Source: a virus (taxonomy: Duplodnaviria; Caudoviricetes). Taken from it: DNA of 64,000 nucleotides. A program made the position numbers and the translations under genes. The number at the start of each line of letters is the position of its first letter. The first letter of the stretch is position 1. This document shows positions 1 through 64,000 of the stretch, one piece after another. A model generated the notes under the pieces. The model saw only the letters and a program-made list of their open reading frames with translations. It had not been told where the DNA came from and did no database searches. The DNA is taken from positions 160,001 to 224,000 of the IMG/VR virus record IMGVR_UViG_3300011242_000002. The stretch is one strand, 5' to 3'.

Positions 1-5
1 AGTGG

Positions 6-488
6 GTGCGTTACCACACGAGCCATACCCAGTATGGTTTTATGTATGCCGGGACGGGCTTTGACTTTGGTAACTGGCTGGTGCGGTTGTCAAACGGCGA
101 GATCTACGTTTACACCGATGCCTTCCTGAAGATGTTTGCCGCGTCGCTGCCGGCCTTTAAGGCGGCGGGTTTGATTGCTGATGATCTCGACAACCCGCAA
201 GGGCTGGCGCGCTTTACCACCGCCTTCACGGAAGACACCGTGCTGATCTACGTTAAGCCTGATTTTGACGACGGTAACGACAGTGGTGAGATCGTGGTGC
301 TGGAGCGCGCACCGCACCGTGATCCGCTTACCAACATCATTGATCCACATCGCACCTGGGTAATCCTTGCCAGCGAGTACTTAAGCGGGCAGGTGGTAGA
401 AGGCGCGCGCTTGAGCGTGTTTACCGATCTGTTAAAAGCAGCCCGTATCGACTACCGCTTAGGCAGCCGGGGCCCCGAAACCGTGTAA
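6..488 (+). CDS. hypothetical protein, probably 5'-truncated by window edge
   Basis: Open frame from the window start, followed by a terminator hairpin at 495-524. Confidence 0.6.
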   Translation: MRYHTSHTQYGFMYAGTGFDFGNWLVRLSNGEIYVYTDAFLKMFAASLPAFKAAGLIADDLDNPQGLARFTTAFTEDTVLIYVKPDFDDGNDSGEIVVLERAPHRDPLTNIIDPHRTWVILASEYLSGQVVEGARLSVFTDLLKAARIDYRLGSRGPETV

Positions 489-494
489 CTATCC

Positions 495-524
495 GACCTG
501 GGGGTAACCTCAGGTCTTTATGCC
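495..524 (+). terminator. hairpin plus TTTATGCC flank
   Basis: GACCTGGGG-GTAA-CCTCAGGTC then TTTATGCC. Confidence 0.7.
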
Positions 525-555
525 AATCTATCCTTAACTTTAACGAGAGACTTGT

Positions 556-804
556 ATGGAAAAAATATTAGAGATTGTGCAGATCGGTGCACTTAGCCAG
601 CGCTATGACCTTCCTGAATGGGCAAGGAATGCAATCACCGTTCTTGGCGGACCGGGTTTTGTTGTGCGTGATCAGCAGTTCCACTGGTATGACTACGTGG
701 TCAGAACCGAGTTCTACGGTGTGAAGGGGATGAAACGTGAAGACGTTAACATCATGGCCCACAACGGCAACGTGATCAACGCCATTGAAAGGAGCTGCAC
801 ATGA
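556..804 (+). CDS. hypothetical protein
   Basis: 82 aa; ATGA overlap with next ORF. Confidence 0.65.
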   Translation: MEKILEIVQIGALSQRYDLPEWARNAITVLGGPGFVVRDQQFHWYDYVVRTEFYGVKGMKREDVNIMAHNGNVINAIERSCT

Positions 805-1214
805 GCATCCGTGACCCACTGGCGTGGCTGCGTGAACACCAACCCGGTGATCTGTATCCAGAGATCACGTTGATTATTACCCATGGGGTGCACGACCACC
901 GCATGAGTCGTAAACGGGTCAATACTTTTACCAAGAAAATGGTCCATGGGTATAACGCGGTGATCGACTGGTTGGAAAAGTCCCCGGTCTATGTTTGGCC
1001 GTATGCCGAGATCACCCTCCCCACTGCAGATAATCCGGGGGTGACGCTCAAAGTCGCCATTGACTGTGCAGCGGTGGCTGCCTTGCGCGTCGATGGAGAT
1101 GACACGTCAACCTATTATCACCTCGCTATTAAAGTGGCCGAAACATTGGAGGCGCTGGCTGCTCACGTAAACGCACAGACTCAAACCTGTATCTTCATTA
1201 ACGGCGCCAAATAA
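801..1214 (+). CDS. hypothetical protein, paralog of 1224-1754
   Basis: GGAG RBS; shares the WLEKxxxYVxPxAE motif with the next ORF. Confidence 0.7.
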   Translation: MSIRDPLAWLREHQPGDLYPEITLIITHGVHDHRMSRKRVNTFTKKMVHGYNAVIDWLEKSPVYVWPYAEITLPTADNPGVTLKVAIDCAAVAALRVDGDDTSTYYHLAIKVAETLEALAAHVNAQTQTCIFINGAK

Positions 1215-1223
1215 GGAACCCGT

Positions 1224-1754
1224 ATGAAAACCTACGCACAAGATCCGATCGATTACATCCGTGACTTCCGCTTCGCCATTTACCAACCCAACCCGGGTTC
1301 GTCGAAAGGCCCGAACCGCAAAGAGCAGGACCTGCTTATTCGCCTGACCGACGTGACGGGTAGCGGGGCTACCGAGGTGGCGATTCCGCACGCCAACTAC
1401 ACGGTCGTGAAGCATGTCGCTGCCTGGCTGGAAAAACAGGCCTTCTATGTATTCCCGCTGGCGGAGGTGATTACCGGTGAAACCCACACCTGGATCAATC
1501 TGCAGGTAGCCGGGACGGATATCCAATTCGGTTCCGTTAAAGCCCAGCTGGAGGCGCTGCTCGGACACGTTGCACCAGTGACCCAGCGGATTGCTGATGG
1601 TTGTGTCAAGATTATTCCCTCACGTGCGGAGCGTGAAGCAATGAGCCAGCCGGGGTACAGTCAACCTGGTACGTTGGGGCGACAAGACAGTCGTGCGCCA
1701 CAAAACTGGAACAAAGGTGGCAACAACGGTTCCGGCGGTAATAGCAACTGGTAA
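1224..1754 (+). CDS. hypothetical protein with G/N-rich C-terminal tail
   Basis: AAGGA RBS; WLEKQAFYVFPLAE; tail NWNKGGNNGSGGNSNW. Confidence 0.75.
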   Translation: MKTYAQDPIDYIRDFRFAIYQPNPGSSKGPNRKEQDLLIRLTDVTGSGATEVAIPHANYTVVKHVAAWLEKQAFYVFPLAEVITGETHTWINLQVAGTDIQFGSVKAQLEALLGHVAPVTQRIADGCVKIIPSRAEREAMSQPGYSQPGTLGRQDSRAPQNWNKGGNNGSGGNSNW

Positions 1755-1784
1755 TATCAACCTAACCATAGCGAGGGATTCCCT

Positions 1785-2537
1785 ATGAAAAGCAATGAAC
1801 AATTTGCACGTAAATGCCTTTCCAACTTACCGCGGTTACGGGGTCGTAATTTCCGTATCGTCCTGGTTGCTAAACGCACCGTACGTCCGATGTATATCAA
1901 ATCTTCGTCTGAAGAGCAGCTGATTGCGTTCTTTAATCTGTTCCAAAGCTTCATGATCGACAACGATTTGTTGGCTACACCGACGATGGGGGAAGAGGAT
2001 GATCTGTTCGTTACCTTCGCTCCGTTCCAGTTCCACGTGGGTAACTACGCGCATGCCGCACCGGTTGACTTCCTGGAAGCGATCGTTAGCGAGTTCTACT
2101 TCCACTCGGTAGTGGGTGAGAATGCGTATGCTAACACCGTTAAATCAGCTAATGTAGATCTTGATGAAGAGATCACGCGCCGTCTGCAGGTCCCTCTTCT
2201 CGAGTTACGTCGGGGTGGCGTGATTCCAATGCAGGTTCGTCGTTACATCCCTGGACCAAGGGGATTTAACAAGAATAGCAAATATCACACTACGAGCTGG
2301 GCGAGCTGGGGTAGAGAAACGGCGGGTGAAACCACACTGATGGATTTGGAGAAAGAGCCTCATCTGGTAGTGGTAGTCAAGCCTTGGGCTGCGAAGAACG
2401 ATCCTAAACATGGTCGCGATGATCTGAGATATGCATTAAGCATTCCAGAATTCCTGGCTTACGCTGAACGTAAGAATCTGTCAACCGGCCCTGTCAGTTG
2501 GGAAGGTGATTTTACAATCAGTCGTATAAAGGACTAA
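1785..2537 (+). CDS. hypothetical protein
   Basis: 250 aa, GAGG RBS, followed by terminator. Confidence 0.75.
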   Translation: MKSNEQFARKCLSNLPRLRGRNFRIVLVAKRTVRPMYIKSSSEEQLIAFFNLFQSFMIDNDLLATPTMGEEDDLFVTFAPFQFHVGNYAHAAPVDFLEAIVSEFYFHSVVGENAYANTVKSANVDLDEEITRRLQVPLLELRRGGVIPMQVRRYIPGPRGFNKNSKYHTTSWASWGRETAGETTLMDLEKEPHLVVVVKPWAAKNDPKHGRDDLRYALSIPEFLAYAERKNLSTGPVSWEGDFTISRIKD

Positions 2538-2540
2538 GAT

Positions 2541-2586
2541 CGGCATAAGAGGAAGGGTTAACGCCCCTCCTCTTTTTTTTTTGCCG
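2541..2586 (+). terminator. intrinsic terminator with CGGCATAA 5' flank
   Basis: GAGGAAGGG..CCCCTCCTC followed by a long T run and GCCG. Confidence 0.75.
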
Positions 2587-2588
2587 GC

Positions 2589-2614
2589 CAAACAAGGTCG
2601 TTCTTCGAACGACA
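2589..2614. repeat. 26-bp hairpin element, copy 1 (identical to 12747-12772)
   Basis: CAAACAAGGTCGTTCTTCGAACGACA; stem GTCGTTC/GAACGAC. Confidence 0.9.
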
Positions 2615-2912
2615 AAGATAATTCTAATGAGCTAGTATTACGCTACTTATCTGCTTACTTTTATAGCAAGGTTTGGAACCCTTGCCCCGAGCGTATATTC
2701 GATCGAGTGAATGACAGGAATGAATCTGAACGAAGTGAAGATGAATGAATGGCATGAATGAGGAGAATAGAAGAGCGAGTGAGGAATGAGTCTCTGACGA
2801 ATGACATCTCCAGATACTACTAGGGAAGTGGGGGACCGGGGGCAGTGGTTGGGAATATTCTTTTATGCTGGTTAAATCGTATAGATCATCCTTACACTTA
2901 ACCGGTGAACTT

Positions 2913-3062
2913 ATGCAGGAAATACTTTTATTCAGTAACGGCGTAACCGTATTACCGCCTGTCAGGATCGTTTCAACTCGACTTCATTATATTGCTGCTC
3001 AATTCAGACCCTTTAGAATTGCCAGTGCTCGCTTATATTACATTACACCTAACGGGGGTTAA
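2913..3062 (+). CDS. 49-aa MQEILL-type small protein (module 1)
   Basis: MQEILLFSN...; paralog of 4147-4305; stops 1 nt before the next ATG. Confidence 0.7.
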   Translation: MQEILLFSNGVTVLPPVRIVSTRLHYIAAQFRPFRIASARLYYITPNGG

Positions 3063-3063
3063 C

Positions 3064-4122
3064 ATGGCATTAGTGTGGGCGTGGACCCCAGATCATCTTT
3101 ACCAAAGTGCGTGGTGGGGCGGTGATGCTGCCGCCAACCTTAATCAACTATACCCACGCGCTAATAACGTAACCGACAGTAGCTGGATGTTGTTTGATGC
3201 AATCAGCACGCTGCGGTTATCGTACAACACCGTCTTAGGCCGTAACGTACTGCGGTTTAGTTCAGGTGCGACCCAAGCTACAGCCTGCATGCAGATTAAA
3301 CCTCGTACCTTTGGTTATACGAAAGGAAAGCTATGGATTTGCCTGCGTATGCTAACCAACACCGTGGCTAACTCAACCACCAACACGATGTTACAGATAA
3401 AGACAACGGACGATGGTGCATGGGTTAACCTGTATCGGGCGAAGGCCTCGTCACAGTACATGGTAGAGCTGGAGTGTAACTTCGACACTAACAAGTTAAA
3501 CGTGTGGATTAACGGACAGTTATCGGCAAGTGACTGCAGCCTATCAGGGGTGAACGTGGGGTCGTTCTCCAATGCTGCTGGTGTGTCTGTTATAGGCGGA
3601 AATACTTACGGTAACGCTATTGGCTTTACTGATTTCTATATGGCCTATGACGCACCTGACGACCCTAACCCAACAGGGCGGCTAGGTGATATTAAGATTG
3701 AATCGCTGCAGGTAGCGTCCGTGCTGAATGCGCCGGGGTATACCTACAGCGTTGATGGTAGCACCGGTGAGAGCGCACTTAAACCCGTGCTGAACCAGAC
3801 CCTAAGTAACCCCACCACCCTGATACCGGCCGTTGTCTCTCCTAACAGTGAGACCGCCATGGACCTGACCTTTACGCCACCGCCTGACAATACGATCATC
3901 CTTGGGGTGATCGCCAGTGTAATGGTGAACGCCCTAGAGACATCACAAACAGGATTGTCTATCACCTACAACGATAACAAGTCTGCAATACATAACAACC
4001 TTAACAACACGGTTAACCGTAGTGTGGTACTGCCCATCGATAAGCCCAGCAGTGGTGGGGTGTGGACAACGGCCGAAATTGGTAGTGCAGTTATTTCCAT
4101 TAAACCAATCAAAGCCTTTTGA
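3064..4122 (+). CDS. putative virion/tail-associated beta-sandwich (lectin-like) protein (module 1)
   Basis: Beta-rich S/T/N composition; paralog of 4305-5348 (WxPDH, TDxYxA, RLG, PIDKP..W..AE.G). Confidence 0.6.
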   Translation: MALVWAWTPDHLYQSAWWGGDAAANLNQLYPRANNVTDSSWMLFDAISTLRLSYNTVLGRNVLRFSSGATQATACMQIKPRTFGYTKGKLWICLRMLTNTVANSTTNTMLQIKTTDDGAWVNLYRAKASSQYMVELECNFDTNKLNVWINGQLSASDCSLSGVNVGSFSNAAGVSVIGGNTYGNAIGFTDFYMAYDAPDDPNPTGRLGDIKIESLQVASVLNAPGYTYSVDGSTGESALKPVLNQTLSNPTTLIPAVVSPNSETAMDLTFTPPPDNTIILGVIASVMVNALETSQTGLSITYNDNKSAIHNNLNNTVNRSVVLPIDKPSSGGVWTTAEIGSAVISIKPIKAF

Positions 4123-4146
4123 CCTACTTTAGATGAGGAGACCTGT

Positions 4147-4305
4147 ATGCAGGAAATTCTGTTAATGGGGAATAGTGAAAGGCCCCAGGATGAAAACAAG
4201 ATCAAACTGATCTCCACCCAGTTGCTGTATGCGGTGCAAGACAAGGACCCGGTACAGTTCATTAGCGTGCAATTACTGTATGCTGTACGAGAGGAAAACA
4301 TCTAA
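4147..4305 (+). CDS. 52-aa MQEILL-type small protein (module 2), absent from ORF track
   Basis: GAGGAG RBS; MQEILLMGN...ISTQLLYAV...ISVQLLYAV; TAATG overlap with next gene. Confidence 0.75.
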   Translation: MQEILLMGNSERPQDENKIKLISTQLLYAVQDKDPVQFISVQLLYAVREENI

Positions 4306-5348
4306 TGCGCATTATCGGCTTATGGAACCCGGATCACCACACTGGGGTGGTTAGTAACAACTCGACGTTCACGCCCAACACCTCAGCATTGTACATTAAC
4401 GACACGGTACCCACTAACCTCTTAAGCGCGACGGTCAGTAATGGAAAACCCTCTAACTGGGCGTGGTATGTCATGCAGGCCCTCGGACGTAACTGGTTGC
4501 GCATTCTCCCCACTGTCAGTTCCAACCCCCCTATCACCTACTATACGCTGTGTCCGGCGTTAAACGCCAGCCAGTATACCGAGCTGCGGGCACAGGGCGT
4601 GAAGCGGGTCTATTATGGGCTACGGGTTTACGCGATGTCGGTGAAGGCGGGCGCTTACCTAATCGTCGTGAGCGGTTCCCAATATTTCCCTATCACTACC
4701 GGTAACGTTTACTTTGTTGAGGCAGTCATCAACCTCGAGGACAATACCCGCACAATTTACGTCAATGGCGCAGTGGTCCCCATCCCTGTAGTGAACGATT
4801 TGGTGGCAGTCGGCAACTACAACAGCTCCATGCTCTCGGGATCAAGCCACAGTTTTGGTGTTACCGATTACTATTTTGCAGCCAGTGAGGCCAGCGATAC
4901 GGTGTTACCGGCACGCTTGGGGAAGATGACAGTGGGCACAGCCCTGCCGGTCAGCACCAGCAACGACAGCAAATTTAAAGCCGTAGGTCGATTTAACATC
5001 GTTGACACTTTGGCACTTGCACGGGCTATCCAGGCACCCAACTACCTTTCTGACTACGTGGAGTCGGACTCTAACGGCAGCAAAATGGATGTGATGTTTG
5101 CAGCCCCGACGGCAGGTAACGAAATCTTTGGCGTCACCTTACGGGTGGCGGGGATGAAGGATCCGGCGGCACAGGCCTTTGCTCGCGTGGATTACGGCAG
5201 CGGGATGAAGAACGTCAGTATCCCGAATACCGACAGCACCCTAACGCCTTACTATCATCCTTTCCCGATTGACAAACCCACCAACGGCTGGAGCGAAGCC
5301 GAGCTGGGTAAGATCACCGTTAAGCTCTGGAGTGAACGTACTGTGTAA
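4305..5348 (+). CDS. putative virion/tail-associated beta-sandwich protein (module 2)
   Basis: Paralog of 3064-4122; next to tailspike gene. Confidence 0.6.
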   Translation: MRIIGLWNPDHHTGVVSNNSTFTPNTSALYINDTVPTNLLSATVSNGKPSNWAWYVMQALGRNWLRILPTVSSNPPITYYTLCPALNASQYTELRAQGVKRVYYGLRVYAMSVKAGAYLIVVSGSQYFPITTGNVYFVEAVINLEDNTRTIYVNGAVVPIPVVNDLVAVGNYNSSMLSGSSHSFGVTDYYFAASEASDTVLPARLGKMTVGTALPVSTSNDSKFKAVGRFNIVDTLALARAIQAPNYLSDYVESDSNGSKMDVMFAAPTAGNEIFGVTLRVAGMKDPAAQAFARVDYGSGMKNVSIPNTDSTLTPYYHPFPIDKPTNGWSEAELGKITVKLWSERTV

Positions 5349-5352
5349 CCTG

Positions 5353-5396
5353 GGTTCCTCTTCTCTTCGGGGGAGAGGAACCTGCCTTTATGCCGG
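5353..5396 (+). terminator. hairpin plus TTTATGCCG flank
   Basis: GGTTCCTCTTCTC-TTCG-GGGAGAGGAACC then TTTATGCCG. Confidence 0.7.
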
Positions 5397-5506
5397 CCAG
5401 ATACTATGAATTACGAAGATAACGGTAATAAACAATGATGGCAGAACGAGTGGGTTTATGGTTTTTTCGTTAAACCCATAACAGAAACACCGCAGATAAA
5501 GGCAAC

Positions 5507-8500
5507 GTGATGAGTTTAACAAATAACTTTAAACACTTCTCTGAGCTGCCCATAGAGACAGAGATAACTAAGCGATTAATGGTGCCGGTGATCCAACGGG
5601 TATCAGAGATCGGCGCAAGCGAAACTGTATATGAAAACGTGCTGGTCCCCGCAATGGGGCTGGCGGCCGGCGTTGCCACCCACGCCTTTGACAGCGTGGC
5701 TGCAATGATGGCGTGTGATGACCTGACCCCCGGTACCGTGGTGTCGACCCGGGGCTACTTTAAACCGCTGGGACACGGTGCGGCCACCTACGACATTTGG
5801 GATTTGGACGCCTACCGTGCCTTGATCAACAACCCGGGCTGGCTACCCGATGGTGAAGAGATCACGGTCAACGGCCTGCGTTACTACGCCGGTGGCGACC
5901 ATATGCTGCGCAACAACTTGGTGGCGATCCTGCGCTTTAACGCATTGTGGGCCGGTCAGCTGGGGCTACCCGATCCGGTAAAGGACGAGGCGGAATACAT
6001 TGCTAAACGCCTGCACCACGATCACGGGATGCAGAAGGCCGTCGATTTTGCCAAGCGCGTGACCAGCGCCGGCGACCGCTCGGCAACCAGCACCAACGGT
6101 ATCGGCACCCACCGCAACATCATGCTGCATATCGAACCGGGCAACTACGTGCTGACCCACACCATCTGGATCCCGGGTTCGGTGCTGCTGGTTGGTGGCT
6201 CCATGTGGGGGACCGGCGGGCGCTACGTTGACTTCATTCCATTGAAGGCCGAACACGGCGGTTCGTTGATCAACTACGTGCGGGGCTACACCTTCATCTG
6301 GAACGGCAACCGCTACTGGCCGGGCACCGAAGAGATCCCGATTGGCGCAACCCCTGCCGAGTCCATTTATTCCGCACCGTATGTCGGTGGGATGAGCGGG
6401 ATTTCCATCAACAACTACGAAACCAGCTACGGCATGACCGACGGGGTAATCGACTACTACAAGCCGAACTACCTCAAAGGTATCAAAGGCTGTATGGTCT
6501 TTGGCGGCGCGATCTTCCACTCCTGTAACGGCGAGCGCGTGTGGATCTTTGCCCACCGCCCCGGCGTGGACTGGCTGGATTACTATACCGACGGCTGGGT
6601 GATCAGGGACTACAAGTGTAACACCCCGTTTGAGAACGAAGAGTACCAGCTCGACTTCAACGGCTCGGGCGACATCATTGATATTGATGGCGTGCAGTTC
6701 CCGGTCACCGTGGAGCTCTCGGACCCGAACGAAATGTGGGCCAAGGGCGAATACCTTAACGGGCCGCCGAAGGGGATCCGTCTGCACAACTGGGCCAGCT
6801 GGGACATCAAGCCACCGGGCGAGGGTGGGTCCAACGAGCAGATCTCCTACGTCGGTGCGGGGATGCGTATCCAGCGCGTGATCAACGGCGTGATCGACAT
6901 CTACGGCTACCGGCAGGTGCAGATCGAAGCCTCGCACTTTGAGTTTGGCCAGATCATCCTTAACCAGGGTTCTGCCTCCGTGGCCGACTGCTACTTCTCG
7001 AAGAACACCAAGATGGCCTACAACTCCATCGAGTGTCGTCCGGGCTTCTACGGCGGCATTGGTGCGGATCTGTCGCTGAAACGCTGTGAGTTCCACCGTG
7101 GTTTTGACGGCAGTCACCTGCCGGTAGAAGACGGCTACTACGACCTGGTGATCAACAACAACTTCACCGTGGTTATTGAAGACTGTTTCCAGGGCTGGGA
7201 TACCGCGGACTCTAACCAGAAGATCGGGATCACCGTCGGGCTCTATAACAAGAGCAACGACAACGTGGTCACCATCACCCCGTTACCGGGCTGGGATCGC
7301 TGGTCAGCGTACCTGTCGCAGGGCTGCACCATCGTGCGTGGTAAGATGTCGGTACAAACACGGGAAACCATGTGGGGTGGTTTCGAAGGGGTGCAGGAGG
7401 TCAACTGTACGCCGTCGAACAACAAGCGCAACTTTGACATGCCGGCTAACACCACCTACTACTACTTTGCCCAGTTCCTGGTAGACCCGGGCGATGATAC
7501 GGTCGCCCCGGACTTCATCCCGCTTGGGCGTAATCAGCGTGAACGCTTCGTGCTGGATGCGCAGGGCAACCCGACCACCGAGCGCTTTGAAGCATCCTGC
7601 TTCGTGAAACCCAACGTGCTGCACGACGACGGAACCAACCCACCGTACGAAAGCTACTTCCGTCCAGTAGCGTATTTTTACGGCGAGGATGAAACACCGG
7701 ACATCTCCACGATTCGTCTCTACCGCGGGACCTCACCGATGCAGTACGATGAGTACGTCGATCTGCCGATGATGAGCCGTGCGGCCATTGACGATTACGG
7801 AACCACGGTGTACGGGCGCAAGTGGAAGCCGAACCCGGTCGCGAAAGACACCAACCCGGATCTGACGCTGCGCAAACGTAACGTGCTGCCGGTAACCGGT
7901 AACGATCTGACCAGCTACACGGTCAAGATGCGTGCGGGTTCACCGTTAGCACTGACCGTCGATCGCGGGACGGATTACTACAACCGTCAAGAACTCGAGT
8001 ACATCGGCACGGGTGGTTGGTCGACCAACGCCGGCACGGCGGTCATTCGTGCATCCAACACCGGGGTGAACGCCGCCGACGAACAGGCCATGGCATCGAT
8101 CTGCATCTTTGACCGTCTGTTTACCACCGACGTTTACGTAAACCTGCCGGTGACCGGTGCACCGAACTGGGACGGCAGTCGGACCCTGAAGTATAAGAAA
8201 GGGGCGCGCTCCGATATTGTTCGCTCTAAAACCACGGCCCCGGAAGACGAGGATGCCACGGTCTACGATCTGATCGTGCAAACGGAGCTGCCGGGTGGGA
8301 TTGTAAAAGAGCTGTACCGCATGCTGCCCGGCGAAACGGTTACGGCCTTTTACGACGAGAAGGACGTGCTGCAGCCGGACGGTAAGACCTACCTGCCGGT
8401 CGGTGAGTGGATCATCGTGCGCGGGACCTTGAGCACCAAGGCCGACTCGGAACACCACTACATCGATGCGGAAGCGGGGGGTTACTACAACCTGCTGCCG

Positions 8501-9475
8501 GACGGGATCCATGAAACCACCATCAACTACAACTACGCTAACACCACGGAAGAGATTTACGCCGGGGTGCCGTTTAAGGCGAAGGTGGGGTCGCGGGTCA
8601 AGATTGTCCGTGGGGCGTTTAATAACGGCGATCTGAACGTCCTGGTGAAGGTCAGTGAAGACGTGCAGGATTCGATCATCAACATTCCGGTGGGGAACAA
8701 TACCACCGAGCTGGTGAAGAAGGCTTCGGGCTGGGTGATTGAATCGCAGATCAACGCGGTCGATACCAAGGTCAATTTACTGGGCACGCAACAGTATGCT
8801 GACCTGACGCCAGAGTCTGGGATCCTGAAGTACTACTGCATCCTGAACCAGCCGTTACCGGCACTCGAGGACAACCAGTGCATCTATCGCTTAACCCACA
8901 GCGTCAAGGGGCGAGCGGTACCACCAGGCAGCTACGTGCGGGTGTATCGTGACGTGGGGGCAACCTACGACGGCGAGCTTGACATCATCATTCGCCAGAC
9001 CGACGATGATGATAACGTGCAGGCGGTGTTAGCGAACCTGATTGTGCCAGGCCAGTGGGTGGATCTGATCTACGACGGCAGCAACTGGTCACAGGTGGGT
9101 AGCAACAACGCAGCCGGCAGTGGCAGCGCAGGCGGTGGGGTCGCAACGGCGAGCAATACCTACGTCATTGTGACAACGGATTGGACCTACTACGACGCTG
9201 ATACGCTGGCGCAGGGACGGTTGTTCTTGGACCACCGGTTTGCACCGGCAACCACCACGGCTGAAACGGGCCTGACGTTTGATGTCGATGCGGCGGTAGG
9301 TAGTGAAGTGTACATCAAGACCACGCTTCCTCGAGGGGTACTCGTATTGCAGACTTCAGAGGGGGAGATCAAGCGCATCACCAAGGCCGGGGTCACCCAC
9401 ATGATCAAGGTCGCTGAAGGCGGTGCACCGAGCGCGTGGTTTGTGATTGGCACTCACGCTATCCAGGCACAGTAA
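5507..9475 (+). CDS. tailspike / polysaccharide depolymerase-like receptor-binding protein
   Basis: 1322 aa; TRGYFKPLGHGAATY tailspike N-domain motif; LHIEPGNYVLTHTIWIPGSVLLVG pectate-lyase-3-like beta-helix start; beta-rich C-terminal domains. Confidence 0.7.
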   Translation: MMSLTNNFKHFSELPIETEITKRLMVPVIQRVSEIGASETVYENVLVPAMGLAAGVATHAFDSVAAMMACDDLTPGTVVSTRGYFKPLGHGAATYDIWDLDAYRALINNPGWLPDGEEITVNGLRYYAGGDHMLRNNLVAILRFNALWAGQLGLPDPVKDEAEYIAKRLHHDHGMQKAVDFAKRVTSAGDRSATSTNGIGTHRNIMLHIEPGNYVLTHTIWIPGSVLLVGGSMWGTGGRYVDFIPLKAEHGGSLINYVRGYTFIWNGNRYWPGTEEIPIGATPAESIYSAPYVGGMSGISINNYETSYGMTDGVIDYYKPNYLKGIKGCMVFGGAIFHSCNGERVWIFAHRPGVDWLDYYTDGWVIRDYKCNTPFENEEYQLDFNGSGDIIDIDGVQFPVTVELSDPNEMWAKGEYLNGPPKGIRLHNWASWDIKPPGEGGSNEQISYVGAGMRIQRVINGVIDIYGYRQVQIEASHFEFGQIILNQGSASVADCYFSKNTKMAYNSIECRPGFYGGIGADLSLKRCEFHRGFDGSHLPVEDGYYDLVINNNFTVVIEDCFQGWDTADSNQKIGITVGLYNKSNDNVVTITPLPGWDRWSAYLSQGCTIVRGKMSVQTRETMWGGFEGVQEVNCTPSNNKRNFDMPANTTYYYFAQFLVDPGDDTVAPDFIPLGRNQRERFVLDAQGNPTTERFEASCFVKPNVLHDDGTNPPYESYFRPVAYFYGEDETPDISTIRLYRGTSPMQYDEYVDLPMMSRAAIDDYGTTVYGRKWKPNPVAKDTNPDLTLRKRNVLPVTGNDLTSYTVKMRAGSPLALTVDRGTDYYNRQELEYIGTGGWSTNAGTAVIRASNTGVNAADEQAMASICIFDRLFTTDVYVNLPVTGAPNWDGSRTLKYKKGARSDIVRSKTTAPEDEDATVYDLIVQTELPGGIVKELYRMLPGETVTAFYDEKDVLQPDGKTYLPVGEWIIVRGTLSTKADSEHHYIDAEAGGYYNLLPDGIHETTINYNYANTTEEIYAGVPFKAKVGSRVKIVRGAFNNGDLNVLVKVSEDVQDSIINIPVGNNTTELVKKASGWVIESQINAVDTKVNLLGTQQYADLTPESGILKYYCILNQPLPALEDNQCIYRLTHSVKGRAVPPGSYVRVYRDVGATYDGELDIIIRQTDDDDNVQAVLANLIVPGQWVDLIYDGSNWSQVGSNNAAGSGSAGGGVATASNTYVIVTTDWTYYDADTLAQGRLFLDHRFAPATTTAETGLTFDVDAAVGSEVYIKTTLPRGVLVLQTSEGEIKRITKAGVTHMIKVAEGGAPSAWFVIGTHAIQAQ

Positions 9476-9477
9476 GA

Positions 9478-9532
9478 CGGCATAAAAGGTGTACCTCTCC
9501 CACACGGGAGAGGTACCCTTTATTTATGCTGA
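9478..9532. terminator. bidirectional terminator between convergent genes
   Basis: CGGCATAA..GTACCTCTCCC-ACAC-GGGAGAGGTAC..TTATGCTG. Confidence 0.8.
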
Positions 9533-9539
9533 TCGAGGA

Positions 9540-10943
9540 TTACTCTTCGTTACCTTTGTCGGCATCATCAGCGGGAGCAGCTTTACCGCCCACTGCTTTC
9601 TTCGCAACGGTCAGGGCAGCGCCACAGACGTTGTTTACCGCAGCTGGTACGGCCAGTACCAGCTGGTTAACACCGTCCATCATGTCACCTGGCAGCTTGG
9701 CCAGCTGGTACACGATGGTTTCCACGCCTTTCTCACTCTGCTTGTTAGCCTGGTCAGACTGGATACTCGCCTTGACGTGACGATCGACCGACTTGAGGAA
9801 GTTAGTACCCCATCTGGTGTTCTTACGAATGATGATGGCCGCATCACACACCTTGATGATAGACTGGGCGATCTTCACTGCGTCCTGTGGTGTCAGGTTA
9901 GCGGAGAATTCAACCTTACCAGAAAGCTTACCGTCATCAGGACGCTTGATGGTCGCACGTGCCTTACCGATCGCTTTGATGTGGTTACACACTTCCTGCC
10001 AGGAATCACCGCCGGTAGTTTTGTATTGCAGGTCAAACACCGCATAGCCGCCGAGCATGACTTCGGTGCGCTTAACGGTGACTTCTGGTGTGTCCTTCAC
10101 GGAAACAGTTGCGCCCGGGAATGCTGGCGGCTCCAGAGCGTCAACCAGTTTCTTCGCATCAGCAACCGTGGTGACGGCTTTCATGCGACTCAGTGCAGTA
10201 ACCACTTTACCGTTACCGTACCCACCAAGGTTGTCCATGAAGTTACCGGTCAGCGAGGAGATGACTTTCTCAAAGCCTTCGAGATCGCTTACCAGGTTGG
10301 TAGACGGTTGGCCGGACTTGGTCACCAGGAATTTATTACTAAAGGTGACTTGGGTGGAACCGGATTTACCCGCCGCGGCTTTAATTACGCCTTCCGCGCT
10401 GGCACGCATACGACCAGCTTTCAGTACCACGCGCTCGGTGTACTTGCTGATGCTCTTGCTCACCTGCTGCAGAGCGCTGAAGATACGCAGACCCAAAGAG
10501 GTCTTGGTGCTGTTCAGCGCTTCAAGACCTGCGGTGAAGAAAGCTTTAACCTCTTCTTCGTTATCAAAGCCTTCCAAACCACCGCCGATGGTAGAGACGG
10601 ACTGACCGTGGGTCAGCAGCACGTCAGACAGCTGGCCTTTCAGCAGCGCGGCGGTAGCCGGCGTCAGGCCTGCTTCGATGAAATGTTCCAGTGAAGCGGC
10701 CAGGGTATCAACGCGTTCTTGTTCCTGCGACAGCGCGGTCATGCGAGCAGACTCGTCAATCACCGCAGATTCTGCTTCTAAAACGGCCGCATCTTCCAGT
10801 GCCACGTTGCGCTCAACGACTAACACGTTGGCTTCTTCAACCGGAACCGGCTCGACGTAAACCTGATCCACAGGCACCGGGATAGCATCGGTTTGATCTT
10901 CAAATGCTTCCAGACCAATGCCTAAAATGTAGTTATTTAACAT
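9540..10943 (-). CDS. phiKZ-like internal head (inner body) protein
   Basis: Acidic N-terminal propeptide with repeated S/A/G-L-E motifs (GLE, ALE, SLE, GLE, GLE) matching phiKZ-family prohead protease sites; basic mature part. Confidence 0.75.
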   Translation of the reverse strand: MLNNYILGIGLEAFEDQTDAIPVPVDQVYVEPVPVEEANVLVVERNVALEDAAVLEAESAVIDESARMTALSQEQERVDTLAASLEHFIEAGLTPATAALLKGQLSDVLLTHGQSVSTIGGGLEGFDNEEEVKAFFTAGLEALNSTKTSLGLRIFSALQQVSKSISKYTERVVLKAGRMRASAEGVIKAAAGKSGSTQVTFSNKFLVTKSGQPSTNLVSDLEGFEKVISSLTGNFMDNLGGYGNGKVVTALSRMKAVTTVADAKKLVDALEPPAFPGATVSVKDTPEVTVKRTEVMLGGYAVFDLQYKTTGGDSWQEVCNHIKAIGKARATIKRPDDGKLSGKVEFSANLTPQDAVKIAQSIIKVCDAAIIIRKNTRWGTNFLKSVDRHVKASIQSDQANKQSEKGVETIVYQLAKLPGDMMDGVNQLVLAVPAAVNNVCGAALTVAKKAVGGKAAPADDADKGNEE

Positions 10944-11120
10944 ACGAGCTCCATTATAAAAAAGTGAATGTAACGTTACGATTCATACAATAACGCCAGC
11001 ACCCGCGGGCGCTACAGCTGAGTAATACTATGTAATAAACTCCTCCTCCTCTTACCCCTGGTTGGTGAGTGGTCGGAGGGTTTATGCCGATCGGGGTATG
11101 TATTGAAATAATTAACAGAA

Positions 11121-11136
11121 CTATATTACTGACTTG
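11121..11136 (+). promoter_or_regulatory. phiKZ-type early promoter
   Basis: CTATATTAC-TGACT-TG. Confidence 0.7.
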
Positions 11137-11172
11137 ATATAACCCGTGAAAATTTAACAGGAGTGCGTTAAC

Positions 11173-11916
11173 ATGTATCAGCAGCTGACCCCGAATTTAT
11201 ACCTCGTCCATAATGCTGACGAGTTTGAAGCTTTACAGGACCGACTTCTCAAAACCGAATTGAACCTGCCTGAACGCCCGGCCAATTACGTTCCTGATGA
11301 ACTGGAGCTGCTGTATCCGCACTGGATAAAGTTGATTGCTGACTACCCACTTCTGGTAACACTCGAAGGCAGTATCTCGACCATGAGAATGGTGCCGGTG
11401 GGAAAGGTCATTGGCAGGATGGGTACTATCAATCAGTTAGACATGCGGCCGGCGTTTAATAAGTTAAAAGAGGCTTGCGTAAACTGTGCACCGTTGAAGC
11501 AACCCCGCATCCTGCTGACCGGCATTACCATCAAAGCGCGCACGGCAGCGGTGAGACGCGGTAATGAGGTTCGTACAACACATAACTCAGACCTCACGGA
11601 GGCGATGGCTAAGCTGGGTATGAACCTTACTCAACTGAAGACCCTGCGTATTCAGTTTGGTGACGGTCGCTTCCACGGCAGTATTGAAATGAAGGAAGAG
11701 ATGATGTTTGTCTCCCAGGTGCGGGATATCACCAACCACATCGCACACGTTACCATGGATGAGAAAACCGGCAAATTTACTGCGGACTACATCTTTAACC
11801 ATTATGACTTTATGAATGCCATGCCGGAGCTGCGCGAGTACCGAGATTTAGCAAAGTGGGAGATTTCCGTCACCACCGCGGTAGAATCGTCACTGGACAG
11901 CAGCAAGAAAAACTAA
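11173..11916 (+). CDS. hypothetical early protein
   Basis: AGGAG RBS, behind early promoter. Confidence 0.75.
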   Translation: MYQQLTPNLYLVHNADEFEALQDRLLKTELNLPERPANYVPDELELLYPHWIKLIADYPLLVTLEGSISTMRMVPVGKVIGRMGTINQLDMRPAFNKLKEACVNCAPLKQPRILLTGITIKARTAAVRRGNEVRTTHNSDLTEAMAKLGMNLTQLKTLRIQFGDGRFHGSIEMKEEMMFVSQVRDITNHIAHVTMDEKTGKFTADYIFNHYDFMNAMPELREYRDLAKWEISVTTAVESSLDSSKKN

Positions 11917-11937
11917 GGACGATTTGGGATTATCATT

Positions 11938-12372
11938 ATGAACGAAAACGATAACATTACAATTGAAGCGCTAAGCTTAGTGACCTTTGACCAGCTGCGG
12001 GCTGAACTCGACGCCAAAGACTGGATGCACGTTAAGATCAATGACCTGTCACTGCGGGGTGAAGACACCCGCTACAGTGACAGCGACACGTTGGTGCTTA
12101 GAACTGCCTACACCGATCACAACAACGCCAACCGCAGCTTTACCTACAAGCCGGGGATTACGTTGGGGTTGGTACGCGGTGCCAACGGCCTGTATGATCT
12201 GAGCGGCATTTACGTTGAACTGCTGTGGTCGCCTAAGCTTAGCTGGTTCCTGGTGCAGATCCATAGCGCCAGTCTTGGCACCCTCGTGTACCGAGGCTTT
12301 ACCGAACCCCATCGCGCCAAGCGGCCGAACGGGATGTCCATTCGTATTAGTCGCATAGGAGTGACCGTATGA
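11938..12372 (+). CDS. hypothetical protein
   Basis: 144 aa, operonic. Confidence 0.7.
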   Translation: MNENDNITIEALSLVTFDQLRAELDAKDWMHVKINDLSLRGEDTRYSDSDTLVLRTAYTDHNNANRSFTYKPGITLGLVRGANGLYDLSGIYVELLWSPKLSWFLVQIHSASLGTLVYRGFTEPHRAKRPNGMSIRISRIGVTV

Positions 12373-12629
12373 CTGTCTTACAACTTCAGCTCAGCGGCAA
12401 GCATGGTTTCGTGCTGACCAAGCCTGAGCGTGCTAACCCCGCAGACATCAAGCTGATGGAAGGTGACCTTCGCCTGCAGGATAACAAGTTGATGCTGGGA
12501 GAGTCTGAACTCGCCACCGTCACCAACCGTAACCTGAAGCTCAACACCTCGATCCTGATGACCGCGGTCGGGGATCTGCGCCGCATTGTGCAGCAGCTGC
12601 GCTACTTTAGCCAAACGCTGCGTGCCTAA
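12369..12629 (+). CDS. hypothetical protein
   Basis: AGGAG RBS, ATGA overlap. Confidence 0.7.
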   Translation: MTVLQLQLSGKHGFVLTKPERANPADIKLMEGDLRLQDNKLMLGESELATVTNRNLKLNTSILMTAVGDLRRIVQQLRYFSQTLRA

Positions 12630-12682
12630 ACGTATTCCACCTGCAGTGTCATAATAACGATAATACTTAGAACGGCCTCGTT

Positions 12683-12729
12683 AGGGTGAGGGGTTTGATA
12701 CCCCCCACACCCTTTTTTTTTTTATGCCG
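12683..12729 (+). terminator. terminator plus TTATGCCG flank
   Basis: AGGGTGAGGGG..CCCCCCACACCCT, T run, ATGCCG. Confidence 0.7.
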
Positions 12730-12746
12730 CCCGCCCGGCGCCCGGT

Positions 12747-12772
12747 CAAACAAGGTCGTTCTTCGAACGACA
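12747..12772. repeat. 26-bp hairpin element, copy 2
   Basis: Identical to 2589-2614. Confidence 0.9.
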
Positions 12773-13004
12773 CCAGGTGTTCTGAATCCTTTGGTTTTTT
12801 CTTTTTTATTTTTATCTGTGGATTCACTGTTGTGGACCTTAGTCCAGTAACAACAGTAATCCTCTCCTACCCTTCTTTTCTTCGGTTAAATCACCCCGTA
12901 TGTATGAAAATACATACGTATATATGTTATGTGTTATTATATTAAATTTACTGTTTTTTAGCTAAATTCAAGCGAATTTTCACTTCGCTGTAATATATAT
13001 AACT

Positions 13005-13135
13005 GGGGGGATAGGGGGGTAGGATGAGGGGGGTAGGATGATTGATGATGGTGGCAGGAGAGAGGGGGTGCAGGGGGAGAGAACCTGGAGGAAGAAGAAA
13101 GAAGGAAGGGGGGAGAAGGAAGGGGGGAAAGGGGG
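13005..13135 (+). repeat. polypurine / G-tract low-complexity region
   Basis: Many G4-G7 runs separated mostly by A/GA; few pyrimidines. Confidence 0.85.
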
Positions 13136-13286
13136 TACCGTCCAAAATCGCCCGAAATTCCGTTAAATAAAACACCTTTCACCATCCCTATAACACCCGC
13201 ACTGCCGACCACCTAAGTTCTTTTTTTTTTGAAACCGTCTTACGAGACACGTGCTTACGAGCGCATACTACAACCAGGAGTTTACC

Positions 13287-14153
13287 ATGAAGAGTTTAAT
13301 TGCCAAGATCATGTCCAACGAAAACCTGCCGGACAGCGACAGCCGGAAAAGCTACAAGCTGATCCCGGTACCGGATAACCACGAGATCGAGTTTCGCCGC
13401 CTTAACCTGAGCATCCCCGAGATGATCTTCCACGCCCTGTTCGGTGACAGCGATCCCATCACCGTCCCTTTGCAGGACAGCGGTAACGTGTACATCCTGG
13501 AGAACGGTAAAACCATCTCCACCTTTGGCAGCGCACCCCCGCCGCATACCGAGCAAGCTATCGCTGAGCAGCCAAAGGACACACCGTTTAATCAGTCGTA
13601 TTTCGATCAGCTGATGCAGCTCTTTGATCGGGTGACCGATCAGGCGCAGCCGGAAGAATATCCGTGGTTCCAGGTAGTGGCCGCCGCCTTGGCAGGTGCC
13701 CCTGCGAGCCTACCCCCAGAGGGGTTATGCGTGCCGTTTGCGATGGCCGATGGCAGGTTGACCGATCGGGCGCGTGCTTTCGTTAAAACGCTGAACAGCG
13801 CGCTGTTGAACAGCAAACCGATGCTGGCGTTGGAAGGGGCGAAACTGATCAAGGCGAACTACGTGTACCTGGTGCAGATTATCCCTGCCCCGTACGTGGA
13901 GAAGTCAGCGTATGAAACCCAGACCGCCAAAGAAGAGTTGCTGAACCGCGACATTTCCCACAGCGTGGTCAACGCCGTGCAGCGGGCGCTGAAGATGTAT
14001 AACCACGGCGCCACGTTTGCGGTACTGACGCCTGCGCTGCGCATTAGTCCTAAAGAGCGAGTCGCAATCACCGCTATCTTTAAGAAATGGCATGACGTAG
14101 ATGTCAAGTTCCGGTTTGTGGATGATCTCTGCACCCTGTTCTATTTTGACTAA
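13287..14153 (+). CDS. hypothetical protein
   Basis: AGGAG RBS before ATG 13287. Confidence 0.75.
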   Translation: MKSLIAKIMSNENLPDSDSRKSYKLIPVPDNHEIEFRRLNLSIPEMIFHALFGDSDPITVPLQDSGNVYILENGKTISTFGSAPPPHTEQAIAEQPKDTPFNQSYFDQLMQLFDRVTDQAQPEEYPWFQVVAAALAGAPASLPPEGLCVPFAMADGRLTDRARAFVKTLNSALLNSKPMLALEGAKLIKANYVYLVQIIPAPYVEKSAYETQTAKEELLNRDISHSVVNAVQRALKMYNHGATFAVLTPALRISPKERVAITAIFKKWHDVDVKFRFVDDLCTLFYFD

Positions 14154-14294
14154 CCATCAGGGGTCCGTTGAGACCCCTAATTATTTCCGTTATGAAAATA
14201 AGTAATAAAATACATAGCAACCCCTTAGTATGTTAGGTAGTCGATGTCGAGGTTCATTAGAATCATCCGGTCGGCTACCCTTCATGGAGGATTC

Positions 14295-14408
14295 ATGCAT
14301 CTATCTAAACAGGCTTTAGCGCGCCAGCGGTTAGCACAGCTGAATATGTGGTTAATGATCTGTGGTTTTGAACCGCTGTGGACCAACCAGACCCTCAAAG
14401 AAAAATAA
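14295..14408 (+). CDS. 37-aa hypothetical peptide (not in ORF track)
   Basis: GGAGG RBS; MHLSKQALARQRLAQLNMWLMICGFEPLWTNQTLKEK. Confidence 0.4.
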   Translation: MHLSKQALARQRLAQLNMWLMICGFEPLWTNQTLKEK

Positions 14409-14440
14409 AACCAGTTTCCCTTTTAAACAAGGATGACACC

Positions 14441-14602
14441 ATGGGTTTCTTTACGCGGTTTTTCTGTACCCACAAATACAAGCTTGTTCGCACCATCCAC
14501 GGTGATGAAATCATCTACCGTAACTATAAACGTAGCGAATGGAAGTGTCGACACTGCGGTAAAATTATATTCAGCAAATACCTGGAATACATCGGTAAAT
14601 GA
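14441..14602 (+). CDS. small Zn-ribbon-like protein (DUF1660-like)
   Basis: FCTHKY...CRHCGK pattern; AAGGA RBS. Confidence 0.6.
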   Translation: MGFFTRFFCTHKYKLVRTIHGDEIIYRNYKRSEWKCRHCGKIIFSKYLEYIGK

Positions 14603-14610
14603 GGTGAGTC

Positions 14611-14796
14611 ATGCCAGCCATTCACGTGTCACAGACCATCGCCGATAAGCTGGATGCTAAAATGGTTCAGTTGATCACGGAAGGACAACGCAAGATAAAG
14701 CGCGCAACGATAAATGAACTGGCGATTCAATACGGCATCGATAAGGTCACCCTTGAGCGCGTCATTGCCTACGAATCAAAGCAGGAGTTCGTATGA
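14611..14796 (+). CDS. small hypothetical protein, possibly ribbon-helix-helix-like
   Basis: GAGG RBS; N-terminal strand AIHVS followed by two helices. Confidence 0.55.
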   Translation: MPAIHVSQTIADKLDAKMVQLITEGQRKIKRATINELAIQYGIDKVTLERVIAYESKQEFV

Positions 14797-15134
14797 AAAC
14801 AATCCCCGATCTGGATTTAGAATTCGCCGCATTAGTTGGTGACTTGTCTGAAGAAATAAATGACTGTTGTTATAATGACGACAGTATTTTGTGTGCAGCA
14901 TTGCACGGGATGTTAAACGAGCAATTGGCGGCGCGTGATAAACGTCACCGTGATTACATTGCGCGACTGTATCCTGATTATCCTGATTTAGACGCTCGTG
15001 TCATTGAATTGATAAAATTGACTGGTGGATGGCCGATGAATTTTGGCGAGCCAGTTACGCCGTTAAAAGAGTTACCTGAAAAGTATTACCTGGAATATTT
15101 CAGGAGCTCGGGTCGAGAAGACTTGCTGCAGTAA
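14793..15134 (+). CDS. hypothetical protein
   Basis: AGGAG RBS, ATGA overlap. Confidence 0.7.
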   Translation: MKTIPDLDLEFAALVGDLSEEINDCCYNDDSILCAALHGMLNEQLAARDKRHRDYIARLYPDYPDLDARVIELIKLTGGWPMNFGEPVTPLKELPEKYYLEYFRSSGREDLLQ

Positions 15135-15141
15135 GTTAGTA

Positions 15142-15325
15142 TAATTCTGAGATGAATGCTCAACGTTGAGCACCCTTAATAGCAGGATGGCGGCGTGTGT
15201 ATTCGCAAAGTCGTTACACCCCACGGTCACCGCATGGACCGTGGTAATGAGAGACTTGGGACGCAGCTGAAAGTATGCTGGTAAATAGCCGTAACCACGA
15301 CCAACCGCGTGGCATCTCAGAATTA
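15142..15325 (+). ncRNA. putative structured ncRNA closed by a 13-bp stem
   Basis: TAATTCTGAGATG/CATCTCAGAATTA; inner stems TGCTCAACGTTGAGCA, AAGTC/GACTT, CCACGGTC/GACCGTGG; intergenic. Confidence 0.6.
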
Positions 15326-15343
15326 GACAGGGGAATGTAGTAA

Positions 15344-15565
15344 GTGCATACAACAAAAATAAAGTACCATCAAAGAAACGGCAGTGGCTGCTATTCACTG
15401 AATGGCAAACCGTTATCTATTGAGGACGAACAACATTATCAGGTAGAGATGCGCCGCGCCAGGGAACTCTACCACATCCACAAGAAGTTCATCGATGGAC
15501 TCCCACAGTGGATCAAATCACTGGGTAAACGCTTTAACATCAAAGCGCTTACGCAGTACCTTTAA
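15344..15565 (+). CDS. hypothetical protein
   Basis: 73 aa GTG-start ORF ending before next RBS. Confidence 0.5.
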   Translation: MHTTKIKYHQRNGSGCYSLNGKPLSIEDEQHYQVEMRRARELYHIHKKFIDGLPQWIKSLGKRFNIKALTQYL

Positions 15566-15583
15566 CCAAAAGGAGACGATTCT

Positions 15584-16165
15584 ATGGCAACCATCAATTA
15601 CGATGCGATTGCGCAAGAACTCAAACGTGGTCTAATCGACAACGAAAATACAGCAGCGCACCTGTGTATGGATAAGCCCATGCTGCTAAAAGAGCTGTAT
15701 ACCTTAGCATTCGGTGGTCCACGCCAAACGGGGAAAACCAAATGGATGATCGAGCATTTAATTCGTGATCCTGATTCTCGTTTGATCGCACTCAACCTAA
15801 CCATGCGTGAAGCTATCATTCAACAGCTTTCAGCGTATGCAAGGCTTGACGAAAATCGCGAAGGTGATGAACCACGACCAGATGCTATTTGGCACGCAGG
15901 CGGGATCGGCTGGGTGCAGGTGCATAAAGAAACCGCGGAATTAATTCGTAAAGATCCTAGGGTTGTCGAGCAGGCGATGCTTCGAATTATCACGGTGCCG
16001 ATGTTGCGGACCATGATTAATCAAGACACCGTCTTGCCAATCAACATCAGCCAGATCTTTATCGACCAGCGCGTTCAGGCGTTCCAGCTGATCCGCGCTA
16101 GTAAATACTATACGTGGTTGGCCAAAGTTTCTGATAAACCTATTCTGACCTGGCTGATCGACTAA
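15584..16165 (+). CDS. P-loop-containing protein
   Basis: GPRQTGKT Walker A; QIFID as a degenerate Walker B. Confidence 0.65.
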   Translation: MATINYDAIAQELKRGLIDNENTAAHLCMDKPMLLKELYTLAFGGPRQTGKTKWMIEHLIRDPDSRLIALNLTMREAIIQQLSAYARLDENREGDEPRPDAIWHAGGIGWVQVHKETAELIRKDPRVVEQAMLRIITVPMLRTMINQDTVLPINISQIFIDQRVQAFQLIRASKYYTWLAKVSDKPILTWLID

Positions 16166-16189
16166 ACTAATTTGCAGGGTACGAATCAA

Positions 16190-16515
16190 TGAGTCTGGCT
16201 GATAACCAGCTCACAGCGATAATAGCTTAGACCTACGGCGCGCCCCTAAGTCCGTAATAGCCGAATGCACAAAGCACTACTGCTCATCCGGTAGGCATTC
16301 GATCGCTGAACCATTATTCGATATGACACGGCCCACACAGCCAACCGTCAAAACCAAATTGACCCTGCGGCCGCCGCCTAATATACACGTAGCCGATGCG
16401 CGAAGACGTGATGGCGTTTGAGCGGCAGGGATCATAGGCCCAGGTACGTCCTGGACCGACCTTATTAAGTTAATCGGTTCGAGTGTTGCCATCCTAGCTG
16501 ACAAGGGTTCAGCAT
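16190..16515 (+). ncRNA. putative structured ncRNA with H-type pseudoknot
   Basis: CAGCGAT/ATCGCTG, CTTAG/CTAAG crossed by TACGG/CCGTA, CGAATGC/GCATTCG, CCCTGC/GCAGGG; no credible ORF. Confidence 0.55.
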
Positions 16516-16528
16516 AACGGAGGCGAAC

Positions 16529-16828
16529 ATGAACTTATATCTGGTAGAGCGGACCGACACCGTCTGGTATGATGAGTATGTGGGTATGATCGTTGCGGCA
16601 GCGTCTGAAGATGCAGCGCGCATGATTCACCCGTCAGCATACAAACCGCTGGATAAAGCCGATGCGTTGCATTGCATAAAAGAGTCGGCGTGGTGTTTTG
16701 AGAATGATCGCAATCGTCGTAGTACGTATTGGGTGTTTTTGGAACATACATCGACTCTGCGCGTTACCCTAGTGGGAACAACGCACCTGGCTCCCTGCAT
16801 CCTGCTCTTGGATTTTAATGCCGGTTAA
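16529..16828 (+). CDS. phage hypothetical protein
   Basis: GGAGG RBS; MNLYLVERTD..YDEY.G.IVAA.SE..AR..HP pattern common in phages. Confidence 0.75.
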   Translation: MNLYLVERTDTVWYDEYVGMIVAAASEDAARMIHPSAYKPLDKADALHCIKESAWCFENDRNRRSTYWVFLEHTSTLRVTLVGTTHLAPCILLLDFNAG

Positions 16829-16864
16829 CTTAACGCCCGGGTAAGCCCGGGCACCTCTTCATAT

Positions 16865-16954
16865 TTGAAGCCCTGGGTCACTGCGAACTTCAACGTAGTC
16901 ACAAACATTCGCGATAATGGACTGTACGAGCTGCAGCCGTATCCAGGGCTTCAA
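16865..16954 (+). ncRNA. structured element closed by a 12-bp stem
   Basis: TTGAAGCCCTGG/CCAGGGCTTCAA. Confidence 0.5.
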
Positions 16955-16962
16955 TCCCAATC

Positions 16963-17062
16963 GTCCGGATAGTTTAATGAGAACAACGTCCTGGAAAGTG
17001 GTATAACTTACATGCCGCGTAATGGACGAAGGTGGATGAGGTTTGAGTCCTCCCTCCGGACA
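16963..17062 (+). ncRNA. tRNA-like cloverleaf with extended anticodon arm (non-canonical or pseudo-tRNA)
   Basis: Acceptor GTCCGGA/TCCGGAC, T8A9, D-arm GTTT-AATGA-GAAC, CGTCC/GGACG arm with 32-nt insert, T-arm GAGG-TTTGAGT-CCTC; no encoded CCA. Confidence 0.6.
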
Positions 17063-17082
17063 ACCTTTTGCTCTACGTCGTA

Positions 17083-17172
17083 CTGCCTGATGAGTTGCCG
17101 ACGTTAACTGCAACGAAACCTCGAGCAGTCTGGTCCCGCAAGGGAGTTCCAACCGGGCTGCTCTTGTCGCAG
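17083..17172 (+). ncRNA. type I hammerhead ribozyme
   Basis: Stem I CTGC/GCAG, core CTGATGA (17087-93), stem II GTTGC/GCAAC, GAAAC (17115-19), 12-bp stem III extension, GTC triplet 17166-68. Confidence 0.85.
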
Positions 17173-17347
17173 GGTTATCTCATTGACCAGGGTGTCTCGA
17201 GCTAACGCAGCCTACTGACTATTTGAAATTACTACCGGGTTCTTTGGAATAGTCAGCGGGATGCGGTAATTTGACCGGTTACCTGTATCAGCATCGCAGG
17301 GGTGCGATGTACGGTTCATGTTCTTGTGTTGAGTAGATGTAGCGGCT

Positions 17348-17384
17348 AAAACCCCGGGGCTAAACACCTCGGGGTTTTATGCCG
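17348..17384 (+). terminator. terminator ending the ncRNA cluster
   Basis: AAAACCCCGGGG-CTAAACA-CCTCGGGGTTTT-ATGCCG. Confidence 0.8.
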
Positions 17385-17421
17385 GTTAAAAGCCAAATGC
17401 ATAATGCAGTTAATTTCAAAT

Positions 17422-17437
17422 CTATATTACCGCAGTG
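17422..17437 (+). promoter_or_regulatory. phiKZ-type early promoter
   Basis: CTATATTAC-CGCAG-TG with upstream TTTCAA. Confidence 0.75.
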
Positions 17438-17480
17438 ATAGATGTAAATAAACCCCCTTCTTCGTTCAGGAGATACCGCT

Positions 17481-17708
17481 ATGTTAATCCATTTTCTGCT
17501 GTACGGTTTTATGTTAAGCATGCTCGGCCTGGTAGGTATCCCATTGTTTGTGATGTACCGTCAAGTACTGGCCAAGCGCTACAACGTCAAACGCATTCAA
17601 CGTCTGTTGGCTGAGTACAGCCACAATGATGAATTACACACTTACGCGAAAGCCGAACTGGCTGACGCCAAGAAACGCCCGTTCTGGAAATGGAACATCC
17701 ACGCCTAA
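17481..17708 (+). CDS. small membrane protein
   Basis: N-terminal hydrophobic helix; AGGAG RBS. Confidence 0.7.
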   Translation: MLIHFLLYGFMLSMLGLVGIPLFVMYRQVLAKRYNVKRIQRLLAEYSHNDELHTYAKAELADAKKRPFWKWNIHA

Positions 17709-17719
17709 GGAGTACACCC

Positions 17720-17926
17720 ATGTTTATTAAAGTCACTAACGATACTAGCGATAACGTCGCCCGCATTATGGCCAAGCAGGTTACGACCTGGGAGTACATG
17801 GACAGCAACCGGATGCGGGTGTTTACCACCGATGGCCATCAAATGGATATCAAGTGTGATATCGATAATTTTGATGACGCTATCCACCGTGCACTGAACG
17901 GTGAAGTCGTGGACATCACTTACTAA
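17720..17926 (+). CDS. hypothetical protein
   Basis: AAGGAG RBS before ATG 17720. Confidence 0.7.
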   Translation: MFIKVTNDTSDNVARIMAKQVTTWEYMDSNRMRVFTTDGHQMDIKCDIDNFDDAIHRALNGEVVDITY

Positions 17927-17977
17927 CCCACAATTACCGATCTGCAATCTAACCCTTAACCTGTTGGAGTATTAAAA

Positions 17978-18358
17978 ATGGCTTTAAGCAAGAAATCCCT
18001 GAAACGTCGCAACTGTCGCAACTACATTAACAAAACACCATACTTGTTAGTTCTCTCAGCAGTGCTGCGTATGAATGAAGCAGCTAAAGCATATAACTTA
18101 ACGGCTCAACAGGGTCTTAGCAGTAAACACCATCCAGAACAGGCTTTCCGTGATGCAGTTAGACTGCGCCGTGCGGGGTTGTGGGATGAGTACAGTAAAG
18201 CAAAAACAGAGCTCCACAAGTACCGTCGTAAGTACGGGACTGAGTTCACCAAAAAGATTGCTCTTAGTGTTGACATTGCGGCCGCACGTAATCTGGAAGC
18301 TAATCGGATTGGTTTGAATAAACCCGGCTGGATACGCAAGAAGATTACCAATGTGTAA
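17978..18358 (+). CDS. highly basic hypothetical protein
   Basis: K/R-rich, GGAG RBS. Confidence 0.7.
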   Translation: MALSKKSLKRRNCRNYINKTPYLLVLSAVLRMNEAAKAYNLTAQQGLSSKHHPEQAFRDAVRLRRAGLWDEYSKAKTELHKYRRKYGTEFTKKIALSVDIAAARNLEANRIGLNKPGWIRKKITNV

Positions 18359-18423
18359 TTTCTAACTAATACAGCCATATGTCATGGCTATCTACGACCA
18401 ATAATTGTAAAAGGAGTTAGACC

Positions 18424-19014
18424 ATGACAACAATGGTAGTAAACCCTGAGCACCAAGAACAAGTAGACACCGCAGTTCAACGTTTAGCACACAAGCTCAG
18501 ACTGGAACTTAACCTTGACAAACCGGAGTATGAGGCAATCATGGAATCGAAAGAAGCGTTCTCACGTATTCGCCAACTTCTCATGGCAATGTGTGAACTG
18601 TACGCGCTCAAAGAAGAGCTGTGGCAGGAAGTGACCAGTCTGGGCGCTAACCTTACGACCGAGCGCATTGCTATTTTAGACAGCCGTCATCAGCCAATTA
18701 ATGAAACCATCTATCAGCGGATCATTGAGATCAACTACCTCACCCGCTACCTGAGCGCTGAGCAGTTAAATGACGTAGATGGTTACATTGATCAGATTCA
18801 ACCGCAGCTTCAGCGCTGCGTGCCGCGCATGAGCAAACCCACCCACCTTTTTGGGAGCCCGTATGACGACCCTCAAACCTGGTACCAGCCTTGCCGCTGC
18901 CAGCTTTCAACAGCTGTTGAACGCGCGGCGTCAGACGTTATCGCCGTCACTGCCGAAAGCTGGGCCGTCGCCCCAGACACAAAGCGTCGAACGCGTACTC
19001 CAAAGTTTGCTTGA
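18424..19014 (+). CDS. hypothetical protein
   Basis: AAGGAG RBS; helical. Confidence 0.7.
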   Translation: MTTMVVNPEHQEQVDTAVQRLAHKLRLELNLDKPEYEAIMESKEAFSRIRQLLMAMCELYALKEELWQEVTSLGANLTTERIAILDSRHQPINETIYQRIIEINYLTRYLSAEQLNDVDGYIDQIQPQLQRCVPRMSKPTHLFGSPYDDPQTWYQPCRCQLSTAVERAASDVIAVTAESWAVAPDTKRRTRTPKFA

Positions 19015-19064
19015 CCAACGCACCCTTAACCGTTCTGTATAACTTGACATGTGAGACCTAAATT

Positions 19065-19487
19065 ATGAAAAGCAAAGTAACCGTCGCCGTTGGCTATAAT
19101 CCCCTGACTAACCGCATGTGGGTCGCCAGCCAAATCATCGACCTGGTAAAGTCCGGCACTGCCGATATCTATGTCATCAATTCCGATGAACGTATTGCCG
19201 GTGACGTCTTGGCCACCGTACGCGAAATGACCAAGGACGACCTTGAGTACCAGCAACACATCAGTCAGCACAACATCCAGATCCACCCGATGTCGCCCGA
19301 GCAGATTGATGAGCTGGACGATGCTAAACCGGCTGGCCGAGGCGCTATTCTTGCCAACAGCATCTTCTCTATCCCGCTGCGCACATTGACCAAGCTGACC
19401 AAACACAACATGCCGGTGTATATCGGTTCCACCCCGGCGCAGCTGAAAGGCATCGAAGGCGAAGACGTGGATCTGCGTTTCCTGTAA
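19065..19487 (+). CDS. hypothetical protein
   Basis: 140 aa followed by terminator. Confidence 0.7.
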   Translation: MKSKVTVAVGYNPLTNRMWVASQIIDLVKSGTADIYVINSDERIAGDVLATVREMTKDDLEYQQHISQHNIQIHPMSPEQIDELDDAKPAGRGAILANSIFSIPLRTLTKLTKHNMPVYIGSTPAQLKGIEGEDVDLRFL

Positions 19488-19493
19488 TACCTT

Positions 19494-19521
19494 GGGCTCC
19501 TTCGGGAGCCTTTTCTTTTTT
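19494..19521 (+). terminator. classical intrinsic terminator
   Basis: GGCTCC-TTCG-GGAGCC then T-rich tail. Confidence 0.8.
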
Positions 19522-19536
19522 GCAAGGAGAACCCGT

Positions 19537-19824
19537 ATGTGTAAACTGTTTGAAGGTAAATGGGTCGTGGTCAGCGGTCTGTTCATTAACTTTGACCGTC
19601 ACCACCTCAAGAACGAGCTGTGTGCGCGTGGCGCCACGGTCTCAGCTCGCCTGGATCGACGCGTAGCCATGCTGATTGCCGGTGATGCCGCCGGACGTAA
19701 GGTAGCGGAAGCCGAGCACCTGGGCATTCGCATTGTCTATGAGAATGAACTCTTAACATTACTGGGTCGAGGTAACGATGATCAAGCTGATAAAGCGATG
19801 GATCACTACTCCCTCGCACCTTGA
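19537..19824 (+). CDS. stand-alone BRCT domain protein
   Basis: FEGKWVVVSG..FDR..L.ARGATVS..LIAGDAAGRK..AEHLGIRIV.E.ELL matches the LigA-type BRCT pattern. Confidence 0.85.
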   Translation: MCKLFEGKWVVVSGLFINFDRHHLKNELCARGATVSARLDRRVAMLIAGDAAGRKVAEAEHLGIRIVYENELLTLLGRGNDDQADKAMDHYSLAP

Positions 19825-20260
19825 AAGCGAGCTGCTGGCGCTGCGCAGCTGCAACGTGGAAACCGAACTGCCGCGCCTGGTGGTGGAAGACACTCACGCC
19901 TACATTGATAAACCCAAGAATAACCTTTACCCCACCATCGATTTTGTTATGGAGGATTATTACGCCAGTATCTTCAAATATGCACGAACCCTGGCAGTCC
20001 TTCGTTGCGACGTCGCCGATGTCTACCCAGATGGTTGCTCATCGCGTAGGGCCATTGCCCGCGGCATTCAGTTCTGGCACGACGATGGTCGGCAGTACAT
20101 CTACTGGGCGTGGCTTCACCCTGACCATAAAAAGAAAACCTTTGCGGCCGATCTGTTCGATGCGCTTGCGCGCCAAGGGCTTGATCGCCGCACCCTCGAT
20201 AACTTCCGCATTGATTACCGTGCCGGTCGTATCTATCAGCACCATTTACCGTTAAAATAA
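19778..20260 (+). CDS. hypothetical protein
   Basis: GAGG RBS; overlaps BRCT gene end. Confidence 0.6.
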   Translation: MIKLIKRWITTPSHLESELLALRSCNVETELPRLVVEDTHAYIDKPKNNLYPTIDFVMEDYYASIFKYARTLAVLRCDVADVYPDGCSSRRAIARGIQFWHDDGRQYIYWAWLHPDHKKKTFAADLFDALARQGLDRRTLDNFRIDYRAGRIYQHHLPLK

Positions 20261-20272
20261 AAAGGATGTATC

Positions 20273-20854
20273 ATGAGCGCACGTGACAACAAAACCCAGT
20301 CCTGGGATTTCAAGACCGCCACCATTGGCAGCCTGACGTTGGAGCTGAAGATTCCGCAAGACCCGACCCTGATGAACGATAAAGGGAAAGTGGATCTGTC
20401 GGTGGGTCGCATCCGTAACAAAGACGGTGTGTACATCACCGACAGCATTTATCTGCCGATTGCCGATCTGTCTAACCTCATCACCGGTGTGTTCAATAAC
20501 GTCGCACTGGGTCAGCCTATCACGGCTGGGTTAAACCGCGCAGAAGTGCACGCGGAACTGTCTGAAGCAATGAAGCTTCTGAACTACAACGGGGCTTCGC
20601 AGCTGCTGCAAAACACCGGGATGGGCGGCGAGTTTGAGTTTGCTGGTAACAAGGTCTCCTACCAACGCCAGGCTTTAGGTACCACGGTGGTGACGTCGTA
20701 TAATACCCAGCTCCTCGCCACTAAAGATACCAGCGTCCGTAATGGCACCTGGACTCTACTCACCACCGATATTGAGCACGTAGGCAAAGCCGAAGACGAG
20801 TATGCGGCGTACATGGCCGCATATGCAGGCGAAGCTACGGCTAAGGTTGACTGA
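20273..20854 (+). CDS. hypothetical protein
   Basis: AAGGA RBS; TGATG overlap. Confidence 0.75.
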   Translation: MSARDNKTQSWDFKTATIGSLTLELKIPQDPTLMNDKGKVDLSVGRIRNKDGVYITDSIYLPIADLSNLITGVFNNVALGQPITAGLNRAEVHAELSEAMKLLNYNGASQLLQNTGMGGEFEFAGNKVSYQRQALGTTVVTSYNTQLLATKDTSVRNGTWTLLTTDIEHVGKAEDEYAAYMAAYAGEATAKVD

Positions 20855-21522
20855 TGTCGGTGCTTGATGAAATCATGCCCGAGGATGAGCCGCATTCTCA
20901 GCCAAGCATCACCACCTTTGTCGACGGCGTGCCGACCTTTACCCCACGGGTAGTCGTTAAGCAGGTGTTGGATAATCTGGTGGTGGGTATCAGCAGCACG
21001 CCGGATATCACCAAAAGCCATTACACCGTGGGTGACGGGACCTTTGCCTACCACATGTTCTTTGCCCAGTCCGGCATGAGCCTGGTGGACGTGCTGGCCA
21101 TGGCGTACCGCAACGTGTTCATGTGGATTCGTCCTCAGGGGGTGAATAGCCTCTACTACGACGTCAACCCTAACCGTGATCTGGCCCTGGCCCACCTGAG
21201 TCAGGTGTTGTCGGATCTGGTGGGGTCGGATGCAAGCGAGCGGATGTATGCGGACTACCACGACGAGCGGCTGCTGGTGATTGATAAAGGCAGTGACGCC
21301 ACGTTGTACCAGATCACCCGCAGCTACGAGCGCAAGCACGATCGCCTCACGACAATGATCACCGGGTTGCCCGAGCGTTATGCGTCGCTGGCACCGGAGG
21401 AGATCTTTGAAGAAGGGGTGGTCTCCACGGTGCAGAAAACGCCGGCCTGGATTGACCCGGGTGATTTTATCCCGGGGGTGTGGACGGTGGATCCCAACGT
21501 GGACAGTGGCGAACAGTACTAA
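20854..21522 (+). CDS. hypothetical protein
   Basis: 222 aa, ends at bidirectional terminator. Confidence 0.75.
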   Translation: MSVLDEIMPEDEPHSQPSITTFVDGVPTFTPRVVVKQVLDNLVVGISSTPDITKSHYTVGDGTFAYHMFFAQSGMSLVDVLAMAYRNVFMWIRPQGVNSLYYDVNPNRDLALAHLSQVLSDLVGSDASERMYADYHDERLLVIDKGSDATLYQITRSYERKHDRLTTMITGLPERYASLAPEEIFEEGVVSTVQKTPAWIDPGDFIPGVWTVDPNVDSGEQY

Positions 21523-21577
21523 GCGGCATAAACAAGGCGCCTCCTCTCCGTAGGGAGAGGCAGGCGGCCTTTATGCG
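21523..21577. terminator. bidirectional terminator
   Basis: GCGGCATAA..CCTCTCC-GTAG-GGAGAGG..TTTATGCGG. Confidence 0.75.
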
Positions 21578-21589
21578 GTTCTTTTTTTT

Positions 21590-22438
21590 TTACCGTTTCG
21601 GTGTAGCCCGGCGAATTGCCCGGTAGCGACCCAGTCGGTTGTTGTAGGCGGCGACGCGCTGCCAGCGCTCACGCAGGAAGTCCTCGTAGTTCTGTGCCGC
21701 GTCCGAGTATTCCTGAATGACCTCACGGAACGCCCCCAGCTCCACACCACCCTGAATCTGTCCCTGGTCAAGCTTGATGCGCAGCTCTTTGTAGATGTAC
21801 GCCTTGCAGGCATAGCGGGCTAACTGGGAGAACTGCGGCCAGGAGTTGTTCTTGATGTTGTTGAGCTCCGCATCGTTGCTCAACCGGCAGCGCAGCGTCA
21901 GTTGATTGGTGACGATTTGGGTTTCGTAGATGGCAATGGTGTTAAAGCCGACCAACTCACAGTTCACCAGCTGAATCTCCACCGCCGGGGCATACGACTG
22001 CAGCATGGTGGTGGTCATCATGCCGATGGCACTGGTGTGAGAGTTCTGGTTAACCGAACCGGTGTAAGAACCAATCCCGGTTCCCGGTGAGCCGTACAAC
22101 GCATCCGGGTAGCCGTACATCACCGAGAGGATTTCGGTAATGCGCAGACCACGGGTTTTTTCCTGCCCTACGCGAAACACGGTGGTGTAGTTATCGGGCT
22201 TCCAGTACTCGGTGTCGTACAGCGGAATGATGACCTCTTCCCCGCCAAACAGGTCACAGTCCTTCAACACCTTGGCGTCAAAGATCTTGTTGCGGATCAC
22301 ATCGTTTAACGATGAGTTGTACACCTGTCGGGTGCCGGTGGTGCTGTACAGCTGACGGTCGCCAAGAAAAGCCGCTTTCAGTATCTCAAGCGGAATCTCA
22401 AACAGGATGTCGGCGATCGCATTATCGACTGCGCTCAT
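21590..22438 (-). CDS. conserved phiKZ-family protein, putative virion (neck-like) protein
   Basis: AAGGAG RBS on minus strand; EIPxEILxxAF N-terminus recalled from a core gene upstream of tubulin; late-gene strand. Confidence 0.55.
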   Translation of the reverse strand: MSAVDNAIADILFEIPLEILKAAFLGDRQLYSTTGTRQVYNSSLNDVIRNKIFDAKVLKDCDLFGGEEVIIPLYDTEYWKPDNYTTVFRVGQEKTRGLRITEILSVMYGYPDALYGSPGTGIGSYTGSVNQNSHTSAIGMMTTTMLQSYAPAVEIQLVNCELVGFNTIAIYETQIVTNQLTLRCRLSNDAELNNIKNNSWPQFSQLARYACKAYIYKELRIKLDQGQIQGGVELGAFREVIQEYSDAAQNYEDFLRERWQRVAAYNNRLGRYRAIRRATPKR

Positions 22439-22522
22439 GGGTGCTCCTTAGTAATGCGTAACTATGGCAACAATATATATGTTGCAGCTAACCTATCATA
22501 GAAATTTAACAGGAGTTTAGAC

Positions 22523-23509
22523 ATGAGCAAACGTGTAACCCGTATTTATGCCTGCGGCGGCGGCGCCATCAAGATCACTGCTGATTTGGTGGACTACGTC
22601 AACGTGCCCGGTTTTTCCGACACCAAGATCTCGCGTCTGGACACCTCGGACAAAAACCTGACCGCCAACATGACCCAGTCCTCGATCTTTGTCCTGGACG
22701 GGGCCGACGGTTCCGGCAAGCAGCGTGACCACAACTACAAGCCGGTCGTGGCCGCGATGAGCAAGATCCTGGCCCAGCATCAGCCGGAAGACTACAACAT
22801 CGTGGTCTTTACCGCGGGCGGTGGTTCCGGTTCGGTCATCGGTCCGGTGTTGGTTGGTGAGCTGTTGCAGCGTAAGGCCCCGGTCATCGCGCTGGTTATT
22901 GGTACTACCGGTGATGAAACCCAGGCACAGAACTCGGTGAACACCATCAAGTCGCTGGGTGGTATTCAGGCACAGCACAAACGTCCGGTGGTGTTCTCCT
23001 ACTTTGAAGTCAACCAGCACAACAGCCAGTCGGATGTTGACCAGCAGGTGCGCGGTGTACTGTCCGGGCTGTTGAACCTGCTGGACAGCGACAACACCAT
23101 CATCGACAACAAAGACATCGTCAACTTCCTCGACTGGACCAACGTGCGTAAAGAGATTCCCGCACAGCTGGTGTGTCTGGAAATGTACAGCGGCACCGAG
23201 ATCGACGAGCTGGCCGGTAAGGCACCGATTACCATGGCCTCGATCTACCCGAACGAAGAGCGCAGCTACCTGCCGGTCTCCCCTGCGTATTCGACCGACG
23301 GCGTGCGCAGTGAGAACAGCGTTCAGACCAACGCTGAGTTTGCCCAGCTGACCATGCACTACGTGATCCATGCCGGTCCGGTTACTCCAGCCCTGCGTGA
23401 GCTGGAAAAGACCCTGCAGCGCATCCGTGATACCCAGCGTGCGCAGTTTGAAACCAGCAACGTGGTCAGCGGCGATGACAGCGTCGAAAGCACCGGGATG
23501 GTACTTTAA
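22523..23509 (+). CDS. phuZ: phage tubulin PhuZ
   Basis: ACGGGAIKI, DGSGK, tubulin signature GGGSGSVIGP, IDNKD T7 loop, acidic C-tail ending GMVL. Confidence 0.93.
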   Translation: MSKRVTRIYACGGGAIKITADLVDYVNVPGFSDTKISRLDTSDKNLTANMTQSSIFVLDGADGSGKQRDHNYKPVVAAMSKILAQHQPEDYNIVVFTAGGGSGSVIGPVLVGELLQRKAPVIALVIGTTGDETQAQNSVNTIKSLGGIQAQHKRPVVFSYFEVNQHNSQSDVDQQVRGVLSGLLNLLDSDNTIIDNKDIVNFLDWTNVRKEIPAQLVCLEMYSGTEIDELAGKAPITMASIYPNEERSYLPVSPAYSTDGVRSENSVQTNAEFAQLTMHYVIHAGPVTPALRELEKTLQRIRDTQRAQFETSNVVSGDDSVESTGMVL

Positions 23510-23609
23510 CCGCTATTATATGTAACGTAAGCGGCTTGTCGAGTTATCCTTCTCGTTGAGTGCGGTCACAGCTTCTGGCTGGGGATGTGACCCGTTATCA
23601 TTGCGCTTT

Positions 23610-23643
23610 CCCCCGGGGCCGTGTGCTCCGGGGGCTTATGCCG
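23610..23643 (+). terminator. hairpin plus TTATGCCG flank
   Basis: CCCCCGGGGC-CGTGT-GCTCCGGGGG-CTTATGCCG. Confidence 0.7.
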
Positions 23644-23661
23644 CCTAAAATAATTTTGGTC

Positions 23662-23677
23662 CTACATTACCTCAGTG
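23662..23677 (+). promoter_or_regulatory. phiKZ-type early promoter
   Basis: CTACATTAC-CTCAG-TG. Confidence 0.75.
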
Positions 23678-23753
23678 TATTACCGTACATGAACGCCCTA
23701 TTAAGTAGGACGTAGTCCTTTATAATTGGGGTATCACAAGGGAGCCGAGCGCC

Positions 23754-25082
23754 GTGAACTTTAACACTAACACCTTCGTCATTTCCATTGGCGAGCACCT
23801 AAGCGCGATTGCCTATCAGGCACCGTGGATGAATGGCCAGCCGATTAACCATGCGCAGGCGTACCTGATTCTCTGTGCCGTACACGAAGAGTTGTTTAAC
23901 GAGATCTTCCCGTGGGCCAGAATTGACAATTCGTTACAAGACGCCATGATCAGCGTCTATCAGGGTTTCCAGGTACTGGTTCCACAACAGCCTCGCCTGT
24001 GGCGTCACAACGGCCGCGAGTGGCAGCTGACCACCAAGCCGACGCAACACATCATCCAGGTGCCGGTGGGTGGTGGATTACCAAACCAGCCGCAGCCTAA
24101 CGCAACCTACCACGTACACGGTGGCGTAACGTACGATCAATGCTTTAACCAGTTTATTGATGGTACGTTGAACACCGTACGTTGGGCACTGCGCTGCGAA
24201 CTTAACAAGTACCTGGGTACCCAGCGCGACTACGAGTGGTATTACGAATACGCCGGTAACGGCATTACCTACACCCGACAGGAGAAGGCGGTCATTACCT
24301 ATGCCAACGTTGAGCCGGAAAACGAAACCGAACTGGTGCAGCAGGAGATCAACCTGCAGCCCAAACCGGAACCCCTTACCCCAGCCTTCGTGATGATTAA
24401 CCTGGCGGAGAACGAAAGCCGCGGTGGGCAGGATCGTAGTACCGGGGAGGTGTTCCCGGATAAGTTCACGCCGTTACTCAACAGCCTGCCGGCGGTCATG
24501 AACCAGCTGTACCTGCAGGCAATGCAGTCGGGGCTGATGCGTGCCGATATTCTAATCCGCTTTGTCAACCCGGTGTTTCTGCGTGAGGTGTGTGATCGTA
24601 TCTTGGAGCTGACCCGTCATCTGCCGGTGAAGTTTACCGTGCGTTCTGAGCAGGTACCTCTGGGACATACCCCGGCGGTGGAAACCGTTCAGCGTGCCCT
24701 GCATCAGCGCTCCTTAGATCAGGTACAACATGAGGCCTTTGATCTGGCCGCCAAGCTTACCGTGATCCGTGATCGCATCGTGCGCCGTAACAACGTCACC
24801 GCACTTGACATTCGTGAGATCAACAGCCTGGAACCCGCGCTGCTTACCCAGACCGTGTTAAATGAGGAGTTGTATGTATCCGTGAACAATCGTGAACACT
24901 GGTATAAGTTCAGCGACCACAACCCGGCCGAGCTGCAGCACCCGGTGATTGGCCTGTGTCTGCTCCTCAGTAATCAGATTGACAGCTTAACCGGTTATAC
25001 CCCTCATCCAAGCCCCACTCCGACCTTCCAGGTTCGGGATGAAACGCAACCGATTGGGATAACCCCTCTTTATTGTAATTAA
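23754..25082 (+). CDS. hypothetical protein (between PhuZ and polymerase)
   Basis: 442 aa, GGAG RBS, GTG start. Confidence 0.75.
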   Translation: MNFNTNTFVISIGEHLSAIAYQAPWMNGQPINHAQAYLILCAVHEELFNEIFPWARIDNSLQDAMISVYQGFQVLVPQQPRLWRHNGREWQLTTKPTQHIIQVPVGGGLPNQPQPNATYHVHGGVTYDQCFNQFIDGTLNTVRWALRCELNKYLGTQRDYEWYYEYAGNGITYTRQEKAVITYANVEPENETELVQQEINLQPKPEPLTPAFVMINLAENESRGGQDRSTGEVFPDKFTPLLNSLPAVMNQLYLQAMQSGLMRADILIRFVNPVFLREVCDRILELTRHLPVKFTVRSEQVPLGHTPAVETVQRALHQRSLDQVQHEAFDLAAKLTVIRDRIVRRNNVTALDIREINSLEPALLTQTVLNEELYVSVNNREHWYKFSDHNPAELQHPVIGLCLLLSNQIDSLTGYTPHPSPTPTFQVRDETQPIGITPLYCN

Positions 25083-25092
25083 CGGAACCGCC

Positions 25093-25440
25093 ATGAATCT
25101 CTACATTGCCATGGAACCCACGTTGTGTCGTTGGTTCTCCCCGACCCAGCTCAACGATGCTATGCACCGCATGGCGTTCACCGATCTATTGCAGTACGTG
25201 GCTGAAACGGCAGTGGGGGAATCATCGGAGCTGGACGTGATTGGGCCATCGCTGTACCTGGTGGGTATCGGCATTCCTCGTGCACACGTTGACCATTTCG
25301 TTGCCGTGTGTGGGGAGGAAATTCGCCAGTTCTATCACCACAATACCCTGCCGGAGTGGCGGGCCTGGGGACGTCATCGGATTCAGATTGATGCACGTTA
25401 TGGTATCTTTATTCAGTTAGGAATCGACCCGTATGCTTGA
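25093..25440 (+). CDS. hypothetical protein
   Basis: Overlapping operon of small ORFs. Confidence 0.7.
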   Translation: MNLYIAMEPTLCRWFSPTQLNDAMHRMAFTDLLQYVAETAVGESSELDVIGPSLYLVGIGIPRAHVDHFVAVCGEEIRQFYHHNTLPEWRAWGRHRIQIDARYGIFIQLGIDPYA

Positions 25441-25789
25441 AACAAAAAGTGTCTGCGTGGTGGACTGTCGTGAATGGCTCAACCGCTATCGGTTTACCGA
25501 CGGTCATATGACAGAAGAGGACGCAGCAGCGGTACTGGTAGCGGCAACAACGCTGGCGGTGGATAACCTGTATGTTGACCCTATTCTCAGCTTTGATTCC
25601 CTGCTGGCGCCCTCTCGCGCCAGCGCCATGGCGCGAAGCATTAGCGTGCATATCAGCGATCGCTTCAGTGAAGCGTTAACCGAGATGCCAAACAGCGATG
25701 CCTATGAGGCCAAGGTCACTACCGAAAGTGAGGTGGATGGCGGGCTGGTAATTCTCACCCTCAGCGTAGCCGAGGCAGGTGACGCATGA
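25433..25789 (+). CDS. hypothetical protein
   Basis: Overlapping operon. Confidence 0.7.
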   Translation: MLETKSVCVVDCREWLNRYRFTDGHMTEEDAAAVLVAATTLAVDNLYVDPILSFDSLLAPSRASAMARSISVHISDRFSEALTEMPNSDAYEAKVTTESEVDGGLVILTLSVAEAGDA

Positions 25790-26202
25790 ACGATTTTGAC
25801 AACCACATCCCTAATCACCTGATCGTTAACCTGAACATGTTTTTCTGGGCTAACCCCAATAACATCATGGGAGTTTTCTCCCCCGCCAGCCTGTTCGAAG
25901 CCTACTGCCTGACGCTTTTGGATTCAGTAGGCAAGAGCGATTACGATTGGGGATCATTGATGGAGTGGGTGTCGGAAGAGCTGGATCCGAGTGTCGGCAG
26001 CAGGCCCGGCTATGAACAGCTGATGTCCGATGCCAACTTTATCATGAGCATGCAGCAGTCGGTGGTGGCAGGCTTCTCCAGCTTTATCACCGACAACCGG
26101 CATTTCGTGATGCACACGCTAGTCCCGGTGATTTACCAGGCGGACCTGGTAAAAGCGTATCAGGACGGCGTCCCGCACGTCGTGCGTTTGCAGTGTATAT
26201 GA
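25786..26202 (+). CDS. hypothetical protein
   Basis: ATGA overlap. Confidence 0.7.
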   Translation: MNDFDNHIPNHLIVNLNMFFWANPNNIMGVFSPASLFEAYCLTLLDSVGKSDYDWGSLMEWVSEELDPSVGSRPGYEQLMSDANFIMSMQQSVVAGFSSFITDNRHFVMHTLVPVIYQADLVKAYQDGVPHVVRLQCI

Positions 26203-26209
26203 GGTAGCT

Positions 26210-26584
26210 ATGACCGGACCCTGCCTGGTGCTGGATCTTAATCCCACCTGGTCATTATTGAGCAATGCGTATCTGACGTCACCCACCCGCCTGATTGGTC
26301 CTTTTGATCAATACCTGGTGTTGCTGGTTGATCTGTTCAAGGTCACCCATAACGACACCAGCGAGGAAGAGGTGTTGGTTGACAACTACATTAACGGTTC
26401 CTATCTACAGCTGACGCCGTCCGATCAAGAACAGGCACGCCTGGCGGTGCAAACCGGGCTGGATGTGATCGTGACCCTGGCACATATCTGGACGCAGTAC
26501 CCCGGCCAGGCCCGGCGTTGCGTATTGGACCTGCCCTCGCGTACGCTGCTGATTGAATTTGGAGGTGACTGTGGTCAAGCATGA
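26210..26584 (+). CDS. hypothetical protein
   Basis: GAGG RBS. Confidence 0.7.
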   Translation: MTGPCLVLDLNPTWSLLSNAYLTSPTRLIGPFDQYLVLLVDLFKVTHNDTSEEEVLVDNYINGSYLQLTPSDQEQARLAVQTGLDVIVTLAHIWTQYPGQARRCVLDLPSRTLLIEFGGDCGQA

Positions 26585-26999
26585 GCTACATACCGTAATC
26601 TTTACCCTGAGCTTTGAACGCTCGGAAGCGGTTTACGCGCAGGTGCGCAGTCGTCTGCTGTCCGTGGGTGATATCCCCATTAACCTGCTGGTCTATATGG
26701 CATTAAACCAGCTGACCATTGGTCAAACAATCTCCCCGGCCCTGACCAAAAACATCGAGCAGCTGTGTAGCGAACACCTGCCTAACTACAACTACGAGCA
26801 CCATCAACAGATCATTGCAACCTGTGAAGCGATTGCCGCGCTACTCTACAACGACTACCGACTGGCTATGGATGCCGCGCATCTGCCGATGCCGGCCAAG
26901 CTTGTCAGCGTGGAGTACGGTGGGTCGTCGGTGGCAATGGTGTTCGATTGCCTGGACGACCAAACATGCAGCTGGTCATATACGACTTTGCCCCAGTAG
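26571..26999 (+). CDS. hypothetical protein
   Basis: GGAGG RBS before GTG 26571. Confidence 0.7.
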   Translation: MVKHELHTVIFTLSFERSEAVYAQVRSRLLSVGDIPINLLVYMALNQLTIGQTISPALTKNIEQLCSEHLPNYNYEHHQQIIATCEAIAALLYNDYRLAMDAAHLPMPAKLVSVEYGGSSVAMVFDCLDDQTCSWSYTTLPQ

Positions 27000-27391
27000 C
27001 CGATTCGCTGATGGGTGAACTGGTGCACATGGAAGACGCCTGCATTGCGTACGAAGACCTGATCGATCTGATTCTCATGAACCGGGATCATGCCGATGAC
27101 GGTTACGAAGACTACCTGATTGATGTATTGTGTGACGAGCGCGACGTTAACGTCCACGATCGCCAACTGGTGCGCAGCGCTTACTACCGGCTGCTGCCGT
27201 ACGTTAACCAGATCTTCCCTGAAACTCAAGGGAGCTGGATCTGCTGTGGCTTCGTGCAGAAGCTCGGGTATTTTATACAGAGCGCCTACTTCGACGCTTA
27301 CGGCATGCACGCCTATCGGCAAACGGTGGTTCACACCATTCGGTCTTATCGGGGTTACTATGATAGTGGTCTTCAACAACAGCGTATTTGA
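26966..27391 (+). CDS. hypothetical protein
   Basis: Acidic ORF in overlapping operon; start uncertain. Confidence 0.6.
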   Translation: MQLVIYDFAPVADSLMGELVHMEDACIAYEDLIDLILMNRDHADDGYEDYLIDVLCDERDVNVHDRQLVRSAYYRLLPYVNQIFPETQGSWICCGFVQKLGYFIQSAYFDAYGMHAYRQTVVHTIRSYRGYYDSGLQQQRI

Positions 27392-27695
27392 TCCCGTCCT
27401 TGACCAGATAAAACGGGTCATTGCCGACGATCTCGATGGTGAGGCGGTGAGCCTGCGCACCATCAACGACGTGGTGTATGAACTGTTCACCTACTGCGTC
27501 GAACGGGTTAACATCGTAGACATTGACCCGGAGTATCAAGGGTTGTATCAGCCATTTTATGAAGCCCTTAATACCCTGCTGCTTCGAAACAACATTCCGC
27601 TGCTGTCGGTCGCCAATATCCTGGTGGACGGCCCGGAGCGTTGGACGGTGCTGCTCATCCAGGACAATGCACGAGGAATAAAGTATGAGTTATAG
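27360..27695 (+). CDS. hypothetical protein
   Basis: ATG 27360; upstream extension overlaps previous gene. Confidence 0.65.
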   Translation: MIVVFNNSVFDPVLDQIKRVIADDLDGEAVSLRTINDVVYELFTYCVERVNIVDIDPEYQGLYQPFYEALNTLLLRNNIPLLSVANILVDGPERWTVLLIQDNARGIKYEL

Positions 27696-28095
27696 TTTGC
27701 TGAAGAAAGGATCCACGGTGGACTTCGTTGTTGAAGCCCCGGAGATCCTGACGTCCGGCTTTGTGAATGCCTTCATTAACAGTGAGCTGGATATGGAGAC
27801 GGCGCAACAGCTGGGGCTGGACGTGATGGCCAAGCACCAGAGCCTGTATCCGCTGTTCAAGGATAAAGGCTATGCGGATGATCCGGCGTCCTACGGCTAC
27901 GTGCGCGTGACCAAGGAAAACGGCGTATCGACTATTCTGGGGATTCCGTGGATCAAAGAATCCTCGATCTCGGTGAAGCAGCGCAGCCGTATTACCGTCA
28001 GCATTCCGGATGTCGGGGTGAACGACCTTGCGCTGATCAAAGCCGCCCTCGAGTCCAACGGCTATCGCAACGCGGTGGTGAAATTGGTCGACTGA
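27685..28095 (+). CDS. conserved phiKZ-family protein (gp49-like, SH3-like fold)
   Basis: DDP.SY.Y....ILGIPWIKESSI motif; directly upstream of polymerase as in phiKZ. Confidence 0.65.
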   Translation: MSYSLLKKGSTVDFVVEAPEILTSGFVNAFINSELDMETAQQLGLDVMAKHQSLYPLFKDKGYADDPASYGYVRVTKENGVSTILGIPWIKESSISVKQRSRITVSIPDVGVNDLALIKAALESNGYRNAVVKLVD

Positions 28096-28202
28096 TGCTG
28101 CGGGGGCTTCGGCTCCCGCAGTCTTTCGTTATGCCCGTTATTTATTTTTTGACATAGCCGGGCTATCCAATAGACACCTTTTACAGCCGTAAGGATATTT
28201 CC

Positions 28203-30314
28203 ATGGAATTGTTCGTAAATCCGGCGAACCAGTATAAGCGCGATTTGCGCATCCATCATCACTACTGTGAGAACAAAGCCAAGTCCTTGTCTTTGCTGTT
28301 CGGTGAACCGATGGAAAAGACCCGTGAGTTTGTGACCCGAGTCACCGCACCGGGTGCCAAGCACGGCGTGATTGATCCGCGCGTGCGTATCCTGATTCGC
28401 GGCAAGAACGGTGACCGTGAACTGAAGTACACCACCTTTAATAAGTTTCTGCATGCGGTCGATAAGCGCGGGGCAATTCTTAGCCCGTCGTTAACCGCCT
28501 ACCTGCATCCGAAGGAAAAAGTCTCGCAGTACGCGGTGTCGACCGACAACAACATCAAGGCCCGTAAGGTCATTAAGAAAGAGATGTTCGTTGCCGAGCA
28601 GCGTGGGGATGTTACCACCGCCACGATTAAAGACATCATGCAGACCGGGCGTAAGCTGACCAACAACGGGATGTCCGGTGGTTTCTGTACGGCCTCTACG
28701 CCGTTCTACTGTCGTTCGGCCCACAGCTCACTAACCTCGTGCTGTCGTTCAGCCACCTCCTCGACCAACGCCTTTAACGAGAAGTTCCTGGCCGGTAACC
28801 GCCATTACCACTCGCCAGAAATCGTGATGGAGAACATCGCTTCCATTTGCCTGCACTCGAACTACGAGCTGATTGATCAGGCAATGCGCGAGTTCAATCT
28901 GCAGTACCCAACCGTCGAGCAGGTAATCGCCTGTATCTACCGTGGCTCGCGCCGCTATTGGTCAGACGCTCGCTACATGGCGATGATTTACCAACAGGTC
29001 AGCAACATGACCGACGGTGAGCGTGCGGCCTTTATGTTTACCAGCGACATGTACCACATGCGTTTGGTTAACCCCGACTTTGTCCGTCAGATGCTGGTTG
29101 ATATTGCCGAGAAGACCCATCAGCCGCTTCACGAAGAGCTGGCGTTAAAAGATGGCGATGCCCGCGTGCTGGCGACGATGAAGTGCGCGGAAGACATTAT
29201 TCGCGTGGGGGTGAAGGAATCCGAGAACTCGGAGGAGATCAAAGGGTTGGTCAAGGCCAACTACCGACTGTCGGTGCAGAACATCGAGAAGTACCGCTCA
29301 TACGTGCGTGCCTTCCTGGTGACCCCGAACACCCCGGCCTCGATTGCAATGATGCCGCATCACGTCCGCGAAGTGGTCCTGGCCTCCGATACCGACTCCT
29401 CGATCTTTACCGAACAGGATTGGATTGACTGGATTCAGCCGGACTATGACTTCCGTCAGGAACGTATTCAGATCAACGCCGCAGTTACCTTCCTGGTATC
29501 ACAGCAGGTCGTGCACTTACTGGCGATTGTCTCCGGCAACATCGGGGTGGCGGAAGAGCATCTGTTCCGTCTGACCATGAAGAACGAATACTACTTCGAA
29601 ACCTTCGTGTTGACCAACATGGGTAAACACTACTTTGCTACCCAGACCGCGCGTGAGGGCAACTTCTACGCCAAGCCGAAGCTGGAGCTCAAAGGGGTGC
29701 ACCTGCGCAACTCGAACGTACCGAAGGAAATCCGTGACCGGGGCAACAAGATCATTAATGAGATCCTCGACAAGTCCAACAGCAACGAACAGTTCTCCGT
29801 AATCGAGCTGCTCCAGCAGGTGGGTGACATTGAGCGCTTTATCATTAACTCGATCAAGAAGGGTGAGCCGATCTTCCTGGCCAAAGCCACCATCAAGGAT
29901 AAGGAAGCTTACGCCAAGCCGCTCAGCAATAACTACTACCACTACCTGATGTGGGAAGAGGTGTTTGCTGCGAAGTACGGTCCGGCACCGGCGCTGCAGT
30001 ATTTAGGGCTTAAGGCAAAACTGGGCTTGGATTCAAAGACCGCGGTCGCCGACTGGTTGGATGAGCTGGAAGACCAGGCACTGGCCCAGCGGATGCGCGA
30101 CTTCATGACCAAGTACGGCAAGACCGGGATTTCCCAGATCATCATGCCGGCAGATATCGTCATGACCCAGGGGTTACCGGAAGAGGTGATTCAGGGGATC
30201 AATATCCGTCAGCTGATCATGGAAAACCTGGGGATGGTGTACTCCTGCCTGGAATCGTTAGGCCTGTACTTTACGAACCCGAACGCAACCCGCCTGGTAT
30301 CAGACGAGCATTAA
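28203..30314 (+). CDS. split family-B DNA polymerase subunit (phiKZ gp50-like)
   Basis: KLTNNGMSG (motif B), ASDTDS (motif C), KHY and LKGV; no exonuclease/motif A region. Confidence 0.88.
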   Translation: MELFVNPANQYKRDLRIHHHYCENKAKSLSLLFGEPMEKTREFVTRVTAPGAKHGVIDPRVRILIRGKNGDRELKYTTFNKFLHAVDKRGAILSPSLTAYLHPKEKVSQYAVSTDNNIKARKVIKKEMFVAEQRGDVTTATIKDIMQTGRKLTNNGMSGGFCTASTPFYCRSAHSSLTSCCRSATSSTNAFNEKFLAGNRHYHSPEIVMENIASICLHSNYELIDQAMREFNLQYPTVEQVIACIYRGSRRYWSDARYMAMIYQQVSNMTDGERAAFMFTSDMYHMRLVNPDFVRQMLVDIAEKTHQPLHEELALKDGDARVLATMKCAEDIIRVGVKESENSEEIKGLVKANYRLSVQNIEKYRSYVRAFLVTPNTPASIAMMPHHVREVVLASDTDSSIFTEQDWIDWIQPDYDFRQERIQINAAVTFLVSQQVVHLLAIVSGNIGVAEEHLFRLTMKNEYYFETFVLTNMGKHYFATQTAREGNFYAKPKLELKGVHLRNSNVPKEIRDRGNKIINEILDKSNSNEQFSVIELLQQVGDIERFIINSIKKGEPIFLAKATIKDKEAYAKPLSNNYYHYLMWEEVFAAKYGPAPALQYLGLKAKLGLDSKTAVADWLDELEDQALAQRMRDFMTKYGKTGISQIIMPADIVMTQGLPEEVIQGINIRQLIMENLGMVYSCLESLGLYFTNPNATRLVSDEH

Positions 30315-30316
30315 TC

Positions 30317-30357
30317 GGCATAAGCTCCTAGGTAGCCCAGGCTACCTAGGAGCGCCG
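30317..30357. terminator. bidirectional terminator
   Basis: CGGCATAA-GCTCCTAGGTAGCC-CA-GGCTACCTAGGAGC. Confidence 0.8.
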
Positions 30358-30362
30358 TCTGA

Positions 30363-31475
30363 TCATCTGTTGGTTTTGATGCGCTTCTCAATGCTGGCCA
30401 GTTCCGCATTGATCACGATGCTGATAGCCCGCGGCATACCGCCGATGCGAAACGTATTGTCGCTTTTGATGTTGCCAAGATTGTGCAGGATGTGGTTAAT
30501 CTTTTCGCCTTCTTTTCTGCCGCGGTTAAAGTTACCGTCCACTTCTAACAGGAAGTCGATCAGCCAGCTGCGGGCGATGATCCACGCCCAGCGATTTTGC
30601 CGCACGTCAATATCCACCGGCAGACGGATAGCATCGTAACCGCTGCGATAATAGGTGGGCATGTGCATCAGTACGCTTTCCCAGTAGCGCGGGGTGCGCT
30701 TAAGCTCGGGCACCGTTTTGGCAATCAGCTGATCAAGCAGGGACAGATCATCCATTAACCAGAAGGCCTGACGCGGTTGCATGTCGTGTCCTTTGATCCC
30801 GCGATAGGCTTTGATGGTACGGTTGATCACCGCAATGTCGTTGTGTGATTTAATGAGGTTCTGCAACGGATAAGCCACGGCAAACTGGGTAAAGGTCGGA
30901 ACCGGGTTAATGTTCGCGGTCTTTACCCACTGCTGAAACAGCATGAACTGCAGGGCCAGGACCGGGATGTCAATGCTGAACACCGCAATACCGCCTTGTC
31001 CACCCAAGATCTGGCGCTTGTCCAGAATACCGAAGTTGGTGCTGTCGTACGGGTGACGGTGCACCCGTACTGGTTCCAGGTCTCGCCAGTCGATGCCTTT
31101 GACGTCCTCGTAGCGGGAGGAGGTAGCGATAAGGATTTCCATCACGTTGTCGGGATAGAAGTTGGATTTACTGATGGTGCCGTAGCTGGTGCTCGAAGTC
31201 ATCCCAACCATGTTGCCGATACGGTAATCCTGGTTGCGTATTTCATCGAAGTATTTCCTGACATTGCTGACCGATAATTGTGTAAGGTTCGGCATTTTAA
31301 ACTGTTTCAGTAAACGGACGACCACGTTGTTATTTTGTGCGCTTAAGTTACGGCTGCGAAAATAATCCTGTGATTTTCCCAGGTTAAGAAAGGCAATGTC
31401 CCGCAGGCGTTGAATGGTTTGGTTCATCATGTCGCCATGATTGAGCTGTGCATCCGTGTTAAAAAGAGTATGCAT
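30363..31475 (-). CDS. conserved phiKZ-family virion protein (gp52-like)
   Basis: Minus-strand gene between polymerase and chimallin as in phiKZ; MHTLF start chosen over 31541. Confidence 0.6.
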   Translation of the reverse strand: MHTLFNTDAQLNHGDMMNQTIQRLRDIAFLNLGKSQDYFRSRNLSAQNNNVVVRLLKQFKMPNLTQLSVSNVRKYFDEIRNQDYRIGNMVGMTSSTSYGTISKSNFYPDNVMEILIATSSRYEDVKGIDWRDLEPVRVHRHPYDSTNFGILDKRQILGGQGGIAVFSIDIPVLALQFMLFQQWVKTANINPVPTFTQFAVAYPLQNLIKSHNDIAVINRTIKAYRGIKGHDMQPRQAFWLMDDLSLLDQLIAKTVPELKRTPRYWESVLMHMPTYYRSGYDAIRLPVDIDVRQNRWAWIIARSWLIDFLLEVDGNFNRGRKEGEKINHILHNLGNIKSDNTFRIGGMPRAISIVINAELASIEKRIKTNR

Positions 31476-31600
31476 AACCACCCCGAATATAGTGATCTGT
31501 AATAAAAAACATAATGAGTTATAGTATGTGGAGAATGCCATCTCCCATCTGGGCTAACGCCTGGATGCCGCCTGGAGATAGATTCAAACTTTTTACACCC

Positions 31601-31616
31601 CTATATTACCTAAGTG
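31601..31616 (+). promoter_or_regulatory. early promoter of chimallin
   Basis: CTATATTAC-CTAAG-TG. Confidence 0.8.
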
Positions 31617-31693
31617 TAATTACCATGGTAATTTCATTCGCGAATGTTTAATCTTAGTAGCAAAGACTACTACATCAAAAAGGAACTAGAAGT

Positions 31694-33760
31694 ATGAAAC
31701 ATCCTAACGACAACCAGCCAACCAACCCTGTTCTGGGCGACGCACTGAAGAATGCTCAGCAGGCACAGCAGCAACAGCAGGCGCAGGCCCAGCCTCAGCA
31801 GCCTGCACAGCCGCAGGTGGCACCACAGGTTCCGCCACAGCCCGCTTTCACCGCGCAGCAGCAGCAGCCGGTCTTCACTGGTCAGCCTGGTGTGAACGCT
31901 CAGGCGCAGCCGCAGGTTAATCCGCAGGACCGTAAATCCCGTATCTTCGGGATGAACGACCGTCGTGAACGTACCTTCTCTTCTCAGAGCTACTCCGAGA
32001 ACTTCAAGATCGCGACCGATGCGATGGAAGAGTTCGCCAAGGGCTACGAAGATAAAGGCTACAAGAAGACCTGGTACATCCTGCCGCTGCAGGACACCAA
32101 CCTGCACTGCGGTTCCCTGATCTATGCGCTGATCATCAGCAACACCACGGTAGCCACCTACACCTACCTGCTGGAAAACACCGGTTCTCAGCTGAAACCA
32201 ATGACCGGCAACGATCCGCAGACCAACGAACGTTACGAGCTGCCGCGCATGACCGGTTCTCAGTACGATGACATCTACTGGGCCGCTGTACAGTCCACCG
32301 TGCGTCGTGCGCTGCGTCTTAGCGACAGCGTGAACATCCTGGAAGCCGGTGCGGGTGTTATCCATTCCGAAATGGATTGGAAAGACACTACTGCTATTGG
32401 CCGCCACCTCAACAACGCCGAAAACGCCGCGATGGCGTATGCTAACCGCCTGTCTGGCTACCAGATTGAACCACCACTGAACCTGGTGACTGAAATCAAC
32501 CCGCTGGTCGACCGTCTGTCCGCCGGCTTCAACTTCAACCCACTGCCGCTGTACACCGCGGATGGTCAGCCACAGCGTAACGACGTAGAAATCAAACTCA
32601 CCGTAAGCTCTGACGGCGACGTGCAGGTTCAGAACTCCGAACCTTTCACCACCGTTAACGCCTACGTGGAACTGGTTTCTGCCGGTAACCAACCGCAGTA
32701 CATCCCAGGTCCGTACGGCCAGATGGTGCAGGCGACCCAGCGCTACTACCCGCAGCTGGCAATCACCAACATCAGCCAGGGGATCTTCGATGCCGAAGGC
32801 GCTGAGTTCCAGCTCCTGGGTCTCTACACTGCTACCCTGCTGATGGAGAACAACAACTGGCAGAACGCCTTTGCTCCGCGCATGGTTAACGGTGTCGACA
32901 TCAACGACATCGGTGCCCTGAACTACGAGCTGGGCCTGGGTCGTGATCCAGCTGACCCGAACGCACGTCCGAAGAAGATCGACACCAAGTCCCATGACTT
33001 CAACATGCATGCCCTGTCGCAGCTGCTGAACACCGCCTGCTTCCCAAGCATGTCGATGGTACTTGACATCGAAGAAACCGGACACCGTAACTGGGTGAAC
33101 TCGATGTTCCTGCAAGCCGGTGGCCTGCCGAACACCAACTACACCCTGCTGTCGGACGACGGTAAGCTGGCGCACGATGCCATCATCGCCGCCGCCAACA
33201 ACCTGACCAACGGGAACTTCTCCAAGTTCTTCACGGATCCTACGCAGCTGATCACGATCCGTGACGGTTCGCGTATTCAGGGTGGCTACTACGTGAGCGA
33301 AGACGGTAAACGTCTGGATATTCGTAACGTCGATCTGCTGGCGGTACTGAACTTCCTCGGCGAATCCGATCCACGTCGCGTAGACGAGTGGAAGATGATC
33401 TGTTCTTCTACTTCCGGCCTGTCCGGTCCAAAACGCATTGCGCTGCGTCAGCAGTTCCTGCAGACCATCCTGGGTGCCTCTTACCAGCAGAAGTGCTACT
33501 TCGAGCGAGTAATGGTCAACCACGTGTTCCTGGAAGCACTGCGTCAGGCCCTGGCCGCCGGTGGCGTGCAGGTTCGTCCGGAAAACATGTCCAGCCAGTA
33601 CAACTCCATGTCCTACGGCACGCCGCTGGCACAGATGTACGGCTTCAACACCAACGTCGGTTCTTCCCTGGTTCAGGGTGGTTTCACGCAGGTGGACAAC
33701 ATGGGCCGTGCGATCAACTTTGGTAACTACCGTACCCCGTTCGGTCACTACCATAACTAA
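31694..33760 (+). CDS. chmA: chimallin, major phage nuclear shell protein
   Basis: 688 aa, strong high-expression codon bias, directly upstream of nvRNAP beta-prime gene; motifs GQPQRND, DIGALNYE, GYY..DG...DIR.VDLLAVLN; G/N/Q/F-rich C-tail. Confidence 0.88.
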   Translation: MKHPNDNQPTNPVLGDALKNAQQAQQQQQAQAQPQQPAQPQVAPQVPPQPAFTAQQQQPVFTGQPGVNAQAQPQVNPQDRKSRIFGMNDRRERTFSSQSYSENFKIATDAMEEFAKGYEDKGYKKTWYILPLQDTNLHCGSLIYALIISNTTVATYTYLLENTGSQLKPMTGNDPQTNERYELPRMTGSQYDDIYWAAVQSTVRRALRLSDSVNILEAGAGVIHSEMDWKDTTAIGRHLNNAENAAMAYANRLSGYQIEPPLNLVTEINPLVDRLSAGFNFNPLPLYTADGQPQRNDVEIKLTVSSDGDVQVQNSEPFTTVNAYVELVSAGNQPQYIPGPYGQMVQATQRYYPQLAITNISQGIFDAEGAEFQLLGLYTATLLMENNNWQNAFAPRMVNGVDINDIGALNYELGLGRDPADPNARPKKIDTKSHDFNMHALSQLLNTACFPSMSMVLDIEETGHRNWVNSMFLQAGGLPNTNYTLLSDDGKLAHDAIIAAANNLTNGNFSKFFTDPTQLITIRDGSRIQGGYYVSEDGKRLDIRNVDLLAVLNFLGESDPRRVDEWKMICSSTSGLSGPKRIALRQQFLQTILGASYQQKCYFERVMVNHVFLEALRQALAAGGVQVRPENMSSQYNSMSYGTPLAQMYGFNTNVGSSLVQGGFTQVDNMGRAINFGNYRTPFGHYHN

Positions 33761-33770
33761 GATGATGGTT

Positions 33771-33818
33771 GCATAAGTAACGGAAGAGGAGGGTTCACGC
33801 CCTCCTCTTTTTATGCCC
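33771..33818 (+). terminator. terminator with GCATAA/TTATGCC flanks
   Basis: AAGAGGAGGG-TTCACG-CCCTCCTCTT-TTTATGCC. Confidence 0.8.
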
Positions 33819-33859
33819 TACCATTATTTTTTTAACCCGTCGGAAAAAAGGAAAAGGTC

Positions 33860-35332
33860 ATGCAACCCATTGCCAATGGCGGCGTCTGCGCCACCGTCGC
33901 TGACCACGACAAAGCGTTCCTCCAGCTCGAATACTCGCCGGTCATGATCAACGATTTTGACCTCAGTATTGAAGCCGAGCGTGCCAAGCTGAATGCGCAA
34001 ATGCGCGTTAGCTACGACACCGACATGTTCAGCGTCAAGCCGCGCTGCTTCTGTGGGAAACTGGAGGGCGGTGAAAAGGTTGGTCGCGTCTGCGGCGTCT
34101 GTAACCATCCGGTCACGGTGGTCACCGAAGAGGCGATCGAATCTCAGCTGTGGTTCCAAACCCCCTTAGGGGTAGCCGGCTACATCAACCCGCAGATGTG
34201 GACGCTGTTGTTTGAACCCTTCGTGGTCAAGGGCTTCAATCCCCTCGAGTATTTTGCTGACCGTCAGTATACTCCCGCCAAAGCCAGCGGGGATTACAAG
34301 AACAAAGAGATCTACCTGCTCTGTAAGTCGCTCAATATCCCGCGCGGTTTAAACAGCCTGGTGGAAAACTTTGATAAGATCATGGACACGCTGCTCAATT
34401 CCCCGGTGGTGCGCAGCAGTAACATCTCAGCCGAAGCTCTGCGTAACTACAGTGCGCTGTATCAACGTTACCGCTCGGTGATGTTTTGCACCTACCTGCA
34501 GCTACCCTCAAAGTTAGTATTCATCGTGGAATCTAATGCGACGGGGCGTTATGCAGAACCCGGTATGAAACTGGCTCAGGATGCTGCGTTGACCGTCTGC
34601 GATGCCCGCAAGGAGATCCTCGACAACCACGACCTGAAGTTCAACGAGAACATCGCCATCAAGGTGGTGCGTCAGCTGGCGGACTTCTACAAGTCGCACG
34701 ACAAGGATATCTTTGCCGGCAAACCCGGGCTGTTGCGTAAGAACATCGGTGGTTCCCGCATGCCGTTTACCGCCCGTTGTGTAATCACTTCAAAGACCGG
34801 CCATCACGACATGGACGAGGTGGACATCCCGCGCTGTATTGCGATTCCGCTGCTGCGTTTTCACATTGCCAACAAGCTTAAGCGTCGCGGCTTTCGCCCG
34901 GTAGAGATCCTCTCGCGCATCAACGCCTCGATCAAACGCCCGGACCCGGTGATTGAATCGGTGCTGGACGAGCTGGAGCTGGATCAAAAGATCAAAGGCT
35001 CAGTGGTGCGTTTGCTGAAGATCTTCCTGCTGCGTAACCCAACCTTACGCTGGTTGTCCAACCGTCGTTTTTATGCCCGCATCAACCGTAACCCGGAAGA
35101 GATCACCATCAAGATCTCCACGCTCTCCATTATCTCGTCGAACGCCGACTTTGATGGTGATGAGCTGAACCTGCTGATGGTCACCGATCAGATCATGTCA
35201 ACGTATGCCGAAGCCTTTGGTTCGCATAACTGCGTGCTGGACATGAACAACCCGTTGACCGTATCGGGTGACATTGCGCTGCCGGCTACGCTGATCTCCA
35301 CGATCAACCGTTGGGCCTATAGCCACGACTAA
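33860..35332 (+). CDS. non-virion RNA polymerase beta-prime N-terminal subunit (phiKZ gp55-like)
   Basis: Zn finger CxC..CxxC, GKPGLLRKNIGGSR, RNPTL, catalytic NADFDGD. Confidence 0.92.
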   Translation: MQPIANGGVCATVADHDKAFLQLEYSPVMINDFDLSIEAERAKLNAQMRVSYDTDMFSVKPRCFCGKLEGGEKVGRVCGVCNHPVTVVTEEAIESQLWFQTPLGVAGYINPQMWTLLFEPFVVKGFNPLEYFADRQYTPAKASGDYKNKEIYLLCKSLNIPRGLNSLVENFDKIMDTLLNSPVVRSSNISAEALRNYSALYQRYRSVMFCTYLQLPSKLVFIVESNATGRYAEPGMKLAQDAALTVCDARKEILDNHDLKFNENIAIKVVRQLADFYKSHDKDIFAGKPGLLRKNIGGSRMPFTARCVITSKTGHHDMDEVDIPRCIAIPLLRFHIANKLKRRGFRPVEILSRINASIKRPDPVIESVLDELELDQKIKGSVVRLLKIFLLRNPTLRWLSNRRFYARINRNPEEITIKISTLSIISSNADFDGDELNLLMVTDQIMSTYAEAFGSHNCVLDMNNPLTVSGDIALPATLISTINRWAYSHD

Positions 35333-35374
35333 CCACACAGGCGGGGTAACCCCGCCTTTTATGCGGAGGTAAAC

Positions 35375-36049
35375 ATGACACCGTATGAAGAATTGGGTAA
35401 AACACAGGCTGAGCTACTGGCCCACGGCGAGGCTATTGTTAACTCGCTGTTCTTTAGAAACGAGCCGTACAACCATTACGTGTTCATTGTGGGGGATGAG
35501 CTGGAGTTTGCCGCAATTGCCGAATACGTTAACGCACACCTCAACGGAAAGGACATCATCCGTCATTACCATCGCTATCGTAATAGCGCCGGCTTTACGG
35601 TCAATTGGAAAAGCATGAATAACGTGTACAGCATCGTAGGGATGCACTGCCGCAGTATTCATTATTACCACCAGTCATCGCTGATGGAGTTTATCAGCAC
35701 CACCATTCACGAGCAGCAGCACATGCTCACCCGTATTGAGCGCGATACCGGGGCCGATCACCGTTTTGAAGACGAACCCCGTACCTACAGCACCGCCTGG
35801 AGCTTTGATAAGATCATGGAAATCCTGCGTCGTAACTGGGGGGTTCACCTGGTGTCGATGCCGGCATGGATGATTCCCCGCGCTCGGACGTTGGATGAGG
35901 TCTGCAACCTGATGAACGCCAAGATACCTAATCGTGATATCTACAGCGGGGTGATGCAGCAGTACATGGCGTCACACACGGGTGTGGTGCAGCACGACAA
36001 GGAAGGCTGGCGAGCCGTCACCTATGTTTCCGGAGGTCAAGATGTCTGA
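35375..36049 (+). CDS. putative zincin-like metalloprotein
   Basis: TIHEQQH (HExxH) followed by DEPRTY. Confidence 0.6.
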   Translation: MTPYEELGKTQAELLAHGEAIVNSLFFRNEPYNHYVFIVGDELEFAAIAEYVNAHLNGKDIIRHYHRYRNSAGFTVNWKSMNNVYSIVGMHCRSIHYYHQSSLMEFISTTIHEQQHMLTRIERDTGADHRFEDEPRTYSTAWSFDKIMEILRRNWGVHLVSMPAWMIPRARTLDEVCNLMNAKIPNRDIYSGVMQQYMASHTGVVQHDKEGWRAVTYVSGGQDV

Positions 36050-36656
36050 ACCTGCTTTTCTGCGCACCCAGTCTTTTCGCACTGAACCTTTTAAGGACAA
36101 GGTGATAGTGCTCTTTAACCAAGACGAGTTGAAGCAGTTCACGACGTACCTGACTCATATCAAACATCACCAGCATGGTCAGGAAGGGTTGGCGAAGCTT
36201 GATGACAATTACGGTCTGGTTAAGCTGCACAGTCCGGGCACCGCCAATGACCAGGTGCTGTACCTGCCGGTCATTGAGCGCCAACGCATGGGTATGTCAT
36301 GGATGTACATGCAGAGTGTGATTGCCCGTCTTAGCACGCAGATCGCGCTCAGTGCCGTCACGGTGGCGGGCTACAAACCGCTTACCGAATCGGTAATGTT
36401 TATCCATCTCCACGCCCGCATTATGGAACGGATTATGCAAATCGTGGAGGCGAAGTTCGGCGGCAAGCTTTCGATTGTCCCGCAACCGGCAATGGATTTG
36501 AGTGTGGACCTTAACGCACAGCAGTGGCGAACCATTGACCAGTTTACACCACGCACCATCGCTGACCTGGCTCGTGATCATCTCATGCTGGTTGATAACC
36601 ACGTTGTCGAACTCGATGACCACGGTCTGTGGTCTTCTACAAGCTACTTCTATTAA
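36042..36656 (+). CDS. hypothetical protein, probable degenerate paralog of upstream gene
   Basis: GGAGG RBS; FRTEPF vs FRNEPY; no HExxH. Confidence 0.65.
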   Translation: MSEPAFLRTQSFRTEPFKDKVIVLFNQDELKQFTTYLTHIKHHQHGQEGLAKLDDNYGLVKLHSPGTANDQVLYLPVIERQRMGMSWMYMQSVIARLSTQIALSAVTVAGYKPLTESVMFIHLHARIMERIMQIVEAKFGGKLSIVPQPAMDLSVDLNAQQWRTIDQFTPRTIADLARDHLMLVDNHVVELDDHGLWSSTSYFY

Positions 36657-36719
36657 TCCCATGCCTGGATTCGTCCAGGCTTTTATGTCGTTTACTTAAC
36701 CCGTAAGAAGGAAATTATC

Positions 36720-37418
36720 ATGTCAAACTATGCTGCGATTAACCTGCGCTTTAAACTGCGTAACGATGCTCCGGAATTTGTCAAGGAGTTCCTCACCACC
36801 TGGTTCTTCTTAACCGACGCGGAACAGGCGGTAGCTGACCTGGAGCAGGTGGATCAGGTGACGGGTCTGAACGTCCTGAAGTATTATCCGGGAGGGATCG
36901 ATAACCTGACCAGCATGATTGCCCAGTGTTCGGTTTATCATAAAACCTGGTGCTGGCGCGTGGCGGAAGACAAGGGGGATTACACCTTATACGAGTCCAA
37001 GGCCAGCTGCACCCACCGCTCCACCGATGAAGACCTGCTGGTATTGGTGATGACCGGACTGCACCCGTTCCTGGTTATTGAAGACGGTGACATTCTCGCC
37101 CGCATCATCTACGAAGACGCCAGTCGTGAACGTGTGGTGGTGTTTGATAAGGCGCAGGGCGGGTGTGCAATGGCCGATGGGTACCTGCATAAATGGGGCA
37201 ACAATAACGATGGAGACGGTTCACACCCGCGTGAGCAGTCTAAGTACTATACTCAGGTACTAAGTGACAAAGAAGGATCTGATCGTTTCTCTCGTCCGAT
37301 TCCCGAAGACGATGAGTTCTATCCGCCGTGGAACATCACGGACGTGCTGGTGCGTAACACCGCTAACGACGGTAAGTGGGCAGTTGAGCGCAGCGAAAGG
37401 CTCGGGTTAGGCTGGTAA
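36720..37418 (+). CDS. hypothetical protein
   Basis: AAGGA RBS, 232 aa. Confidence 0.75.
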   Translation: MSNYAAINLRFKLRNDAPEFVKEFLTTWFFLTDAEQAVADLEQVDQVTGLNVLKYYPGGIDNLTSMIAQCSVYHKTWCWRVAEDKGDYTLYESKASCTHRSTDEDLLVLVMTGLHPFLVIEDGDILARIIYEDASRERVVVFDKAQGGCAMADGYLHKWGNNNDGDGSHPREQSKYYTQVLSDKEGSDRFSRPIPEDDEFYPPWNITDVLVRNTANDGKWAVERSERLGLGW

Positions 37419-37437
37419 GCTGTAGATCCGCTCATGC

Positions 37438-37453
37438 CTACATTACCCAGGTG
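37438..37453 (+). promoter_or_regulatory. phiKZ-type early promoter
   Basis: CTACATTAC-CCAGG-TG. Confidence 0.7.
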
Positions 37454-37526
37454 TGACCTAGTAAATCCGTACAAAGTCATGTCATGGTATACAGCGTGAT
37501 GACCCACTTCAATTGGAGGTATTTGA

Positions 37527-38156
37527 ATGTTCATACCAGGCGGTTACGACTCCCTCGGTGCTATTATGGGTAACGGCCGACCCCAGGAGAGTACGCTGGC
37601 CTATTTTGATAATCAGTATCAGAACATGCTGGCCGCAGCCCAATCGGTAGGCAACACTGCGCTGCAGCAAATCTACCAGATTGCCAACCAAACCTACACC
37701 CATGTAATGAACACCCGACCGTGGGAAATGGCGGAAGCGCTGATGCGCCAAACCACCCATCTGTTTGACCCGAACGCGATTCGTCAACTGTCTACGCTGG
37801 CCGAGCTGCAAACGGCCAAGCCGGTGATGCAGCGCTGGATCATGGCGATGCCAGAGATCCGCGAAATGTATCACAACAACCAGATTGACGGCTACTCGGC
37901 AACCTATGAAGATGCACAGCCAAGCAAGGTGGGGATCAACCACTACGACTGGCGTCGTGCGATGAACGGGATGCTGGTCCAGGATGAAGAAGCCGAAAGC
38001 TGGTCCGCTACCACCTTCACCGAAGAGCTGGTCGAGAACGATCGCGAACTGGCCCACTACGAGAAGGTCGATATTCTGGTGACCTGGTCGCAGGTGCAGC
38101 ATCAGCTGCAGACCCAGCAGTACGACCCAACGTCGGTGTGGAACAACAAACTGTAA
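37527..38156 (+). CDS. conserved chimallivirus core protein (phiKZ gp59/Imp3-like by synteny)
   Basis: MQRWIMAxP...IDGYS..Y....G..HYDWRR motif; position after gp55-like gene. Confidence 0.6.
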   Translation: MFIPGGYDSLGAIMGNGRPQESTLAYFDNQYQNMLAAAQSVGNTALQQIYQIANQTYTHVMNTRPWEMAEALMRQTTHLFDPNAIRQLSTLAELQTAKPVMQRWIMAMPEIREMYHNNQIDGYSATYEDAQPSKVGINHYDWRRAMNGMLVQDEEAESWSATTFTEELVENDRELAHYEKVDILVTWSQVQHQLQTQQYDPTSVWNNKL

Positions 38157-38209
38157 CAAACCGGTCTGGGGGCAACCCCAGACTTTTATATCGTTTAGAG
38201 GTAATTGAC

Positions 38210-38404
38210 ATGTTTCCTGGATTCGAACACTTCGACCAGATCTTTGCAGACAAGCAAAAACAAGCAGAGCAGCCGACTCCGCAATATTCACCGGAAAACC
38301 CTTTATACACCTACGGTTCGGGTACCACCGTGGTGAATGGCCAACAGCTGTATACTGCTGGTACCGCCTCTAGCGAAAAACAATACAACCTTTACTCCTA
38401 TTAA
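38210..38404 (+). CDS. small hypothetical protein
   Basis: GAGG RBS before ATG 38210. Confidence 0.55.
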   Translation: MFPGFEHFDQIFADKQKQAEQPTPQYSPENPLYTYGSGTTVVNGQQLYTAGTASSEKQYNLYSY

Positions 38405-38415
38405 GGATAACCCGT

Positions 38416-38949
38416 ATGACCTCTAAAAAGCGTAGTGAATTAATTGCTGATGTTGACCTCAGTCCCGTTCCTGTCACCGGCCACCCACGTTTAGCAATGA
38501 TGCCCGGTAAGGACTTTGTGAGTGAATCATTCCATCCGGCTCCTGGCAATCAACCCAAAGTCTTTGAAGAGAGCGAAGCACCTGAAATAAAGGGTGTCGT
38601 GCTTAAAGGTGCGAAGGGCGTGGTAAATGAAATCATCCCTAGTAAACATATCCCAATTGACGCAGAAGGTAACAAGGCTGAACTGTTAATGCATGCTGAA
38701 GAAGCTGATGATGAAACTTACGCACTACCGTATTTGGGTGCTGATTATGAAGGCAACGTGGCCTTTACGCGCCCGCGTCAGCTGAAGCGCAGCAAGAACC
38801 ATCAGCGTCACGGTTACAGCAAGCGTAAAGCCAAACGTCACGCCAGCTGGAACTGCGTGTACAAAGCCAGATTCAAAGAACGAGCTACCCGTCTTATGGG
38901 TTGGATGGAATCCTGCAGCGAGCTTAAGTTTGATAAAAAGGGTGCGTAA
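38416..38949 (+). CDS. hypothetical protein, acidic N-half and basic C-tail
   Basis: AAGGA RBS. Confidence 0.7.
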   Translation: MTSKKRSELIADVDLSPVPVTGHPRLAMMPGKDFVSESFHPAPGNQPKVFEESEAPEIKGVVLKGAKGVVNEIIPSKHIPIDAEGNKAELLMHAEEADDETYALPYLGADYEGNVAFTRPRQLKRSKNHQRHGYSKRKAKRHASWNCVYKARFKERATRLMGWMESCSELKFDKKGA

Positions 38950-39431
38950 TGGGGCTTAACAAGAAAGCACTGAAACACGCGGCGTATAAACGTTGTGGTC
39001 TTGGCGTAAAGCATTTGTTTAAATCAATTACTTCTTTGACCCGCACACCGCAACGTACTACCGAAGACGCCTTTCTGTACGTTAAGGCCGACCTGATCCC
39101 CTTGGTCAAAACCCAGTGGAAATACGGTAAGTTTCCGCAGAGACCTTCTGTGTATCGCTACGAGGTTAGTGAGGCGAGTCTACTCACTAACATGATGCCG
39201 GTGTCTGTCAATCCCGATGTCAAGGAAGTGGATGCAAACACCAACGAGCTGACCATTGAGTTCACTGCTATCAAGTCTGGTTATGACCCAATTAATCAAG
39301 CGCTTGTGGGTGGATTACACCCGGGTAGTTTCACCACTGTTTCACCACAGCGTTCTGCGCTGCACGAAACTCACCTGAGACTCATAGCGGCTCAGATGGA
39401 AAAGGCAGCCCAGAAAGACAATAATAATTAA
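38949..39431 (+). CDS. hypothetical protein
   Basis: TAATG overlap. Confidence 0.7.
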   Translation: MGLNKKALKHAAYKRCGLGVKHLFKSITSLTRTPQRTTEDAFLYVKADLIPLVKTQWKYGKFPQRPSVYRYEVSEASLLTNMMPVSVNPDVKEVDANTNELTIEFTAIKSGYDPINQALVGGLHPGSFTTVSPQRSALHETHLRLIAAQMEKAAQKDNNN

Positions 39432-39441
39432 GGAGATAAGG

Positions 39442-39771
39442 ATGTCGGTTCCATTTAATGCAGAACATTTAAAACGCAAAGGTCGTCTCCGTAATGACCC
39501 GCTGTATCACGGTGATGAGTGTGAATTACTGTACCATCAGATTGCCGCACTGAAGATCCAGTGCAAGCTGTACGCTGATTTGCTGAAAGATGACAAGTCC
39601 AAAGGCAATCGTGATATGTTCAACTGGCTGGTTGACCAGGTCCGCCGTTTCAAACTTCGCTATCAATACGCGTACCTGTTATCAGCACCATCGGACAAGC
39701 GCGGTAACGAGAAGTCTTACAACTGGTATCTTAACCGCCTGGCTAAACAGCTGGGTATTCAGCCGACATAA
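39442..39771 (+). CDS. hypothetical protein
   Basis: AAGGAG RBS. Confidence 0.7.
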   Translation: MSVPFNAEHLKRKGRLRNDPLYHGDECELLYHQIAALKIQCKLYADLLKDDKSKGNRDMFNWLVDQVRRFKLRYQYAYLLSAPSDKRGNEKSYNWYLNRLAKQLGIQPT

Positions 39772-39804
39772 AACAGGTAGGGGGAAACCCCTACCTTTTA
39801 TGCC
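39765..39804 (+). terminator. terminator with CGACATAA/TTATGCCG flanks
   Basis: AGGTAGGGG-GAAA-CCCCTACCT-TTTATGCCG. Confidence 0.8.
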
Positions 39805-39853
39805 GACCAGCGCTTTTATTTTTGTTTCTTTTGAGTTCCAGATTTTTTCACAC

Positions 39854-39869
39854 CTATATAACCCAGGTG
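39854..39869 (+). promoter_or_regulatory. phiKZ-type early promoter (variant)
   Basis: CTATATAAC-CCAGG-TG. Confidence 0.65.
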
Positions 39870-39921
39870 AATAAGAGCAATAAACATTGTTCACCTAACC
39901 CTTAACCTGTGAGGATTTACC

Positions 39922-40140
39922 ATGTCTGCTATCAGAACTATCGCTCTCGTCGTTTCTACTGGTATGGTTATTGTAGGCGGTGGATTGATTCTCGTTGAAA
40001 AACGCCGCATAAAGAAAAAGATCGAACGGATGAAAACCAGAAGCATCGTCGCACTCCAATCCATCAAGACTGAGTTTCCAGAAAACGAAGACGTTCAAAT
40101 CGCCTGCATTAACGCGATTAAGAAAATCAACGCAGCTTAA
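39922..40140 (+). CDS. small single-pass membrane protein
   Basis: N-terminal hydrophobic helix then KRRIKKK. Confidence 0.75.
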   Translation: MSAIRTIALVVSTGMVIVGGGLILVEKRRIKKKIERMKTRSIVALQSIKTEFPENEDVQIACINAIKKINAA

Positions 40141-40195
40141 TGTTTTACCCTGAATCCCGTAAACGTACATCACCCTTAACCTGTGAGGACTTATC

Positions 40196-40360
40196 ATGTC
40201 TACTAAAACTATCGTTGTTGCCAGCATCACTGTTGCCATCTTAGGTACTCTGGCGTACAAAGTTAACAAGTTTAAAAACGATGTAGTTAAAGCTTTCAAC
40301 GAAATTGACGCTGCGTCTGAAAAGGCTGTTAAAGAAACCGCTGATACGCCTAACGCATAA
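40196..40360 (+). CDS. 54-aa single-pass membrane protein (not in ORF track)
   Basis: GAGGA RBS; MSTKTIVVASITVAILGTLAYKVNKFK... Confidence 0.75.
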   Translation: MSTKTIVVASITVAILGTLAYKVNKFKNDVVKAFNEIDAASEKAVKETADTPNA

Positions 40361-40429
40361 TCAAACGCCATACCTTCGTTTCTTGTAATACCCAACTCTA
40401 AACTAAACTCTACCTGTAAGGAATATACC

Positions 40430-40663
40430 ATGACTACTACCACTACTACTGCTACCCAGACTGAAACCATCTCCGTATCTAACGCAATGGGTCGTATGAA
40501 GAAAACCGCCCTGATCGCCACCACCGTAGGCGGTCTGGCAGTCGCTGCCTTCTACGGTTACAAACTGTACAAGAAAGGCAAAGCCATCGTTGAAGTGGTT
40601 GCTGAGCCGGCTGCAGATGAAGCCGCTACCGAGACCACCGAAACCGTTGCTGACGCAGCCTAA
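40430..40663 (+). CDS. small single-pass membrane protein
   Basis: TALIATTVGGLAVAAFYGYKLYKK; acidic tail. Confidence 0.75.
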   Translation: MTTTTTTATQTETISVSNAMGRMKKTALIATTVGGLAVAAFYGYKLYKKGKAIVEVVAEPAADEAATETTETVADAA

Positions 40664-40723
40664 CCTTTTCGACCTGGCCTCCACGGAGGCCTCTTTATTA
40701 CCTTGACCTGTGAGACGACCACC

Positions 40724-41182
40724 ATGACCACTTTCTTTGACGACTATTTCTGGGCCATCGCTACCACGCTGGTATTCGTGATGTTTGTAATTGGCTCTTT
40801 CTATTACAGCACCACGAACCACCATGCCCATCGCGCCGCTCTGGCGTGGATCGGCAAGGAGATTAATCTGGCGGAATACGATCACCAGGCGAACCTGCGC
40901 ATCATGATGCGTAACCTCGATCGTGAGCTGAACTTCAGCCGTCGTGAGCTGTACGCGCAAAACCTGCGCAACGACGTGAAGCTGGTGAACGACGCCCAAT
41001 CCGATCTGCTGACCAGCCGTCAGCAGCTGGTGTTGCTGGACTCCCTGCTCGCCATCAAAACCCGTTCGCACCATGCGCGCAAGATCACCCAAGTCCGCAC
41101 CGTAAAAGACATCGTTGAAATCGCCGCCAAGCACGTAGACGATAACAACGTCAGCATCGCACCCCGTGCGTTGTTTAGCTGA
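40724..41182 (+). CDS. membrane-anchored coiled-coil protein
   Basis: N-terminal TM segment FWAIATTLVFVMFVIGSFYY. Confidence 0.7.
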   Translation: MTTFFDDYFWAIATTLVFVMFVIGSFYYSTTNHHAHRAALAWIGKEINLAEYDHQANLRIMMRNLDRELNFSRRELYAQNLRNDVKLVNDAQSDLLTSRQQLVLLDSLLAIKTRSHHARKITQVRTVKDIVEIAAKHVDDNNVSIAPRALFS

Positions 41183-41284
41183 TCATTGCTTTTGCCTGCA
41201 TGATGCAGGCAGACCCGGTTCATCCCCCGGGTCTTTTTTTTTTTGGTTAAATCTCTATGTAGAACCTGGAGAGAGGAATCGTCG

Positions 41285-41692
41285 ATGTGCGCAAAGAAAG
41301 TGGTGGCCACCATGTCCACCGACGGCTGGGTTGTTGCCGTAAAGCAGCGGGTCGATCGCCTGTTTGGCTATTGGCTGGCTAACCAGAAGTCCCAGTCGTA
41401 CCTGTGTCATGACAGCATTGCGTCGTTTCAGTACGACATTCAGCAGCATACCGATAACCCGGATGCGCTGGCGGCAACCGCTGGGCGTAATCTGGAAACC
41501 TATCTGGCCGGGCACTTTGATGCGGTAACGGTAACCACCAACATCAAGTATCCAGCCGGTAACCCCAACAGCAGCTTCTTCCAGCTGGAGTTTGACGTTA
41601 AGCTGCGCGAAGCCGATATCGGCTACGACGTCGGCAGAATCCTGGTTGAAGTGAAGAACGGTATTTTTAGAACTATTACGGAAGGACAATAA
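41285..41692 (+). CDS. conserved phiKZ-family core protein
   Basis: TMSTDGWV..D.LF.YW..QS pattern; GAGGA RBS. Confidence 0.65.
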   Translation: MCAKKVVATMSTDGWVVAVKQRVDRLFGYWLANQKSQSYLCHDSIASFQYDIQQHTDNPDALAATAGRNLETYLAGHFDAVTVTTNIKYPAGNPNSSFFQLEFDVKLREADIGYDVGRILVEVKNGIFRTITEGQ

Positions 41693-41694
41693 GC

Positions 41695-42294
41695 ATGGTC
41701 GATGTTAATCAGATTCACCACGAAACGGGAAGCCGCGCCGAAGAGCGTATTGCCCGGGCGTTTCAGAACTACCCCAACCCGCAGATTCAAGAGCACGTGT
41801 TCACCACCACTTTCCTGCCCATGTTCGTTGGCGGGGGTCCGTTCATGAACGTTGATGCCTGGCGCGCCGTTGCTGGGTCGTTGAATAAAGAGGTGGACGT
41901 GTTCCGCGGGGACGAATACCTGTACACCATCCCACCGGTGCAGCTGGAGACCCGTTCGGTGATCTCCGAACGCGCAGCCGGACAGGGGATGAGCAGCACG
42001 CTCAACGGCGCCTTCATTAACATGGCCGATGATCCGAAAGACCCTAACCTGCTGATGCTGGTCAGCAGTCAGGTGGATCAGGCCGAAGACATGGTGGTTG
42101 ATACCTCGGAAGAGAACCTGGCACGCTGGAAGGCGATCTTTGAGCGTTACGGGATTGACTACCTGGCGGTGCGCGCTGAAGTGGGACGGATCAGGTTTGG
42201 GGTTGATGTAAAAGACAACATTAACGACTCATCTTCTAAGAAGAGTAAAATTGAGGAGATTGAGTTCGATGACAACGGAGACTTTGCGTACTAA
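41695..42294 (+). CDS. conserved phiKZ-family core protein
   Basis: E..F...FLP...W..VAG....VDV....YTIPP pattern; operonic. Confidence 0.65.
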   Translation: MVDVNQIHHETGSRAEERIARAFQNYPNPQIQEHVFTTTFLPMFVGGGPFMNVDAWRAVAGSLNKEVDVFRGDEYLYTIPPVQLETRSVISERAAGQGMSSTLNGAFINMADDPKDPNLLMLVSSQVDQAEDMVVDTSEENLARWKAIFERYGIDYLAVRAEVGRIRFGVDVKDNINDSSSKKSKIEEIEFDDNGDFAY

Positions 42295-43414
42295 AACGCC
42301 CAATCGAATTCGAATGATCCAAACCGGCGACGTGCATTTGTGTCATGGCCGCACCCCTACCTGGAACGTGATTCGTAGCCTGAACTACATGTTCTATGAA
42401 AACGAGTCGCTGAAAGACGTCGACATTGTCGTTTTAGCGGGTGACGTTTGGGATTCTTTGACGGCGATGTCGCACGCCGACGCGGAGTTGTCCCGTCAGT
42501 GGATTCGCCGTTTTGTCGAAGACTGTGCGGCTAACGACGTTATTCTGCGGGTCATGGAAGGCACCCCCGATCACGACCGTAAGCAGTCCAGGGAGTTTGT
42601 GCTTCATGAGACCAGCTGCGACATCAAGCACGTGACCGAGCTGTGCGTGGAGTTCATTGAACGTCTGGGGTTATGGTTTTTGTGGGTGCCTGACGAGATT
42701 CGTATCAACCACGAAGAAATCTGGAAGGCCACCTGTGAAGTGATGGCCGCAGCCGGTTTGGAGAAGGTACACTTTGCGATTATGCACGGGGCCTTTGATT
42801 TCCACTTCCCACCGGCGATGAACATCCCCGCACACGACACTTCGCGCTACAGCGGATTGGTGGAGTACGCGGTGTTGGTTAACCACATCCATAAAGCGGC
42901 GCATCGGGAAAAGGTTTGGGGTCCAGGTTCACCGGATCGCCTGGCGCACGGTGAAGAGGGAGAAAAGGGTTATCACCGCATCACCATCAACATCCCGCAA
43001 ACGAAGATGGAGCTGCAGTGGATTCGCAACCCTCACGCCTGGAGCTACCGCGCCATTAACGTGCGCGGCAAGACGCTGGATGAAATCATTCCTCTGGCTC
43101 GAGAGATTGCCACCCCATTACATAGTGGGGCCTGGGTGCGTTTGGACTTCGGTGATCCCACCATTATGTCCGGCGCCCTGGTAACTTTGCGTCAGGAGAT
43201 TCCCCACGTACAGTGGGAGATCAAAAACGAGAAGAAGAAAGGGGTGGTGGCCGATAAGACGGTGTACAAGCAGGAACGTTACACCGGCGTGCAGGTGACA
43301 CGCGATAACGCGCTCGGGGTCATTACCAGCTGGCTTCAGCAAAAGCAGTTGCTGCCTCCGGAGCAGCAGCCGATGCTGGGACGCCTGTTTGACACTGCTA
43401 ATCAGGAGCTGTAA
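42269..43414 (+). CDS. SbcD/Mre11-like metallophosphoesterase nuclease
   Basis: GDVH, AGDVWD, GTPDHD, MHG, NHIH, GSPDRLAHGE. Confidence 0.88.
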   Translation: MTTETLRTKTPNRIRMIQTGDVHLCHGRTPTWNVIRSLNYMFYENESLKDVDIVVLAGDVWDSLTAMSHADAELSRQWIRRFVEDCAANDVILRVMEGTPDHDRKQSREFVLHETSCDIKHVTELCVEFIERLGLWFLWVPDEIRINHEEIWKATCEVMAAAGLEKVHFAIMHGAFDFHFPPAMNIPAHDTSRYSGLVEYAVLVNHIHKAAHREKVWGPGSPDRLAHGEEGEKGYHRITINIPQTKMELQWIRNPHAWSYRAINVRGKTLDEIIPLAREIATPLHSGAWVRLDFGDPTIMSGALVTLRQEIPHVQWEIKNEKKKGVVADKTVYKQERYTGVQVTRDNALGVITSWLQQKQLLPPEQQPMLGRLFDTANQEL

Positions 43415-43416
43415 CT

Positions 43417-44220
43417 ATGGACCAACGGACGATCGGGATGTTACCCATCTCGGTGGGGACGTCGCTCGCATTTGAAGCCTTGATTGCCAATCCCAAGCAC
43501 CAGATCGACAACCTGATGATCAACGTTGACACCGTCTTTCGTAATGCCTACCAGGCCTATGAAACCAAGGTGCGCGATCGCCTAACCGTGGATCAGCTGT
43601 ATCAGGATGTGATTCAGGACCTTGGCGGGATTTATGAAATCCTCGGTAAAATCGGACAAAACCGCACACCTAATATGGTAGCGTATTACTGCAGCTACGC
43701 CGGGTTAGCGAAACGTTTTCCGTTAGCCAAGCTGTGGCAGCCTGATACGGAGATCCAGCGGCGCTACGCAGCGTTGCAGGATAAGGTATTGAAGCGCTTA
43801 CTTAGCCAGCTGCGCGGTCACATCCGCCTACAGGACCACACCATCCCCAATGGTATACGCCACACCTATGTGCTGACCCACCACATGATCGACCTGCTGG
43901 TGCCGAAAGGTTACGGTGAGCTGACGCTGTTGGAGTCCCATACCGCGGCGTTAAAGCAGCCTAACCAGTGGAACAGCAAGCTGACCGGTGGTGCGAAAGC
44001 GCTGGAGCGGATTCCGTTTAACGCGCTGACGCTTCAGGTGTTTGGGGATAACTCCACCAACTTTAAGATGAACGCCTTTAAGTATAAGGTGGCGGTGCAC
44101 GAGTTAGCCGAAAAGTATAAATGGACGCCGTCCACCAACGTGGAGCGCGTTAAATTAGGGATTTCCAGCGTAACCGATTTGGATCTACGCGAAAGCCTTT
44201 CACAGATGCTCAACGCATAA
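43417..44220 (+). CDS. conserved phiKZ-family protein, PIN/5'-nuclease-like fold
   Basis: ISVGTSLA, INVDTVFRN, THH..DLL, LLESHT, VFGD; syntenic with phiKZ gp66. Confidence 0.55.
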   Translation: MDQRTIGMLPISVGTSLAFEALIANPKHQIDNLMINVDTVFRNAYQAYETKVRDRLTVDQLYQDVIQDLGGIYEILGKIGQNRTPNMVAYYCSYAGLAKRFPLAKLWQPDTEIQRRYAALQDKVLKRLLSQLRGHIRLQDHTIPNGIRHTYVLTHHMIDLLVPKGYGELTLLESHTAALKQPNQWNSKLTGGAKALERIPFNALTLQVFGDNSTNFKMNAFKYKVAVHELAEKYKWTPSTNVERVKLGISSVTDLDLRESLSQMLNA

Positions 44221-44245
44221 AAGAACCATTAACAGGAGTTTTACA

Positions 44246-44983
44246 ATGTCACGTCCACAGTTCACCCCACGCGAGAAGTCCTACCTTAACGACTGGAACA
44301 TGGGTCTGAAAGGTCCGGTGCAAAACGGTGCCCAGCACCCGTCTGAATTTAAAATGGTGATGGCCGGTAACCACGTGGCAATCCAGGTGGAATCCAAGCT
44401 CAAAGACGCCAAGAACTACGGTCGCTTTGAAGTAAAGGTCCCGCTGATGTCGGCGGTGGGTTTCCTGCGTGCTATCAAAACCATGCTGGATAACCCGTCC
44501 AAAACCAAGATGGCTTACGCCATGAAGGATTACATCTTCTTTGGTCCGGGCAAGAAATCCGATAACCCAATGGAGAAAGGTAAACTGACCATCGGTCGTG
44601 ACGGCGACGGTTGCCTGTATATGGGTCTGTCCGGTAAGGACATCACCCCGATCAAGTTCATCTTTGCGCTGTCCATGTACGACGAGCTGTTTGGTGAAGA
44701 CGGTCAGCGTGCGAGCCAGGCCGAAGAATCCAACTTTGCCGGCTGGGTGTTCTACGACACCTACATGGGGATGTTGCCGGTCATCGCCACTATGTACTAC
44801 AAAGAGCCTGAGCCGAAGAACCCGCAGGGTGGTAACGGCGGCGGCAATAACAGCTACGGCGGCGGTCAGCAGAACCGTGGCGGCGGTAACAGCTATGGTG
44901 GCGGCAATAACGGCGGTAACTACGGTGGCGGTAATTCAGGCGGTGGCTCTACCGGCGGATTCGATTCCGATATCCCGTTCTAA
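44246..44983 (+). CDS. chmC: ChmC-like nucleus-associated nucleic-acid-binding protein (phiKZ gp67-like)
   Basis: Compact domain plus G/N/Y-rich tail ending FDSDIPF; just upstream of the gp68-like gene. Confidence 0.7.
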   Translation: MSRPQFTPREKSYLNDWNMGLKGPVQNGAQHPSEFKMVMAGNHVAIQVESKLKDAKNYGRFEVKVPLMSAVGFLRAIKTMLDNPSKTKMAYAMKDYIFFGPGKKSDNPMEKGKLTIGRDGDGCLYMGLSGKDITPIKFIFALSMYDELFGEDGQRASQAEESNFAGWVFYDTYMGMLPVIATMYYKEPEPKNPQGGNGGGNNSYGGGQQNRGGGNSYGGGNNGGNYGGGNSGGGSTGGFDSDIPF

Positions 44984-45069
44984 GCAGTAAACAACCATAA
45001 ACGCAGTGGCATTTAACAGGAGGGTTGCTTTGGCAGCCTTCCTGTTATTCCGATCAGGAGAATAAAAAC

Positions 45070-45345
45070 ATGTTACCTCAGTTCCAGTGTATTAAGAAAG
45101 TGCGTGCGGGGAAGATCGTGGAGATTGCCCGCCCGGTCGAAACCACTACCGGGGAAGTTGACCTGAAGCTGGTAGTCGGTCAGAATACCCACCATACGGT
45201 GCGGGTAACCATGGGCTACATGAACCAGCACCGCCCGCACGTCGGCGGTTACTTCGTCGAATACGAAGGTGGTTACCAGTCGTTCTCGCCGGGTGACGTC
45301 TTTGAGAAAGGCTATGTTGAACTGCCTGCAGTAGTACCTTTCTAA
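45070..45345 (+). CDS. small phage protein, GYxVxYxxGYxSxSP family
   Basis: PHVGGYFVEYEGGYQSFSPGDVFEKGY; AGGAG RBS. Confidence 0.75.
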   Translation: MLPQFQCIKKVRAGKIVEIARPVETTTGEVDLKLVVGQNTHHTVRVTMGYMNQHRPHVGGYFVEYEGGYQSFSPGDVFEKGYVELPAVVPF

Positions 45346-45470
45346 ACCATGGCCAGGGGTCACACCCTGGCCCTTATGCCCGTTCTGCCTAGGGCCCTGT
45401 GTTTTTCCTGACATATTCCGTACACTCTATAAGTGTCCGTATCAACGCAGTAATCAATGATTTTTAAAGC

Positions 45471-45486
45471 CTACATTACCTATATG
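45471..45486 (+). promoter_or_regulatory. phiKZ-type early promoter
   Basis: TTTTTAAAG-C-CTACATTAC-CTATA-TG. Confidence 0.75.
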
Positions 45487-45512
45487 TGTAAGCAATCCTA
45501 AGGACCCGTAAG

Positions 45513-47054
45513 ATGAACTTAACCTACACCAGTAAACCTTCGACTGCCGATATCTATTTGGCAAACATTCTGGTTAACCATAATGACGAATCCATTACGT
45601 TTAATCAGGACGCGTTTTTCAAATCGGCGCAAAAGGACCATCAGGGGACGTTCGATGAACTCAACGGTTACATCGCCTCGTACCTGAGCCCGCAGCAGCA
45701 GACACAGCTGTTTAGCGTGTACAAGCGGATTCGCTATGTGTTGGATACGGAACAACCCACACCGAAGGTGTTGTTACCCTTACTGCAGCCGCTGGTGCAG
45801 GAGATGTACAGCCTGGTTAACTTAAATGACGTTAACCGTTACATGTATGAAAACAACCTGACCCGCGTGCCGGTAGCGATCCCGGACGTCCTGCCGCAAA
45901 CCAAGGAGTACTCGCACGCCACCACCTACGTGAAGGCCGACTACGTACGCCTGGTTAACCTGGTGGTATTGCTGCACCTGATGGCGCCGGTGATTGCGGA
46001 CTACGTCAATGCGGTTAGCGAAGTGACCGGGAAGCAGTTTAAGGAATCCGCCGCATTGGCACTGTTCCAGTACGCCAACATCATGCACGCTCCGGAAATG
46101 ATCAAGGTGAAGGACTACATCAAAGCCCACTGCGATAAGAAACCGGTGCCGTTGTCAGCCACCTTAGCCGGGCTGTCGGAAAAGAGCTTCCCGGACTGGA
46201 TGCTGGCCTCGGTCATTGCCCGTCGCCTGTGTATCAACCACGTCCGCCGGGGTGATGACAGCGGACACCTGGTGGCGCAGATCTACATGCACATCCAGTT
46301 CAACATCAAGCTGGACGGCAAGTTTGGTGGTGGGGTCATGGCCAAGTCCGGTCGTCACGTAGCCGGGGAGGACGAGCAGGAAAAACCTGTTATTGAAAGC
46401 TGGAAGACCAAGCAGGAGATTTATGAAACCGACATTCAGATCTGTGAGGACGGCTTTGCCGATGTCTACTTTGCCGCATCATTCTGCGCGCCTGACGTAC
46501 CCAAGGATAAGCTGGATCTCTGTCTACGGGCAATTCCCAACGACTGGAACTTTGAGCTTACACCCCACCAGACCATGCTTATGCAGTGGGTTGGTGCGAA
46601 ATTCATCCCACCTAACGCGGTACCGTATTTCGGGTATGCGGTAGATATGGCGCTGCTGGCGATTACCCAAGCTGCCCTGTGGCATCGAGGTTTCGTTCAG
46701 CTGGCGGCCATTGTGGGCACCTACCGTACCGAGCAGATCAGTGAAGAGCTGCCGGTGCCCCAGCTGGCGCTGACGCAAAACGTCAAAGCCGAGTTGGAAA
46801 AGATGTACAACATTCAGCTTGATAAACGCCAGGGTACCAATGACGGGCTGGTGCAGCGCACCTTAGACCTGTTTACCAATTCGGTCATGATTGGTACCTA
46901 TCGCGTGGTGGGGCCCGACCAGCTGTTAGCTGAGTCCCAGGTCGTGGATTACGATCGCTTCCTGGTGGTCCCTAATAACTTAAACTTCCTGCTGGCTGAC
47001 CTTATTCGTCACGTCGCCCTGGAAGGCCAAATTGCACCAACTAATAACCTGTAA
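45513..47054 (+). CDS. nvRNAP promoter-specificity subunit (phiKZ gp68-like)
   Basis: 513 aa, helical, TY...DY..L motif; synteny gp67-68-69-70-71. Confidence 0.7.
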   Translation: MNLTYTSKPSTADIYLANILVNHNDESITFNQDAFFKSAQKDHQGTFDELNGYIASYLSPQQQTQLFSVYKRIRYVLDTEQPTPKVLLPLLQPLVQEMYSLVNLNDVNRYMYENNLTRVPVAIPDVLPQTKEYSHATTYVKADYVRLVNLVVLLHLMAPVIADYVNAVSEVTGKQFKESAALALFQYANIMHAPEMIKVKDYIKAHCDKKPVPLSATLAGLSEKSFPDWMLASVIARRLCINHVRRGDDSGHLVAQIYMHIQFNIKLDGKFGGGVMAKSGRHVAGEDEQEKPVIESWKTKQEIYETDIQICEDGFADVYFAASFCAPDVPKDKLDLCLRAIPNDWNFELTPHQTMLMQWVGAKFIPPNAVPYFGYAVDMALLAITQAALWHRGFVQLAAIVGTYRTEQISEELPVPQLALTQNVKAELEKMYNIQLDKRQGTNDGLVQRTLDLFTNSVMIGTYRVVGPDQLLAESQVVDYDRFLVVPNNLNFLLADLIRHVALEGQIAPTNNL

Positions 47055-47066
47055 GGAGAGAGTAAA

Positions 47067-48557
47067 ATGAGTTTCGGTAACATGCAAGGCGCGTTCGTGG
47101 AAAAAGGTATGTTCTGTCGCACCGCAACCTACAATCCACAGTACATCCGCCCTCTCCACGGTAACTTCGGCCAAAACGTGCCCATGCTCATGGAGGTCAC
47201 CGCCGGCGGTGATTTCAGCCGTGAGCGTTTAGCACCGATTGCGGCGACCTCGTTAACCTTAAGCACCCAGATTGAAAAGGAAGCGCCGATCTTAGGCGGT
47301 TGGAATCAGGAACGCTGCCTGTTTGCACTGAAGATCGTGCATCAGCAGAACCACGCCGGTACCATCCGTACCGTGCAATACCTGATGGGTTACACCGATT
47401 ACATGGGTATCGGCGGTAACTTCGGGATGGTCACCAACGGTCCGCTGCCAATTGATCCTAACATGCGCCTGTACTTCAACAGCAGCCTGATGTTCCAGGA
47501 GCTCACCACGGTCAACGGTCACGGTATCCAGGAAACCAACATCGTTCCCCTGGAGTCCAGCCAGCTGTTAACCGGCACCCAGGCCAGCCTGTACGGCCCG
47601 TCCACTTACACCATGCGCCCGGAAGACGTGTACAGCATGATGCACACCCAGGAAATGGTGCTGTCTGCGGATCGCTATAGCAACGCAAACGGTGGGCAGC
47701 GAATGACAGTGCAGGATGGTCGAATGATGTTCCAGGCCGGGCAGCCAATTAAGAAGTCAGCGCGCACCAACCTGATTCCCTCCCACTATCTGTCGAAACT
47801 GCTGACCAACACCAGCAACATCGTCAGCACCTACCAGCAGGAGCAGTCAACCAACCAGGAGATGGCTAACCGTATCTCCAGCTCGCTGACCGAAGGTTAC
47901 ACCAACAACGACCAAACGTTGTCGATGTTCCTGTCCCGTACCGGACTGATGGAAAACGGTTCTATCACCTACGGTGAACTGTGCCAGATCTTCCCGAACA
48001 CCGACAGCACCGTTGCCCGCGTGGGGATGGAATCGCAAAAGGTGCAGGGGGCGTTTGGTACCGACAGCGAATACATGCACGGTGCCAGCTGGGAGCTGAT
48101 CGTCGCACAGATGCTGCAGAACGTCACCACCGCCTTGGCGATGGAAGCATCACTTAGCCGCGTGGTGCTGCGTGGTGATAACTATACCGCCTACGACCCG
48201 CTGACCGGTTTGCCGGCGGGGCATTTCCGTATCGAAGCCCTGGGTGGTGAATCTTTCATTAACGGTAAGGATGTCATTTACGCCTGTGAGCAGATTAAGG
48301 CTCGCCTCATTACCGAGTTCCTGTCCGGCTTTATGGGACACCAGTACGTCGCCCTGGCCTTCACTATCGACATTAACATGTACGGTGAAAGCTCGGTGCA
48401 TATTGCCTACGGCGATTCTAAACAGATGACCCGTTACGTCACTCCGATGTTCAGTGACGCGTTGTTCTCGCCAGTGCTGACCGAAAATCGCGCTACACTG
48501 GCTGGCCTCTCTAAAGAAACCCGTAGCATGACCCACGGTCTGTTTAACGTCTTATAA
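47067..48557 (+). CDS. picA: PicA/Imp1-like nuclear import factor (phiKZ gp69-like)
   Basis: 496 aa; GW...R..F, GYTD, IDPNMRLYFNS, RPED, P.FSDALFSPV; synteny. Confidence 0.7.
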   Translation: MSFGNMQGAFVEKGMFCRTATYNPQYIRPLHGNFGQNVPMLMEVTAGGDFSRERLAPIAATSLTLSTQIEKEAPILGGWNQERCLFALKIVHQQNHAGTIRTVQYLMGYTDYMGIGGNFGMVTNGPLPIDPNMRLYFNSSLMFQELTTVNGHGIQETNIVPLESSQLLTGTQASLYGPSTYTMRPEDVYSMMHTQEMVLSADRYSNANGGQRMTVQDGRMMFQAGQPIKKSARTNLIPSHYLSKLLTNTSNIVSTYQQEQSTNQEMANRISSSLTEGYTNNDQTLSMFLSRTGLMENGSITYGELCQIFPNTDSTVARVGMESQKVQGAFGTDSEYMHGASWELIVAQMLQNVTTALAMEASLSRVVLRGDNYTAYDPLTGLPAGHFRIEALGGESFINGKDVIYACEQIKARLITEFLSGFMGHQYVALAFTIDINMYGESSVHIAYGDSKQMTRYVTPMFSDALFSPVLTENRATLAGLSKETRSMTHGLFNVL

Positions 48558-48567
48558 GGAAAATCTC

Positions 48568-50082
48568 ATGGAACTGCTGCAACACTATAAAAGCTTTATC
48601 GAATCCGACACCCAGAACTTCGTGGACGAACGTGGTCATGTGATGCGTCACGCAGCCGATGGCCCGAAACCCATCATGAAAGACGGGAAGGAGGTGGTGC
48701 TGCCAACGCCGGAGTTCTTGAAGAACCCAGACTGGAACCGCTACATGCCTTTCCACCCAATGTGTGAATCCATCGCCCGTGGGGAATCGGAAATCCTGCA
48801 GCTGGCGCAGTCGCTGGTGCGCGTATCGTTGTGGGACAAGACCATCGATGTGGCCCAGGCGCTGCTGCGCGTGGCCTCGGACCCGAATCTGCAGACCAAG
48901 CTGACGCCGTCACAGCAAAAGCTGTTGCAGCCGATCTCCGATGCCGATGCGGTCACCCAGGAAAACTTCGGTAAGATCATCGCGCGCTCGCGTCATGACT
49001 ACAGCGACGGGATTGATCGTCGTATCATCGCGATCTTCTTAAAGCGTGGTGGTTCACAGGACGGTCAGCACTACTCGCGTATGTTCGTGGTGCGTTTCCC
49101 AATGTACAACGAGCTGTGCAAGGCGGAAGAGGCAAAGGATGCCAAAGAGCGTAAGGTCTTTGACGTGGCACTGCGGGTGAAGGACATTCAGGTGCTGAAG
49201 GCACTGCACGAGGTCATCTTCCCAGGCGATGAAGGTGCGTACACCATTGGGACCAACTCGAACCTGGCACCGTACTACACGGTCCTGCTGAACGGGTATG
49301 CGAACATGGCGCGTCAGCTGAACACCATCATCAAACCGCTCAGCAAAACCATCAAGGACCTGAAGCCGATTGACCTGAGCTGGGATGAAGGGGATTTGAC
49401 GATCTTCCGTAATGCATTGCCGCCGTTACCACACAACGAAGGCAGCGACCCAACGGCAGAACCGGCAGCACCAACCCCACCACAGCCGGTCATGGCCTCA
49501 CCAGCACCGGCACCGACCTACCCTTCTGCTCAACCGCAGCCGCAGCAGATGGCGCCAGCACCGTACGCTCAGCCACACGCTGCACCGACCCAGCCCGCCA
49601 CCCAGGCACCGACCATCGGTACGGCGGATCCGAAACACAGCGCTAACAAGGTTTCCTGGAACGAAGCCACCCGCAATAACCCACAGCAGCAAATGATGCC
49701 GTACGGGCCGCAGGGCATGCCAATGTACCCAGCGCAACCGGGCTACCCAATGCAGCAAGGCTATCCGGCACAACCACCGATGCCGGGCTACCCAATGCAG
49801 CCGCAAATGCCAATGATGCAGCCGCAGATGGGTTTCCAACCGATCATGGCCAACGGTCAGCCACAGCCACCGATGCCACCGGTAAGTCAGCCAGTGCAGC
49901 CGCAGGGTCAGATGCAGTACCTGCCGCAGCCGCAGATGCAGCAGGGCTACGGCATGCCAATGCAACAGCCGATGTATCCAATGCAGCAGATGCCGATGAT
50001 GCAACCGGGTATGCCAATGCAACAGGGTTACCCAATGCAGCCAGGCATGCAGCCAGGGATGCAGTTCAGCTTCGTGCGTTAA
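48568..50082 (+). CDS. phiKZ gp70-like protein with long P/Q/M/G/Y low-complexity tail
   Basis: LPT....FHPMCES..RGES core; about 210-aa disordered C-terminus. Confidence 0.7.
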   Translation: MELLQHYKSFIESDTQNFVDERGHVMRHAADGPKPIMKDGKEVVLPTPEFLKNPDWNRYMPFHPMCESIARGESEILQLAQSLVRVSLWDKTIDVAQALLRVASDPNLQTKLTPSQQKLLQPISDADAVTQENFGKIIARSRHDYSDGIDRRIIAIFLKRGGSQDGQHYSRMFVVRFPMYNELCKAEEAKDAKERKVFDVALRVKDIQVLKALHEVIFPGDEGAYTIGTNSNLAPYYTVLLNGYANMARQLNTIIKPLSKTIKDLKPIDLSWDEGDLTIFRNALPPLPHNEGSDPTAEPAAPTPPQPVMASPAPAPTYPSAQPQPQQMAPAPYAQPHAAPTQPATQAPTIGTADPKHSANKVSWNEATRNNPQQQMMPYGPQGMPMYPAQPGYPMQQGYPAQPPMPGYPMQPQMPMMQPQMGFQPIMANGQPQPPMPPVSQPVQPQGQMQYLPQPQMQQGYGMPMQQPMYPMQQMPMMQPGMPMQQGYPMQPGMQPGMQFSFVR

Positions 50083-50090
50083 GACGTAGC

Positions 50091-50141
50091 GCGGCATAAA
50101 GGTCAGAGGCGGTGTGGGGATGTCCCCACACCTGCCCTCTT
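50091..50141. terminator. bidirectional terminator
   Basis: GCGGCATAA..GGTGTGGGG-ATGT-CCCCACACC. Confidence 0.7.
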
Positions 50142-50494
50142 CATTTTTTGTTAGTGTAGTGCAGCGTGATCAACCCTTTTAAGACGTTATCTGTCTCATC
50201 AATGAGTAATAATCCATCGTGCAGGTAATCCCACTTCATTGGGTCAATGATGCCGTTCAACCGCATGGTTAGCCAGTGCAGGTGCAGCGGTACCGCGTAT
50301 TCCATTAACACCATCCGGAAATCACCCCGGTCGTTATCCTGATCCAGCAGGCTCGGTGCTTTCTCCGCCATGGTGCGAACAGCCCGCTCCCGAAGGATCG
50401 GTAAATGTTTCTCCAACTTGGAACGAAACTCAGGATCGCTAAACAGTTCGTTTTGAGAAAACCTGATTTTACTTCGTGCAGTGATTGTCATCAC
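50141..50494 (-). CDS. conserved small phiKZ-family protein
   Basis: GDFR..L....VP...HW..MRLNG..DP pattern; GGAG RBS on minus strand. Confidence 0.65.
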   Translation of the reverse strand: MMTITARSKIRFSQNELFSDPEFRSKLEKHLPILRERAVRTMAEKAPSLLDQDNDRGDFRMVLMEYAVPLHLHWLTMRLNGIIDPMKWDYLHDGLLLIDETDNVLKGLITLHYTNKK

Positions 50495-50521
50495 AAGGCT
50501 CCATCTTAGAATAGCTTGAGT

Positions 50522-50537
50522 CTATATTATCTAAATG
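50522..50537 (+). promoter_or_regulatory. phiKZ-type early promoter (variant)
   Basis: CTATATTAT-CTAAA-TG. Confidence 0.6.
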
Positions 50538-50570
50538 GAGTAACTAACTCGTTTGTAAGGATGAACCAGT

Positions 50571-52682
50571 ATGACAACCCCAGTAATAGAAGCCAGTGAG
50601 CTGTCGGCAGATATTCTCTCGTCAGTTCTCTCGCTTAACCCGACGGTCCACGGTGACTCCTCACCGCGTTCTGCGATGTTCGGTGGCCACGCCGGACAGG
50701 CGGTGACCATTGAGGGTTCCACCCCGCGTATGCTGAAAACCGGTCAAGAATACGAATACGCAAAAGGCACGTTTAAGATCGAAGCACCCTGTGACATGTT
50801 GATCATTGACGTGATCCAGCGCTTTTCGAAAACCTGGGGTGCGGGCGGTATTCGCTCTAACCCCGAAACCTTTGTCCTGTACGAACGCCTCACCGGTAAA
50901 ACCACCAAGCTGCAGCAGGAGTCGCACGTCTTTGACATCATGCGTATTCCGGCCTACCACACCCGTAACCATGCGCTCGGCTTTAAGTACGTGCAGCATA
51001 CGGTTAACCAGGACCGCCTGCGTCCGGGTGAGCTGGTAGAGAAAGGCACGGTGTTTGCCTATTCCCCTAACCTGACCTCCGGTGGTGATTATAAGTACGG
51101 CCGGGAAACCAACGTGGCGTTTTTATCGATCCCTGAGGTCGAGCAGGACGGCATGGTGGTCACCGAGTCCTTCGCCAACGCCATGGCCTGTACCAAGATC
51201 GAAAGCCGCATTGCCCAGTGGGGGGAAAACAAGATCCTGCTGAACCTGTACGGGGATGCAGAAAACTACCGTCCGTTCCCGGAGATCGGTGATAAGATCC
51301 GTGATGACGGGTTATTGTTCGCCGTGCGTACCATTGAGCCTGGCGTGGGTATCGTCAACCTGACACCGAAAGCGCTGATGGAGTTTGACGACACCTTCGA
51401 TCAGGGCAAGTACGGGGAAGCCGGTGCCACCATCATCAACATTGCGGTGAAGTCGGATCGCATGCGCACCGGTCGCTCAGAAGTCCAGTTCTATGACCGT
51501 CAGGCTGACCGCTATGAGCGTGCCGCCCGTTCCTTCTCTACCCGCCTGCGGGATAATTACGAGAAGCTGGCCCGTGCCCATCCTAACACGCTGCTGCTCG
51601 GTGATGAGCTGAACCGCATGGTAACCGATGCCATTTCGGATACCGGTGGTCTGGATCGTCGCATGAACAGCCAGGGTGAAGTGATCAGCATGGACAAAGG
51701 TGCCCAGATCTACAACAAGGTGCCGATCGGCGACTGGCGTGCCGAGATCACCTTCGTGAAGCGACTGGAAGCCGGGGTGCGCTTTAAGATTACTGACACT
51801 CACGGTGGTAAAGGTGTTATTGTCAAGGTGATCAAGGATGAAGATGCACCGATCGATGAACACGGTAACCGCGCTGACGTGATCATGGACAACTGCTCCA
51901 TCACCAAGCGTATGAACCTGGGCAAGCCGGCTGAGCAGTATATCAACGGGGCGTCGGTACACGCCACCAAGATTGCGCGTCAACTGAAAGCGGCCAACGA
52001 CATGGACGGCGCGTGGCAGCACCTGATGTCGTATTACGAGGCAGCGGCCTACGAACAGTGGGAGCTGATGCAAAACCAGCTGTACGCCGTCAAGGCCAAC
52101 CGTGACCACCACGTCAACTGGGTTTGTGATCACGGTATTGAGCTGTACTGCCCAACCGATCGTAAGTACTACGGGGCCGAACAGATTCGTCGCATCATGC
52201 GGGGTCATGACTTCCCCACCACCCGCGTGCGCTACCGTGCACCTAACGGGGAACTGGTGTGGACCAAGGACCCGGTGGTGATTGCGCCGATCTACATTAT
52301 CCTGCTGGAGAAGATGGGGGAATACTGGGCGTCCTGTGCCATTCCGAAACTGACCCACTTTGGTACGCTGTCAACGCTTACCCAGGTGGACAAGTACTCA
52401 CTGCCGTGGCGTAATACCCCGACCCGCTTTACCGGGGAGTCGGAGATTCGCCTGTTCTTGGCTGCCTGCGGTGGCTGGTTCACCAACCGCCTGCTGTCCT
52501 TTGCGAATACACCAACCATGCAGAAAGCTGCCGTGACCAAGATCCTGCAGGCTAAGGATCCGATGCGCTTGCAAAGCATGATTGATGAGAAGGCCAACCC
52601 ATTAGGTCGGGGTCGTCCGCTGCAGATGTACAAGCATATTCAGGCATGTCGTGGTATTCATTTGGAACGCCGTGCAGCGTAA
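50571..52682 (+). CDS. nvRNAP beta C-terminal subunit (phiKZ gp71-73-like), uninterrupted
   Basis: DSSPRSAM..GQA, EQDG, KITDTHGGKGVI, RMNLG, GESE motifs. Confidence 0.9.
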   Translation: MTTPVIEASELSADILSSVLSLNPTVHGDSSPRSAMFGGHAGQAVTIEGSTPRMLKTGQEYEYAKGTFKIEAPCDMLIIDVIQRFSKTWGAGGIRSNPETFVLYERLTGKTTKLQQESHVFDIMRIPAYHTRNHALGFKYVQHTVNQDRLRPGELVEKGTVFAYSPNLTSGGDYKYGRETNVAFLSIPEVEQDGMVVTESFANAMACTKIESRIAQWGENKILLNLYGDAENYRPFPEIGDKIRDDGLLFAVRTIEPGVGIVNLTPKALMEFDDTFDQGKYGEAGATIINIAVKSDRMRTGRSEVQFYDRQADRYERAARSFSTRLRDNYEKLARAHPNTLLLGDELNRMVTDAISDTGGLDRRMNSQGEVISMDKGAQIYNKVPIGDWRAEITFVKRLEAGVRFKITDTHGGKGVIVKVIKDEDAPIDEHGNRADVIMDNCSITKRMNLGKPAEQYINGASVHATKIARQLKAANDMDGAWQHLMSYYEAAAYEQWELMQNQLYAVKANRDHHVNWVCDHGIELYCPTDRKYYGAEQIRRIMRGHDFPTTRVRYRAPNGELVWTKDPVVIAPIYIILLEKMGEYWASCAIPKLTHFGTLSTLTQVDKYSLPWRNTPTRFTGESEIRLFLAACGGWFTNRLLSFANTPTMQKAAVTKILQAKDPMRLQSMIDEKANPLGRGRPLQMYKHIQACRGIHLERRAA

Positions 52683-52685
52683 GGA

Positions 52686-54659
52686 GTGATGATGCAAACC
52701 TATAACTGGCAAGACCTGCTGGCAATGGACGAAACCCAGCTGTGGCAGCTGGATACCGGCAACAACCCGCTGATTAAAGTCAAGGCGCGGGACAAGGAGT
52801 TCGAGATCCTTGCCCGCCTGGCGATCGTCAGCTGGTACTGCTGGCCGCTGCAGCGGCAGTTCCCGGGGATGGCGCTGGACAAGCGCCACTTCGCCACCTC
52901 TATTCGTCTGTCCAACAAAACCCTGCTCGGGATTCTGACCCAGGGGCTGCGTGATTACGTGGACCTGCATCCGGGGGTGATTGATGTGGTCGATATCAAC
53001 AGCCGCATTGCGCGTGCGGTGAACGACCTTAACAACACCTTCGTGATGAAGATCCCGGAGTACGTGACCACCGCCTCGATGCGTCAGTACATTGAGGTGC
53101 TGGATGACCCGGAGATGGTGGCGGTGCGTCAAGCGATGGAGCCGAACCAGAACTCCATTCGCGAATCGTACAAGAACGGCCTGGGGATCATCAAACGCAT
53201 GGACAAGTTCATCGGTAACCAGATTGCCGAGGACATCAAGCAGGGATCGGTGTCGGACGGTCAGACGTCACAGGTGTTTATTGCGCGTGGTTATCTGACC
53301 GACCACAACTCCCGTATCTTCGTGAAACCGGTGATGGCCTGCTACGCCGAAGGGTTGGGGTCGTTCTACGATGCCTTCGTGGAATCCCGCTCGGCCACCA
53401 AAGCGATGCTGTTCCAGAAGAAGCCGCTGGAAGACTCCGAATGGTTTAACCGTAAAATGCAGCTGGTAGCCCAGGCAGTTCAGCGCATCCACATGAACGA
53501 GGACTGTGGTTCTACCGTCACGGTACCGGTGTTGGTTAAAGAGGGTTGGCTCAGTCGTCTGGCCGGTAAGTACTACTACGCCGACGACAACAAGACCCTG
53601 AAGTGCGTGTCGGATAAGGACGATCACCTGATTGGTCGCATTATTCATATGCGATCGCCAATGTACTGTAACCACGTAGACCGCTCCGGCATTTGCGAAG
53701 CCTGTTACGGGAAGTTGGCCATTAGTCTGCCGTACTTTAACGCCCTGGGTGAGATCGGGAAGAACGAAATCATCATCGGGCATATCAGTGCGACAGAGAT
53801 CGGTCAGGATCTGTCACAGAAGATGTTGTCCACCAAACACCTGGATACCTCTTCGACCACAGAACCGTTCGTGCCACGTCGTCAGGATGCGATGTACATC
53901 ATTGAGGGGATGCGGGATAATGCTGTGCGGTTACACCCCCGCCTCAAGAAAGACAAGGTGAAGTTAAAAGTAAACTTTAACAAAACCACCGCATTATCTG
54001 ATATCTACGTGGCTGAAAATCTGGATGAGGTGGCGACCCGTGCGGGTGGCTTTAATGAAATCGTGCTGGAGTTCGAACGCGAAGAAGGCTATAGCGAAGC
54101 AATTCCTATCCCGACGGTGCAAGGTTCACGTCAGGGGCAGTTTACGGTCGACTTCCTGCGCTTCCTGCAAAAGGCCAACTGGACGAATGCCGAGAAAGGC
54201 TTCATCGTAATTGATCTGTCGACCTTTGACTTCGATTGCGACGTGGTTGAGCTGCCGCTGGTACACCAAGACATGACGGTGTACCAAAAGCAGATCGAGG
54301 CGTTTATTCGTTTCAGCAAGGAATCGGCCAAATGGAAGGGCAAGTTCATTACGCCTGAGGATGCGGGATTAGCGCTGAGTGAATTCTACTCGCTGCTGTC
54401 CGAACGCCTGAAGGTTAACATCGTCCATGCCGAGATGATGCTGTATTCGGTCATGACCCTCAATCCGAGCGGTTATGACTATCGTCTCCCACGGGCGTAT
54501 GAAGATCGTCAGTTCTCCTCCTACCACGAATGTATCGAGTTTCGTTCGTTGTCGGTGCAGCTTCTGTATCAGGAGCAGGCTACCGTAATGATGAAACCGA
54601 CTACCTTCCTGGTAGAGCACCGCCAGTCTCATCCAGCCGACAGCATCTTTGTTGACTGA
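52686..54659 (+). CDS. nvRNAP beta-prime C-terminal subunit (phiKZ gp74-like)
   Basis: ESRSA..bridge helix, DCGS, RSPMYC..GICEACYG Zn site, SQKMLSTKH trigger loop. Confidence 0.9.
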   Translation: MMMQTYNWQDLLAMDETQLWQLDTGNNPLIKVKARDKEFEILARLAIVSWYCWPLQRQFPGMALDKRHFATSIRLSNKTLLGILTQGLRDYVDLHPGVIDVVDINSRIARAVNDLNNTFVMKIPEYVTTASMRQYIEVLDDPEMVAVRQAMEPNQNSIRESYKNGLGIIKRMDKFIGNQIAEDIKQGSVSDGQTSQVFIARGYLTDHNSRIFVKPVMACYAEGLGSFYDAFVESRSATKAMLFQKKPLEDSEWFNRKMQLVAQAVQRIHMNEDCGSTVTVPVLVKEGWLSRLAGKYYYADDNKTLKCVSDKDDHLIGRIIHMRSPMYCNHVDRSGICEACYGKLAISLPYFNALGEIGKNEIIIGHISATEIGQDLSQKMLSTKHLDTSSTTEPFVPRRQDAMYIIEGMRDNAVRLHPRLKKDKVKLKVNFNKTTALSDIYVAENLDEVATRAGGFNEIVLEFEREEGYSEAIPIPTVQGSRQGQFTVDFLRFLQKANWTNAEKGFIVIDLSTFDFDCDVVELPLVHQDMTVYQKQIEAFIRFSKESAKWKGKFITPEDAGLALSEFYSLLSERLKVNIVHAEMMLYSVMTLNPSGYDYRLPRAYEDRQFSSYHECIEFRSLSVQLLYQEQATVMMKPTTFLVEHRQSHPADSIFVD

Positions 54660-54670
54660 GAGGTTTAACC

Positions 54671-56224
54671 ATGGGCAGTATCGCAACCATCACGTTAAGC
54701 AGCCACGGTTTTCGGGTGACTGACTTCAACAGTGACTTTGCGGTTCACCTCTCACAGTTTTGTCGCCGTTTCGTGCAGTGTAAGATCGAAGCCAAGGTCC
54801 ACAACGGACGTAAGACCTTGGTGAAGGTACCCGATCGCACCTTTGCCTCGGCGACCAAGAACCGTAAGGAGATACGGCTTCACCTTAACTGTTTTGAGGA
54901 CTTTAAGCACTTCATGCGGAACTGTGGTTATGCCACGGAGCGTTTTAAGATAGTGCAGTTGGAAGTGCCCGCTGGCCGAGACGTACCGTTTGATTTCACC
55001 AACCCCGGCATTGCGCCCCGGGAACACCAGGTGGAGTGGCTGGATTACCAGCTCAACCTGGACCCGGTGAGGGTGAACACAAAGGTCAATACCCTACAAA
55101 CAGGGAAGGGAAAGACCTTTTGTGCCATCTACCAAATGGTGAAGATGGGTAAACGGACGGTTATTACGCTGATGCCCAAATACATCAACACCTGGTTGGT
55201 GGGGTTGGCGGACTTTGTTAAGCTGCAGCCGGAAGACATCATGGTGGTGCAAGGCTCAATTGAGCTTAATGCTGCCATGAAGCTTGCGGATGCTGGAAAG
55301 CTGACTGCCAAGATCATCATCGTGTCGCTCCCCACCTACCAGTACTTTATGGCTGAGTATGAGGACAACGACGGGGTGATGACCCACTACAATTACACCC
55401 CGGATCATTTCTGGGAGGTAATGGAACCCGGTCTGTTGATCGTGGACGAAGGACATGAATCCATCCATGCCCTGTACCGCTTTGATCTGTACTGTAACGT
55501 GCGCAACAAGGTGGTACTCTCGGCAACGCTTGAGGCCGATGATCCGTTCATCAACGAAATGTATGCGGTGGTCTATCCGAAAGCCATCCGCTTCCGCGGA
55601 GGCGAGTACGATAAGTACATCGAGTCGGTTGCCTTGATGTACGGGTTAACCAGCACCAAGAAGATCAAGTACGCCGGTTTCGGCGGCACCTATTCGCACG
55701 TGAAGCTCGAGCAGTCGATTATGAAGAGTAACCATCTTCTCGACAGCTACGTGAAGTTCATTGGCGATACGGCAGACTACTTCTTCTTCAAGGTGGCCCA
55801 GCCCGGTCAGCGTTTGCTGATCTACTGTGCGACGGTTGACATGTGCATCAAGGTGGTCGCCTACATGCGGCATCGCCACAAGGACGGTGGGTTAGTCATC
55901 AACAAGTATACCCAGGAGGATCCGAAGACCACACTGTATGAATCCGATATCACCATCTCCACGCTGATGTCTGCCGGAACCGGGGTCGATATCCCAGGCC
56001 TGCGCACGGTGCTGATGACGGTGGCCATTGGTTCTAAGCAGAAGAACGACCAGGCACTCGGTCGTTTACGTCGTCTGAAGGACTTCCCGGACGTCACGCC
56101 AACCTTCGTGTATTTCGTCTGTGGGAACATCCGTCCGCACATGGAGTACCACCGTAAGAAGTTGGAGAACTTTGCGAACAAGACCCTGAGTCAGCGTTCG
56201 TTTAACAGCGGCTACTCACTTTAA
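54671..56224 (+). CDS. SF2 (DExH) helicase (phiKZ gp75-like)
   Basis: QTGKGKT, DEGH, SAT, GTGVDIP, QALGRLRR. Confidence 0.92.
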   Translation: MGSIATITLSSHGFRVTDFNSDFAVHLSQFCRRFVQCKIEAKVHNGRKTLVKVPDRTFASATKNRKEIRLHLNCFEDFKHFMRNCGYATERFKIVQLEVPAGRDVPFDFTNPGIAPREHQVEWLDYQLNLDPVRVNTKVNTLQTGKGKTFCAIYQMVKMGKRTVITLMPKYINTWLVGLADFVKLQPEDIMVVQGSIELNAAMKLADAGKLTAKIIIVSLPTYQYFMAEYEDNDGVMTHYNYTPDHFWEVMEPGLLIVDEGHESIHALYRFDLYCNVRNKVVLSATLEADDPFINEMYAVVYPKAIRFRGGEYDKYIESVALMYGLTSTKKIKYAGFGGTYSHVKLEQSIMKSNHLLDSYVKFIGDTADYFFFKVAQPGQRLLIYCATVDMCIKVVAYMRHRHKDGGLVINKYTQEDPKTTLYESDITISTLMSAGTGVDIPGLRTVLMTVAIGSKQKNDQALGRLRRLKDFPDVTPTFVYFVCGNIRPHMEYHRKKLENFANKTLSQRSFNSGYSL

Positions 56225-56284
56225 TGTTGTCTGACATGGAAGCTGGACTTCGGTCTGGTTTCCGTGTCTTTCTTTTAAAAGGGA

Positions 56285-56758
56285 ATGATGATGCATGTGA
56301 TTACTGAAGCTTCTTCCGATATGTCGGTAACTGAAGTTGTAGAAGACGAGTATGTGTTGCATATTGACCCTGCGTTATGTAACGCCGAGGACACCGCCCG
56401 TATCGTCGCCGAAAGAGCCGCCAACGGTAAACCAACGGTGGTGGTGCTGGGAAATGTGGGGCGAACTGAGCAGCTGCTGCTGGAAAGGCTGGAGGCAGAG
56501 GAGGGGGTAGAACGCGATTACTTTGGTCAGCCCCGTGCCAAGCGGGTTGGTATCATAGCGGGGCAGATACATGCTATCAGCACAGGGATGGCACTGTCAA
56601 CTGGACCGGGCTACCCAATGAGTTTCTACGCCGAACCCGTCACCTATTTTGATTACCGTCAACATTTGCGCGATGTAGAAGTTGATCGTCAAACCCGTCG
56701 CCCACCCAAGAAAGCCACCTGTAGCGCCCGACGCCGCGGCCGTAAATTTAAGGGGTAG
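56285..56758 (+). CDS. hypothetical protein with basic C-tail
   Basis: Operonic. Confidence 0.65.
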   Translation: MMMHVITEASSDMSVTEVVEDEYVLHIDPALCNAEDTARIVAERAANGKPTVVVLGNVGRTEQLLLERLEAEEGVERDYFGQPRAKRVGIIAGQIHAISTGMALSTGPGYPMSFYAEPVTYFDYRQHLRDVEVDRQTRRPPKKATCSARRRGRKFKG

Positions 56759-56760
56759 TT

Positions 56761-57096
56761 ATGAACCATGCAGAATCATTAGAAGTGTGCGTGCTGGCTG
56801 TTAACGATCACATGCGCAAAGGTAATGATCGTAAAGCCTCGGGTGTATTGTTGTCTTATATTGAAAAGTGCTTTGCCACCCGTGACCTGGAAGGTGTTGA
56901 AGCCCTCTTAGTGCGTTTTCGGGAAGATGGTTCCATCAACATTACCCCGCGCCATAAGGTCAGTATTCTCCGAGCGTGTCACCGCTATCGTCAGCAGCTC
57001 AAAGAATACAATGCCTGTTTAGCACGCTGGTATGATGATCTTAATGCCGCTGGCCTGGTGCGGTTATTAGCGGGGATCCAATATGATCGAGAATGA
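56761..57096 (+). CDS. hypothetical protein
   Basis: Operonic, helical. Confidence 0.65.
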   Translation: MNHAESLEVCVLAVNDHMRKGNDRKASGVLLSYIEKCFATRDLEGVEALLVRFREDGSINITPRHKVSILRACHRYRQQLKEYNACLARWYDDLNAAGLVRLLAGIQYDRE

Positions 57097-57518
57097 ATTT
57101 TATTGCTGTAAAGGATAATGCCATGACCGACTTCTCTAAAGCCCCGGAGGTGCTTACTCCACCCTCATCGCTTCCTATTATGTTTACCGACGAGCTGTTT
57201 CGCAAGCACCAGATTACCGTGTTAAATGATCGGTTGGGGGTGCTGCAGCCCGGCGTCTTTTACGCGCACTACGGCATTAACCAAGCAGGTTATTTACTGG
57301 TTGAGCTGAACGGTGCACAGGACGAAGCTTATGCCCGCTGGCTGGCCGTAATGGGCGTCCAACAACTGCAGGCGTCGATAACGGAATTCAGCGTCTTTCA
57401 GTGCCTGTCTGCTGATAACGAGGTGGCCGTTGTTCAGCCCAGCCCGCAAAAAAATAATGCGCCAAAGCTGCTGATCTACTACCCAGACGGCGGCTACGAA
57501 ATCAAACACATCCATTAA
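57093..57518 (+). CDS. hypothetical protein
   Basis: ATGA overlap; alternative start at MTDFS. Confidence 0.65.
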   Translation: MNFIAVKDNAMTDFSKAPEVLTPPSSLPIMFTDELFRKHQITVLNDRLGVLQPGVFYAHYGINQAGYLLVELNGAQDEAYARWLAVMGVQQLQASITEFSVFQCLSADNEVAVVQPSPQKNNAPKLLIYYPDGGYEIKHIH

Positions 57519-57533
57519 GAAGGATTAACCCGT

Positions 57534-58223
57534 ATGAACACCAATAAAGCAAATGATTCAGTCATGACTTCCCTTAAGCATCTGCAAAACCTTAGCCCAA
57601 CCGGTCCACGTCAAGCCGAAGTGGAAAGCGCACTGCGCAAGATGGCCAACACACCCGGATTAGAACCCCGCAGCGACGCTATGAAGGGGTATTCGTGCGG
57701 ACGCGACTTTTACCACCATAACGCTAGCGCTTCAGCTCGTTGGAACGCTGAGAAAGGCGGTTACGAACTTACCTCTTCATTTAACACCCCCATTGTTCAG
57801 CACCCTAACCGTACGTTTCTGTGGGAAGCCCTGTTTGGTGCACCGCAATGGCACGTATGGAACCGTTTCGTCCGCCCGTTCTACTACCTCGCTCCCGAGT
57901 TTGTGAAGCTGGGCCGCCGTCTGAATACCATAAAGTCGTATTTGGCCTTTGACTGGCTGACTAATGTGGTCGTGCCACGCATTAACCAGTATGACCCGAT
58001 CAACTACATCGAGTACTGTGAAAAGCACCTGGGGCATGACCCAATCGAGAAGCCAAAGTGGAGGGATGTTGTGAACACCTTTGGGATGGATCCGCGTTGG
58101 TGGGCGCCTTGCAGTTTGCCAGATCCTTTCAAGGGTAACCCGTACGCTATCGACGACCGCTGCAGATTACGCCTTGCCCAGATGTTTCCCGTTAAACCTG
58201 TAATGAACAAGAGAATTATCTGA
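57534..58223 (+). CDS. hypothetical protein
   Basis: AAGGA RBS. Confidence 0.7.
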   Translation: MNTNKANDSVMTSLKHLQNLSPTGPRQAEVESALRKMANTPGLEPRSDAMKGYSCGRDFYHHNASASARWNAEKGGYELTSSFNTPIVQHPNRTFLWEALFGAPQWHVWNRFVRPFYYLAPEFVKLGRRLNTIKSYLAFDWLTNVVVPRINQYDPINYIEYCEKHLGHDPIEKPKWRDVVNTFGMDPRWWAPCSLPDPFKGNPYAIDDRCRLRLAQMFPVKPVMNKRII

Positions 58224-58224
58224 A

Positions 58225-58902
58225 ATGGCCATGAACCATAATTACTACACCCTGGTCCACAGCTACGCCTTGAACAAAGACATGGACCGGGTAGAGGCCG
58301 ACAACATTGCAACAACTTTGGCAGTGCTGATTCCGATGCGTCACGACTACGGTCTGCAGGATGGTCATACCTGGCCTAACAACGACTATGTGGTCGAGAA
58401 CATCAAAAAACTCCACCAGGGGAAACCGTATCAACGCATCATCCCATTTGACCTTGCGATTCCCCTTATTAAAGTCGATTCCATTAACCAGCTGCCAGCA
58501 ACCACCACGTACGGTCAGCGCTACTACGTTCGCAGCGGTAACCTGTTTATGGAAACCCAACTCAACGGCATGACGGAGACGGTAAAGAAAATGCAAAGCC
58601 TTCAGATTACAGAGCCTTTAGACATAGACCCTGAGCAGTTGGCCCGGCTGCGTGAAAAAGCGGCCGAGCAGGGAATGATCATTGAAGTCTGGGACAAGGG
58701 CGCAAACCATCCCGACAACGTCGCAGGGTTGGCAAAGCTGAAAGAGGCGCTGACGGCGGCGGATGATAAGGCTGCGCCAAAAGTCCAGCCTGAGCGTAAA
58801 GAAGAGCGGAACAGCTGGTCAAACCCCACGGGGAAGATTAAATTCCGTGAGCGTCCATCTAACCGTTTAACCCGTATGCGTAATAATAAAAGAAGAGGTT
58901 AA
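58225..58902 (+). CDS. hypothetical protein with basic C-tail
   Basis: Operonic. Confidence 0.7.
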   Translation: MAMNHNYYTLVHSYALNKDMDRVEADNIATTLAVLIPMRHDYGLQDGHTWPNNDYVVENIKKLHQGKPYQRIIPFDLAIPLIKVDSINQLPATTTYGQRYYVRSGNLFMETQLNGMTETVKKMQSLQITEPLDIDPEQLARLREKAAEQGMIIEVWDKGANHPDNVAGLAKLKEALTAADDKAAPKVQPERKEERNSWSNPTGKIKFRERPSNRLTRMRNNKRRG

Positions 58903-58903
58903 C

Positions 58904-59206
58904 ATGTCTGATCGCAGCGCCTATTTTACACAGCAGCAGCGTCGTTTACAGCTTGAGAGCCTATCAGGTGGGTTTCGTAGCGATGAAATGGTAATGTTCA
59001 GTGCGCCGAATAAGCCTCGTTCACGCATTACCGGGGTCATTGATGAGCCAGCACATATCGGCGGCGTACGGGTTTTGACAATCCCTAACAACAATGACTG
59101 GGGTGTCCGTCGAATCGTACCTCAGAAGAAAGGCCCTAAAGGTCCGATTACGATGCCCGGTATTGGCGAGCGTAAGAAGAAAGGCAAACACCGCGGAAAG
59201 TATTGA
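58904..59206 (+). CDS. basic hypothetical protein
   Basis: GAGG RBS. Confidence 0.65.
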   Translation: MSDRSAYFTQQQRRLQLESLSGGFRSDEMVMFSAPNKPRSRITGVIDEPAHIGGVRVLTIPNNNDWGVRRIVPQKKGPKGPITMPGIGERKKKGKHRGKY

Positions 59207-59219
59207 GGTTAACTATCCA

Positions 59220-59582
59220 ATGAGTAAACATAAACGTTTAAAAGCGGCAAAGCGTAAGCAGCACAACAAGTCGGCTAAGGTCAGAAGTGCGGAATGGAAA
59301 CAGTACTGTCGTACTCGTGACCTTGAACTCGCGGCAATACGTGAGCAGCGTGAACGTGAACGCGCAGAAGCGCCGCCGCCTGCGCCGCCGAAAAACCACA
59401 TCGACCGTGCATTGGATATGTTCCTCGATGACGGTGCGTTGCTACCAGGTTTGTATCATAGCGACGGTACGCTGGATCTACTAAACCTCGTTAAGCGGGC
59501 TGAGAGTCTGGGTGGTCTTGTATTTATTGATACCGAAGACAGTATAAAACAGGAGACCGAACATGGATCAACACCAGCATAA
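59220..59582 (+). CDS. hypothetical protein with basic N-terminus
   Basis: GAGG RBS before ATG 59220. Confidence 0.65.
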   Translation: MSKHKRLKAAKRKQHNKSAKVRSAEWKQYCRTRDLELAAIREQRERERAEAPPPAPPKNHIDRALDMFLDDGALLPGLYHSDGTLDLLNLVKRAESLGGLVFIDTEDSIKQETEHGSTPA

Positions 59583-59751
59583 CGTCACGTATGCAGACAC
59601 GATCGAGTATCAGATTGATCAGGCGTCCGATCGCGCACGTTTACCTTTCTTTGTACTGCCGAAGAAAGAGCCGTTCATTCCAGAGATCTTTAAGGTTAAT
59701 GGGGTGGTTGTTCGCGCCGAAGATCAACACATGGGGCCGTTTACGTCATGA
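59563..59751 (+). CDS. small hypothetical protein
   Basis: AGGAG RBS. Confidence 0.6.
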   Translation: MDQHQHNVTYADTIEYQIDQASDRARLPFFVLPKKEPFIPEIFKVNGVVVRAEDQHMGPFTS

Positions 59752-59894
59752 CACCTAAACAAAAGAAAAGACAGCAGTTAAAGCGTCGCTGTCACAACCA
59801 ACCGGGTAAGGGTCAGCGTAATACTGCGTATATGCAGATTTCTACCTGGCGGGCATCTTCTAAGCAAATGGCGTCCTGGACGACGTGGCCATGA
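59748..59894 (+). CDS. 48-aa basic peptide, copy 1 (not in ORF track)
   Basis: MTPKQKKRQQLKRRCHNQPGKGQR...; ATGA overlaps at both ends. Confidence 0.7.
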   Translation: MTPKQKKRQQLKRRCHNQPGKGQRNTAYMQISTWRASSKQMASWTTWP

Positions 59895-60037
59895 CCCCTA
59901 AGCAAGAGAAGCGGTTGCGGTTGAAGCGACGTCACCACAATCAGTCCAACAAAGGCCAGCGTGGTATCATGCAGCTCGCCATTGCACGGCCGGCTATCAC
60001 GCAGGGCAAACTCAGGATGACCATTCCGTGGCGGTAA
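59891..60037 (+). CDS. 48-aa basic peptide, copy 2 (not in ORF track)
   Basis: MTPKQEKRLRLKRRHHNQSNKGQR... Confidence 0.7.
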   Translation: MTPKQEKRLRLKRRHHNQSNKGQRGIMQLAIARPAITQGKLRMTIPWR

Positions 60038-60276
60038 AGAAAAAACGCAAGGTCGGTCGCGCTGCGCCGGTTAGACGTAAACGCCGGCGCAGCCGTAAGG
60101 TAAAGCCCGCGGGCTACAACGATCACGCGTTGAAGTTTATTCAGCAGCACGATCCGTTTAAAACAGAACCGTACGAACCGCCTCGTAGTGAAGACTACGG
60201 GGTGGTCCCTAACCTATTCCAACTCATCACTGCCGAAGAAATGGCGTTCCAACGTCAATACCGCAAACGGCGTTAA
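60028..60276 (+). CDS. Arg/Lys-rich small protein
   Basis: KKKRKVGRAAPVRRKRRRSRK; AGGA RBS. Confidence 0.65.
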   Translation: MAVKKKRKVGRAAPVRRKRRRSRKVKPAGYNDHALKFIQQHDPFKTEPYEPPRSEDYGVVPNLFQLITAEEMAFQRQYRKRR

Positions 60277-60284
60277 GGATAATT

Positions 60285-60875
60285 ATGAGTACCTGTCAAG
60301 AAATAGAAAAACTAGGTCTGGAAAATGAGACCGGTTTTAATTATGCGGGTCTGCGTGTAAAGATGCATCACCGTTATGAGGGGGTTAATACTTGGGATGC
60401 CGTCGTGGTGCCGACTGTTGAGCTTTTTTGGAAAGACGTTTTGCTTGGCAGCTACAAATCCCTCCCTGAAGCAGTCAGTCAGTCATTCAATGCCGTGCGC
60501 GTTTGCCGGCCAGGGATTGCTGAGCAAGTGGGGTCAGACCGCCCACAACTGTTAACCGTGCTGTCATCACTGGGTAGTTTACTTGGCCTTGGTATCGGGA
60601 ATTTTTGCGATGTTCCTGAAATAGAAACTCGTCTTTACCCGGAAGACGATCGCACGCGTGCTGCGTTCAAGCACTGGGATGACCGTCCACAGGTGCGGGT
60701 CTTTGCTTCCTTGTCATCGTTTGATCTCAGTAACTTTAAGAACGAAGCCGTCCGCTATCGGATCGTAATGACCGCCCACGGTTCTGAGGTGATACATGAA
60801 GTCACTATGCCGTCGTGGCAGCTGATTGATCTTAATGAAACGTTAATTCAGCTTATGATCAAACACTTTGCATAA
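60285..60875 (+). CDS. hypothetical protein
   Basis: AAGGA RBS, terminator follows. Confidence 0.7.
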   Translation: MSTCQEIEKLGLENETGFNYAGLRVKMHHRYEGVNTWDAVVVPTVELFWKDVLLGSYKSLPEAVSQSFNAVRVCRPGIAEQVGSDRPQLLTVLSSLGSLLGLGIGNFCDVPEIETRLYPEDDRTRAAFKHWDDRPQVRVFASLSSFDLSNFKNEAVRYRIVMTAHGSEVIHEVTMPSWQLIDLNETLIQLMIKHFA

Positions 60876-60947
60876 AAAGAGAGGGCTGCCAAGGCGGCCT
60901 TCTTTTTTTTTTATGTTGATCTTATGTCATGGAAATGAGAGGTAGGT

Positions 60948-61601
60948 ATGTTAGAAACACTGTTGGGTAGGGCCGGGGCGACGAACAAACATTATATTGA
61001 TATCAACTTTGAAGATGCGGAGGTTGGGTCAAGATCGATAATCGATCGTGGTACACTCGGGGTAGAGTTTAACCGCACTGTCTCAGGTGGGGTAAATAAT
61101 GATGGCGTCGTTGACGACCCCACCTTTGGTAAATGTTACAAGTTTGATGGCACGTCAGTATTCGTAGGAAACAAACATCCCGGGTTGTGGAATAAGCAGT
61201 ACCGAATGGAATTAAAGTTTGTTAACATCGGCATGAATTCTTCGCAGATTATCTGTGCGGGTGATTACCCTTATGCGGGTGGTCAGGCAGCGGGTTGGGA
61301 GTTGGCGACTAACCAGTACCCGGACACGTACATGCAGATGTTTTTAATCAATGCGAATGTGGTGTACACCCGACTGCTGCTGCCAGGTACCAACCCGGGT
61401 CCTTCCGTGCTGGAGACCATCATTGTTACCCGTATCGGCTCAGTGATCACCATGAGCAATCCCCGCACCGGTCAGAGCGTGGGTGTTAACTTTGATACCC
61501 AAGCCGACTACCTACTGCATGTCGGCGGCGGATATGTGAATAATTACGCAGCAGCGTTCCAGGGCTTATTAAAATCCTACACCGTTGAACTGTTGAGCTA
61601 A
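60948..61601 (+). CDS. putative tail-associated LamG/ConA-like virion protein
   Basis: MLETLLG N-terminus; FGK.YKFDG and LHVGG....FQG lectin-like motifs. Confidence 0.65.
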   Translation: MLETLLGRAGATNKHYIDINFEDAEVGSRSIIDRGTLGVEFNRTVSGGVNNDGVVDDPTFGKCYKFDGTSVFVGNKHPGLWNKQYRMELKFVNIGMNSSQIICAGDYPYAGGQAAGWELATNQYPDTYMQMFLINANVVYTRLLLPGTNPGPSVLETIIVTRIGSVITMSNPRTGQSVGVNFDTQADYLLHVGGGYVNNYAAAFQGLLKSYTVELLS

Positions 61602-61687
61602 TGGCGGGGCTTCGGCCCTGCTGTTATGCCGCTCAAGTATTCCTCGACATCCGGTGTAAATAAATTGCGTTGTAACTAATTTCACCC

Positions 61688-61703
61688 CTACATTACTTAG
61701 GTG
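61688..61703 (+). promoter_or_regulatory. phiKZ-type early promoter
   Basis: CTACATTAC-TTAGG-TG. Confidence 0.75.
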
Positions 61704-61751
61704 AATGCATTCCCGCTCATTTAGAGCATCTACACAACGAGGACACACCCC

Positions 61752-62456
61752 ATGTATCAATCTTCTTTTTTATCCCCAACGCCGGTTCAATCCTTAACGC
61801 CGATGATCGCTGAGCTGATCGACGACGTCAATACCCTGCTTGAGCAGGTGAGCCCGGGCGTGGATTACCGTATTGATCCCGACACCGGCGTGATTTTAGG
61901 CAAACGCCAAAAGCCATCCCTGTCTGGCGAGCCCAGCTATGATCACGCGCCCATTGGCTGGCTGGCCATTAATGATCAGGGCGCGGTCATTGCGGCGGAG
62001 TATTTCAAGAACGAATCTTTCTCCTCTCATATCCACTACGTTCGCTCACTGTACCTGACCAAGCGTCAGGAGCGTATTGATAATCTCAACAGTCCCGACA
62101 CCCCGATCAACCTGTACGAAAAGATCACCGTGGCCTGTGTGTTTGAAGAGCTGATCGTAGAAGCCTTTGTGGCGGAACTCGAGGAGCGCGGCTTCGTGGT
62201 GGAAACCGTTTCGGTACGTAACTGGACGAAGGACAGCTCCCCGCTTGCCAGCATTCATTGTCCGCAGCCGGCCTTGACGATGTTACGCGGCAGCCGTGAT
62301 AAATTCGTTCAGCGTTGGTCAGGGTTGCTGAAAGGCACCGACTTTGCTACCGTGACCCATCAGCCCTGGCAGCAGTATCAGCCAGGTGCGCTTAACTACG
62401 CACCGCAAGACCTTGATCAACAACCGGGCAACGAGCCTAACCACAGCCAAGAATAA
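61752..62456 (+). CDS. hypothetical early protein
   Basis: GAGGA RBS. Confidence 0.7.
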   Translation: MYQSSFLSPTPVQSLTPMIAELIDDVNTLLEQVSPGVDYRIDPDTGVILGKRQKPSLSGEPSYDHAPIGWLAINDQGAVIAAEYFKNESFSSHIHYVRSLYLTKRQERIDNLNSPDTPINLYEKITVACVFEELIVEAFVAELEERGFVVETVSVRNWTKDSSPLASIHCPQPALTMLRGSRDKFVQRWSGLLKGTDFATVTHQPWQQYQPGALNYAPQDLDQQPGNEPNHSQE

Positions 62457-62469
62457 ATAGGTAACTACC

Positions 62470-62835
62470 ATGGGCGATTACACGCAAGCAATCTACAAAG
62501 CGGTCAGCAGCAAGACGGTGACCAAAGGCAGCACCATGCACATCGATGACTTCGGTGACATTTGGACGCTGATCCCACAGCTTAACCGCTACGGAGAGCA
62601 GAGCGTGTATCGCCAATACACCGGTAACCTGATTATCTCCGATCGTCCACTGTACTGTGATATGCACGGTAACCATCTCTACATTGGAGAGCTGGTGCCG
62701 AGCTATCACTTTAACATCCGCAACCCTGCGGCCTTTATTCAAGGACTGCAGCACCAGGTAGGGTATTACCTGGAAAGCCGCTTAGGCAAAATCAAAGCGC
62801 GGTATTACAAGAAACCCGTTCGTTTTAAAGGATGA
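62470..62835 (+). CDS. hypothetical protein
   Basis: Operonic. Confidence 0.7.
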   Translation: MGDYTQAIYKAVSSKTVTKGSTMHIDDFGDIWTLIPQLNRYGEQSVYRQYTGNLIISDRPLYCDMHGNHLYIGELVPSYHFNIRNPAAFIQGLQHQVGYYLESRLGKIKARYYKKPVRFKG

Positions 62836-62842
62836 CCTTAAC

Positions 62843-63277
62843 ATGTTGAAACAACTTGCGCTACTGGCCGGCTTAAGCGCCGGCCTTTGTGTTCATGCCG
62901 CAGATACCGTAACCAGCGGTAAAGTCTGGTCGGTGGAGTACAACACCGCCTCCGCGTTCTATTCTGCTGCGAAAGATGAGCAGGAGATTACCATGGAGTG
63001 TCTCCTTGGTGACATGACCTTTGCCCTACACGACGATGAAACCGGTGACGAGTTTAACTCCCGCGACGAGAAGACCTTCATCGTGGTTGACGGTATCGCT
63101 TATAAGGCCCCTACAACGCTTCAGGAGCGCGCCAAGTTCTACAACACTGTCTTGCATGCCTCAGACAGTATCCAGTACCGTACGGCCTCTGGCATCGAAT
63201 CTAAGGTATATCCGGTGAAAGAGCTCCGTCAGTTCTTTCAGACCATCGAGTTTGACCTGTCAGACTGTAAGGAATAA
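62843..63277 (+). CDS. exported protein with Sec signal peptide
   Basis: MLKQLALLAGLSAGLCVHA-A; acidic mature domain with two Cys. Confidence 0.7.
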   Translation: MLKQLALLAGLSAGLCVHAADTVTSGKVWSVEYNTASAFYSAAKDEQEITMECLLGDMTFALHDDETGDEFNSRDEKTFIVVDGIAYKAPTTLQERAKFYNTVLHASDSIQYRTASGIESKVYPVKELRQFFQTIEFDLSDCKE

Positions 63278-63304
63278 ATTAACCTAACCCGTTGGAGTAA
63301 TCAC

Positions 63305-63625
63305 ATGAAAGAAATTCCGCAACAGCTCATTAGCGACAAGTGCCCCGAAGGACTGTGGGTGTATATCAACAAAGATCACTTTGTGTTGGTCAAGGGTGAA
63401 ACTAACGGTCGTCCCAGTGAAGTCGTTTTGGGTGCGGTGTTGGTCAGTGACAAGCCGGTCAAAGCCGGGGTGACCACCAACGTGGTAACCTTCCCCTTTG
63501 AGCGCAACCCTTCTACCTACCTGTACATTACCGGTAACGAGTTCCCGGATGCCCGCTGCTTGCCTATGTGGGACATGATCTTCGATAACTTAAACAAATA
63601 TCTGGCGTTAAAAGGGTATCGTTAA
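63305..63625 (+). CDS. hypothetical protein
   Basis: GGAG RBS; terminator at about 63641-63671. Confidence 0.7.
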   Translation: MKEIPQQLISDKCPEGLWVYINKDHFVLVKGETNGRPSEVVLGAVLVSDKPVKAGVTTNVVTFPFERNPSTYLYITGNEFPDARCLPMWDMIFDNLNKYLALKGYR

Positions 63626-63685
63626 ATAACAATGATATACAGCGGGGATTCACCTCGCTGTTTTTTTTTTTGTTGAGGTGGAGTA

Positions 63686-64000
63686 ATGACCAAGGTCTAT
63701 AGCAAGATAGTGGCAATCGCCAGTGACTTTGCCGGTGACTTCTCATTTCCCGCGTTACGAGAATGCCTACCGCCCCATACCCGTATCACGTCACTGTACA
63801 ACTTTGCCACCGCAACCCAGTTTGCTGAAGACGTGAAGTCGGCAATGAAACGCAGCGATGTCATCATCGTTGATACCAGCGAACACACCCTGCGGTTCCT
63901 GAAGCTATTGGAAATCCCCTATCAGCTCATCTATCTTGGACAGTGTGTGACCGACTGCGAGCAGCGACACATTAACCACTGTCGGTTGCAGGCCAACTGT
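63686..64000 (+). CDS. hypothetical protein, runs off window end
   Basis: GAGGTGGAG RBS; open to window end. Confidence 0.55.
   Translation, partial: MTKVYSKIVAIASDFAGDFSFPALRECLPPHTRITSLYNFATATQFAEDVKSAMKRSDVIIVDTSEHTLRFLKLLEIPYQLIYLGQCVTDCEQRHINHCRLQANC

What the first reader, a model, noticed from the sequence alone, without database searches (positions are those of the whole stretch)
16963..17062. tRNA mimic with a doubled-length anticodon arm
Seen: perfect 7-bp acceptor stem, T8-A9, 4-bp D stem, and a T-loop TTTGAGT. The anticodon loop is replaced by 32 nt forming an internal loop and a second 7-bp stem (GTGGTAT/ATGCCGC, loop AACTTAC). The D-loop lacks GG and no CCA is encoded. Established: tRNA-like domains without decoding function occur in tmRNA and bacterial Y RNAs. 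Inference: a non-decoding mimic (RNase P/Z processing signal or nuclease decoy), an intron-containing tRNA, or a decaying tRNA.
Basis: partly seen in the sequence, partly recalled or inferred. Interest (0 to 1): 0.7.

Follow-up and report, generated by a model that had tools for sequence, protein, structure and literature searches.

The report
Non-decoding tRNA-shaped RNA of jumbo phages
A group of giant Erwinia and Salmonella phages keeps a 100-base gene for an RNA that folds like a tRNA, but its codon-reading loop is replaced by a long rod ending in a nearly unchanging seven-base loop, so it cannot decode and most likely uses the tRNA body as a stable, self-trimming handle for that loop.

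Summary
Window 16963-17062 (+) folds into a cloverleaf whose anticodon loop is replaced by an internal loop, a 7-bp helix and the loop AACUUAC.

It is a real, selected RNA gene. I found nine distinct homologues in three clades of phiKZ-like jumbo phages:
- the window phage, Salmonella SA002 and Erwinia pEa_SNUABM_48;
- the Agricanvirus group (Ea35-70, RAY, AH06);
- two uncultured contigs.

In these, 259 of 261 stem positions pair, and 22 of 29 pairs show compensatory double changes. Only the tip AACUUA(C/A) is invariant.

- **Not a decoding tRNA.** ARAGORN finds nothing, even with its intron option. Rfam tRNA scores 16.7 bits against a threshold of 29. No consistent anticodon can be rebuilt.
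- **Not a pseudogene.**
- **Context.** In every homologue a type I, pseudoknotted hammerhead ribozyme lies 12-170 nt downstream. Its predicted cut in the window is after C17168.

Best reading (about 0.5): a natural "tRNA scaffold". The tRNA body gives folding, RNase P processing and stability, and the rod displays a recognition loop whose partner is unknown.

This scan noted the same kind of RNA block in another jumbo-phage genome (e1-5368591). I found no description in print. Function is inferred, not shown.

The parts
16963..17062 (+). tRNA-shaped non-decoding RNA gene: the whole cloverleaf plus discriminator A17062
   Evidence: The minimum-free-energy fold is the cloverleaf, z -3.4. Rfam tRNA aligns end to end at 16.7 bits with a 28-nt insertion in the anticodon loop. 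Model R1 finds a single copy in the 273-kb genome and homologues at E 1e-20 to 1e-26.
16963..16969 (+). Acceptor stem, 5' strand. It pairs with 17055-17061.
   Evidence: All 7 pairs show compensatory changes across 9 homologues. In the 4-sequence MAFFT alignment, 3 of 7 do.
16972..16984 (+). D arm: GUUU / AAUGA / GAAC. No G18-G19.
   Evidence: Sequence is nearly invariant within clade A. One pair covaries between clades. U8, A14 and A21 are invariant. The 15-48 pair is A-U, or G-C in Ea35-70.
16987..16991 (+). Anticodon-stem equivalent, 5' strand (CGUCC). It pairs with 17024-17028.
   Evidence: All 5 pairs covary across 9 homologues, all cells paired.
16992..16997 (+). Internal loop, 5' side (UGGAAA). 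The 3' side is 17019-17023 (GUAAU).
   Evidence: GGA is invariant in clade A only. The loop has a different sequence and size (9-10 x 7-8 nt) in clades B and C.
16998..17018 (+). Extension hairpin: 7-bp stem 16998-17004 / 17012-17018 around the tip loop
   Evidence: All 7 pairs covary, with 3-5 pair types each and no unpaired cell.
17005..17011 (+). Tip loop AACUUAC, the only sequence invariant in all clades (AACUUA); it contains the YUNR motif CUUA
   Evidence: Identical in clades A and B. Clade C has AACUUAA. Clades B and C carry 3-4 extra loop bases on the 5' side.
17034..17054 (+). T arm: GG(AU)GAGG / UUUGAGU / CCUCCC, 6 bp with a bulge
   Evidence: The stem is paired in all homologues. 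The outermost pair covaries as GC/GU/AU. The loop is canonical UUCAANN in Ea35-70 and clade C, and divergent in clade A.
17075..17172 (+). Neighbouring type I hammerhead ribozyme (context, not part of the tRNA-like RNA). Elements: core CUGAUGA 17087-17093; stem II 17094-17114; GAAA 17115-17118; branched stem III; predicted cut after C17168; stem I CUGC/GCAG; pseudoknot ACGUCG 17075-17080 with loop II 17099-17104.
   Evidence: The core is conserved in all homologues, with variation only at the free position 7 (pEa48). Stems I, II and III and the pseudoknot covary. The cleavage triplet is GUC, GUA or GUU. Rfam Hammerhead_3 scores 28-30 bits in relatives, below its threshold.
17169..17378 (+). 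RNA downstream of the ribozyme cut, ending in a terminator-like hairpin at 17348-17378 (context)
   Evidence: 81% identical to pEa48 over 17163-17452. The terminator hairpin is kept with compensatory changes in SA002, G001 and UViG_3300031134. There is no + strand ORF of 50 aa or more between 16829 and 17434.

Best explanation
This is a conserved gene for a non-decoding, tRNA-derived small RNA of a lineage of phiKZ-like jumbo phages that infect Enterobacterales.

The RNA keeps the tRNA body:
- a 7-bp acceptor stem;
- a D arm with U8, A14 and A21;
- a covarying 15-48 pair;
- a 6-bp T arm.

The anticodon loop is replaced by a rod: an internal loop plus a 7-8-bp helix. The rod presents an invariant single-stranded motif, AACUUA(C/A), which contains a YUNR U-turn signature.

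Proposed mechanism (inferred). The tRNA body works like the engineered "tRNA scaffold". It makes the transcript fold compactly. It lets host RNase P cut the 5' leader at G16963. It lets host 3' trimming and CCA repair define the 3' end. It also shields the RNA from decay. The hammerhead 12 nt downstream cuts the same transcript after C17168 without any protein, and so separates this RNA from the downstream RNA. The working end is the tip loop, which binds an unknown RNA (by loop pairing) or an unknown protein.

Shown here: the fold, its conservation and covariation, the lack of a usable anticodon loop, and the constant linkage to the ribozyme.

Inferred: transcription, RNase P cutting, stability, and the tip as the working end.
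For: **Structure under selection.** In an unfitted MAFFT alignment of 4 homologues, 100% of 116 cells pair and 11 of 29 pairs change on both sides. No shuffle of 500 reaches this, and slid controls pair only 40-52%. A manual structural alignment of 9 distinct sequences from 3 clades gives 259 of 261 cells paired and 22 of 29 pairs with compensatory changes.

**Independent detection.** Model R1 found members that were not in its seed: G001 at 89.7 bits and AH06 at 28.8 bits, E 5.5e-5. Clade C was found only through the linked hammerhead.

**tRNA core kept.** U8, A14 and A21 are invariant. The 15-48 pair is A-U, or G-C in Ea35-70. The T loop is UUCAANN in Ea35-70 and clade C.

**Non-decoding.** ARAGORN finds nothing, with or without its intron option. 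Rfam tRNA scores 16.7 bits against 29. The loop at the tip is 7 nt in clade A but 10-11 nt in clades B and C.

**Only the tip is invariant, while its stem covaries at all 7 pairs.** This is the pattern expected of a displayed recognition loop.

**RNA strand.** The + strand folds with z -3.4 and the - strand with z -0.76. There are G.U pairs, 1-2-nt indels between homologues, and no + strand ORF.

**Engineered precedent.** A tRNA acceptor, T arm and D arm with the anticodon stem-loop turned into an insertion hairpin is processed and accumulates stably in E. coli (PMC3753655).

**Precedent for ribozymes next to phage tRNAs.** Theta ribozymes, proposed to process tRNA 3' trailers (PMC10879173).
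Against: No partner for the tip was found. The complement GUAAGUU occurs only 6 times on the + strand of the 273-kb genome, below the 7-mer average of about 17.

The D-loop/T-loop elbow contacts are not kept in clade A: there is no G18-G19, and the T loop varies. Recognition by RNase P and by the CCA enzyme is therefore assumed, not shown.

The 13-bp acceptor/T stack departs from the 12 bp of standard tRNAs.

The phage encodes no RtcB, RNA ligase, CCA-adding enzyme or Ro protein that could point to a pathway.

A scaffold role does not by itself explain why a ribozyme is always next to it.
Confidence: 0.5

Rival explanations
1. Pure processing punctuation. The tRNA shape exists only so that host RNase P and RNase Z cut a long phage transcript here, as in mitochondrial tRNA punctuation or MALAT1/mascRNA. 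The released tRNA-like RNA is a by-product.
For: It sits between transcript units. In SA002 an annotated CDS ends 7 nt before it (L001 CDS 1635-2021, element from 2029). A self-cleaving ribozyme follows in every homologue, so the locus is clearly a processing hot spot. An earlier scan report reached this reading for a different anticodon-sealed tRNA look-alike (e1-5336617, not tested here).
Against: A cutting signal needs only the acceptor/T minihelix. It does not explain a 7-8-bp extension helix held by compensatory changes at all 7 pairs, nor a tip motif invariant across three clades whose PolB proteins are only about 74% identical.
Confidence: 0.2
2. Decoy or sponge. The RNA mimics a tRNA to soak up a host tRNA-targeting defence nuclease or a tRNA-binding enzyme, protecting host tRNAs or blocking a sensor.
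For: The close relatives SA002, pEa48 and G001 carry a true tRNA-Tyr(GUA) about 800 nt upstream in the same RNA island. Phage tRNAs as counter-defence against anticodon nucleases are established (my own knowledge, not checked here). The tRNA core is preserved.
Against: The displayed loop does not copy a standard anticodon loop. It has A-A where C/U32-U33 should be, it is 10-11 nt in clades B and C, and its last base differs in clade C. It also sits about 12 bp further from the elbow than a real anticodon. No specific nuclease can be named.
Confidence: 0.12
3. Intron-containing tRNA. The 25-41-nt insert is removed, and a normal decoding tRNA results.
For: The insert sits where tRNA introns sit. 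At 80% thresholds ARAGORN can force an intron model on each homologue. In the Rfam alignment the window reads CUGGAA before the insert, a possible GGA anticodon with the intron at 37/38.
Against: The forced models give Tyr, Val, Thr, Pyl(CUA) and Gly for homologous genes. U33 of the CUGGAA reading is C in three clade A members, and the motif is absent in clades B and C. The conserved part is the insert's tip, not the would-be anticodon loop. The insert is too short for a group I intron, and no Rfam intron family hit was found. No ligase or RtcB is encoded. I saw no bulge-helix-bulge motif on inspecting the sequence.
Confidence: 0.03
4. Decaying tRNA pseudogene or chance fold.
For: It fails the tRNA finders. 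The window phage has also lost the neighbouring tRNA-Tyr.
Against: 259 of 261 cells are paired and 22 of 29 pairs are compensatory across three clades. Model E-values reach 1e-20 to 1e-26.
Confidence: 0.01

Closest known systems
Canonical tRNA (Rfam RF00005)
   Same: 7-bp acceptor stem, U8, 4-bp D stem, A14/A21, R15-Y48 pair, 5-bp anticodon stem, 5-nt variable loop, T arm (UUCAANN loop in clades B and C), discriminator base. Almost certainly derived from a tRNA gene.
   Different: No 7-nt anticodon loop: a 25-41-nt rod stands in its place. 6-bp T stem, giving a 13-bp stack. No G18-G19 in clade A. No encoded CCA in the window. Below Rfam and ARAGORN thresholds.
Engineered 'tRNA scaffold' for recombinant RNA in E. 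coli (Ponchon and Dardel; PMC3753655)
   Same: Same architecture: tRNA acceptor, D and T arms are kept and the anticodon stem-loop is turned into an inserted hairpin. There the body gives processing by cell factors and protection from nucleases. Ribozymes have been added next to such scaffolds (PMC3753655; PMC3401473 appeared in the search listing but was not read).
   Different: That is a laboratory design. This is a natural, conserved phage gene, and whether it is stable or processed is untested.
tRNA-like processing signals: MALAT1/mascRNA and gammaherpesvirus MHV68 tRNA-miRNA units (own knowledge, not checked here)
   Same: A non-decoding tRNA shape embedded in a longer transcript, cut out by RNase P/Z and linked to a neighbouring functional RNA.
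   Different: Those are eukaryotic or animal-virus examples. None has an extended anticodon arm with a conserved tip or a self-cleaving ribozyme beside it.
YrlA bacterial Y RNA (Rfam RF02553)
   Same: A non-decoding tRNA mimic found in bacteria and phages. A sub-threshold YrlA-like match lies in the same RNA island of Ea35-70 (44.5 bits) and AH06.
   Different: In YrlA the tRNA-like domain aligns in T arm - hairpin - D arm order (Rfam alignment). That its termini lie at the end of the long Ro-binding stem is my own knowledge. Here the termini are at the acceptor stem. There is no YrlA match and no Ro/TROVE gene in this genome.
Theta (HDV-like) ribozymes next to phage tRNAs (PMC10879173)
   Same: A small self-cleaving ribozyme encoded directly beside a phage tRNA-type gene, proposed to free it from the transcript.
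   Different: Different ribozyme class (hammerhead type I, which stays on the 5' product). Different phages and hosts. The partner here is a non-decoding tRNA look-alike, not a suppressor tRNA.
tmRNA tRNA-like domain
   Same: A tRNA mimic without an anticodon, from which a long helix leaves at the position of the anticodon arm.
   Different: ARAGORN's tmRNA search is negative. There is no tag reading frame and no pseudoknots. The RNA is 100 nt, with a full D stem and anticodon stem.

Membership tests
tRNA (decoding; Rfam RF00005 / ARAGORN) | Scores above the curated detection thresholds | tested here: not met
   ARAGORN finds 0 genes in the window and in the genome. Rfam tRNA scores 16.7 bits against a gathering score of 29.
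tRNA (decoding; Rfam RF00005 / ARAGORN) | 7-nt anticodon loop with U33 and purine 37 at the standard distance from the elbow | tested here: not met
   The loop is replaced by a 32-nt insert. The tip loop reads A-A-C-U-U-A-C, is 10-11 nt in clades B and C, and lies beyond an extra internal loop and a 7-8-bp helix.
tRNA (decoding; Rfam RF00005 / ARAGORN) | Cloverleaf stems and core tertiary pairs (U8-A14, R15-Y48) | tested here: met
   All four stems are paired and covary. U8, A14 and A21 are invariant. The 15-48 pair is A-U or G-C.
tRNA (decoding; Rfam RF00005 / ARAGORN) | Elbow: G18-G19 with a T loop UUCRA | tested here: inconclusive
   Clade A lacks GG and its T loop varies (UUUGAGU, UGUCGAU and others). 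Ea35-70 and clade C have UUCAANN. AH06 has GG.
tRNA (decoding; Rfam RF00005 / ARAGORN) | Aminoacylation and use on the ribosome | not testable with these tools
   Needs charging assays or tRNA-seq.
Intron-containing tRNA | Removing the insert gives the same anticodon loop in homologues | tested here: not met
   ARAGORN -i finds none at default thresholds. At 80% thresholds it gives Tyr, Val, Thr (three times), Pyl and Gly, with differing intron positions.
Intron-containing tRNA | A recognisable intron type: a group I intron in bacteria and phages, or a bulge-helix-bulge motif in archaea | tested here: not met
   The insert is 25-41 nt. No Rfam intron family hit at E up to 10. On inspecting the sequence, the 6x5-nt internal loop does not form 3-nt bulges around a 4-bp helix.
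tmRNA | tRNA-like domain plus a tag-peptide reading frame | tested here: not met
   ARAGORN -m on the whole genome finds none. No Rfam hit.
YrlA / Y RNA (RF02553) | Permuted tRNA-like module on a Ro-binding stem, with a Ro (TROVE) gene nearby | tested here: not met
   No RF02553 match at E up to 1 and no PF05731 match in the genome. The termini here are at the acceptor stem.
Hammerhead ribozyme (neighbouring element) | Core C3-U-G-A-N-G-A9 and G12-A-A14, three stems, cleavage after N-U-H | tested here: met
   The core is intact in 9 homologues, with variation only at N7. Stems I-III and the loop II pseudoknot covary. H17 is C, A or U. Rfam scores stay below threshold at 28-30 bits, with the match modelled as type III. 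Self-cleavage itself was not tested.

The most novel reading that the evidence does not exclude
The tRNA body may deliver an antisense loop to the host ribosome. The tip AACUUAC is the exact complement of the whole 7-nt loop GUAAGUU of the universally conserved 23S rRNA hairpin 1945-1961. I call that hairpin helix 71, at the subunit interface, from memory. A loop-loop kiss there could interfere with late 50S maturation or with subunit joining during infection.

The complementarity was verified in E. coli K-12 rrlB and in a Vibrio LSU rRNA.

The case is weak:
- 24% of all 7-mers occur somewhere in the E. coli rRNAs.
- Clade C has AACUUAA, which gives only 6 of 7 pairs.
- The geometry is unproven.
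Probability: 0.04. Interest if true: 0.9.

Novelty: new variant of a known kind. Interest (0 to 1): 0.6.

Why it matters
Phage tRNA genes are usually read as codon-usage helpers or as spare parts against anticodon nucleases. Here a tRNA gene has been converted into something else, and that form has been kept by selection in a group of well-studied, culturable jumbo phages: Ea35-70, RAY, Deimos-Minion, AH06 and SA002.

It is a natural counterpart of the laboratory tRNA scaffold. It is hard-wired to a self-cleaving ribozyme in phages whose relatives build a protein nucleus.

It offers a simple test system for how such phages make and use small RNAs: a 100-nt gene, an invariant 6-7-nt loop, and available phages and hosts.

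It also shows that standard tRNA finders and Rfam miss this class. "No tRNA" annotations of jumbo phages can therefore hide tRNA-derived RNAs.

Tried and rejected
- **Strict DNA patterns for the D arm, or the D arm plus tip, in IMG/VR.** Among 18 and 33 stretches, only one true relative (L020). The rest are coding or unrelated.
- **The search for related loci with the neighbouring 193-aa protein.** Only two loci.
- **Model R1 (clade A seed).** It detects AH06 weakly and misses Ea35-70 and clade C. Absence of R1 hits elsewhere therefore means little. More distant jumbo phages (PolB 39% identical or less: LucasX, Noxifer, phiKZ, SPN3US, PCH45) were not scanned.
- **MAFFT on all clades.** It misaligns the anticodon stems (A6). 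I built no combined covariance model and made the three-clade alignment by hand in a script. The first hand segmentation had a one-base error in clade B and was corrected.
- **Intron reading.** Rejected.
- **Pathway enzymes encoded by the phage.** No RtcB, RNA ligase, CCA-adding enzyme or Ro/TROVE gene, and no YrlA RNA match.
- **Target search for the tip.** GUAAGUU is not enriched in the phage genome. No conserved complement lies in the downstream RNA. Complementary GUAAG(U) in the clade B spacer is not kept in clade A.
- **K-turn or CsrA-type (GGA) readings of the internal loop.** The motif is not shared by clades B and C.
- **The 170-nt spacer of pEa48 and UViG_3300031134.** It holds a T-arm-like hairpin and a CCA, but the fold is not better than shuffles (z -0.24).
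- **Literature.** Searches on hammerhead + phage + tRNA, jumbo phage + hammerhead, and tRNA-like + nucleus-forming phage found no description of this RNA. A large survey of viral structured RNAs mentions tRNA-like candidates only in general terms (PMC10690425).

Full report
**What the window is.**
The 64-kb window is part of a 273-kb virus record with terminal repeats. It encodes the divergent family B DNA polymerase PF20286 and split multisubunit RNA polymerase pieces typical of phiKZ-like jumbo phages.
- Its nearest named relatives are Erwinia phages pEa_SNUABM_48 and pEa_SNUABM_37 and Salmonella phage vB_SalM_SA002. Three records have PolB 90-95% identical; pEa_SNUABM_48, the one listed, is 93.3%.
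- Next come the Agricanvirus phages (Ea35-70, RAY, Deimos-Minion, AH06), with PolB about 74% identical.
- All other jumbo phages are at 39% or less.

**The observation.**
On the + strand the minimum-free-energy fold is a cloverleaf with these parts:
- a 7-bp acceptor stem;
- a 4-bp D stem;
- a 5-bp anticodon stem;
- a 6x5-nt internal loop;
- a 7-bp extension stem capped by AACUUAC;
- a T arm.

The fold has z = -3.4 against shuffles. The opposite strand does not fold better than shuffles (z = -0.76). ARAGORN finds no tRNA or tmRNA in the window or in the whole genome. Rfam finds nothing at gathering thresholds. At relaxed thresholds the tRNA model aligns over its full length, at only 16.7 bits, with a 28-nt insertion in the anticodon loop.

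**It is a conserved gene.**
The element is present, unannotated, at the same place in SA002 and pEa_SNUABM_48 and in one IMG/VR contig.

A MAFFT alignment of these four, not fitted to any structure, pairs 100% of 116 cells. It has 11 of 29 pairs changed on both sides. No shuffle of 500 reaches this, and sliding the partners by 1-3 columns drops pairing to 40-52%.

A covariance model built from them finds:
- one copy in the window's genome;
- a fifth clade A member (G001, 89.7 bits);
- a much more distant copy in Erwinia phage AH06 (28.8 bits, E 5.5e-5).

BLAST from AH06 shows the element in 17 Agricanvirus records. Ea35-70 differs from AH06 by compensatory changes. A third clade, in two uncultured contigs, was reached only through the linked ribozyme.

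**Three-clade alignment.**
A hand-made structural alignment of the nine distinct sequences gives 259 of 261 cells paired and 22 of 29 pairs with compensatory double changes. Per element:
- Acceptor stem: all 7 pairs covary.
- Anticodon stem: all 5 pairs covary.
- Extension stem: all 7 pairs covary.
- U8, A14 and A21 are invariant.
- The 15-48 pair is A-U, or G-C in Ea35-70.
- The outermost of two extra T-stem pairs varies as GC/GU/AU. The acceptor/T stack is therefore 13 bp, not 12.

This alignment is fitted to the structure and leans towards it. The unfitted four-sequence result points the same way.

**What varies and what does not.**
- Stem sequences change freely.
- The internal loop differs in size and sequence between clades (6x5 nt in clade A, about 9-10 x 7-8 nt in clades B and C).
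- The T loop is canonical UUCAANN in Ea35-70 and clade C but irregular in clade A.
- The D loop lacks G18-G19 in clade A.
- After the discriminator, SA002 has CCA, pEa48 and one contig have CCU, the window has ACCU, and clade B has neither.
- The only sequence block shared by all nine is the tip: AACUUAC in clade A, (A)CCUAACUUAC in clade B, and NCUAACUUAA in clade C.

The motif always abuts the 3' strand of the extension stem. It contains CUUA, which fits the YUNR U-turn signature of fast-pairing antisense loops (my own knowledge).

**Not a decoding tRNA, not an intron, not a pseudogene.**
- The displayed loop has A-A where a tRNA has Y32-U33. It is 10-11 nt in two clades. It sits an internal loop plus 7-8 bp beyond the normal anticodon position, which does not fit the fixed anticodon-to-acceptor distance used by the ribosome (established knowledge).
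- ARAGORN with its intron option calls nothing at default settings. At 80% thresholds it calls the seven homologues tested Tyr, Val, Thr (three times), Pyl and Gly, with different intron positions.
- The would-be mature loop flanks are the least conserved part, and the insert tip is the most conserved.
- The phage encodes no RtcB, RNA ligase or CCA-adding enzyme.
- Decay is excluded by the covariation.

**Context.**
No + strand ORF of 50 aa or more lies between 16829 and 17434.

*The hammerhead.* Twelve nt after the discriminator begins a hammerhead. Its elements are:
- 5' flank ACGUCG (17075-17080);
- stem I strand CUGC;
- core CUGAUGA (17087-17093);
- stem II GUUGC/GCAAC with loop CGACGUUAACU;
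- GAAA (17115-17118);
- a long branched stem III;
- GUC (17166-17168);
- stem I strand GCAG.

The predicted cut is after C17168.

Across the homologues:
- the core varies only at the free position 7 (CUGACGA in pEa48);
- stem II, stem III (up to 12 bp) and stem I covary;
- the cleavage triplet is GUC, GUA or GUU;
- the loop II / 5'-flank pseudoknot covaries (ACGUCG/CGACGU, AAGUCG/CGACUU, ACGUCU/AGACGU).

Rfam sees only sub-threshold Hammerhead_3 matches of 28-30 bits in relatives. The large stem III insert probably hides the type I form.

*Spacing.* The distance between the tRNA-like RNA and the ribozyme ranges from 12 nt (window) to about 170 nt (pEa48). The two are therefore linked but are not one rigid fold.

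*Downstream RNA.* In clade A, about 210 nt of conserved RNA follows the cut. It ends in a terminator-like hairpin at 17348-17378 that keeps its pairing through compensatory changes. The simple terminator scan did not list this hairpin.

*Upstream.* SA002, pEa48 and G001 have a normal tRNA-Tyr(GUA) right after the 193-aa ORF. In the window that roughly 110-nt piece is missing (junction 16178/16196), and the genome has no standard tRNA at all.

**How it most likely works.**
The anatomy matches the engineered tRNA scaffold. In that design the acceptor, D and T arms are kept, and the anticodon stem-loop becomes an insertion hairpin. The chimera is then recognised by E. coli factors, processed precisely and protected from decay (PMC3753655).

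I therefore propose the following:
- The tRNA body is the handle. It provides folding, an RNase P cut at G16963, 3' trimming and stability.
- The hammerhead frees the RNA from the downstream transcript without any host enzyme. That would be useful if transcription takes place inside a phage nucleus; this is inference.
- The invariant tip is the working end. It binds an RNA by loop pairing, or a protein.

Ribozymes beside phage tRNA genes have a precedent in the theta ribozymes (PMC10879173).

The fold, the selection and the linkage are shown here. Transcription, processing and the role of the tip are inferred. I put this reading at about 0.5.

The rivals and their weights:
- a pure RNase P/Z punctuation signal, 0.2. 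It does not explain the conserved rod and tip;
- a decoy for tRNA-targeting enzymes, 0.12. The loop does not copy an anticodon loop;
- an intron-containing tRNA, 0.03;
- a pseudogene, 0.01.

**Search for a partner.**
The complement GUAAGUU is not enriched in the phage. It occurs 6 times on the + strand of 273 kb, where the mean 7-mer count is about 17. No conserved complement lies in the cassette.

One coincidence is worth recording. GUAAGUU is the whole loop of the hairpin GUCGG-GUAAGUU-CCGAC at E. coli 23S rRNA 1945-1961. I call this helix 71 from memory.
- The 18-mer occurs in genomes of many bacterial phyla.
- It lies in LSU rRNA in a Vibrio contig.
- It is at 1950-1956 of E. coli K-12 rrlB.

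Against it: 24% of all 7-mers occur somewhere in the E. coli rRNAs, and clade C would pair only 6 of 7. I treat this as a lead with a probability of about 0.04.

**Novelty.**
Non-decoding tRNA mimics are a known kind (the tmRNA domain, YrlA, mascRNA, viral tRNA-like structures). What I did not find described is this combination:
- a full cloverleaf with termini at the acceptor stem;
- a covarying rod with an invariant tip in place of the anticodon loop;
- constant pairing with a hammerhead;
- a defined lineage of culturable jumbo phages.

The scan itself has noted the same kind of RNA island in another jumbo-phage genome (e1-5368591). It has also noted other anticodon-less phage tRNA look-alikes (e1-5355377, e1-5336617, e1-5367718). 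I did not re-test those. I class this as a new variant of a known kind, interest 0.6.

Noticed in passing
window 17075-17172: Type I hammerhead ribozyme with a loop II / 5'-flank pseudoknot and a large branched stem III. The predicted cut is after C17168. All stems and the pseudoknot covary in 9 homologues, and the cleavage triplet is GUC, GUA or GUU. Rfam misses it in the window and gives only 28-30-bit Hammerhead_3 matches in relatives.
   Followed up: partly
window 16178/16196 (compare L001 661-746, L002 670-755, L062 2891-2975): Relatives carry a normal tRNA-Tyr(GUA) directly after the 193-aa ORF. In the window about 110 nt including it are missing, so this 273-kb phage has no standard tRNA gene at all.
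   Followed up: partly
L063 536-599 (Ea35-70) and L059 1-80 (AH06): Sub-threshold Rfam YrlA (Y RNA-like) matches of 44.5 and 27.8 bits. They show T arm, hairpin and D arm in permuted order, about 900 nt upstream of the tRNA-like RNA in Agricanvirus phages. The window genome has no such match and no Ro gene. The YrlA model also gave matches, none reaching its cut-off, in 13 of 14 control genomes, so this is weak.
   Followed up: partly
window 17169-17378: About 210 nt of conserved non-coding RNA whose 5' end would be made by the ribozyme. It has several hairpins and ends in a terminator-like hairpin (17348-17378) that covaries in relatives. In clades B and C the sequence after the cut is different.
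   Followed up: no
window 17005-17011 versus E. coli 23S rRNA 1950-1956 (L189 locus 4591-4597): The invariant tip AACUUAC is the exact complement of the whole 7-nt loop of the conserved 23S hairpin 1945-1961. The complement of the clade C tip (UUAAGUU) also occurs in 23S, at 652. Such matches are therefore easy to get by chance.
   Followed up: partly
L057 1601-1780 (pEa48) and L020 about 2390-2530 (-): A roughly 170-nt insertion between the tRNA-like RNA and the hammerhead holds a T-arm-like hairpin (CGGGG-UUAGAUU-CCCUG) followed by ...CUGCCA. This may be a remnant of another tRNA. The fold of the whole spacer is no better than shuffles (z -0.24).
   Followed up: partly
L060 1501-1595 (SA002 record 75892-75986): Weak hit of model R1 (18.8 bits, E 0.02-0.06). 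It has a perfect 7-bp closing stem plus A and an inner hairpin that contains CACUUAC. The coding context was not checked.
   Followed up: no
genome C1 92874-93183 (outside the window): With its intron option, ARAGORN calls a tRNA-Val(UAC) with a 216-nt intron. This was not examined and may be spurious.
   Followed up: no

What the first reader, a model, noticed from the sequence alone, without database searches (positions are those of the whole stretch)
17083..17172. Intact type I hammerhead ribozyme
Seen: the full catalytic core is in register: CTGC-CTGATGA-GTTGC(11 nt)GCAAC-GAAAC...GTC-GCAG. Stem III continues after a small internal loop as GAGCAGTCTGGT/ACCGGGCTGCTC, with an inner CCC-GCAA-GGG hairpin. 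Established: cleavage occurs 3' of the GUC (after 17168), leaving a 2',3'-cyclic phosphate and a 5'-OH. It starts about 20 nt after the tRNA-like element, recalling tRNA-linked theta (HDV-like) ribozymes of gut phages but from another class. Stem I is short (4 bp), so activity may need tertiary contacts.
Basis: partly seen in the sequence, partly recalled or inferred. Interest (0 to 1): 0.85.

Follow-up and report, generated by a model that had tools for sequence, protein, structure and literature searches.

The report
Pseudoknotted hammerhead ribozyme in jumbo phage
A complete, evolutionarily conserved self-cutting hammerhead RNA lies in a gene-free stretch of a giant phiKZ-like phage, between a tRNA-shaped RNA and a folded ~215-base RNA that it most likely cuts free; the ribozyme class is well known, but databases do not detect this tRNA-linked phage subfamily and nobody has tested what it does.

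Summary
Window 17083-17172 (+) holds every hammerhead core residue in register, with a GUC cleavage triplet and a predicted cut at 17168/17169.

A 6-bp pseudoknot answers this: leader ACGUCG (17075-17080) pairs with loop II CGACGU (17099-17104).

A descriptor search finds one such motif in the whole 273-kb phage genome. It finds none in 300 shuffles of the window.

The same element is single-copy in related jumbo phages: Salmonella SA002, Erwinia pEa_SNUABM_48, and Agricanvirus AH06, RAY and Ea35-70. A short-stem-III form occurs in unrelated smaller phage contigs. In two of those it is fused to the CCA end of a real tRNA.

Across 13 distinct sequences, 96.8% of pair cells are standard pairs (70.9% when shuffled). 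Nineteen of 27 pairs show compensatory changes, in all three stems and in the pseudoknot.

Rfam does not reach threshold (best 21 bits against 48.5), and GenBank records leave the region unannotated.

Most likely role: it cuts the transcript between a tRNA-like RNA and a conserved structured RNA, giving that RNA a 5'-OH end. Activity and purpose are untested.

It is a new member of a known kind. This scan noted the same family earlier in another jumbo-phage genome.

The parts
16963..17061 (+). tRNA-shaped RNA upstream of the ribozyme. It has a 7-bp acceptor stem, D and T arms, and about 32 nt in place of the anticodon loop, forming a hairpin with the conserved loop AACUUAC.
   Evidence: Rfam tRNA model 16.7 bits, E 1.9. 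ARAGORN does not call it. Homologous elements with the same loop motif were read in SA002, pEa48, AH06 and RAY.
17075..17080 (+). Pseudoknot 5' strand ACGUCG. It pairs with loop II positions 17099-17104.
   Evidence: Six Watson-Crick pairs in the sequence. It covaries across 13 sequences: position 2 is CG, AU or UA; position 6 is GC, CG or UA. The pseudoknot was not part of the covariance model that made the alignment.
17083..17086 (+). Stem I, 5' strand (CUGC).
   Evidence: Pairs with 17169-17172. All four stem I pairs show compensatory changes among homologues.
17087..17093 (+). Catalytic core C3-U4-G5-A6-U7-G8-A9.
   Evidence: Invariant in all homologues, except U7 to C in pEa_SNUABM_48. 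By general hammerhead knowledge this is the one tolerant core position.
17094..17114 (+). Stem II (GUUGC/GCAAC) with an 11-nt loop II (CGACGUUAACU). The first six loop bases form the pseudoknot 3' strand.
   Evidence: 100% of stem II cells are paired and two pairs covary. The loop consensus NGACNU(U/A)AAAN is conserved.
17115..17118 (+). Core G12-A13-A14-A15.1.
   Evidence: Invariant in all homologues.
17118..17167 (+). Stem III, expanded to 50 nt. Basal pairs are A17118-U17167 and C17119-G17166. Then comes an internal loop, a 12-bp helix (17123-34 with 17152-63), an inner GCAA hairpin (17135-44) and a 7-nt bulge.
   Evidence: Eleven of 12 modelled stem III pairs covary. The insert ranges from 16 nt in small-phage forms to 110 nt in Agricanvirus.
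17168..17169 (+). Predicted scissile bond: C17 (17168) then G1.1 (17169).
   Evidence: Position in the conserved motif. The triplet is GUC, GUA, GUU or UUC in homologues, never with G at position 17. The chemistry is inferred from the family, not measured.
17169..17172 (+). Stem I, 3' strand (GCAG). It is also the first four bases of the downstream RNA.
17169..17384 (+). Downstream structured RNA ('RNA X', about 215 nt). It has a conserved single-stranded 5' tail, a multi-branch domain with three hairpins, and a long terminal hairpin (17343-17384).
   Evidence: RNAalifold on 5 homologues gives 62 pairs, 14 with compensatory changes. The region has only short ORFs.
17405..17441 (+). phiKZ-type promoter-like motif (TTTCAAAT-CTATATTAC-CGCAGTG) just after the RNA cassette. 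It marks the start of the next transcription unit.
   Evidence: CTAYATTAC occurs 7 times in the window, always on the + strand, against 0.58 expected. It matches the promoter consensus tabulated in PMC7058600 Table 2.

Best explanation
This is an active type I hammerhead ribozyme of a phage-specific, pseudoknot-stabilised subfamily. The + strand is transcribed through the tRNA-shaped RNA and then the leader ACGUCG. As soon as stem II is made, the leader pairs with loop II. This pseudoknot holds the short 4-bp stem I beside stem II. Once the long stem III and the GUC-GCAG segment emerge, the three-way junction closes. The 2'-OH of C17168 then attacks the 17168/17169 phosphodiester. The 5' product is the tRNA-like RNA plus the whole ribozyme, ending in a 2',3'-cyclic phosphate. 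The 3' product starts at G17169 with a 5'-OH. It is the conserved ~215-nt structured RNA that ends in a long hairpin at about 17384. Four base pairs cannot hold the products together, so the cut is effectively irreversible. The ribozyme therefore acts as host-RNase-independent punctuation. It separates a tRNA or tRNA-like module from the next RNA on the same transcript and sets that RNA's 5' end. What is shown: the motif, its conservation, covariation of all helices and the pseudoknot, one copy per genome, and a structured downstream RNA. What is inferred: catalysis, co-transcription of the three modules, and the purpose of the cut.
For: The motif is complete and in register. There is one hit in the 273-kb genome and 0 in 300 shuffles at the observed stringency. 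A covariance model built only from the SA002-group sequences finds window 17073-17176 at 54.9 bits, E about 1e-12, with the same 3' end. It finds exactly one copy each in SA002, pEa_SNUABM_48, AH06 and RAY. On 13 distinct sequences, 96.8% of cells are paired against 70.9% in shuffles and 27-44% with slid partners. Nineteen of 27 pairs have compensatory changes. The pseudoknot, which was not in the model, has two pairs with three pair types each. Core residues are invariant, and position 17 is C, A or U. The sequence just after the cut is a conserved structured RNA. The distance to the upstream tRNA-like RNA varies from about 12 to about 190 nt, whereas the downstream RNA always abuts the cut. 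Pseudoknots between stems I and II are needed for fast cleavage in other hammerheads (Perreault 2011, PMC3088659).
Against: Rfam models stay far below threshold (21.1 bits against 48.5) and align the region in a different, type III register. Stem I weakens to 3 bp in SA002 and to 2 bp plus mismatches in L041. Stem II of the RAY group has a G-A mismatch and a bulge. The minimum-free-energy fold of the isolated 90-mer pairs part of the core with the 3' side of stem III, so inactive conformers compete. No promoter was located for the cassette: the nearest upstream CTAYATTAC motif is at 11121. Downstream RNAs of different lineages share no detectable motif, so 'maturation of one particular RNA' cannot be the general role.
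Confidence: 0.75

Rival explanations
1. The ribozyme is active, but its selected role concerns the upstream product. It gives the tRNA or tRNA-shaped RNA a compact 3' trailer ending in a 2',3'-cyclic phosphate. This could stabilise the RNA, block 3' exonucleases and polyadenylation, or make an RNA that looks like a damaged tRNA to the Rtc repair system or to tRNA-directed defences. Release of the downstream RNA would be incidental.
For: The subfamily is linked to tRNAs. In L079 and L069 the model hit overlaps the CCA of tRNA-Leu and tRNA-Arg by 3 nt, so A76 is the first pseudoknot base. In all jumbo phages a tRNA-shaped RNA lies 12-190 nt upstream. The downstream partner differs between lineages: a stand-alone RNA here, a long mRNA leader in L079 and L069. 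RAY, AH06 and pEa48 encode RtcB, the ligase for exactly these ends.
Against: The window's own complete genome and SA002 lack RtcB. L074, L078 and L089 have no tRNA directly upstream. The spacer to the tRNA-like RNA varies in jumbo phages, whereas the junction with the downstream RNA is fixed. The effect of a cyclic phosphate on stability or signalling is inferred from general knowledge only.
Confidence: 0.2
2. The motif is a hammerhead-derived structural domain that no longer cleaves, or cleaves too slowly to matter. It is kept as part of a larger folded RNA.
For: Stem I is very short (2-4 bp). Stem III carries a 50-110 nt branched insert. Stem II is irregular in Agricanvirus. Rfam scores are sub-threshold.
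Against: Every catalytic residue is invariant across sequences whose helices have diverged extensively. Position 17 avoids only G. The single core change is at the tolerant position 7. A covarying pseudoknot of the kind shown to speed cleavage is maintained (PMC3088659). Short-stem-III relatives look like textbook hammerheads.
Confidence: 0.08
3. It is a type III hammerhead, as the Rfam alignment reads it. The upstream GUC (17077-79) would be the cleavage site, and stem III would form between 17072-76 and 17119-24.
For: The only Rfam hits are to RF00008 in this register: 21.1 bits here and 28-30 bits in SA002, pEa48 and L041.
Against: Only 7 nt lie between that GUC and CUGAUGA, so no stem I hairpin can form. 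The alignment marks two non-canonical pairs in its stem III. The upstream GUC is explained as the invariant centre of the covarying pseudoknot. By eye, the proposed stem III pairing is not kept in AH06 or L010 (sequences).
Confidence: 0.02

Closest known systems
Pseudoknot-stabilised hammerhead ribozymes of bacteria, prophages and phages (Perreault et al. 2011, PMC3088659)
   Same: Identical catalytic core and three-way junction. A Watson-Crick pseudoknot links the stem I side to stem II in place of loop-loop contacts. Located in phage intergenic regions.
   Different: Here the pseudoknot joins a 5' single-stranded leader, 2 nt upstream of a 4-bp open stem I, to a conserved 11-nt loop II. Stem III is expanded to 50-110 nt and branched in jumbo phages. 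The subfamily sits beside tRNAs or tRNA mimics. I could not check whether these sequences were in that paper's data set.
Rfam hammerhead families RF00163 (type I) and RF00008 (type III), clan CL00010
   Same: Same ribozyme class and the same core consensus.
   Different: No match at gathering score in the window or anywhere in the genome. The best sub-threshold hit is RF00008 at 21.1 bits against 48.5, in the wrong register. Even the short-stem-III relatives gave no hammerhead hit at E <= 0.1. Standard annotation therefore misses the subfamily.
Theta ribozymes: minimal HDV-like ribozymes next to tRNAs in gut phages (Kienbeck et al. 2024, PMC10879173)
   Same: A small self-cleaving ribozyme directly downstream of a phage tRNA, on the same transcript.
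   Different: A different fold and class. By general knowledge of HDV-like ribozymes, they cut at their own 5' end and so can create the tRNA 3' end. This type I hammerhead cuts at its own 3' end, 70-170 nt past the tRNA. It therefore defines the 5' end of the next RNA. No link to suppressor tRNAs or recoding was seen here.

Membership tests
Hammerhead ribozyme (type I) | Core C3 U4 G5 A6 N7 G8 A9 between stems I and II | tested here: met
   CUGAUGA at 17087-93. Invariant in 13 homologues apart from N7 = C in pEa48.
Hammerhead ribozyme (type I) | Core G12 A13 A14 followed by the A15.1-U16.1 pair, with G10.1-C11.1 closing stem II | tested here: met
   GAAA at 17115-18; A17118-U17167; G17094-C17114. 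Columns 47/215 and 22/43 are invariant pairs.
Hammerhead ribozyme (type I) | Cleavage triplet N-U-H, with H not G | tested here: met
   GUC at 17166-68. Homologues have GUC, GUA, GUU or UUC.
Hammerhead ribozyme (type I) | Three helices around the core, supported by covariation, with the 5' and 3' ends in stem I | tested here: met
   Stem I has 4 of 4 pairs covarying, stem II 2 of 5, stem III 11 of 12. Overall 96.8% of cells are paired against 70.9% shuffled.
Hammerhead ribozyme (type I) | Tertiary contact between the stem I and stem II sides (needed for activity at physiological Mg2+) | tested here: met
   A 6-bp pseudoknot, 17075-80 with 17099-104. It is 96.2% paired, and two pairs show three pair types each.
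Hammerhead ribozyme (type I) | Score at or above the Rfam gathering threshold for a hammerhead model | tested here: not met
   0 hits at gathering score. RF00008 gives 21.1 bits against 48.5. This is an annotation criterion, not a biochemical one. The long stem III insert and the pseudoknot lie outside those models.
Hammerhead ribozyme (type I) | Site-specific self-cleavage giving 2',3'-cyclic phosphate and 5'-OH ends | not testable with these tools
Theta / HDV-like ribozyme | Nested double-pseudoknot HDV fold with cleavage at the ribozyme's 5' end | tested here: not met
   No HDV-like family reached threshold in the window, and none appeared in the local E <= 10 scan. The element is fully explained by a hammerhead fold.

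The most novel reading that the evidence does not exclude
The cassette exists to make a tRNA-shaped RNA that ends in a ribozyme-made 2',3'-cyclic phosphate. This would be a deliberate mimic of a nuclease-damaged tRNA. It could switch on or titrate the host Rtc/RtcB RNA-repair pathway, or act as a decoy for tRNA-cleaving anti-phage defences. Relatives that carry their own RtcB (RAY gp48, AH06, pEa48) would use the same ends directly. From memory, unverified here: RtcR is reported to be activated by tRNA fragments with cyclic-phosphate ends (Hughes et al. 2020).
Probability: 0.06. Interest if true: 0.85.

Novelty: new member of a known kind. Interest (0 to 1): 0.5.

Why it matters
Hammerheads are common in phages, but almost none has an assigned job. 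This subfamily gives a concrete, testable one. It is single-copy and conserved across a clade of phiKZ-like jumbo phages that includes RAY, a culturable phage described as nucleus-forming (PMC10299810). It always sits at the boundary between a tRNA or tRNA mimic and a long structured RNA. It shows that a second ribozyme class, besides the HDV-like theta ribozymes, has been recruited next to phage tRNAs, but with the opposite cutting geometry. It also exposes an annotation gap. Rfam misses these elements, and several GenBank records annotate nothing, or short hypothetical ORFs, over conserved RNA.

Tried and rejected
- **Rfam at gathering score.** The window and the rest of the genome gave nothing: no tRNA, intron or second ribozyme. 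This rules out a two-ribozyme circular-RNA arrangement as far as described families go.
- **Type III reading.** Rejected, because no stem I is possible in that register.
- **MAFFT alignment of full-length elements (A1).** It misaligned the 3' strands because stem III length varies. I replaced it with a covariance-model alignment. The model still misplaces the 3' end of the RAY group, so RAY was analysed by hand and left out of the counts.
- **Exact scan for a downstream-RNA 17-mer in viral contigs.** 0 hits.
- **Syntenic loci of Moabitevirus and Wellington.** No hammerhead.
- **Phage-encoded ligase as an obligate partner.** RtcB, Rnl2-type and T4 Rnl1-type Pfams are absent from the window's genome. 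The PF09511 control rang nowhere, so that result is uninformative.
- **A shared motif in the RNAs downstream of the cut across lineages.** None found.
- **Two crossing helices proposed for the downstream RNA by another reader.** One is not conserved and the other is invariant, so the proposal is unsupported.
- **Y-RNA-like signal in window 14100-16960.** None.
- **Literature.** No accessible paper links hammerheads to jumbo or nucleus-forming phages.

Full report
**What is in the sequence.**
The order is: stem I 5' strand CUGC; core CUGAUGA; stem II GUUGC/GCAAC with an 11-nt loop; GAAA; a long stem III; GUC; and stem I 3' strand GCAG.

Stem III starts with A17118-U17167 and C17119-G17166. It continues past a CUC/UU internal loop as a 12-bp helix with an inner GCAA hairpin. 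The predicted scissile bond is 17168/17169.

I wrote a type I hammerhead descriptor to ask how often this arises by chance. It requires stem I, CUGANGA, stem II, GAAA, stem III with one internal loop, and NUH. It hits once in the window and once in the whole 273,301-bp genome, on both strands. In 300 dinucleotide-preserving shuffles of the window it gives 0.023 hits per window at loose settings. At the observed stem lengths it gives none.

**The missing tertiary contact.**
Stem I has only 4 bp. Two nucleotides upstream of it, ACGUCG (17075-80) is perfectly complementary to the first six bases of loop II, CGACGU (17099-104).

I first saw this by comparing homologues. The leader/loop pairs are AAGUCG/CGACUU in SA002 and pEa48 and UUGUCG/CGACAU in L037 and L041. 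They are ACGUCU/AGACGU in AH06, GAGUCC/GGACUU in L074 and L078, and AUGUCG/CGACAU in L079.

Pseudoknots between the stem I and stem II sides are a documented way to make hammerheads fast at low Mg2+. Perreault et al. report them in about 40% of hammerheads, including phage examples (PMC3088659).

**Host genome and relatives.**
The window is bases 160001-224000 of an IMG/VR virus record with direct terminal repeats. It encodes split multisubunit RNA polymerase subunits and a family B-like DNA polymerase.

Its nearest GenBank relatives are Salmonella phage SA002 and Erwinia phages pEa_SNUABM_37 and 48. More distant relatives are the Agricanvirus phages, including RAY. RAY is described as nucleus-forming in PMC10299810.

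Homologous hammerheads were read directly in SA002, pEa48, AH06, RAY, Ea35-70 and Desertfox, and in IMG/VR contigs L010, L036, L037 and L041. Seven further Agricanvirus phages match the whole ~800-nt non-coding region at about 79% identity.

A covariance model built only from the SA002 group finds the window element at 54.9 bits with the correct ends. It finds one copy per genome in the window's phage, SA002, pEa48, AH06 and RAY, and none in Moabite.

**A wider subfamily linked to tRNAs.**
An exact-pattern scan of viral contigs for the core plus loop II returned five more members: L069, L074, L078, L079 and L089. These have an ordinary short stem III. L069 and L089 carry amidoligase or QueE-like genes. 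L079 has an amidoligase ORF just downstream of its hammerhead. These are not obviously jumbo phages.

In L079 the model hit (853-927) overlaps tRNA-Leu (772-855) by its CCA. In L069 the hit (12441-12509, minus strand) overlaps tRNA-Arg (12507-12583) in the same way. The A of CCA is therefore the first pseudoknot base.

In both contigs the cut is followed by roughly 200 nt of non-coding leader, and then an amidoligase-type ORF.

**Covariation.**
The figures below are from the model-derived alignment of 13 distinct sequences, with the pseudoknot added by hand.

| Measure | Observed | Control |
|---|---|---|
| Pair cells that are standard pairs | 96.8% | 70.9% shuffled; 27-44% with slid partners |
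| Pairs with compensatory changes | 19 of 27 | about 12 in shuffles |
| Stem I pairs that covary | 4 of 4 | – |
| Stem II pairs that covary | 2 of 5 | – |
| Stem III pairs that covary | 11 of 12 | – |

Pseudoknot position 2 shows CG, AU and UA. Position 6 shows GC, CG and UA.

The stems were fitted by the model, which favours them. The pseudoknot was not in the model, so it is an independent test.

All core residues are invariant except U7 to C in pEa48. Position 17 is C, A or U.

The weak points are:
- stem I of 3 bp in SA002;
- stem I of 2 bp plus mismatches in L041;
- a G-A mismatch and a bulge in stem II of the RAY group.

**Why databases miss it.**
Rfam gives no hit at gathering score in the window or the rest of the genome. 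Permissive scans give only RF00008 at 21-30 bits against 48.5. Those hits use a type III register with the upstream GUC.

That register leaves 7 nt for stem I, which is impossible. Its GUC is the invariant centre of the pseudoknot.

Even the short-stem-III relatives gave no hammerhead hit at E <= 0.1. GenBank records annotate nothing over the region, or short hypothetical ORFs.

**Context in the window.**
- Upstream is a tRNA-shaped RNA (16963-17061). It has about 32 nt in place of the anticodon loop and a conserved AACUUAC hairpin loop. It is present in every jumbo relative.
- The spacer between this RNA and the ribozyme varies from about 12 to about 190 nt.
- Directly after the cut comes a ~215-nt RNA with a conserved single-stranded 5' tail, a three-hairpin domain and a long terminal hairpin. 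It has 62 predicted pairs, 14 of them compensatory.
- Immediately after that lies a phiKZ-type promoter-like motif.
- The fixed junction is therefore ribozyme to downstream RNA, not tRNA-like RNA to ribozyme.

**Mechanism and purpose.**
I conclude that the ribozyme cuts the primary transcript at 17168/17169.

One product is the tRNA-like RNA plus ribozyme, ending in a 2',3'-cyclic phosphate. The other is the structured RNA, starting with a 5'-OH. The chemistry is inferred from the family.

The general role is most likely RNase-independent punctuation between a tRNA or tRNA-like module and the next RNA.

A rival, which is not exclusive, puts the selected function in the upstream cyclic-phosphate product. 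RAY, AH06 and pEa48 encode RtcB, but the window's phage and SA002 do not. A phage ligase is therefore not an obligate partner.

The subfamily also occurs in smaller phage contigs that carry no jumbo-phage markers. An explanation specific to the phage nucleus is therefore not favoured.

**Verdict.**
This is a real hammerhead and a new member of a known kind, with moderate interest. This scan had already noted the same family in another jumbo-phage genome.

Noticed in passing
window 16963-17061: A tRNA-shaped RNA with acceptor, D and T arms. The anticodon loop is replaced by about 32 nt that form a hairpin with the conserved loop (U)AACUUA(C). It is conserved in SA002, pEa48, AH06, RAY and L010. 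ARAGORN does not call it and the Rfam tRNA model gives 16.7 bits. SA002 encodes CCA after it; the window does not.
   Followed up: partly
window 17169-17384: A conserved ~215-nt structured RNA after the cut, with 14 compensatory pairs in 5 sequences. No Rfam family matches and its function is unknown. Two crossing helices proposed by another reader were not supported by the alignment.
   Followed up: partly
window 11121, 17422, 23662, 31601, 37438, 45471, 61688: CTAYATTAC occurs 7 times, always on the + strand (0.58 expected). At 17405-17441 the wider context matches the phiKZ/201phi2-1-type promoter consensus listed in PMC7058600 Table 2.
   Followed up: partly
window about 16166-16195, against L001 1080-1165 and L002 831-916: Relatives carry a tRNA-Tyr(GTA) just after the homologue of the 193-aa ORF. 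The window's phage lacks it. Its whole genome has no Rfam- or ARAGORN-detectable tRNA.
   Followed up: partly
L079 772-927; L069 12441-12583 (minus strand): In two unrelated smaller phage contigs the same hammerhead subfamily is fused to the CCA end of tRNA-Leu and tRNA-Arg. It is followed by a ~200-nt leader and an amidoligase-type gene.
   Followed up: partly
L062 16489-17727 (RAY gp48); L063, L064, L065: RAY, AH06 and pEa_SNUABM_48 encode an RtcB RNA ligase (over 420 bits to PF01139). This enzyme joins the kind of ends a hammerhead makes. The window's phage and SA002 have none.
   Followed up: partly
L048 536-599 (RAY, about 1.1 kb upstream of its hammerhead): A sub-threshold match to the tRNA-like part of the Y-RNA-like family YrlA (RF02553): 44.5 bits against 69, E 9e-7. 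No counterpart was detected in window 14100-16960.
   Followed up: no
L049 1105-1323 (Ea357_200A); L004 1839-2057 (AH06_220): Hypothetical CDS annotated in GenBank inside the conserved non-coding RNA downstream of the ribozyme. They are probably spurious.
   Followed up: no
window 16865-16954: A long hairpin-closed element (GAAGCCCTGGG ... CCAGGGCTTC) directly upstream of the tRNA-shaped RNA. The 88%-identity match to SA002 covers window 16196-16936, so only part of the element was compared. At 16936-16956 SA002 has an extra ~500 bp with a 128-aa CDS that the window lacks.
   Followed up: no
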